A stretch of DNA of 64,000 nucleotides. It comes from Ramazzottius varieornatus. Lineage: Eukaryota; Animalia; Tardigrada. Both the position numbers and the translations under genes were made by a program. This document shows positions 1 through 64,000 of the stretch, piece after piece; the first letter of the stretch is position 1, and each line of letters starts with the position of its first letter. The stretch is from NCBI GenBank assembly GCA_001949185.1, contig BDGG01000004.1, forward strand, positions 1,699,620-1,763,619. Reading direction: 5' to 3'. The notes under the pieces are model-generated. The model was not told where the DNA came from, ran no database searches, and was given only the letters and a program-made list of their open reading frames with translations.

Positions 1-7
1 TTTTCAG

Positions 8-2305
8 CCTGAAGTCCTACCCGGAAGCCAAAGAGTTCGCCACGCGCGCTGTGGAGCTAGCAGGGACCATCTTCAGCATCAATCCCGGAAGTGCACGCTA
101 TCGACGCTGTGCAGTGCACTTGATCCCCATACAGGTTGTGTAACCGGTTGTAAACTGTCAATCGCGCTCTTTTCCCCATCGTCAAGTTCCTGTTTCGTAA
201 TTTCAATCGATGCTATCTCTTTTCCAGATCAAACTGAGGCAGCTAGACGAAGCCATGCAGCTGTGTGAGGTAAGGCTTTCCTAGTCTCACCGATACCGCA
301 CATGTAAACTGGATCTCGAGGCATTCGCGAGAGAAAGTAGCTTCCGTTTGGTGCGTTGATGGACCAGCTACGGGCGCTCGTATCCACTTAGAATTTGATC
401 GACCGAAGGATATTTGAAACTGTACCGTAATTGGCTTGATGGTTTAGGAAGTTAGTCTTAAGCTGTTGAGCTCTGCGGAGTCTGAACAAAAGCCCGGACC
501 ACGGACTGATTACCTCCTAAGAGACCGCTGGCGGTACTTCAGCCCTTCGCCGGATTGCAGGGCGAGGATGAAATTTCATCCTCAAATACATACAAGCACT
601 TACTTGAAACCCAAAACTCCCTTGCTGCCACAAATTACTTTTTGAAAAAGGCAAAAACGAGAGAGGTTTGACCGACTGACTTTTTCGTTTACATTTTCCG
701 AAAAAAAATAGTTCAACAAGAAAATTGAATTAGTGCGTTTGGCTTCTGATAAGCCGGTAAATTCTTTCCTTCCAATCGTCAGCGTAACGAGGGACAGCTG
801 TGGGGCGGAACCGTTCCCTTTTGCCACCTTGAGTCCGATTGTGCTGATACTAAGCTTAGGGAAGGAAGATTGATGGGCTGTTTGGATCGCTGATGAATTG
901 AAAGTGGCATTGGCATTCCGCCTCAACGTTCAAACGCATCGAATTCGAAGCGATCAATACTTAAGTCGAGATGCGTTCAAGCTGATATTACGAAGATGCT
1001 GAATGCATGACGATGTAGGTAAAGTACCACTCCGCTCCACTCGGAAGCAAGATATTGGTGATGTGAACCAAGTGGTGGGGCGTATCGTCCACTAACGAGC
1101 ATCATGACGACATAAAGCTTAATTTTGTGATAGGAACCCTCATAAACGCGAGCACAATCAGCAAATGGTTGGATGAGGACTTTGATATCTTCGTGTGTTT
1201 GTTTCAGGAAGCCGTCAGGAGCGCACTCGAGTACCACGACGTTTATGTCCAAGCCAAGTGTCTACTGTACTTTGCTGACATCTCCCGTCTGAGGTCGGAT
1301 CATGAAGTAAGCATGAGCCAGGCCTCCATCATGAAATTTCAGTGTTCGGATTCTGGATGAATATTGTTTTAACTATTTCAGAGTTCATGTAATGGTACCT
1401 TTGGATCTTCGATCGCTGTGCATCAAGACAATACCTTGAATACTACTTCTCTCTTGTAGGTTGCCTACCAAAGCTACCAGGCTTCGCTGGACAGTGGTTA
1501 TCCTCAGCTTCGGCTTCGGGCCCTCTTCGGGATTGGAAAATCAGTGTTAAAAACGCGACCACTGGACGGAAACCAAGACATCGCACAAACCAAAGTACCG
1601 AAAAAGTTTTTCCATGGTAGAGTTATGGTCCTTATAGGCTTTTCGTTTTATAGGCTTTGAATTACTATCAGGAGGCACTGGAACTCGCGACTTCTTTGGG
1701 ATGCAAGGTAAGAGCCGCTGGAAGTAAGACGGAAGTTAAAACCCTTCCTCGGACTGACCGATGGTTAACATCGTTGGCATATCTGTGACAGTCGATGATT
1801 GACAGTTCTAAGATATAAAGGAAGTCATGGTCAATATAAGCACCGCAGGCTGTCCGATACTTGGTAGTTAAACATGGACAGAAGCGGAATAACGTCAAAC
1901 TGAAGCTTCTGGTTTATTTCATGTAGCTCGACGTGCTACGCTGTTACCGGCGGATGGCTAAACTTCATCTGCCGACGGCAGAGGATTCCGTCAGTCCTCT
2001 TCAGCACGTACAGGAACTCTGTGATCAGTTGCAACTCTTTTGCAATTTGTGTGGCAATCTGTGTGGGCTGAAGCGGAGCCAGCTAATAGTCCTTGGCTGC
2101 GGACATATTTATCATCGCAAGTAAGTACCGGCGGTCCTTGACAGAACGCAGGCCCTAATTAGTCTTGATTCGAAATGGAGCTTTGAACTTTTCGTGCACT
2201 TTCAGATGCCTCACGGAAAACGGGAGAGTCAACGGAAAGCACTATTGCGTGACCTGTCGGAGCTTGAGTGAAGACATTTGCGAATCGTTCCTAGTTCTTT
2301 TATAG
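8..2305 (+). CDS. RAPSN: Rapsyn (43 kDa receptor-associated protein of the synapse), 3' part; TPR repeats plus C-terminal RING-H2
   Basis: Exons 8-134, 228-269, 1208-1306, 1460-1594, 1654-1707, 1927-2120 and 2206-2305 join in frame through GT-AG introns. The product includes EAMQLCEEAVRSALEYHDVYVQAKCLLYFADISR (cf. rapsyn [33 protein letters not shown]) and the RING-H2 CNLC...CGHIYHRKC...CVTC. The 5' end lies outside the window. Confidence 0.9.
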
Positions 2306-4548
2306 TTCTTGCCAATTACGTATACATTCCAGTTTTGAACTCAGATACGTGCCACTACTTGAGCCAGCCCGGTGCAGCTGTATTAGTCGATGACAAGATT
2401 GCATTTGAGAAATTCCAAAGTTTTTTTCCTAGAGCGAAACTGTATACTCTTTCAGGCGGTTTACCTGAGTGAGCTTTAGTTTCATACAAGGAAGTTCATT
2501 TTATCTTGTTGCTTTTATCGTCCCTTTTTTTGAAGTCCGATCCTGAATAACTTCGGTCATAAAGTCTATTCGGAATCCAAGCACATGGGACTGCTCAGGC
2601 CCGGAGCGCCCTCTTGTGGCAAGCTGTAGCCGGTTTTCTTCGTAGCGAAGGTTCCTCCTGGGCATGGACCTGTTACGGAGCTTCCTTGGATCAAAGAGAG
2701 GTGTTTTGGAGAGTCGACGTCTATGATTATTCGGTGCAGCGATCCATTTTGGAGGACCTGGGACAGGATGTGAACTACGTAGGAGGAAGTACTTGGACTT
2801 TAACTACAGACAACGAGCCTTCTTGTATTAATATCACCAAGGAGTACCGCGGCGACCCCCAGTGAAAAGTCCAGTACTCTATACGACGTCTCGGGCGAAA
2901 CTTAATTCGCTTAATATACCATATCAGAATCAAGTTATTTCTTGAAATTGTCTAGCGAATATCGGTTTCCAGAATACTTCCAAGAGTTATCCATGATGTT
3001 TGTTTTTAAATTCCGATAAGGACCCAGATGGGCGAGCCGAGTACAACAGCGTGTATTGAACACGCGATCTCCATGAAGCAGCTGATACAGAAACATCAAA
3101 GACTCAAAGATATACTGTGACAGCGTGACAAGAGATGTCGCACTACCAAACGAGAAAGCCTGTCTACTACGGCAGTGACATGTCGATAACAAACTGACTG
3201 CTGTGTACGGCGGAGATGTACACTTCAGAGAGCCACGCACTATTTCGGTAGCGACGAGCTCCAGACTTCACCCTCGTGGAACGCCAAGCACAAGTACTTC
3301 CACATTCTGTGCAAGTGCTACAAATGTATCCAAAAGTTGTGCACTATGCAGTACATCAGATAGATGTGATAGAGTAAGCTTGCTCCATGATGTACTGCCA
3401 GAAGCTGTAGTCGATTTGGCTGGCTGAACAGTCGCAGGCTTTCAGGCAATTAATTCATCCTGTTTTCACTTATCTCGATATTCTCTTGTGCCATGGTTTG
3501 AAACAGTTGACCCACACCCTCGGGAACCGGCGAAAATATTAAGCCCGCAGTGACGTGATGGTCTGATATTTTCCATAACTAAGCGAGCTTGGACCATCGG
3601 CGAATCTTATCCGTCGAAAACTGATACCGCGTGAATCGCGACAGCCGGCGACTTTCAAGAACTGAGACAGATACTTTCCGAGAAACGTTGTAGGAATACC
3701 AAGTGCATGGAATATTTTGTCGGGTGCGCTATCGATCTATACTTACCGAATCTTCCGAGATCACATGTCGACAGTTTCTACAAACCATAAATGATTACCG
3801 ACGCCGGATTGCAGAGTCAGGTACGCTGTAATTAAGAATCTATAATGTATTAGTTCAGCGAAATTAGTTTATAATTTACGCATCCCCGCGGAGTGGAAAC
3901 TGGAAAGTTAAAACAATACCCTCACGTACCACGCACCACGTATACCAGACAGCTTTCACTTACACAGTAAGTTAGCAGACCAGCACACTGCCTGCTGATA
4001 AGATGTCACGGGACCAGCAATAAAAAAATGATGAACCGGAAACGAGTCGCTGCATTGGGCGATAAGGGTTGCTCCTGTAGTAAATTGATCCATTACGCGT
4101 TGTCCGCATTGGAGCCCATCCTGTAAATATAGACGCTTTCAAGAGCACAATATTCCGACGAAATATCGATTGAAATCTTAGTGTTTTGCGCGGAGACCCG
4201 TATACAATCAGTATTGCTAAATCTCATCCGACGGGAGCTTATTCTTTGTTTGTTGTATCTCGTTAGAAAACAATTACAAACCCTCCATTGTGGTTCATCT
4301 AGAAACGCTTAACCAGGCCGTTGTGCTGGTTGTATTCGAATTCGACATCTTTGGGGTTGTCGGTCAGAAATGGATGATATGTTTGAAGTAAATGATGGTA
4401 CTTAAGCATAATGGCCTTCCCTCTATTTTGGTAGCCGGAACTTGTTAACGAACTGCTGGTGTCGTCAATGCCGGCCTTGGCGTGCCGCAAAAACCCATCT
4501 GTCACATTGAAGGAATTTAGAGCCAACACATGACGATCATCATTCATA

Positions 4549-19235
<14,687 letters not shown>

Positions 19236-20428
19236 CGTACAAGCTTGACGATGCTAAGGCTCTTCACCGTATTTTTCTTGTGAAAAAATCTGTGATATCT
19301 CGTCGGCTCCGTGGTGGGTGATAACGGAGCAGGACTTCAAGCTTGCCAGTTCAGTGTTTTCAGTCCACCGGATGAATACCGCTAGCTCCATTTCAAAGTT
19401 GCAGCTGAAAGATATACACATGGCTTTCCCTGCAATCAGTCAAACGTTTCGAGTTGCTCAAGAGATTGTTGCTTTTTGTGTATTTCCTGCTTGATCTCAT
19501 AGTGGAGCGACTGAAGAGCTTTGACATCCTTGTCTGCGATCGTGTTCTGAGGCCAGATTTGTTTGCCAGGTTATTTATCGTTGCAATTTCTTATCTCTAG
19601 TAATTTCACTGCTCCACTGGTGTTTCTCCCAGTTCTGTTTGAGATGTCTAACACCTGAATTCTAGCTGAGTTTTATCCTGAAAGGTTCGAACGTTTCAGT
19701 TTCTTGTCAGGTTTTTGAGTTTTCTTCTATGGTCTTATAATTAATGAAGCTTTCGAGTTGGCAGCCCTGGGGTTTGCGGTCTACTATACCTCCTGTTGTC
19801 CTGGACGTCACTGCCGCGGTCGTGTCAGATGGCTCGGCCAGTGTAAGATACTTCGAATCTGCCTGCCAAGGGACTGCCCGAGTGTTGCGAATCTTGCGAG
19901 AGCTCCGCCCAAAAGGCTGGCCTTCCAGCGGAGCTTTAGAATGAATCATAGACCGCTTGAGTCATCGTGGAAAGCTGTTCAGGCATTCTACAGCCCTTAA
20001 ATTGGGGCAAACTATGGCAAACCTGAGCTTATGGGGGAAGGTCAAAGAGAAATTTCTTGGCACCGAAAGTGGTCTCTACCATTAGTCATCTGTTGTACGT
20101 ACAGGCATAGTGCATTATTATACACTGTTGATCGTGCAGTGCCGTCAAGTGGTACTATCAACAGTGTTATCAATTCCGTATTAATCAATACGCCAACATC
20201 TTCGAATGATTAGTACAGAATTGATTGACCAAATCCGAAATCGCGACTCATGGCTCATCAAGAACTTGGAAAAATTAGAAAAATCAGAAAAACCCGGGGA
20301 ATCATCCTGAGTAAAGGATTTTGCTGTCTGGAGCTCGAGCTTCCTCTGATGAGTTAGCGATTCAGAGTCCCTTGGGTATCAAGTAGATAACCTTGCCGTC
20401 TTCTGTCGCTTGCGCAGTTAAACTCAAG

Positions 20429-20660
20429 CAGTGTTATTTTAATCATTATAATAGGGAATCGATTCTAATAATTAAAATCATTTCAATTGTGCGGGTTGGT
20501 GTTCGCTTGATTAATTGATCCCTAATAGGAGATCGAATTTTAACTCTGATGATTGTTATTCGTCAGCGATAATTGATTTTACTTGCAATCAGCTGATCAC
20601 GTAGACTTAACATTAGCACGTGACTTTTAATAATTTTAATTGCATACTAAAACAACACTG
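20429..20660. mobile_element. 232-bp non-autonomous hAT-type MITE
   Basis: Terminal inverted repeats CAGTGTTATTTTA ... TAAAACAACACTG (12/13 match), perfect 8-bp direct repeat AACTCAAG at 20421-20428 and 20661-20668, AT-rich interior. Confidence 0.85.
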
Positions 20661-21697
20661 AACTCAAGATGAAAAATCGTAAAATTATTAAGGCTCATCG
20701 GCCTTAGACGTTACCGTAAAACCACTGTTCAAGCTCTCAGTCGAAAGTTGGTCCCGTAGTAATCGACGATCTTGAAAATCTTTCATCTATTCTGTGCGTT
20801 TGACCACGTGTCGAGAAATTGTTCTAGTCCTAACACTCGGGAGATTCCATTGTCTACACACATTCAGCGGGCGGTAGAACGAACTCTGGGGATGTTGAAG
20901 CGCCATCTTGTGCTCGCTCCGTATACAATCGCTCCACTGTTATTCGTCGAAGCAAACATGTAAGGCGCATCATACAGATGAAAAGCGCATTTATCGCAAC
21001 GAGTGTCGCGACCAGGTCCGCCTCTTCACATGTGCAAATCCGGATGGTGCGCACTGTGCATAACGGTCATGCACTTGAGCACTGAACTAAAATCGATCGA
21101 CAGGGCCTTCTAAATTTTCCTTGCATTCTATTTCTTTCCTCCGTCAGCCATTACTTTGCCCTGTTCAATCAACTAGCGTATGCTGTAGCCTTGCGCGAGA
21201 AAGCTGCTTGACGGCTCTGCTTCCACACGACGATCGCTTGGCCTGCTGCCTCTTTGTTGAACGAGTGTGTAGCTGGCCGAACGGATACAGCAGACGCTGA
21301 GTCGATGACTGGAGTCTAAACGCATCAGTGAGGTAAGGTTTTCGTATTGGAGAAATTAGAAGTGTTTGTGTGTTTACGTGTTGTCTGATATGCGCGCCTT
21401 CTTATGAGTGAAGCTGCTGCAATATCCCTGATCAATAATACGCCGGACAACGGTGACGCTTTGCGGATCGCAGTGGATGGACAACACGAAGACGGCGAGG
21501 ACTACTGCCGTTTAACGGATGGATTTTCGTTGGGACGTTCAACGGATGCTGTTGCCTATATGCCCTCATTGACTGCTTATTCCTGCTACTGTGCGTCAAC
21601 TGATGATTGATCGCGGATCAAGAATTAAAGCCCGGCTACTGTGCTGCGCAAGTCCACGATGATAAGTCCGCTTTGAGCGGGACGCTGTGCAGACGAA

Positions 21698-24600
21698 ATG
21701 TTGAGGGTTCCGTCGACATCGACGTTTCCAGTTGCAACCATCGACAACACCCAGCAATTTTATGAAGATTTACAACGCTTTTTCGCCTCATCGGGGTTTG
21801 TACAGGCTTTCGAATCATTGTACATGTGTGAACTGCATAACGAATTCGTCTGGAACGGTCCATTGACTTCGCTTATTTCGTTATAGGCAAAAAGTTTCGG
21901 GAGCACCGCTGCTCAATGGAAAGCCCGTGCAATTGTTCCAGCTATACAATACTGTTGTTAACCGCGGTGGCTGGCAGAAAGTACGATATTCTGTATATTG
22001 CTAACTGCAAGGCATGGTCCACTTCGAGCCTGATAGGTGTCCGATAGATCGGAAACCCGGGCCTCGTTATGTGCGCAGATGTCTCTTATGTTAGAAAAGC
22101 TGCCAGCGATCAATCTGTATCATTCGATGTTCCTTTTAGATTTGTCAGCAGAATGCCTGGGACGAAGTGGCGGAAGCGCTGGGTTTACCGGAAAGATCGG
22201 CTAATGGCTCGCATGCCGTCAAGATAATTTATTACCAGTAAGTTGGTTCTTCTTACAATATTCGCCTTTTTACCTCGCACATGGCTCTCCGATGCGATTT
22301 TTTCCAGGTATCTGTTACGATATGAATGCGCAAAGTTTAATCGCGCCCCGGTGGACGATGTGATGGACGAGGATGACGTTATTAGGAGATTCAGCCTGAC
22401 CGGAACTACGATATCGCGGATACCTGGTTGGTACCCAGTGTTGGCTTCTCTACATGCATAATCTTCACAGAAATCGTTTCAGAGTACCTGAGAGCATCGT
22501 GTGGGCTTCCCCCAAGTAACAGCGACGACTATCTGGAAAAGCTTCGTCTTTCGCTCATCTCGGGACTGCCCAACGAAGTGGATTTTGCGGTGAACGCACT
22601 TCTGATACGTTCAGCGGATTCTTCCTCGCCTCTAATCATAAACGACTGCCATGCTTCTCTCCTGGATTCCGTCTCCGGTGCCGTTGGTGTTTTCGGCAAA
22701 CGTAGGCTGCTTTTTTTCAGTACGGCGTGACCGTCTATATCCATAAATTCCATTGTTTTTTTTCTAGGCTCGCGCCAGCTTATCAGTATTTACAACACCT
22801 ACATCGAGGAAACCGAGAAGGACTTCATTCGGGTAAGAAGTCGCGTTTTTTAGTCTTAGGTATTATATCCGTACCTCCCAACTTACTTGACTCCGATTCG
22901 TTACTAGTTCTGGATGGAAACTACCGAGGACATGGACCTTTGTAGTCTGCTTTATGCCGAGGACAGCATCGGTAAGGAAGCGCTGTTTTAAATTTCCGCA
23001 GGCTCGACGTTGTAAAAGAGCTAGACCATTTCACTTCCCGGTTCAGTCTTGAAGGAGTAGCGGTCTCATACGGAACCATTTGAAACTTGTGTTCTTTTAG
23101 ATCAACCGTTAACATGTGGCGTTCATGGAACGGAACTGTTCGCCAGAATGTTTTCGTTCGAATGCAACGAAATGAGAGTTGGTCAGGTGAGCGAAGTACT
23201 ACCAACCTCTCACTCTGTACAATCGTACCATCCGACCTGTTGTAGCTTCATTCCATTGTCGTACGCAGGTTGCGACAATTCTGCACAATCTCTCGATGGA
23301 AAAGCCAAACCGAACAATCATCACTCAAAGTGAAACTTGCTTGAAGTATGTTGCTTGCAATGTACAGAAGCCGCGCGTAATGTAGTAAAATATTCATTTG
23401 GAAACATCACTTTGATTATCGTAGGATCATTCTACTGTGTGCAAATAGCCGATGCGGTTCCATATACCAGCTGGGGATTAGCATAATCACTCATCTTATA
23501 TCGGAGGTAAACCCGGAAACTTTTTCCTTACGACTCAACTACCAAACGTAAACTGAACGCCCAAGAGATTCAAAGTGAAAAGATTTTCTCAGTCTTCGTT
23601 ATTTCTCGCAGATGAAGTCTCGATTTTCCTCGTTCGACTGGCTGCATCCCGCTGTCTTGCGGATAGTCAGATCGTGCTTGGAAGGCGCTGATCGTCAAAG
23701 ACTGCTCACTGGTATGTATCAACCGAATATATGGTCCGAGAAAAGTACGAGTGTACTGTATACGTATCCCTTTGTGGTTCCAGGGTTGAGCTTGGTAACA
23801 AGAATGTGTGATATGGACAAGAGCGCGGAATTTCTAGATGAATGCCTAGAAAGCCAGCACTATCTCATGTTTTCTCAAAATCTCTGTGTGCCCGATCCGG
23901 ACATTGTGATAGCGACTCTGGAGCTACTGTACAAGATTACCCGTCTGGGGGAAAGGCATTCCACCACCGTTGCCGAAACTTCAGAAAACATCGGTAAGTC
24001 ACCGGTGACCTGTAACTCAAAGGAGGTTTCCTTATATGCATACCTTGTAGAAGTCTTGATTCGGCTGATGTCCTGTTCAGCCGAGCAGATTCAAGCAGGG
24101 TTCAACGAACCCTTAGTTCCCGTCGAATGTCACGAAACTGCGCCTCTCCGGCCAACTTCTCCCAGCAAGACTGTTGAAGTCCTACAACACAGCGTTCCTG
24201 TTCCGATGGGCTCAACAGTTTCCAACCAGGAAGCCGAAAAGACTATGGAATGGTAAGTTCGGTTGAAAGGGTCGAGTAATTTTAAATAGATTCAGGTGAA
24301 AGGCCGATGTACAGTACTATGATGTATCACTGTAGGCCCAGTACGTTTAACAAGAAAATAGTGGTAAGGATGGCTGAATACTTTTATTCGGCAGGTTTCG
24401 CCAAGTATACGAAGAGGATGAGGCTTTTGCGATGCCAATTTCCGAAGTGTACAAGGACTACGTTGAGTTTTGCAACGGCACCAAGAAGTTCTCCCCTCTC
24501 CTACCATCGTTCACACACTGTTACCAGCTGGCTTTCCCCAAAGCTCGGACGGCCAGCCTCGCTCTGGCTGGAAAACAAGAGCTATGCCTTAGCGGCATTA

Positions 24601-26652
24601 AACGACGAACACTTCCGGGATCTCAGCTGTCCTCTGCTGTAAGTTGTGCCGGTTTGATTCGTAGTTTCAAAGACGAAATGGTCAGAGATGAAATACGTTG
24701 TATGATGAAGAAAGTAACGGAGCGATTTTGGGTTTAGACTTCATTTTCTACCTTCCAACCGCAGTCTTCGGTTCCATCCGCTTCCATCGCCGACGGTAGC
24801 TCGCTTCCGGTCAACCATGCTGATCCGAGTACTCCGAAAAGGCAGAAGAAGCCCTCGGACAGCAGTCTAATTCGAAGTCTGCTTGCAACAAAGATCAACC
24901 GAAAGCAAAGCAGCAGCTATACCGACGAATGGAAACCTTCGGAGAACCACGATAGGATCGACGTGTCCAAACCGGACAGTTCTTTGCTGTCTCTTTCGGA
25001 CGGGCTCTTTTCCGATATGGAGTCAAATGATTCGTCGTTTGTTTCTCCTATGGGTAAATCTCCGAGAAGTCGTTCGACATCCTCAGCTTCCGACTCACCG
25101 AAAGCGAAGAGGAAACCGACAGTCCGGAAGAAGAAAATAGATGGCGTCATTCCGAATGGGAATTCTACACCGGTACATTATCACCATGTCATGTCATGTT
25201 ACACCATGTTACAGGTATGTCATATGGTATCTCATTATAAAACGTTACATGACTTTACAGACCAACGGACTAGTCAATGGACTGAACGGAGATTCCCAAA
25301 GTTCGACCGATCTTTCTGTAGCTGTTCCCTACGTTCTGTCTGAAGCCATAAAACCTGCCAAGAAGCCTCGGGGTCGTCCACGGATCAATGGTACGCCGAA
25401 TGGGATTCCACCTGCCTTGCAGAACGGTTTCCCAGAGGGGTCTGCTGCTCACTCTCCAGCCCGATCGGCGTCCACAAAGAAACCACGTCGCTCGTCACGT
25501 AAGCCTAAACCAAAGAAAACGGAGGAAATGGGTGTTCCGAATGGCTTGGTGTTGTTGAATGGTCAGACAACGACCGAAACAAGTCCAGAATCAATACTGA
25601 ATAGCGAGGGACCTAAGAAGCCAAAGAGGAGAAAGAAGTCCGTTGAAGCATCTTCCTCCGCGGACACTTCGACGGAAAGTGTAGAAGATCATACAGGAAC
25701 TGTGTCTGCTGTCCAAACCGCAGTGATGTCGGGTACATTCGACGAGCTAAATCTAACTCACACGAATGAGAAGCTGGCAAACGGACCAGACAAGATCGTC
25801 GTCTCAAGTGGCGCACGTTGGCGGTGTTGGTGTTCGGAGGTGTGCGCCACTTCAGTTGACTAGCTTGTAGATTTCGATGGCCGGCCTCTCACAGCCAAAC
25901 AGAAAAACCTTGTTGTGGATGTTCATGGAATGGGTGTTGTCTATAGGTGAAGAGTCTGACTTCGTTTGTGAATGGGAAGGTTGTTCGCGTTCGTTCGGGA
26001 AGACTGCCTCCGCTGTTTTCCGTCATAACTTCGTCGACCATGTCTTCAGCTCGCCGGAGAGCATTTGTCGTTGGGCTGGTTGTAATCCAATGAAGCGACA
26101 TGCGTTGTCGCTGATCACGCACCTGCAAGAACACCACTGTTCTCCAGCGGAGCTTCTACGTCAAGCTGTTCGCCGGCAGGAGGTCCGAAGAACTGGCCAG
26201 TCTTCTATCCCGCAGACAATCGTCAATGCCACTCCTCCAACCTACTCCGAACACGCAGCTCTCCACTCCATACAAGCGCGGTACGCCAGTGCCGTGGCTG
26301 CTGACTTTGCTGTAAGTAACTCTCGTTTTGCTGGGTACCCCGACTTCCTTTTCATCTGACGGATTCCTTTCCTTTGCAGTCGGAACCGGAATCTCCTAGT
26401 ACGCGCACAATACGGCTAACAGCAGCTCTGATTCTCAGAAATATTGCTCATTACTCGCATGTCGGAAGAATGTAAGTGCTGGGTCTCTTTTGCTGGAAGC
26501 GCGGATGAAGTTCTAACGTGGTATCTCATTTTTGCAGAAAGTTGTACAAGTTCGAGCCCGTCTTGACGTTGGTTGCGATGCAAGGATCCGAAGCCTCTCG
26601 GGTTATCGGGGAATGCTTGTTCTACCTGGCATCGCACAAGACATCCGCATAG
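21698..26652 (+). CDS. ARID2: AT-rich interactive domain protein 2 (ARID2/BAF200/BAP170), PBAF subunit
   Basis: ARID domain (FYEDLQRFFASSG...PLLNGKPVQLFQLYNTVVNRGGWQK...WDEVAEALG), signature KLRLSLISGLPNEVDFAVN, RFX-like segment (ISEVYKDYVEFC), two C2H2 fingers (CEWEGC...H...H; CRWAGC...HLQEH) and C-terminal TRTIRLTAALILRNIA. Stop at 26650-26652. Confidence 0.93.
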
Positions 26653-27406
26653 TTCTAGTTTCCGAGGATAGCTTTCTCTGATAGTCCGTCACTTCAGATC
26701 TTTTACCGTGTTACCTTTTATAACACTGGGCATTTTGAGATGACTTGTGTGCACGTCAGCTTTGGAGTGCGAGTTCTCCTGTTGTTCAACAGGTTTAAGT
26801 TTCGCGCAGCCCTTCCCAGAGTATTACATTCTTGTTGATCATTTTGTGTTTTTTAAAACGTTGTTTGTAATATTCACAAAAAAATGAACCGACTCGGTCG
26901 AGGTCTTCGGATTGAATCGCTTCAAGAGTCTAATGTCAGCCAGTTCTTTCCTACAGCATCAGCTCACGTATAGCTTATTATCTTGCTGCTCCACGCTCCT
27001 ACTCATTCCTACGAAGCAGTCTCACTTCCTCCCTCCTGCTCCTCCACCATCTTCTTGGACAGTTGTTTTACCTCGCCTTACTTCCATGCTTCCGAAATTC
27101 CGACCACTGCAAATCAACGATTCTTACGAATGAACGAGCAGGCTTGAAGCCTCTCATAACCTGGGGGAAATTACTCGTCATTTTCCTCAGTCACCTGCTG
27201 TCAGAAGAACGATTTTCCGTACAGGTTAGGCTCACTTGAACGGAAAGAATTCAGGAAGACATTAGGTCTACAAAGGGTAAGGCAAAAAGAGTGATATGGA
27301 AAAATTTGACCATTGAAGAAAAGGAACACAAAGCTTTGCTTCAAAAGAAACTAAAGATGCGAGATTCAGCTAAACCTAGGAATCCTTCGGTCCATCGAAA
27401 AGACCT

Positions 27407-28028
27407 CTACTTGGCGGACTGTTCTTCCTCCTGCTCCTTGGACATGAAGCGGCCATCAGCATCGCGAGGACGGGCTTCGGCGAACTCACTGCAACAAAAG
27501 ACCACGTTGCAATCCATCAATCAATCAAGACCCGCGAGGCGGAAATGCAAGGAAAAGGTCAGCTCAAAACCGAGGGAAGATTCCCCAAACTTACCGAGCA
27601 GCTTCGGCCATCTTCTGGCGAGCTTCCTCCAAGTTGTCTCCGGCCGGCTTGCTGTGGTCCTGCTTGTCGCCGTGGCTCTTGCTTTTGCCTCCCTTGGAAC
27701 CGCTCTCGTCCTCCTCCTCCTCCTCATCGTCATCGTCGCCTCCTTGGTTGGATTTGCCTGCTTGGTTGGACTTTCCTCCCTGGTTGGAGCTGCTCTTGTT
27801 GCCTCCTTGTCCAGAGCTCTGGTTGGAGCTGCTCTTGCTTCCACCCTGGTTGGACGACGAGGATCCGGAGCTCTTGCTGTTTCCACCTTGGCCCCCTTGT
27901 TCACCGGCCTCTTCCTTGCTGACGAACTGTCCCGACTCGTCGCGAGGCTGGTCTTTGCCGTTGTCCTTGCGTCCGTCTTCGGACTCGCTCTCCTTGGAGT
28001 TTCCGCTGCTGCCCTTGGTGTTAGGCAT
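27407..28028 (-). CDS. 171-aa intrinsically disordered Gly/Ser/Gln/Lys/acidic protein with two PRDxxG[QR]FxSKE motifs; unknown function
   Basis: Exon 1 28028-27595 (donor cg|gtaagt) and exon 2 27488-27407 (acceptor ttgcag) join in phase 2 to give 516 nt. C-terminus reads NLEEARQKMAEAAREFAEARPRDADGRFMSKEQEEEQSAK*. TATA box upstream. Confidence 0.85.
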
Positions 28029-28140
28029 GATGGCTGACGGCTGACGAGGCTTTACTTTCGACGTACAACGAGCACCTACAGAAATTTTAAAGCTCAAAGC
28101 TTGTTTTGAAAGGAAGAACTCAAAAATGGGAGAAATCACG

Positions 28141-28180
28141 ACTGATGGTTTTCTCCAGCAGGAAAGAGCTGCTTTTATAG
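28141..28180 (-). promoter_or_regulatory. TATA box plus Inr-like core promoter of the disordered-protein gene
   Basis: CTATAAAAG on the minus strand at 28180-28172, with TCAGT (28145-28141) about 30-35 nt downstream. Confidence 0.65.
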
Positions 28181-29711
28181 CCAGACCACTGACCGGGAGG
28201 CGGTATCAGGAATCTGCCCATAACGAAAAACCGGCGTGACGCAGTACGTACAAGGTTAGAATCAAAACGGCGTGAGCCAGATTGTGCCTAACCTTCCTGC
28301 GGCTGTCTAGTTTGGTAGACAGACAAGATTTGCTGCCACAGAGCAGCAACGTAGCCACACACTCTAGTCAAGCACGAGAAATAGCCAGAGATCGGATGAA
28401 GAGTGGCGCCGGCCGGATTTTTCCTGTTTTCGGTGACTTTCTTCCTTTGTAACCCATCCGACGTAAACAGAGCCAGCTGGGCAGGAGGGGATGTGGAATT
28501 CGATCTCCCGCATTCCAGCTACAGTGGAAAACCGATTCCGAGGTGCACAGAAATAACAGAATGGCGGCATATATAGTGTGTGGGGGGCCCTATGTTATGT
28601 TGCATCGGAAAAAAACATGGCGCCATCGTACAATATTGTTTGACGTGAGTAAATACAATAATCAACTGTTGGATAATAGCGGGATTAACATAGTTCCTGG
28701 AAGAATCCTGGAAGAAGGGCTGAAGCGCCTGCGGGTCCTGGAGCTAGATTTCTTGGGCACTTCGGCATGCATGCGCAGCATCTCCAATAACCTTATTAGG
28801 ATTAAGAAGTCACTTTTTCGAAGACCTGAGGTAGCTCGCTAATTAGTATTTTCTAGTTTTCTCGAAAAAATCCACGAGCCTTCGATTCATTTTTTTCCGA
28901 TCTGGAAAACATTGTGTGTGCTCTTTTTCATCAAGAGACCAGAGGCGGAAAGGTCATTAATCAAACTGACCGGTTGCGCCTGTCGAAAGGGTTATCGAGC
29001 TTGTCGAGATGGCAAAAATTTATTGAAGCAACAGATGCGAAAGATTCTAATTTGTGAGGAAGGGACTATACTGTAGCGTTATCTGTAATGTGAGCTTCGA
29101 TAAGAAAAGCTGGGTGGTTTCAAGCCGGAAGTTAGGATTGGATTACTTTTGTGGCTAGCGATAGCGGCATTCTTTCATCCTCGCCCCATTGCGCTGGGAA
29201 ACTTCACAGTTCCAGTGTTTGTGGTGATAATTCCGACAAGCTCGAAAGAAAATGTGTCTTCTTTACCGCCTCTGACAGATGTGTTCGACTCGACTGAACA
29301 ACATCCGAGTTAGATCAGTGATCAGAATGTGTGAGGAATTTTGCGATTGTCCTTCATACGCGCGGTTTCTTAAATTCCAAGGGAGCAGGACGAAGAATCT
29401 TGGCGAAGTACAGAATCAAGACTCGAAGAAAGAACTAGTCTATGGTGACCATAATTCCAAATGCTTTTCGCCAATTAGGGTTCTCGAAGTGTTCCGGTTC
29501 CCAGAGCCACAAAGTTCGAACGTACTGTAATCTTCAACGTGGGCGTTGTATCGATATCAATATAGAATTACCAAAGCTGGAAATAGAAACATGGAGCTGG
29601 TAAAGGAGGAAGATCGACAATATGCTCCGGCGAGCCGCTGGGAAGAATGGCGCTCAGATCAATGACCCGCATTCTGAAACTATCAAAGATCTCACAGACC
29701 CTTCCACTTCA

Positions 29712-29853
29712 TCACGGAGAACCATTACGGACCTCCGTCAGGAGCTCCGTAATAAGTGATTCTACTTTCGATCATTTCGAGTCGGTTATGACAGGAGAAG
29801 TGGAATCACTCATTTCGGAGCTCTTGATGGAAGTCCGTGATAGCTTCTCGTAA
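29712..29853. repeat. Imperfect inverted repeat (57-nt arms, 28-nt spacer)
   Basis: Arm 29712-29768 versus arm 29797-29853: 43/57 complementary by manual alignment; nearly all differences are transitions. Confidence 0.85.
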
Positions 29854-30158
29854 CGACTTTCTATATGACTTTACGTAAATTAAGAAAAGTGCGAAATGCA
29901 CCGCGTCCGACATGAGCGATAACGCGACACAACATTCGGTTGATTGAAATATATGGTGGTTTGAACGGAAGACCCGGAAATACAGTGCGGGAGCAACCAG
30001 GAAGGAACACGAAAACTCCGAAATTTATTAACTGACGTAATCCCTGTATATTCCCGTAAACGACTACGGCGGTCCTGTGTTATTTTATATCCGTTCTGCA
30101 AACTGAACGAAATGATGAGAGGAATATACATGTAGAACTTTCGTCAAGAAATTACGAG

Positions 30159-33100
30159 TTATGAGGTAAATTCTACTTCCTCGTTCCAGCCAGTAATCAG
30201 AAATACGTGATGGGTCCGGAGATTGCTCCTCTTCCGAGATGACTTTTTCCGTGATGGTTTTTTCCAGTTATGGTAATGGAAAATTTTCGTAAAGAGCAAA
30301 AACGCGCCAGTTACGAGAAGTGGAATCGCTGCATAAGCTTGTGCGGCTAGTGACAATGCCTGCATCACAAAGCGTTGTTCCACTTGGCCAAAACGTAGAA
30401 TATTTTCGGCCAAAACGATGTCTCGTTTGCAGTAGGACGTTTGTTCCATTTTTGAAGAGGAGTCACCGATCGAACTTGTGCAAGACATCTGCTGTATGAG
30501 GAAGGATAATGTCTGGTGGAACCGGACTACTGTCAGGTCTATGGGACAGATCTGTTCCGGCATCTTCCGCTACGGCCTGGACTATCCTTTATGTCGCATG
30601 CTTCTGGTTTTCTTCCATGCAGCCCGTCTCCAGAAAGACTCGTCTTGACCCGGAAAGACCCATACTTATCTGCAGCTCTTCCAAGAGAATGACGCCTCTC
30701 GAAACCACGAGTATCCAAACTTATTGGAACCACATCGTTAACAAGTGCTGTCGGGTAACCATTGATAACCATACCTCTGGATTCTGACGTCTGGTTTTCC
30801 GCACGATTGCGCCACGTGGCCAGCTCGTTTTATCATTTTGCGATGACGTCATGCGGGACTGTTTTGGAATGCTCAGATTTCGCTTCCTGCTGGCTGCTGC
30901 TGCTGCTGCTGCTGATCTGTCAGTACTTCTAGTGCAGCGGGAATCTATCAAGCTTTGCGGAATCTACTATACTGTTGCTCCTACAACATTGTCATAAGTG
31001 CGAGCACGTTCCATAAAATCTGTAGTACTTTGCAGGTTGGTGAAGAAAACAATACGTTCTGCGTTCTATCAATAGACTCGTTTTGAGTTTTGTTCTTTCA
31101 GGGGCCATCTGACAAAGACCGAAAGACGTTCGCCGATAAACCCCAGCTCCTCTGCGAACGAATCGTCGAGCTAAACAGCAACCTGGTTCGCGACGGAAAC
31201 CTCGGCCTGGCGAAGGTACTATTTCACCGTTCGATACTGTAGCTTTTCCAGGATAAGCATATTCCATCAGTTCTCACCTTGAAACTAATTTTGTTGACGA
31301 GTTAACGTTCTTTGTACATGCCTTCTGGACTCGTCATGTTCCGAGAATCTAACACAACCGATTCACTGTTTTTTACTTAGGTAAGCCGTAGCCTTAACTC
31401 TGCCTCTACGCAGCTAGAGCGGGGGGTACCCCGGCTGGAGACTAGGATGCATATGCATAACCCGCAGTGCTATTCGAACTTCAGCAGCTGGCAGACAGTG
31501 ATGCTTCTGCCTTGCTGACCTTTGTTCGGTACGTGATCCGTTCTTTCGCGCTAATTCTTCTGTCTCGCGGCCGCGGTACAAAAACTCACCGAGGTAGAAA
31601 TTTTTAGCCTTCACACAGCAAGCGAAACACGAGAAGGCCGAAGCTAATTTCCAGATTTGTAGTGAGGCTTCAGCGGTTACCGGAAAACGGACTTCCTGCA
31701 AGATGCTTCTTGTTTCTCAAGAACGAGATCAAGAGTGGTTTCTGCTTGGACACTTCGATGCAGTATCGTCACGAAGGCAAGTCCTTCAGTGAAACTCCAT
31801 CGGCATTTGGATTGATGTGTTTCTTCGGAAACCTCAAGCGTGGATGGCTTTGCAGGTTCGGACACCGTGACACATTTCACCGATTGGTCATCGTTCCTGC
31901 GATTGCCTGAGATTCCCGCAGCACGCTCGGGTATAGTTCTTGAGCCACTGCCACGAATGATTTGGAGAAGAATCAGTAGAACGTACTCCAGGTGTACGTC
32001 ATCCCAAAGGACCGAATCGCGGACTCCCTAAACGAGGCAGGGTTAGTGATTCTCGCCTAGGTCTTCGCTTTCCGCAGTTGGCACTCCGAAAACGAGTACC
32101 TTGAGGTAGCTGGCGAGGAACGACACATGATTGCGAGCTATTTCGCCAAGTTCGCGGGCTGTCGTTGTTCGAGAAAATGGGGGTTTCAGCAGCGAGCTGC
32201 TCTTCCGGTACGCTTCCGGCTTGTCATCGTAAGACGTCGCTTGATGGTACAGGTCTATCACCTCCTGAAACAAACCATTAACAAGGTAAGTTCTGCATTA
32301 CAGCTGAGGCCTTTTGGGAATTTAGATGATTTATCTTATCGTTGATTGTGGAAATTGTTTGAAGTTCTTCCGGGTATTATTTTGTTTTCAGGAAAACGCA
32401 GAGAGGCAAAACGACTTGCAGGGGCAGTTTGACTTACTCGCTGGGACCAGAACTTGATTAGGCTAATCATAATCTGTTCCGGACAGATCAGCGCACCGCC
32501 GCTTCGCTGTTCACGCAACCTTCTCAAGGTCTGAATGAATATCGCATGTCGCAAGTAGAGCTTGTCGGCAACCTGTACACCCTCTATATGTACGAGAGGC
32601 TCGGGTGTATCTGCAGCTCGGTATTGTTGCAGTAGATTGAGATAGATTGTCTCCCTATAAATAAGTTCGTCCAACAAAGCACCTGAAGAGCTGCGTGGTG
32701 GACAGCTGGGTGCGGCCAGTGTGCGCGAGGAGCTTGACGAAGGACATCTCGAGTACTCTGGACTGCCAGTCGGGGAGTTTGATCTTGGGAGGTCTTGTTG
32801 ATGGTCTTCGTAAGCGGAGGAACATTCTATTGAATCGGACATGCATCCACTGTCGTCGTTGTTTTCCACTATCGGGGTTTCGTCGTGAGGTTCCGGCATT
32901 TCCGGTTCGCCTTCCGTTTTGAGGCGAAAGTCTTCGGCACTTCCTGGTGATTCGTCTGATGTTTCGGGTTCAACAGCCGAGGTCTCCGAGCTTTTCAGCA
33001 GCGTCAGATATTTAGCTTCCAGGGCTTCATGGGATAGGTTCAGGCTCAGAACCGTCTGTGCCAAAAAAGTCACTTGCTCCTGTAAATGGATAAATGTTTA

Positions 33101-33400
33101 TCTTTCAATAGTACCGTATCACGTGACTTTTTACTCCACATACCTTTAGGCTCTCCATGTCCGTGCTGCAAGAACACGTTTTTCGGCCTTCCGGTGCGGA
33201 TGGGGAACTTCGTTCCAAGGATTGCAAATCCTCGAGAACATCACGCAAGATATCCAGTCCGGACTCCAAATATTCCTGGGAAAAACGAGCTTGCAGTTAC
33301 GTAACTTCCGTTTACCGGTTACACCTTGATTTCTGGGAAGTTATTCGCGACGAAGCGGACTTACCGTTGAGTCAAATTCTGATGAACCGGAGGAGCTCAT
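30159..33400 (-). CDS. Multi-exon gene with N-terminal coiled coil and a divergent DH (RhoGEF)-like segment; 3' exon structure uncertain
   Basis: In-frame exons run from ATG 33400 (MSSSGSSEFDST|EYLESGLDILRDVLEDLQSLE...|EQVTFLAQ...) to about 31681. LLDELIYRETIYLNLL resembles DH conserved region 1 (EL..TE..YV..L). Further open segments reach about 30.2 kb but could not be joined confidently. Confidence 0.45.
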
Positions 33401-35168
33401 CTTCCCGGTTACTTTCCGGTTTCTTCCGAGCCCTCTTTATCCGAAGGTACACTAGTTGTTCGACCGTAAAAAGGTGCAGGTAAAGAGGAAACAGAAATAC
33501 ATGCGCATCAACCGCGGGTTATGTTCGCAAAACCAGAGATAACACATGATACAGACACGTTTTGAGTAGCAACAAATATATATGGTCTGAACAAAAATAT
33601 GCGGATACTGCCCGCACTAGTTACGGTTGAAGAGCCGGTCGCGCGTTAGCTTGCGAGTGAAACCGGCAATCATAAGAAACTTGCAAGCGGCAGATCATTG
33701 ACAAGTGCCTACTGGGCGTACATCACTTAGAATGACCGCTGGTTCGTGCAGCACATAAATGTGCTGTTTTCCTAATTCGTTAAGCTCCAACTCAACGCTG
33801 GCACAAGATAGATGTAACACCTCTTTGTATCGGATTATAGACCACGTACAACTTTCGCGCTCCAATAGTGAAAGCTGATACCAACTTGAGGACAAAGATA
33901 TGTGACTTCATGGTACCTTCATATGGCGAAATACAATGGGAAAAATCAGCTGCAAGTAAACTGATCAGACATCGGATATTCTTGCGTGTCCGTCAAGGTT
34001 TGAGGATTGTGTACGAAGCTGAGCGGATTGACATGATCTATAATGTGCTTGGTTTGTGTACCGTGAAGCTCGGAGCAGAACCTTGCTCGCCCACTGTGCG
34101 AACTCGATTTAACTACCGCCAACAAAGTCTAATCATTTAATGAGTATAAATAAACCTGACACCCAACGGCGATAGTTGCCTTTTTCAAGGCTTCTGATTT
34201 GAATGACATAATCTCCGTGAAGGTCTTGTGGCTAAAAGCAGCGCCAGAGCTCTCAAGGACCAACCACGCTGCATGGTAACTTCCGTTTCGTTTGTGGAGA
34301 TACAGTACTTCAGGGAAATGCAACAAAGAACCGTAACCTCGCTAAACGAAACCGGATAATCGAAGTACATGTTGTTCGAATTCATATTCATTAGTTTAAA
34401 TTGTCATTTGTACATACTATACTTGCAAGCAAAAAAGGAAGCCGTCTGTTGTGTACGGACGATTTTAGACGGCGTAATGTAAGAAAGGAAGCATGTGATG
34501 CAGCGGAGAAGTTATTCGCGCTCCGCAACGTCAAGGGGTTATGTGATCTGTCGTTATAATCAAATTATTTTTCATATGTTTTTGCAGATATTGATTTGGG
34601 CCAGAGACCGAAAAGATTTCCGGGCAATGAAGAATTGGCACGTTTCATCGGAAGAGATGACGTTGGTCGGCGATCAGACAAGATGTCTGCCCTGCGCAAA
34701 TACCCGGACTTCCAAGCTATCGTGCTACAGAGAGGGCGCAATCACTTCCGGGATCCTCTAATCAAAGTCCCGTAAATAAGATTTCTTTAATTTGTTTTGC
34801 GGAGAAGACGTTTACCTGTGCTCTCCAGACGTCTCTAAATGCACGGGTGCGCAATGGAAACGCCACAGTGCGGAGAGCACGAAGGTACGTCGAGCGGAAA
34901 GGGAGAAGTGGGTGTCCTTTTCCGCTAATATGACAATCTGGTGCGCACAGGAAAGACTTTCGATTGTCAATGCGTCAAAGTGGAACCCCAACTTGGATCC
35001 ACAGTTACGAAACCGAGGTACGTAACCACCGCAGCGTTTTCGGGTACGCAGAAGTACGTACTGCAGTCCGATGACGGTTCAGTTTGCTACTCCCAGTACC
35101 ATATGAATGAGAAAGGTATTGCGTAGGTTATGAATGGAGGAGCGTGCAGAAGCCGGAGCTCCTGCCCG

Positions 35169-35540
35169 TATAAAAGATCCAAGTCTCAACTCGGAAACAC
35201 TAGTTCTTCCAAGCCGGGCTTGGTGAGTTAGATTCTTCATCTGGCATTCTGTCCTTCCCTGGTCAACTGTAGAGGTAAAATGTATCGGCATTGCTATTCA
35301 ATTATCTGGTACGCCTCTCTGTTACATAGCTAGTATAATTGGTTTTTCTTTACCCGATATTAACTGTCTAGATTTTGTTGATTTTTAGACAATGCAACGA
35401 TGTGACACCCATCCAACACGTTGATGTGACTATCGAAAAAACCATGGTTCTTTCTCCCATCTTACATCCATCTTTGGAAGGACAGATGCCATTTGAATGA
35501 CGCTACCTCCCTCAAGCTCCACGTTGGACCAGCAACAGAG
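35169..35540 (+). promoter_or_regulatory. TATA box and two probable non-coding 5' exons of the IGF-like peptide gene
   Basis: TATAAAAG at 35169; donor g|gtgagt at 35223; exon 35389-35540 bounded by ttttag and gag|gtaagt; strong acceptor at 38792 preceding the ILP ATG. Linkage to the ILP is inferred. Confidence 0.5.
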
Positions 35541-38500
35541 GTAAGTTCTTCAGGAATCATGCTTGCCTACAGAAGTTGCAGAGCGTCGTTCCACGGCTCA
35601 AAGATGTCGATAGTTTCGGGGTGGCGGTGAGGAGCGAGTACTTGAAACTTGCGCAGAATGGTTCCTTTACTTAGTCAGACAAGCGATTTGCTCGACCAGT
35701 TTGGAAGACTCTAGAGACACATCCATGCAGGACCTCCGTACTAGTAGTAGTAGTATCAATTGTCCACAACCATACACCCATGAAATTATCTAGAAATGTT
35801 TGTTGCTGGTAGGAGGGTGGGTTCCTTCCGTTGTTGAATTCGCATAGCGAAAGATCTTTGGGGTCCCCGATTTTCTTGGCATGAGAGGCAGAGAGTCATT
35901 GTTTGTGTGCCGGTGGTGAGCAATAATTCCCGCTTGAATCAACAGCTCGAAGGGATAGGCTAGAGCTGTTGGCTTGGGGATGGGCTATTGATGCCGTATA
36001 TCGAGGAAGACGCCGCAATAGTTATAAAAGCGTAAAATCGGCGTAGTGATCACCATCGACGTCTGCCACAATTGTTTGTGCAAAATGGACTGGAATGGTA
36101 CCAAGTCGGGCGACAAAGTCAGTAAACAAATCCATTTAATAAGCTCCACTAATTATACGATAATAGGCAAGCTGTGCTCATGATGACGCGGCGACGCCCA
36201 TTTCAATGTGTTAACGACTTTCTATCAGGAAGCCGCAAGAATATTCTTCGAAAATCATCATTTTTCATTTTGTTTTATTTACTAGAATTCAAAGAACAAA
36301 AATGCGGTTTCAAGTATCTGGTTTCTGTACCATTTGGCTGACGAAGGAAATTGGGACGCCGGCGAAAAAGATAGCTTTCAGATTGATGTTCCAACTGGCG
36401 CATGTCATCGTTGTTACTGGCCGAAAGTGGGCTTTGGAAAGCGATCTGGGTAACTTCGTTCGCCGACGTTCTGTTAATCGATGGCCGTTAAATAATTGGA
36501 GTATCCTCCCCACGACAGCATTTTTCTCACGCAACTATCCTGCCCTATCATTGGAAATTTACAACTAAACTTGACACCTGATGTCTTTCGGAAGCACCAA
36601 AACAACAAGTCAATTGAGGGTGCCGACATCACAGGCCATTGTTTGCGTGCAGTCTAATGCAAGGTCGTATTATGCTTACCACGAAGGAAGAATGGTGGAT
36701 CTGAGCTATCAGCTGCCGCAAGTCACGCAACCCAAATCTTCAGCTACTCACGTGAAAAACAAATTCACGTCAATGAGCTAAGGAACAGCTAGAGTATCTC
36801 CACCGAAAGTCTTCACTCTGGGCGAGTTATTACGCGACCTTATGGCCGATACCAGTATGTCGTTTTTGAGTGTCGGTACAGGCCGTACAGCCTACAAGGT
36901 CTGTTTACTTTGCGGGCCAGCAATTTTGGTTAGCAATTAGGCCTAATTAGGAGGTTTTGTTGACCAGATGATAGGGAGGATTTCGGCCTCTTTCATCTAT
37001 CAATAAAGACCATATAATTTATTATGTCGTGCTTGATTGAGACTACATGAGCAACGTTATGGCCCTCTTGCCGCCAAGCTTCCTGTGTACTCTATTCGGG
37101 ACGAGCGGACGATGGCGACCAAGTAAAGCACGCCGCCTGTTTTGTCGACACACTGAAGAAAATATTATGCTCGAAAGTAAAACCAGCTTATAGCTTCAAC
37201 TGACTGCCCGAAACCGCCTTTCGCAGAAACGGGAACAGCCGTTGTCCAAAGGAGGGAATAGTTGCATCCAAACGGGATAAACAAGTGGTGTTATGATGTT
37301 ATGAATTTAAAGAGTGGAGATATTTTGAACTGGGCGTTGTCTACTAGTGAAAAGATGTTTTGCTTCCGAACGCATTCATCCGTTCTAATGGTAACGTCCC
37401 GAAGGAGGCGATAGAGGGGACATGACGGTTAACAGGGTCAAAGAAGGAATTTCGGTTCAATCATACGTTTCTTTTGATCCCCATCCTGCAGCTGCCGCAG
37501 TTAGCCATAAGACCGAACATGCGTAAAATTACACCTTCGATACTGTAAACAAATCGAGCGGGAATTTTGACCACCGGCTTGGGGAGGGCCCAAGCGCCCA
37601 ACCCAGGACCTTTCTGTCGTCGAAGCGTCCGGCGGCTACTTCAAACTTCACTCAGGGAAGTGTGATGTTCACCAGCAGGCTGTGCAAGGAGATAGGACTG
37701 TCGTCCAGTCACGAAGACCACCACAAGGCACCGCCCTATTCTATCTTGCTATGTCGAGTTTTGGCTGTACAGTACTCGTACCGCACGAGATCTTCCAGGT
37801 CTTGCCTGGGCCGAGCAGCCGACAGACTTCGACCAGTGTCTGGTTCATCGCACTGATGTCGAGACAGTTTTCCGCGCTGAACCGAGCAGTGATGAGCGAA
37901 GAGTGGACTCTAGTTGAACTTGTATTCGAAGCAGCCTTCTTAGACGCAAGCGTCCATTTTGTGTTTTGAGAAGGTCTGACTCTTCTGGCGACCTCACAGG
38001 AACTTTGGGGTGCCCTACTCACTGTGCGCATTAGTTGAATTAGAGACGAACGTTTTGAACAGTTTCATTTGACTGCGACGCGCAGCGAAATTTGCTGATC
38101 TATCGAATTTTGGATTTATTCTCCAACGAACCGCCAACGGAATAGCCATTCTTTCGAATCAAGCTGGTACGTGAGGAATTCGAGCCGGTTCTGATTGGTT
38201 TTCCGCGCATCTATTTCTTCGACTAGTTTTTCAGAATTCAAAAAATGCTGAGTTTAAAATAGGTCAGGTTACCACTTCCGCGTGGCGATGTCGTTAATTT
38301 GTTGGAACAACGCTCATGTATTGAATTCAACTGGTCGCCAAAAATAAGCTAAAGGGTTCCGGGAGTACCGCGTACATTAGATATGGCTTCTGGAAAAGGT
38401 CTTGTTTTTGACTTTGAAGTATAATGGTCGCTGGCCGTGGGACAGTGCTATTCGATTGTCATCAAACCAGCGCTAATCGTCAAGCAAGTGTTAGAGCTGG

Positions 38501-38887
38501 AACAGGCACGCCACGCTACAGACAAGACTATGGCGGCCCTAAATTGTCTTAATTAGCTACTTCTTGAACTCGGCCATTGGCTCGCTGCATAAACACAACA
38601 CCTTTGATAAAGCCATGCCGCTTTTTCTTTTTATTACCCATTCCGCCCTGCAGTCCTCTGGCGCTAGAACTGTCGAATGTTTACCTCCCTTCTCCCATTT
38701 GAAATGCTGAATATCGGTGCAGCTGTTCACCGAAGAAATTTCAAGACATTTCTGCCTTTAGCAGTTAATATCCGTCACTTTTTTCTTCGCAGATTTTCAT
38801 GCAAGTGTGATTCAAAAAACTTCGACTCGGATCTTCAGATCTCTTCTTCGAACGTGTGAAGACCTTCCTCCAACGAACCCAGCGAAC

Positions 38888-39563
38888 ATGCTGGTCTGCA
38901 CTCGCGACCGCCTGTTTTCAGTTCTTTTTCTCTTCTTTGCGCTCCTGACCGCTCCCTGCTTGGGAGCTCCTGCCAAGCAGTTCTGTGGCCAAGGCTTGGC
39001 TAACATACTAAAGATGTTATGTAATGGGGCATACAACGACAAATCCGGTACGTCCTTCTGAATCCTGGTACTCAAATCTGCCAGAGCCCTTCGTTCACTG
39101 TCGTTCTCCTTCAACAGGTCTAGCGGATAAAGGGGTATCAGATCAAGACGACTATGTTGGAGTTTCCCAAGAGTGTTGTAAATCCGCTTGCACTATAACA
39201 CAGCTCGCTAGCTATTGCGCCACAAAACCGGCGATGGATCTTGTATTCAGGGCCATATCCACGATGAACAGCGATGATGTAAGTGGCTTATTCCTCCTTC
39301 AGAAACTTGGGTTCAACTTAACTTGTTCCCTCCGTTTTGATTTTGATGACCTCTTTAAGTCTGTTTCATTATGTGTATTTTGTAAATTGTAGTCGGCAAA
39401 GGGATCAAAACTGAGCTCGTCAGGTGGCGCTGCAAAGCCGGCGGGACCTTCGAAAACGGGAGGTCGATTCCAAGAAATTGGAAGAGATGGTTTTGACTTA
39501 TCTTCTCTACTGGACCGAAGTTTAGCGGAGTATGAATCCTTCCCTACTCGTCAAAAGAGGTGA
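38888..39563 (+). CDS. Insulin-like peptide precursor, IGF-type architecture
   Basis: Exons 38888-39047, 39118-39278 and 39393-39563. Signal peptide (LFSVLFLFFALLTAPCLG), B chain QFCGQGLANILKMLC, short C segment, A chain GVSQECCKSACTITQLASYC (CCx3Cx8C) and a long C-terminal extension. The exact 3' end is less certain. Confidence 0.9.
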
Positions 39564-41014
39564 TTCTCTTGTCCCACGTACCCCAACGATGTCATGCAAT
39601 CTTCGGTTACAAATGACCCCGTACGCCACATGGTCTGCAAAGCCAGATCAATCCTTTCTCAATACTCCTTTGGAGCCAACCAGCCTAGCCAGCCACCACA
39701 TAGCCAGAGGTTCCCCAGAAAGACAGTTTCCGGCTCTGAAGTGTCATTTGCGCTCCCTCGCAGCACTGAAGGAGCGCGGAACGGTCGTATCCCCCATCCC
39801 AACGCGGTCTCTGTTCCCGATGCCAGTCAGCGATTACTCACCCTGTCCCAACTTCAGATCTCATGATCTCACTTCATGAAATACTCCAAACACAGTTCTT
39901 CGGGAACTCATCTTCGCTTCAGCCCAGCCTTCAGCCAACTGTGGATCAGCAAACTTTTCGTTTCCGTTACAACTATGCGAATTAGTATTTCTTGCGTGTG
40001 GGCAACGCCCAGCAAGCTTTATTTCTTATGATTTTACAGCAAGTGTTCCTTGCCTTTCCTTAATAATTTATTGACCTGCCAGACAATGATTGTGGCTTAA
40101 GAATACTAGATATACCCTCTTCCCCAAACGCAAATCGCTGTCAAACCGGTGCTTGATGACACTGAGTGTTCTATAAAACGTTTACCTTATTTTATCTTCT
40201 CAAATTGAATATCATTCATCAAGTGGTCCAAGGTCCTTTTTTGGTCAAAACACGCCATAAAAGCTTCGAAGACGGCACAGTATCATAGTGCCGTGTCTTA
40301 CGAGTTATCACGCTTATGATCACCAGTGAAGGGTCTACCCGAGTAACCCGACTCGGTCAAGTTCCCTCCCTAGTGATGTCACTGATTGGCCAAACAGCGC
40401 GAAAGAGTTCTTTTCTAAAGTAGTATTTCCTTAGATCCATGAGCTGGAACGTTGGAACAAACTGAAAGCTGTGCACAGTTCAGACCGTTTGCGAAGAAGG
40501 AAGAACTGCGCGAAGAACTTCTGGCGTTGGCCAAGAGTGACAAGACAAGGCTGTGGTTCCTCCTCGGTTCCATGACGTCAAACTTTCATGACGTAACGGA
40601 TTCTTCTGCTAGTTGATTTATTCCTCGCTTGATTTAACGAAGAGACAGTTCACCTGACTTCCGTTCCGTACGTGTACTTCTGTTCTCTCTCTCTTCCTCA
40701 TTCTCATTCGTGCCACTTCTCTGCAAGTATCCGGATCATTCACTCACTTTGCAGATCACCGCCAGCTTGTGGACGACGTGGAACGTGGGGGTATGGCTAT
40801 AGTGGGCTTGGAATCTGGGTGAACTGACATGCTCTATGTGCATCGCCTGACTTAACCATTTAACCATTACCTCTATTACGATCTCCTCTGCACCGGCCGA
40901 TTCTTCTTCCCGAACTTGCTCGTGAGTACTAGGTTAGAAAGGTGTTACTTTGCGTTTTAGCTCCATTTGCGAACCGGATTGTCGTAGAAGAGGGCTGATG
41001 GATCAACCGACGCC

Positions 41015-44000
41015 ATGATCGCTCACCCGAGCGCAGTAATGCAGCAAGCTCGACCAGAGCTCAAGCCAAACATCAACATGCCTCATCCGAAAAGCGAGAT
41101 GAAGCCTTTCATTCAACGCTTCGTTCCTCCTAATCTGCAACAGATCCAGAAGCTACACGGGCTCACTGCGAGCGGAGGAGTCGACGTTTTCAACAGTTAT
41201 AAGAAACCACCTGCGGTTCTGTGAGTAGCTCGCGTCGATTATTCCATCCGTAACTAGCTAATCCTATTACTCGCTCTCCTTATCATTTCAGCACTGCAAT
41301 AACTTTCGGCCCACAAAGCGAAGCTGAAATTCGATCGCAGAGCTGCGTTCAAGTTTGTGCTAACAAGCTATTCACTCCCACATTTCCGTTCGATCCTGTC
41401 CCGAATGGCTTGATGGACACCAAAATGGTATGGCTCGACACTTCCGGTTCGTAGTATTCGTTAGTGATCATCTGTATAGATTGTGCCTTCTGATTCTTAT
41501 AGGGTGTCAACTTGCGCAACAAGAAGTGCTCGTCATGCAACAAGCTGAACAGCGACTGTCCCGGCCACTTCGGCCATCTGCAGCTCTTCTTTCCAGTCTT
41601 CCATATGGGCTACATGAAGAACGTCTTCCAGATTATGCAGTGTGTCTGCCAAGTATGTATGACGATTGTATAATTATATTGTTATGCGAATCAGACTCGT
41701 ACCCCTGACATGATGCTTTTTGTTCACAGAACTGTTGCAGAGTTGTCCTTGCTGGTCCGCAAAGGTCCTCAATGCTGAACAAGGTGTCAAGACCAATGAC
41801 GATGACATTGAAGAAGGACCTGAAGAAGAAGATCGTCGAGCTTTGCAAAAAACAGAAGACCTGTCCTCATTGTGGCACTGTCCAGCCTACAGTGAAAAGA
41901 ATCGGGTACTATCGCATAGTCATGGAGATTCTTCGGCCTCCGTCCACCCAAAGAAAACTTTTGCCATATCTTACCCATATGGCGGAAGTAACCGCCACGG
42001 ACTCTTCCGGCGGGGACTTTCTACGCATCGACTTGGGAACCGCAAAAGTAAGATTAATTGATATCTTGTATGGGACCTAGGCAAACTGTGCCGCAAACAA
42101 ACTCGGCAAGATCGTTTTCCTAAGTGGCGCATAGTTTCGGTTACGAGGAGAGCATAGCGNNNNNNNNNNNNNNNNNNNNNNNNNNNNNNNNNNNNNNNNN
42201 NNNNNNNNNCGGAAGGCAAAAAGTTCGACCTGACAAGTCCACCATGCCTGACAACTCCGCTATGCACTCCTTATAGTGACACCGAAAAGGTGGACCACTT
42301 TGCAAAACAGTATTGTCGAGTTTGTTTATCGCACTCTATATTTATTATACAATTATATCTCGTAATTTATCATTTCTTTTTACTTATTTATTTTTATTCC
42401 AAAGGTTGGTTTTATAGATTCTGCTGAATCCCGTGTACTGCTCAAAGATACTCGACAACATTCCCATCCAAGACTTCCCCCTCCTTTTCTGCACAGTCGG
42501 CTCGCCAGGTGACTTAGTCATGAGATGCGTGCAAGTTCCACCCGTACCTATCCGACCCACCGTCATGCAAGAAGCGGAAGGCAGCGCCAATCAAGACGAC
42601 ATCACCGTCGCCATTTCCGGTGTTTTAGCTTTCGATCAGATCCTCCGTGAAAGAATGGATAAGGACCCCACTCGTCAGCTGCTAGAGAATTGGGAGAACA
42701 TGCAGTGGAAGTACAATCAGATCCTCAATGGTACAGCGAAAGACCCGAGTTCCAGCACAGCAGCTGTCGCGTTCAGCAAACCCCACAAGGGCTTCGAGCA
42801 ACGACTCAAAGGAAAACATGGGCGGTTTAGGGGTAACTTGAATGGCAAGCGAGTGAACTTTAGTGGTCGTACTGTCATTAGTCCCGATCCCAACTTGAGG
42901 TTGGACGAGGTGGGTGTGCCGGTGTACATGGCCAGGATTCTGACGTTTCCGCAGTATGTGAACTCGAGGAATATTCAAGAGTTGAAGAGGCTGGTGGCGA
43001 ATGGGTCGACATATCCTGGTGCTTCGAAAGTGACGAAGCATCAACCGGATGGGAATTCGTACGCAATCAGTTTGAATAACCCGAAGGTTGCAAAGGACCA
43101 GGAACATAAACTGGAGATTGGGGATATCGTTGATCGACACTTGAAGGCAAGCTTTTTTTTTCTTTCGATAATAGCACATACGACTTTGAAAATCTCTGTA
43201 GACAATTATTCTATATAACTTTGTCGAAGATTTTACAAATGGGAACTCGACGCACAAATTCTGGCCAGAGGTTTTCCCAAGTGGCGCACGTTTCTATTGT
43301 CGTTGGCTAACAGCGTGCGCTACTTGAAAGGATCGTCGTGCGGAGCTCGTTTGCTGAGCTCCCATTTGTGAAATAAGGACGAAGTCCAGTGCTTCTTCTT
43401 GTAGTTTCAAGAATATACTTTTGTAGGACGGTGATCCAGTGTTGTTCAACCGCCAACCGTCTCTCCACAAAATGAGCATCATGTCGCACAAAGCCCGAAT
43501 ACTTCCATCAAGAACTCTTCGCTTTAACGAGTGCGTGTGTACGCCGTACAACGCTGACTTCGACGGCGATGAGATGAACATCCATGTCCCTCAAACATAC
43601 ACCGCGCGTGCCGAAGCTGAACACCTCATGTTATCCACGCGTAATATTCTGACACCGAAGAACGGGGAAGTCATCATCGGTGCTCATCAGGACTTCATCA
43701 CCGGGTCGTACTTGCTGTCCAATAAGGATAACTTTTTCACAAGATCCGAGTTCGATCAGCTTGTGACGCAGATGCTGGTGGGAAAGGACAGAGCGCTACA
43801 GCTGACCTGGCCGAAACCGGCGGTGTGGAAACCTCAGAAATTGTGGACGGGAAAACAGGTAAGCCAAGTAACAAAATCTGATAACAATTTGAAATTGGCT
43901 ATCCTGGCGTTATCCACCTCTATACACCTTTGTTCGGTGGTGAACATGGTACGGGGTATGCAGGAGCGGGATGGTTAAGTGTGTTTGACGGGAAATGAGC

Positions 44001-47000
44001 CATCACGCTCCTGCATCCACCATGGTGCTTCGGTCTGCGTTGGCTGATATTTGCAGGAGCAGGATGACAGTTTCGAGCCAAGATCGAGAAATATTTTACA
44101 AGGCTTCGTTTCGTGCGATAATCTGAATTAAGAAAACCTCATCGATCTCGCCGATAGGTTCTGAGTGTAGTGCTGAAACCTAACAAGTATGCTGAAAGCC
44201 GGCAACTAAGTATGCGGACCAAAGGCAAGAACTACACCAAGAATGAAGACCTGTGTGAGAATGACTCATTCATGGTCATTCATAACGGCGAACTGATGGC
44301 CGGGACGTTTGACAAGAACAATGTGGGAACAGGCACGAGAAAGAACGTCTTCGCGCACTTGTTCCATGACTGCGGAAGCGCTTACGCAGCCGACGTCATT
44401 TACCGCCTGACTAGGGTCTCTGCATACTACATCTCGCGCCGTGGGTTCTCCATTGGAATCGAAGATGTGTCGCCGAGCACCACACTTCTGCAAACGAAGA
44501 AGGAACATGTGGTGAAAGCGTACGGGAAGTGTGAAGATTTAATCGACCAGCTGAAACGAGGCATCCTGGAGAACCGACCGGGTAAATTACCATTTCGATT
44601 TCTGTTTGAGCTTTCTACTCATATTGAAACTTTGTTCTAACGATTCGGCCTTTTGTATAGGCTGTACGAAAGAAGAAACGCTGGAAGCGAATATGGTACA
44701 AGAACTGTCGACGATTCGAGATCGAATGGGAAAGATCTGCATGGAATCCTTACCCAAGTCCAATGCGCCACTGATCATGGCACAATGTGGTTCCAAAGGT
44801 ACGCTTTACTAATCCTGCAGTAGTTATAGGAAATGTCAGCTTACTTTACATTCTGAAGAGTTCACTAAATAGGATAAGTACCGATGACGACACACCTGCA
44901 TACTTTTGCTCCGCACATCACGTAAAACTCTGTGTATGCAGGTGGGTGAGCTGTGGGTACAGTGAACCAAAGCTTCTGTTTGCCGAGCTTTCATAAGATT
45001 GCTCTCAGTTGTACCGGATTTCCAACTTTCGTAATCAAGGAAATGCTTTTTAGGTTCGGTGATCAACATATCGCAGATGGCAGTCTGCGTCGGTCAGCAG
45101 GTGATCAACGGAAAGCGTATCCCGAACGGTTTCGAAGACCGCTCCTTACCGACAGTCCCACGGTACTCTAAAGAACCATTAGCCAAAGGTTTCGTCGAGA
45201 ACAGCTTCTACAGCGGTCTGACTCCATCCGAGTTTTTTTTCCACACGATGGCCGGCCGAGAAGGTCTGGTCGACACAGCTGTCAAGACTGCCGAGACCGG
45301 CTACATGCAGCGACGGCTGATGAAATGTCTGGAAGACGTAGTGGTACACTACGACAAGACCGTCAGGAACTCCGTCAATGAGATCATCCAGTTCCGCTTT
45401 GGTGAAGACGGCTTGGACCCTGCATGCATGGAAGACGACGAAGCCTGCATGGACATGGAACATCGGTGGAGGCGCGCCAAGAATACGGAAGTGGCACACT
45501 TTCAAGCGGGCAACAAGTTGCTGCCAGCCAAAGAACTGCAGGGACGATGGGAGAACGTGGTAGCGCCTGGTATGGAGCTTAGACTTGGCGACTCGTCACT
45601 GACGGGATCAGGTAAGAAATTCTCGTATTGCAGTATGGGTTTTTTCCAACCATTTTATTAATTTATTTTTCAAGTTATTTCTGTTGGTTTTTTTTATTAT
45701 TCTCTAGATATTTTCCAGTTATTGGTTAAGATGAGCAGAAAAGTATAGCTGAAAACTCTTCCGGGAAAAGATGCTAGTCACGGCTTTGATTCGGTTTTAT
45801 GTCCTTTAGGTAATGAAGTCAGGTTCTTTCTGGACAGTGTTCGGAAGTTCATTACCGGAAAGACCGACGCTATGCTGAAAGACGAGCAGAAGTACGGACC
45901 CGTAGAAGACTCCAAAGAACTAACTCGCTACCAACGCCATGTCACGATGAAGCAGTTCGACAAGTTCATCGCTTTGTGTGGTGGTAAGTGGCAGCGGATG
46001 ACAGTAGAGCCAGGTACGGCGGTGGGTGCTTTGTGTGCTCAGAGTATCGGGGAGCCCGGCACCCAGATGACGCTTAAGACCTTCCACTTCGCCGGTGTGG
46101 CCTCCATGAACATCACACTGGGTGTACCGCGTATCAAAGAGATCATCAACGCTTCCGCCCATGTCAGTACACCTATCATCACGACTTTCTTGGAAAACAG
46201 CAGAGATGAATTGACTGCCAGGAAGGTGAAGGCCAAGTTAGAAAGGTAATGGACTAACTACACCAAGACTGCTTTTTTATGACGGGGAAAGCAAACGCTC
46301 AGGATCGTCTTCGTCAGTGGCGTACCTTCCCGCCGGTAATAATGAAGAGGTGCGCAGCTTGAGGTAGCGCACATTCTATCTTATACGTTTGGTTTCCCGG
46401 CCTCCCAATTATTATTTTATTTGTTGATTACTCTTTCTGAAGTTTGCGATTGTTTCAAGGACCATGTTGTCGGAAGTGACGCTAATCATGAGCGATGTCC
46501 TGGTGGACGATCAGATCGTGGTGGTGTTTGAGCTGGCTAGAGACATCATCAACCTGTTGCATCTGCCAGTAACGAGTTATAGTGTGTCAGAGATATTGAA
46601 AGCTCATCCGAAAGCTTCCAAACTGATTCGCAATGTTGATTGCTACGGGAAGTGGATCGTGAAAGTGCAGATCAACGACGAAACTGTGAAAGGGAAGAAG
46701 GTGGATAGGAAGACGGCGTTCTTGGGAAGAGCCCACGAATTGAGACGCCTTGCGGCGGAAGTCGTCGTTGCGGTAGGTGAACCTCGTTTCCTTCTCAACT
46801 AAAACTTCCTAATCTGTGTTCTTTTTCTCAGGGTCTGCCATCCGCACATCGGGCTGTCATTGCTCAGTCCGCGGAAGATGGTTACAGGTTGCTGGCTGAC
46901 GGAACCGACTTGCAAGCTGTGTTGGGTCTTCGAGGTATTTTTCTCTTGGTTCTCATACACTAAGAGTTGGATTCAAGTTCGATGTTTTGTGGAACAGGTG

Positions 47001-47498
47001 TCGATACTAAACGAACAACAACGAATAACTGCATGGAAATCTTCCGTGTCTTGGGTGTCGAAGCTGCCCGAGCTTCTATCATCTCTGAGATGCACTATAC
47101 GATGAAGAGCCACGGCATGAGCATCGACTGGAGGCATTACTCTCTACTAGCTGACACAATGACCACAAGGGTAAAAGCTCAATGGTTTTTGCGACTAGGA
47201 GAACCAAGAATTGGAAGGATTTCTGTGTTCGCAGGGCAACCTCTTTGGTTTTACGAGGTACGGGATGGTCAAGATGAAGGATTCGGCGCTCATGCTGGCC
47301 TCGTTTGAACAGACCGTGGACCACCTGTACGATGCTGCCTTTTACGGAGTGACTGACGATATCGTCGGTGTCAGTGAGTCTGTCATTCTTGGTCAAGATG
47401 TTCGTGTTGGAACGGGCCTATGCCGAATCCTCTCAGCGCCTAATGAGAATGCCAGTAAGGTTCTCTCGAATGTACCGGAAGAGCTCAACATCGACTAG
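41015..47498 (+). CDS. POLR3A: DNA-directed RNA polymerase III largest subunit (RPC1)
   Basis: Zn site CSSC...[38 protein letters not shown], catalytic [11 protein letters not shown], bridge helix [22 protein letters not shown], trigger loop [17 protein letters not shown], Pol III-type C-terminus [23 protein letters not shown]; no CTD heptads. Start codon choice is tentative. Confidence 0.96.
42160..42209. other. Assembly gap (50 N) within a POLR3A intron
   Basis: Run of n characters. Confidence 1.
43945..44024. repeat. Intronic hairpin in POLR3A
   Basis: ATGCAGGAGCGGGATGGT (43958) is nearly the reverse complement of GCCATCACGCTCCTGCAT (ending 44016); the flanking CATGGT/ACCATG also pair. 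Confidence 0.75.
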
Positions 47499-48288
47499 TA
47501 CAGGTTAGAGGAAGCCCCTTCATGTTTCTGTGATGATAGAGCGTTTGGACCGCTCATCACGGTACTTTCTTTTTTATCTCGTTCTGTGCATTCACACGTA
47601 TCTGAACAGGAATCCTTCCCGCTGCTAGAGGTCGTCCGATTAATTTCTTTGAATATCATCGAAATATTTGACAAGAGCACGGCTGGTAGTTTTGGCGTTC
47701 CATACATACATTAGAGTCTGCTGTTTCTCCCAACCGCCTCAAGGTCAGCCAAAATGCAAAGTAATCACCTGTGCCAATAATTTTTCTCCTGTATGCCGTG
47801 CTTAGAGTACAGACCCGAGTATCCAAGGTGTCTTCTGGTGCTGGAAGTAAGTGGAGGTTCCTCAGCGTACACCAAAATATTGAAGAGGTTGGAATGTGGT
47901 GTGGTGTCAAAAACACGTCTCCTGCGTGCAGATGAGGAAGTACTGGCATGTCATGCAGAATCGGACACGCGCTCATACAGAAAGTCTTTTGTCCAATAAT
48001 GGAGTCAGAAAAATGCCGAGAAGGTTCCAGGCCAAGCATGTCCAGACATTTTTCGAAAAGTTGTTGACGATGTATATAATAAGCGCATTGCACAACAGGA
48101 ACGATCGTACGAGAAAGTATCAGTTTACTAGTTCGTCTTCTGGTCCTGGTAGCAAAGTTGCTCCTGAACTCCAAGTTCCAACACGACTGAAGTCAGTTCC
48201 CCGTTCTAGCGAAGCCGCTTCGTTACAGTAGTTCGGCATCCTAGCTGGTTAGTGTGGATTCTGTGAGAGCGCGACCTTATTGTGAAGA

Positions 48289-48996
48289 ATGGATCGTCGA
48301 CACCGTGAGAACGTCCTGATCGTGTGCATTGTTTTGATGATGGCCAGTTTCTGCAGTGGCGCTCGGGTTTGCGACCGCGATACCGTGCGTGGTGAGTTTT
48401 CGATTTGTGGTCTCTATCCTCCATTGTATCAATAGAATTACTTTATTTGATTTACTCAACAAATAATACGGATGAATATCTGAGCAATGCAAGTTTTATG
48501 ACAGATGTGTGGCAAAAGTGCGGACATTACTTGAGCAAGCGGAGCATTCAGGACCCGGCAAGCTCCTTCGTGGGGAGATGGAATGGGCTACGGGCCATCC
48601 AGCGCCCCATGATGCCGTCTGTGGCACCTCAGCTGGAACAGGCGGACGTCATTGAATACGGTAAACTTAAGTGAATCAAATTTTCCCAAAACTTTGATGC
48701 GGAACCCATCAAAAACTGCCTCCTTTTTGTGATCGGTCAGCTGAACTTCGAGTGCTGTTGTTTTTCCAGATTATGAGGAGCTGGAACGAGAAGAGGTCCC
48801 CATATCCAAGCCGGAAAGACTTACCGTGGAACGGAAGAAGCAAGACCAGCAAGAGTCCGAAGCCCAAGCCGAACAAGGAAGTCGATCTCGACGACCCCGC
48901 AATCTTCGCATGCGACTTCGAGGATCCACCAGCGCTGTCGCACGCAACTGCGAAGCGGTTCTTCAGCAGATGCATCAACTATGCGCTAAGAAATGA
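48289..48996 (+). CDS. 161-aa secreted relaxin/gonadulin-like (insulin superfamily) precursor with only four core cysteines
   Basis: Exons 48289-48391, 48505-48660 and 48770-48996 with two phase-1 GT-AG introns give 486 nt in frame. Signal peptide MDRRHRENVLIVCIVLMMASFCSG, B-like ARVCDRDTVRDVWQKCGHYLS-KR, acidic connecting peptide, multibasic RSRRPRNLRMRLR, A-like GSTSAVARNCEAVLQQMHQLCAKK*. TATA-like TATATAA near 48073. Confidence 0.7.
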
Positions 48997-49455
48997 TATC
49001 TCTTTGTGGATTTTGCTGGTCTATGTATTGTACAGATCTGCATTGTGGAATCTGCTGTATCGAAATTCCACTTTATTTACTGGAATCCATGATTTATCGG
49101 AAGCCCCTTTTATATGTTATCGTAATTTAATTTAAGTACCAAAGTATTTCGTTGTTTCACTCTACATGGAAGAACGTGTTCATTGTGATACGATTATCGC
49201 GTCCGAACCTTGACGTCGCATCATAAACCATTTCTTTTTATTGTTCAAAAAATGCTCGGCGCTCACCGAAGCATAATAAACTCACAAGCAACAGCATGAA
49301 GTCTAAAAATTTTAACAGACGCTGCTAAAAAGGTGGGAAGCATAGAAATGTGTCGACAAAGGCTGTGGTCCTTAGATGGGCCATAAAAATAGAGGCTATA
49401 CGCTAAAACATCTAGCCGAATCAGCGAATAAAGCGATACATCAGAACTCAGGACG

Positions 49456-52397
49456 TCAAGAGCTTTCGAAGACGTGGTCCTCAAACGCGCCAGGAGAACC
49501 TGCAGTCTTGTTTAGCCGCTGGCTTTCGGTAGCCTTAGATGGCTCGCGACTGGATCTGGATGGTGAATTCTCCGAAGATGATTCTTGTCGTATGGGGAGA
49601 CCTATGATTTTACGGATGGACGAAGGCAGTTCCTCAGCCCCGATCAGTTGCAGGTAGATGCTTTCAGCCAGCTCCAACGTCTTTTCCAAGTTGATCGTCA
49701 TCGCCAGGTCGTTGATGTGCTGAAAGGAAACACATTACCGAATAAGAACGAAGAAACTTCATAAAAACCCACCGGTGGCCTGGTACTTACTCTAAGGATC
49801 TCAGTGGAACTAAACTTGTTTTCCACTAAGGTATTCTTCTCCGTGTCCAGTATGGCATAAGCGACCAGAAGGTGAAAGTTCTTACAGGGCCTGCCCGTCC
49901 ACAATACCTGTAACGGAGGCCATGACACCGAACTGGACATACTAGTTTTATAGAAACTGCCAAACCTACCTCCCACAGACGCATTACATCCTCAAAGCTG
50001 AACTCCCGCTTGAAGTGTACAAGCAGCCATCGGAAACAGAAGTACAGCTTGGGATCATTGGCGTCTGAAAGAAGAGCTCAAGTAGTTACTTCCACAGGAA
50101 GGAGTTCAAACAGTGCTTCCGAAGTGAGAGATTACCAATGTAGCGTTTGAGAGAAGGGTCGAGGTACTTCATAAGGGTACTCAAATGATCGAGCTCCTAA
50201 AATAGCAAAGCACAGTCACACTGTATGCCGTATGTACGAGAGACCCAGACTACTGCTCTTCCATATTGCTTCCTTTTTACCTTCATCAGTTTCTCCATAT
50301 CGAAATTGTGGGTCTACGGTAGTGCATCAAATAAATTCTCAAGATCCAATTAAAATACACCTAATCAATCGCGGAAGTGCCTTACAATGGAATCCATAAG
50401 GCCGCAAAATGTCCAAAATGTGTCCACTTCATCGCCTTCCATTATGACCATAACGGGCGTCAGTAGATCACTCATTCCCTGAACGTAACCTAAAAAGAAG
50501 ATAAACAGAACTCAAGCTAGGTTGACCCCAGTCAACCCTCTAGTTTGACCTCAGACCAAAAGATAGTTCGGTCATACCTAGGTCAAAATTCAGCATGCAG
50601 TACGTCATCAACAGCTCGTTCATCACTTTCAGGGCCGCGCTCTTTCCCTCGAAAAACGGGTGATTGCGATCCGTGCGATGAACGTCCTTCTCTACGGAAA
50701 CAGGAAGCTGTAACAGTATATTCAAACGAGGTTATTAGAGTGTCTCACCAATCAGGTCCTTGCGCTCCCTCCAGATGGAGAATCGCTTTTCCTGCTCCGG
50801 GCTGATTGTCGACCATTGACTTTTCATGCGGTAGTAATCAGCGCTGGAACGAGCATTCGCTTTACAAGAAATCGTACAAAATGCGCAAACGGAAATGCTT
50901 ACGCTAAAAGCTCACGCTTTCCTCTTCGTTCTTCCATCGTGGCGTTCCAGTCGTAGTAACCTAGGAGGTACTTCCACACCTCTTTTCGTAAACTGACATC
51001 GACACCCTAATAACGAGAATAATGCTTGATTTTCTACACGTGAGTAGGGCGGTCAGACTTCACTTACGCCTCTGAAAACGATATCCTTGACTTCCGCAGC
51101 ATGCTCGTCCGTTATTCTTCCTTCCGAATCAAAGAAAGACTTCCATTCCGTCGCAGTCAACGGTGCCCGACGGTGTACCGTATGGCGTGGAGGTAGTTCC
51201 AACGGAGGTTTCTGGAAGCTAATGCTGTTGATTTAACGGTGATAGGGAGTAGAGGAGTGACAGCACACCGAGCATTTGAATGTCTTACAATTGAGATGAC
51301 TTCGAAGTCCTGGTCATCGTTTGAGGTGGTCTGCAAGTTGTTCATACTTATCGGTGGTAGCTGAAAGTCGGGGATCCTGTGCGTATCCATAGCGCCGTGT
51401 GGACCGCCATCCTCCATCATCGGCGGAGCAAGAACATCGACCGCCGTCATCAGCATGCTGTGTACTTTCGAGAGACCCAGGAAGGCTGTCGTTACGGGAC
51501 TTTTCGCGAAGCGCTACGACAACAAGCGATAATCGATATTACAGTATGTTCGAAAAAGTCATTAGTTCAATCGATGACAGAGCAAAAAAACGATGAAACC
51601 GTACCTGCAAAAAATGCGCTGACTGATTCGGAATATCATAGAGGTCTTGTCGTCGTTGTCTTCCTCGTCTGTCCCGCACCAGACATAAGTGCGGATCCTT
51701 AACGGACCTGACGAAGAAAATCGAAGTTGATCCAAACATCATACTGAAAACTTTGATTAGCGGGATAAGGCAATACCGTTCGATCATTAGCCGTTCTTGA
51801 AGAAAGGCGATCAGCTCCTGGTAACCCATATCGTCCAGTTCCAGCGTAGAGTGACTAGTGCCGTCGTTGGTGATAAACGTCAAACGAACTGGTGCTCCGT
51901 CCACTTCGTCCCCATGGACTTTAAAGCACTTCACGTCTTCGATGTCGATGCTGACGTGGGGTATTCTGTAGCTACCGGTCTTTGTGGAGAACATTGTGCA
52001 GTTAACTTGCTCGGCATAGGTCCCATCTTCGGATAACAACGCTTCTTTCCAAGGAGACCATTCCAGGCTTGTTCCGAGACGCTCCTGCAATACACGTGGA
52101 TCATTAGCCCATTACGCTTTGAACATTTGCAGAAAGACTTTAGTGTCGACAGGAGCTCACCTTACTGACCACTGACAAAGATCCGATGACTTTTTCCGGA
52201 ACGGCGATGGCAGCACTATGAGCCAGCTTGGGCATCAGTACATTCACTGCATCCCAGCATTTTATCACGGTGACCTGTATATAACAACAACGGGATCACC
52301 AAAGATATTCGCAAACCAAAAGTGCAATGACGATAAGATACGAACATAGACCATTCTGTATAGTCCTTACCTCCGGTTTTTCCAGTTCAGAATTCAT
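49456..52397 (-). CDS. TBC1D15: TBC1 domain family member 15/17 (Rab7 GAP, Gyp7-like)
   Basis: R finger EKDVHRTDR, Q finger GYVQGMSDLL, LYFCFRWLLVHFKREF, LWEVLWTGRPCKNFHLLVA and EILRHINDLA. ATG at 52397, stop at 49458-49456. Confidence 0.92.
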
Positions 52398-53107
52398 CGT
52401 TGCCGTCTGCTGTCGAACTTCAAATGATGACTTCAAGAACGGGATTTCGTAGCGAGAGAGGCAGGTCACTGTCGAGGTGGCACCCCGTTCCTTGCGTCTC
52501 CTCCTGGAACCTACAGCAGCTGCTTCAACGCTTGTCTTTGACGGACTTCACGACGAGTTGATCTCGTTGAAATCTACGATGCTGTCACGGTATGCATTGA
52601 TCCGGTTTTAGGGAGTAGTCCACTCAGAGAAGCGAGAAGTAACAGGACATCCACACCTCTAGAAATCGGAAATTTAGAATCCATATAAACGTAAACAAAG
52701 ATCAGAAATCAATGAGTGATGTCATTCAGTATCCAACCAGTGATTTACAGTAATCTGGGCGTCAGTTCGTTCTGGTGGAATGATTCCAAAAGCTCTTGAT
52801 TAACTCGCAACTGTATCATACTAGGCTCTGATGATTGATTAGTTGATTCGTGAAAATACACCAGTGAACCGCCCCCTGGCTTATGGTCGAACTCTTTGTA
52901 AAACACTGGACGCTCTTCGCCGAGTTCGTTTGCCTCTGATCCTCTGCTATCCAAACTGTACATGTTCTTTTCCTTACAGGTACTGGGTCGTTCGTGTGGA
53001 AGTTTGCATCCTGTTGAGCTTGAAAGGTAGGTGCTTGCCGAGACGTTGGACCACTGCGTCCGCGACGGAGTGGGAGTTTGGAAAGTTCGGACCAAATAAC
53101 GCGCCAA

Positions 53108-64000: not shown

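What the first reader, a model, noticed from the sequence alone, without database searches (positions are those of the whole stretch)
48289..48996. Hidden relaxin/gonadulin-like hormone with only two disulfides
Seen: a three-exon, 161-aa precursor that the ORF track does not show as a whole, squeezed between the 3' ends of POLR3A and TBC1D15. It has a signal peptide, a B-like chain with exact insulin spacing C-x11-C-G then KR, a phase-1 intron in a long connecting peptide, a multibasic site, and an A-like chain with only two Cys (C-x10-C). Known: relaxin B chains read CGRELVRAQIAICG with the RxxxRxx[I/V] receptor cassette. Here CDRDTVRDVWQKCG has both arginines in the same register, with W at the hydrophobic position. 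Insulin A chains normally have CCx3Cx8C. Inference: a relaxin/gonadulin (dilp8-like) ligand for an LDLa-LGR receptor that has lost the intra-A disulfide, a minimal insulin-fold variant that six-Cys pattern searches would miss.
Basis: partly seen in the sequence, partly recalled or inferred. Interest (0 to 1): 0.85.

Follow-up and report, generated by a model that had tools for sequence, protein, structure and literature searches.

The report
Four-cysteine insulin-like prohormone gene, tardigrade
A real, already annotated three-exon gene of the tardigrade Ramazzottius varieornatus encodes a small secreted prohormone that looks like an insulin/relaxin-family precursor with only two of the usual three disulfide bridges, but its family membership, fold and receptor are not proven.

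Summary
Exons 48289-48391, 48505-48660 and 48770-48996 (+) have GT/AG borders and give a 161-aa protein with the stated motifs.

The gene is not hidden. The same 161 aa are GenBank GAU97655.1 (RvY_08915-1, Ramazzottius varieornatus), and UniRef calls it "Insulin-like domain-containing protein".

A paralogue on contig C18 has the same three exons. Its exons are conserved, its introns are not, and dN/dS is 0.33. It keeps the four Cys, the KR site and the RxRR site.

Insulin-family membership is plausible but unproven.
- For: C-x11-C-G, the prohormone layout, a phase-1 intron in the connecting peptide, and an IGF-like gene 9 kb upstream, one of only two canonical insulin-like genes detected in 55.8 Mb.
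- Against: no Pfam Insulin match, Asp where GlyB8 should be, and A-like spacing C-x10-C instead of CC-x3-C-x8-C.
- Uninformative: AlphaFold models (pLDDT 44-49).

No relatives were found outside this species. The relaxin/gonadulin/LGR reading is a minority possibility. A single-LDLa LGR gene exists. The third cassette position is W in this gene and H in the paralogue. Gonadulins are defined by six Cys.

The scan's own note s1-795373, on this same window, had already recorded the linkage to the IGF-like gene.

The parts
48289..48391 (+). Exon 1: start codon, signal peptide (residues 1-25), first nine residues of the B-like chain including Cys28, and the first base of codon 35
   Evidence: Identical to residues 1-34 of GAU97655.1. 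Paralogue local score 72 against a shuffle mean of 15; dN/dS 0.25.
48392..48504 (+). Intron 1 (GTGAGT...AG, phase 1). It interrupts the B-like helix between R34 and D35.
   Evidence: It is not conserved with the paralogue's intron: score 17 against a shuffle mean of 15.6.
48505..48660 (+). Exon 2: rest of the B-like chain (Cys40-Gly41), K46-R47, and the conserved start of the connecting peptide (SIQDxASSFxxRWN)
   Evidence: Paralogue score 54 against 15.4; dN/dS 0.47. Own-genome match E 8e-8.
48661..48769 (+). Intron 2 (GTAAAC...AG, phase 1), inside the connecting peptide
   Evidence: Not conserved with the paralogue: 16 against 14.1. The neighbouring IGF-like gene also has a phase-1 intron after its B domain.
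48770..48996 (+). Exon 3: acidic/Gln-rich connecting peptide, RKK, RSRR, A-like chain, KK, stop
   Evidence: Paralogue score 85 against 17.4; dN/dS 0.27. Own-genome match E 1e-12.
48289..48363 (+). Predicted signal peptide: basic n-region, hydrophobic core, and an S-G-A|R cleavage context (V-D-A|R in the paralogue)
   Evidence: Kyte-Doolittle 9-residue means reach 3.7. The cleavage site is inferred from the -3/-1 rule. No SignalP was available.
48370..48372 (+). Cys28 (proposed equivalent of insulin B7)
   Evidence: Conserved in the paralogue.
48519..48524 (+). Cys40-Gly41 (proposed equivalents of B19-B20)
   Evidence: CGHYL is identical in the paralogue.
48537..48542 (+). K46-R47 dibasic site after the B-like chain
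   Evidence: KR is conserved in the paralogue. Cleavage itself is inferred.
48883..48894 (+). R125-S-R-R128 furin-type site before the A-like chain
   Evidence: The paralogue has RPRR at the aligned place. Cleavage itself is inferred.
48895..48987 (+). A-like chain (residues 129-159) with Cys147 and Cys158 (C-x10-C). The following KK (48988-48993) is a likely carboxypeptidase-trimmed tail.
   Evidence: NCExxLQQxxQLC is conserved in the paralogue. AlphaFold predicts a helix at 140-160, at low confidence.
38888..39278 (+). Neighbour: first two exons of a canonical six-Cys IGF-like gene (B domain C-x11-C, A domain CC-x3-C-x8-C). Not part of the gene, but the basis of the linkage argument.
   Evidence: Pfam PF00049 scores 26.3 bits against a cut-off of 23. 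It is one of only two canonical A chains found in the genome.

Best explanation
RvY_08915 is a functional gene for a small secreted prohormone. It is most likely a strongly derived member of the insulin/IGF/relaxin superfamily that arose by local duplication from the IGF-like gene 9 kb upstream and lost the intra-A-chain disulfide. Proposed mechanism: the signal peptide is removed after Ala25. In the ER the B-like helix (residues 26-45) and the C-terminal A-like helix pair through Cys28-Cys147 and Cys40-Cys158, which would correspond to B7-A7 and B19-A20. Convertases then cut at K46-R47 and R125-S-R-R128, and the C-terminal KK is trimmed. The result would be a two-chain peptide of about 20 + 31 residues, plus a connecting peptide whose N-terminal part is itself conserved and may be a second product. 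Shown here: the exon structure, purifying selection, conservation of the four Cys and both cleavage motifs, and linkage to a canonical insulin-like gene. Inferred: secretion, disulfide pairing, cleavage, the fold, and common descent with insulin. The receptor is unknown. Both an insulin/EGF-type receptor-L-domain kinase and LDLa-LGR genes exist in the genome.
For: (1) The gene model equals GenBank GAU97655.1, and UniRef names it 'Insulin-like domain-containing protein'. (2) The paralogue at G000:C18 (locus L002) has the same three exons. Exon scores are 54-85 against about 15 for shuffles, intron scores are at shuffle level, dS is 0.94, and dN/dS is 0.25/0.47/0.27 per exon (0.33 overall). The four Cys, CG, KR and RxRR are all kept. 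(3) C-x11-C-G is the insulin B7-B19-B20 spacing, and the two canonical insulin-like genes of this genome have the same C-x11-C. (4) The layout is signal peptide, B, KR, long connecting peptide, RxRR, A, then a Cys one to three residues from the end. (5) Hydrophobic residues sit at -1, -4 and -7 from the last Cys in both paralogues (L/M/L and L/I/L). In insulin these positions are A19, A16 and A13 (sequence; the insulin pattern is from established knowledge and PMC12796670). (6) There is a phase-1 intron in the connecting peptide, as in the neighbouring IGF-like gene. (7) Linkage: only two canonical insulin-like A chains are detectable in 55.8 Mb, and one lies 9.1-9.4 kb upstream on the same strand. 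By my estimate the chance is about 1e-3. (8) By language-model features, every nearest named ESM-Atlas cluster is in the insulin clan, with scores of 0.75-0.79. This counts as a lead only.
Against: Pfam Insulin (PF00049) gives no match at E<=10, and the whole-genome PF00049 scan did not pick up these exons. There is no PDB sequence match. BLASTP against the two canonical insulin-like genes of the same genome gives no chain-to-chain alignment. The A-like chain has C-x10-C, whereas A7-A20 in the family is x12, and A6 and A11 are absent. The residue after the first B Cys is Asp in both copies, where the family has the near-invariant GlyB8. Core positions +8/+9 of the B helix are V/W in this gene but S/H in the paralogue. 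The C-terminal half alone gives no usable ESM-Atlas hit. The AlphaFold models have pLDDT 49 and 44.5, and Foldseek finds nothing. Parts of the 'connecting peptide' are as conserved as the chains, which is unusual for a spacer. I could not reproduce the basis of the UniRef name.
Confidence: 0.5

Rival explanations
1. A lineage-specific secreted prohormone that is not descended from insulin. Its two Cys-bearing helices would form a disulfide-stapled helical hairpin or dimer, or it would be cut into several linear peptides such as the conserved SIQDxASSFxxRWN stretch. The C-x11-C-G spacing would be convergent.
For: No profile or pairwise similarity to any insulin-family protein. No relatives outside this species among 1.84e9 representatives or 5.8e9 proteins. 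Non-canonical A spacing and no GlyB8. A conserved segment inside the 'connecting peptide'. The unspliced read-through of exon 1, and the intron-side extension of the paralogue's exon 2, also give C-x11-CG by chance, so the motif alone is cheap.
Against: Adjacency to one of only two canonical insulin-like genes in 55.8 Mb. The public 'Insulin-like domain' label. The insulin-like hydrophobic pattern before the last Cys, and an end-of-chain Cys in both paralogues. All named ESM-Atlas neighbours are in the insulin clan (weak).
Confidence: 0.28
2. One reading: a relaxin/gonadulin (dilp8-like) ligand that activates an LDLa-containing LGR through the R-x3-R-x2-hydrophobic cassette of its B chain.
For: R30 and R34 are in the relaxin register, and CDRDTVR is identical in both paralogues. 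A gene with one LDLa, LRR exons and a 7tm_1 domain exists at G000:C6:1296354-1300130, and a multi-LDLa GPCR at C7:593964-598523. No canonical relaxin-type gene was detected, so that receptor lacks an obvious ligand. Gonadulin genes lie next to aIGF genes in insects and spiders (PMC7357564), and this gene lies one gene away from an IGF-like gene.
Against: The cassette is RxxxRxxI/L (PMC4561518), but the third position is W here and H in the paralogue, so it is not conserved. The cassette is known from vertebrate relaxin, not from arthropod relaxins or gonadulins (my knowledge). Gonadulins are defined by six Cys at the insulin positions. Whether the C6 receptor is orthologous to LGR3 or LGR4 was not tested. 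There are no expression data and no binding test. The exon-wise searches for canonical insulin-like genes are insensitive.
Confidence: 0.15
3. A secreted but uncleaved small protein with a non-hormonal role, for example extracellular matrix, antimicrobial or stress-related. The basic motifs would not be used as cleavage sites.
For: Nothing shows processing. Large parts are predicted disordered and rich in E/Q/K/R. Tardigrades have many lineage-specific secreted or disordered proteins (general knowledge).
Against: KR and RxRR are conserved at exactly the chain borders while the surrounding residues diverge. Cys residues are present only in the two terminal segments.
Confidence: 0.05
4. Not a functional coding gene: a chance ORF chain or a mis-spliced model.
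Against: Exon-specific conservation with dN/dS 0.33 at dS 0.94, against unconserved introns. Canonical splice sites. The independent GenBank model is identical. The alternative ORF over exon 3 (48752-49135) has no conserved counterpart in the paralogue.
Confidence: 0.02

Closest known systems
Insulin/IGF/relaxin superfamily prohormones (Pfam PF00049; six-Cys scaffold B7-A7, B19-A20, A6-A11)
   Same: Signal peptide, then a B chain with C-x11-C-G, a basic site, a long connecting peptide with a phase-1 intron, a basic site, and an A chain ending one to three residues after its last Cys. Hydrophobic residues at the A13/A16/A19-equivalent positions. Genomic adjacency to a canonical family member.
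   Different: Only four Cys. A6 and A11 are missing, and the remaining A-chain Cys are 10 residues apart, not 12. GlyB8 is Asp. There is no profile match, and an extra intron lies inside the B helix. Part of the connecting peptide is conserved.
Gonadulin / Drosophila Ilp8 (Veenstra 2020, PMC7357564)
   Same: Very divergent insulin-like peptides that ordinary searches miss, located beside aIGF genes, in genomes that also carry an LDLa-LGR.
   Different: Gonadulins keep all six Cys. Expression in gonads and LGR3 orthology could not be tested here. An RNA polymerase gene separates this gene from the IGF-like gene.
Vertebrate relaxin-2 / INSL3 (ligands of RXFP1/2)
   Same: Two Arg four residues apart at +2 and +6 from the first B-chain Cys, as in RxxxRxxI/L (PMC4561518).
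   Different: The third cassette residue is W/H, not I/L/V, and is not conserved between the paralogues. Four Cys rather than six. There is no sequence similarity beyond the motif.
Caenorhabditis elegans alpha-type insulin-like peptides (lacking A6-A11; from my knowledge of Duret 1998 and Pierce 2001, not checked here)
   Same: A natural precedent for losing the intra-A-chain disulfide within Ecdysozoa.
   Different: Those peptides gain a compensating extra B-A disulfide and so still have three. Here only two would remain.

Membership tests
Insulin/IGF/relaxin superfamily | B chain with two Cys separated by 11 residues (B7, B19) | tested here: met
   C28-x11-C40 in P0001, and the same in the paralogue. 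The canonical genes of this genome have the same spacing.
Insulin/IGF/relaxin superfamily | A chain CC-x3(4)-C-x8-C (A6, A7, A11, A20) | tested here: not met
   Only C147-x10-C158. A regex for the canonical A chain hits the neighbour gene and L004 but not this gene.
Insulin/IGF/relaxin superfamily | Match to the family profile (PF00049, cut-off 23 bits) | tested here: not met
   No PF00049 match at E<=10 for P0001 or P0002, while the neighbour scores 26.3 bits. The genome-wide PF00049 scan finds two other loci only. UniRef's 'Insulin-like domain' name must rest on another signature, probably SMART IlGF (my inference). I could not run that.
Insulin/IGF/relaxin superfamily | Gly after the first B-chain Cys (GlyB8) and Gly after the second (GlyB20) | tested here: inconclusive
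   B20-equivalent Gly41 is present in both paralogues. The B8 equivalent is Asp in both. GlyB8 is fully conserved in vertebrate insulins (PMC12796670).
Insulin/IGF/relaxin superfamily | Prohormone layout with basic cleavage sites flanking a connecting peptide | tested here: met
   KR46-47 and RSRR125-128; the paralogue has KR and RPRR. Actual cleavage is not testable here.
Insulin/IGF/relaxin superfamily | Insulin fold (B helix packed on two A helices, with inter-chain disulfides) | tested here: inconclusive
   AlphaFold2 pLDDT 49.3 (single sequence) and 44.5 (with paralogue rows). Helices are predicted at 30-44, 52-66 and 140-160, but the packing is not trustworthy. Foldseek against PDB gives nothing at E<=0.001.
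Gonadulin (Ilp8 orthologues) | Six Cys at the insulin positions | tested here: not met
   Four Cys in the mature part. Definition from PMC7357564.
Gonadulin (Ilp8 orthologues) | Gene next to aIGF (and relaxin) genes | tested here: inconclusive
   The IGF-like gene at 38888-39278+ lies 9.4 kb upstream on the same strand, but an Rpb1-family gene lies between them. Whether the neighbour is an aIGF orthologue was not tested. The paralogue has no canonical insulin-like gene within 20 kb.
Gonadulin (Ilp8 orthologues) | Co-occurrence with an LGR3 orthologue | tested here: inconclusive
   A single-LDLa + LRR + 7tm_1 gene exists at G000:C6:1296354-1300130. Whether it is LGR3 or LGR4 was not resolved.
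Gonadulin (Ilp8 orthologues) | Expression in gonads | not testable with these tools
Relaxin (RXFP1-type ligand) | B-chain cassette RxxxRxxI/L | tested here: not met
   R30 and R34 are present and conserved. The third position is W37 in this gene and H in the paralogue. Cassette definition from PMC4561518.

The most novel reading that the evidence does not exclude
A natural insulin-fold hormone held together by only the two inter-chain disulfides, kept under selection in two copies in a tardigrade. It would be the missing ligand of the animal's single-LDLa LGR and a remnant of the IGF-gonadulin-relaxin gene cluster, which would then predate the split of tardigrades and arthropods.
Probability: 0.12. 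Interest if true: 0.8.

Novelty: new variant of a known kind. Interest (0 to 1): 0.5.

Why it matters
If this is a true insulin-superfamily member, it would be the first natural one I know of with only two disulfides. That would be a minimal version of a fold for which the A6-A11 bridge is usually treated as essential for folding and receptor activation. It would show what six-Cys and Pfam-based surveys overlook, extend the aIGF/gonadulin/relaxin linkage beyond arthropods, and offer a candidate ligand for an orphan tardigrade LDLa-LGR. If it is not insulin-derived, it is still a conserved, species-restricted secreted prohormone pair in a model extremophile animal with a small known peptide repertoire.

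Tried and rejected
- Relatives outside the species: none were found. I ran an exhaustive phmmer with exon 3, a word-indexed search with P0001 and with the two-paralogue profile, and JGI metagenome scans by protein and by a degenerate DNA pattern for L-x-KRSIQD-x-ASSF. That pattern gave 3 hits, all chance matches with stops.
- Control for those blanks: a canonical insulin-like gene of the same genome finds only one relative with the word-indexed tool, so blanks from that tool say little. The genome collections offered are prokaryotic, so no other tardigrade genome could be searched.
- Pfam, PDB sequence and PDB profile searches: nothing relevant. LcrG, Crk-like and Prp19 at E 0.2-0.7 are noise.
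- Complex prediction of residues 26-58 with 128-161: ipSAE 0.03, verdict 'no answer'. This is evidence neither for nor against.
- AlphaFold2, twice, and Foldseek: too low in confidence to use. VIA-align was not run on such models.
- ESM Atlas on residues 88-161 alone: no usable hit.
- Helical amphipathicity: significant only for the A-like helix of P0001 (muH 0.40, 2% of shuffles). It is not significant for the B-like helix or for the paralogue's A-like helix, so I do not use it as an argument.
- Third candidate A chain: C13:1553741 (E about 1) shows no insulin-like ORF.
- Literature: no paper mentions RvY_08915, RvY_18330 or the accessions. Koziol 2018 on tardigrade neuropeptide precursors is not held, so I cannot say whether that survey listed this gene.
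- Joined step left out: I built no hand-joined spliced protein. The window gene was handled exon by exon by reference, and then through the public protein P0001 that a search returned. The paralogue was handled only exon by exon, so its 173-aa joined model was neither searched nor folded.

Full report
**What is in the sequence.** The window is G000:C4:1699620-1763619 of a 55.8-Mb, 200-contig assembly. The protein records identify the organism as the tardigrade Ramazzottius varieornatus.

- Exon 1 is 48289-48391, with donor G|GTGAGT.
- Exon 2 is 48505-48660, with acceptor AG| and donor G|GTAAAC.
- Exon 3 is 48770-48996, with acceptor ttttccAG| and stop TGA.

Both introns are phase 1. The ATG has a good context, and an in-frame TGA lies two codons upstream.

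**The gene is annotated, not hidden.** An exhaustive phmmer search with the exon-3 peptide against 1.84 billion representatives returned two proteins.
It is GenBank GAU97655.1, 'hypothetical protein RvY_08915-1'. UniRef100_A0A1D1VA25 names it 'Insulin-like domain-containing protein'.
- P0002 has 126 aa and is GAV08671.1 (RvY_18330), a paralogue.

From this point I used P0001, a protein returned by a search, for whole-protein analyses. I built no hand-joined sequence. The paralogue's joined model was left out and handled exon by exon.

**The gene is real.** Searching the animal's own genome with each exon peptide finds one other locus, and only one: G000:C18 about 442.5-443.3 kb, minus strand.

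Read by eye, that locus has the same three-exon layout and the same phase-1 splits. The second split codon is again G|AT = Asp. Intron 2 there uses a GC donor (G|GCAAGT).

One search compares the two loci:

| Region | Local alignment score | Shuffle mean | dN/dS |
|---|---|---|---|
| Exon 1 | 72 | about 15-17 | 0.25 |
| Exon 2 | 54 | about 15-17 | 0.47 |
| Exon 3 | 85 | about 15-17 | 0.27 |
| Intron 1 | 17 | shuffle level | - |
| Intron 2 | 16 | shuffle level | - |
| 3' flank | 19 | shuffle level | - |

Synonymous divergence is high (dS 0.94), and overall dN/dS is 0.33.

The public model of the paralogue (P0002) lacks exons 1 and 2 and reads intron 2 through. It is probably mis-annotated.

**Anatomy of the precursor.**
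- Residues 1-25 form a typical signal peptide: a basic start, a hydrophobic core with Kyte-Doolittle means up to 3.7, and A|R as a -1/+1 context shared by both copies. Cys13 and Cys22 lie in this segment.
- The mature part has four Cys: 28, 40, 147 and 158.
- The B-like segment contains R[VI]CDRDTVR, four variable residues, [KR], then CGHYL. Its spacing is C-x11-C-G, and K46-R47 follows.
- The start of the connecting peptide, SIQDxASSFxxRWN, is conserved. The middle is variable. An acidic/Gln-rich part ends in the conserved AQAEQGSR-x-RR (RSRR125-128 here, RPRR in the paralogue).
- The A-like segment ends in NCExxLQQxxQLC, followed by AKK or H.
- Hydrophobic residues sit at -1, -4 and -7 from the last Cys in both copies. 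This is the A19/A16/A13 pattern of insulin's C-terminal A helix.
- Conserved KR and RxRR sit exactly at the borders of the two Cys-bearing segments. This is the strongest argument for a two-chain processed hormone.

**Tests of insulin-family membership.** Met:
- B-chain Cys spacing with Gly after the second Cys.
- Prohormone layout.
- A phase-1 intron in the connecting peptide. The neighbouring canonical gene also has a phase-1 intron after its B domain.

Not met:
- Pfam PF00049 gives no match at E<=10, while the neighbour gene scores 26.3 bits.
- The genome-wide PF00049 scan does not see these exons.
- The A chain lacks the CC-x3-C part, and its two Cys are 10 residues apart rather than 12.
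- The GlyB8 position is Asp in both copies.
- BLASTP against the two canonical insulin-like genes of the same genome gives no chain-to-chain alignment.
- PDB sequence and profile searches give nothing relevant.

Inconclusive:
- AlphaFold2 gives pLDDT 49.3 and 44.5. Helices are predicted at 30-44, 52-66 and 140-160, but the packing is not trustworthy. Foldseek finds nothing.
- The complex test of the two segments returned 'no answer'.

Weak leads:
- The nearest named ESM-Atlas clusters are all in the insulin clan (prorelaxin H1 at 0.78, Ins_beta at 0.75). These scores are below the level the tool treats as meaningful.
- The C-terminal half alone gives no hit.

The UniRef name shows that some curated domain signature accepted the protein. 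Since Pfam does not match, I infer SMART IlGF, but I could not check this.

**Genomic context.** At 38888-39278 (+) lies a canonical six-Cys gene with B domain C-x11-C, a short connecting domain without dibasic sites, A domain CC-x3-C-x8-C and a downstream extension. That makes it IGF-like.

Exon-wise searches with PF00049 and with an A-chain profile find only two canonical insulin-like loci in the whole 55.8 Mb: this one and C4:2592.7-2593.0 kb. A third marginal hit is not insulin-like.

By my estimate the chance that an unrelated gene lies within 10 kb of one of two such loci is about 7e-4. Allowing for either paralogue it is about 1.4e-3. It rises proportionally if more insulin-like genes escaped detection.

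The paralogue has no canonical A chain within 20 kb on either side. An Rpb1-family RNA polymerase gene (41.4-47.5 kb, + strand) separates the IGF-like gene from RvY_08915.

In insects and spiders the gonadulin, aIGF and relaxin genes lie side by side (PMC7357564). The arrangement here fits a local-duplication origin but does not prove it.

**Receptors.** G000:C6:1296354-1300130 (+) has one LDLa exon, LRR_8 exons and a 7tm_1 exon in order. This is the type-C1 LGR architecture (PMC4561518). C7:593964-598523 (+) has at least five LDLa repeats followed by 7tm_1, which is GRL101-like. Two loci carry paired receptor-L domains, the architecture of insulin- or EGF-receptor kinases. Both receptor routes therefore exist. 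Nothing ties the peptide to either.

**The relaxin/gonadulin reading.**
- The two Arg are indeed at +2 and +6 from the first Cys and are conserved.
- The cassette is RxxxRxxI/L, but the third position is W here and H in the paralogue.
- Gonadulins are defined by six Cys at the insulin positions, by LGR3 co-occurrence, by aIGF synteny and by gonadal expression. The first criterion fails, the second and third are inconclusive, and the fourth is untestable here.
- A point in favour by elimination: no canonical relaxin-type gene was detected although an LDLa-LGR is present.

I put this specific reading at about 0.15.

**Relatives elsewhere.** None were found. A canonical insulin-like gene of the same genome also finds only one relative with the word-indexed tool, and no other tardigrade genome could be searched. 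So these blanks do not show that the family is restricted to Ramazzottius.

**Verdict.**
- It is a secreted, probably processed, prohormone (about 0.8).
- It is a derived insulin-superfamily member with two disulfides (about 0.5).
- It is a relaxin/gonadulin-type LGR ligand (about 0.15).

The gene is annotated but, as far as the held literature shows, unstudied. I rate it a possible new variant of a known kind, of moderate interest. The decisive tests are cheap: spliced reads, TBLASTN in other tardigrades, InterProScan and disulfide mapping.

Noticed in passing
window 38888-39278 (+), continuing downstream: A canonical six-Cys IGF-like gene. Its B domain is FCGQGLANILKMLC, a phase-1 intron follows ..NDKS, the connecting domain is short and has no dibasic site, the A domain is ECCKSACTITQLASYC, and a splice donor leads into a C-terminal extension. 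Pfam Insulin scores 26.3 bits.
   Followed up: partly
L002 (G000:C18:441019-444240), minus strand 2293-1495: The paralogue of the finding has exons 2293-2176, 2009-1839 and 1727-1495. Intron 2 uses a GC donor (G|GCAAGT). The public model RvY_18330 (126 aa) omits exons 1-2 and reads intron 2 through, so it looks mis-annotated. The three-exon reading would give 173 aa.
   Followed up: yes
L009 (G000:C6:1293000-1302000), + strand about 3226-7071: One LDLa exon, two LRR_8 exons and a 7tm_1 exon lie in order on one strand. This is a type-C (relaxin-receptor-like) LGR with a single LDLa module. Whether it is orthologous to LGR3 or LGR4 was not resolved.
   Followed up: partly
G000:C7:593964-598523 (+) (L010): At least five LDLa repeats are followed about 1.9 kb downstream by a 7tm_1 match on the same strand. 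This is a GRL101-like multi-LDLa GPCR.
   Followed up: no
L004 (G000:C4:2591184-2594513), + strand 1348-1830: The second canonical insulin-like gene of the genome. Its B chain is VCGKQLTSLLSLVC, the connecting peptide is long with KR/RKRR sites, and the A chain is ECCLKPCAVKDMIGYC. Its only relative in the protein collection is a 93-aa ENA protein, P0003, at 69% identity.
   Followed up: partly
window 48263-48274 and L002 minus strand about 2320: A 12-base motif, GTGAGAGCGCGA, is shared by both paralogues 15-25 bases upstream of the ATG. The 5' flank local score is 30, against a shuffle maximum of 27. It may be a conserved 5'UTR or promoter element. A TATATAA lies at window 48073-48079.
   Followed up: no
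window 48370-48411 and L012 minus strand 1009-1050: Reading exon 1 through into intron 1 also yields C-x11-CG, as does the intron-side extension of the paralogue's exon 2. The bare motif therefore arises easily by chance and is not evidence on its own.
   Followed up: yes
window about 42100-42200: A run of N (seen as X in the ORF 41971-42267 on the minus strand) marks an assembly gap inside the RNA polymerase gene.
   Followed up: no
window 53078-54385 (+) and 55779-56474 (-): A SAS-6 N-terminal domain gene (E 2.6e-26) and an HCNGP-like gene (E 1.8e-26) flank the region downstream. The ORF 51539-52090 (-) gives a weak, below-cut-off Sep15/SelM match.
   Followed up: no
G000:C1:2784806-2786526 (+) and G000:C3:824954-826662 (+): Two loci each carry two receptor-L domains, the architecture of insulin-receptor or EGF-receptor kinases. 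I did not determine which is which.
   Followed up: no
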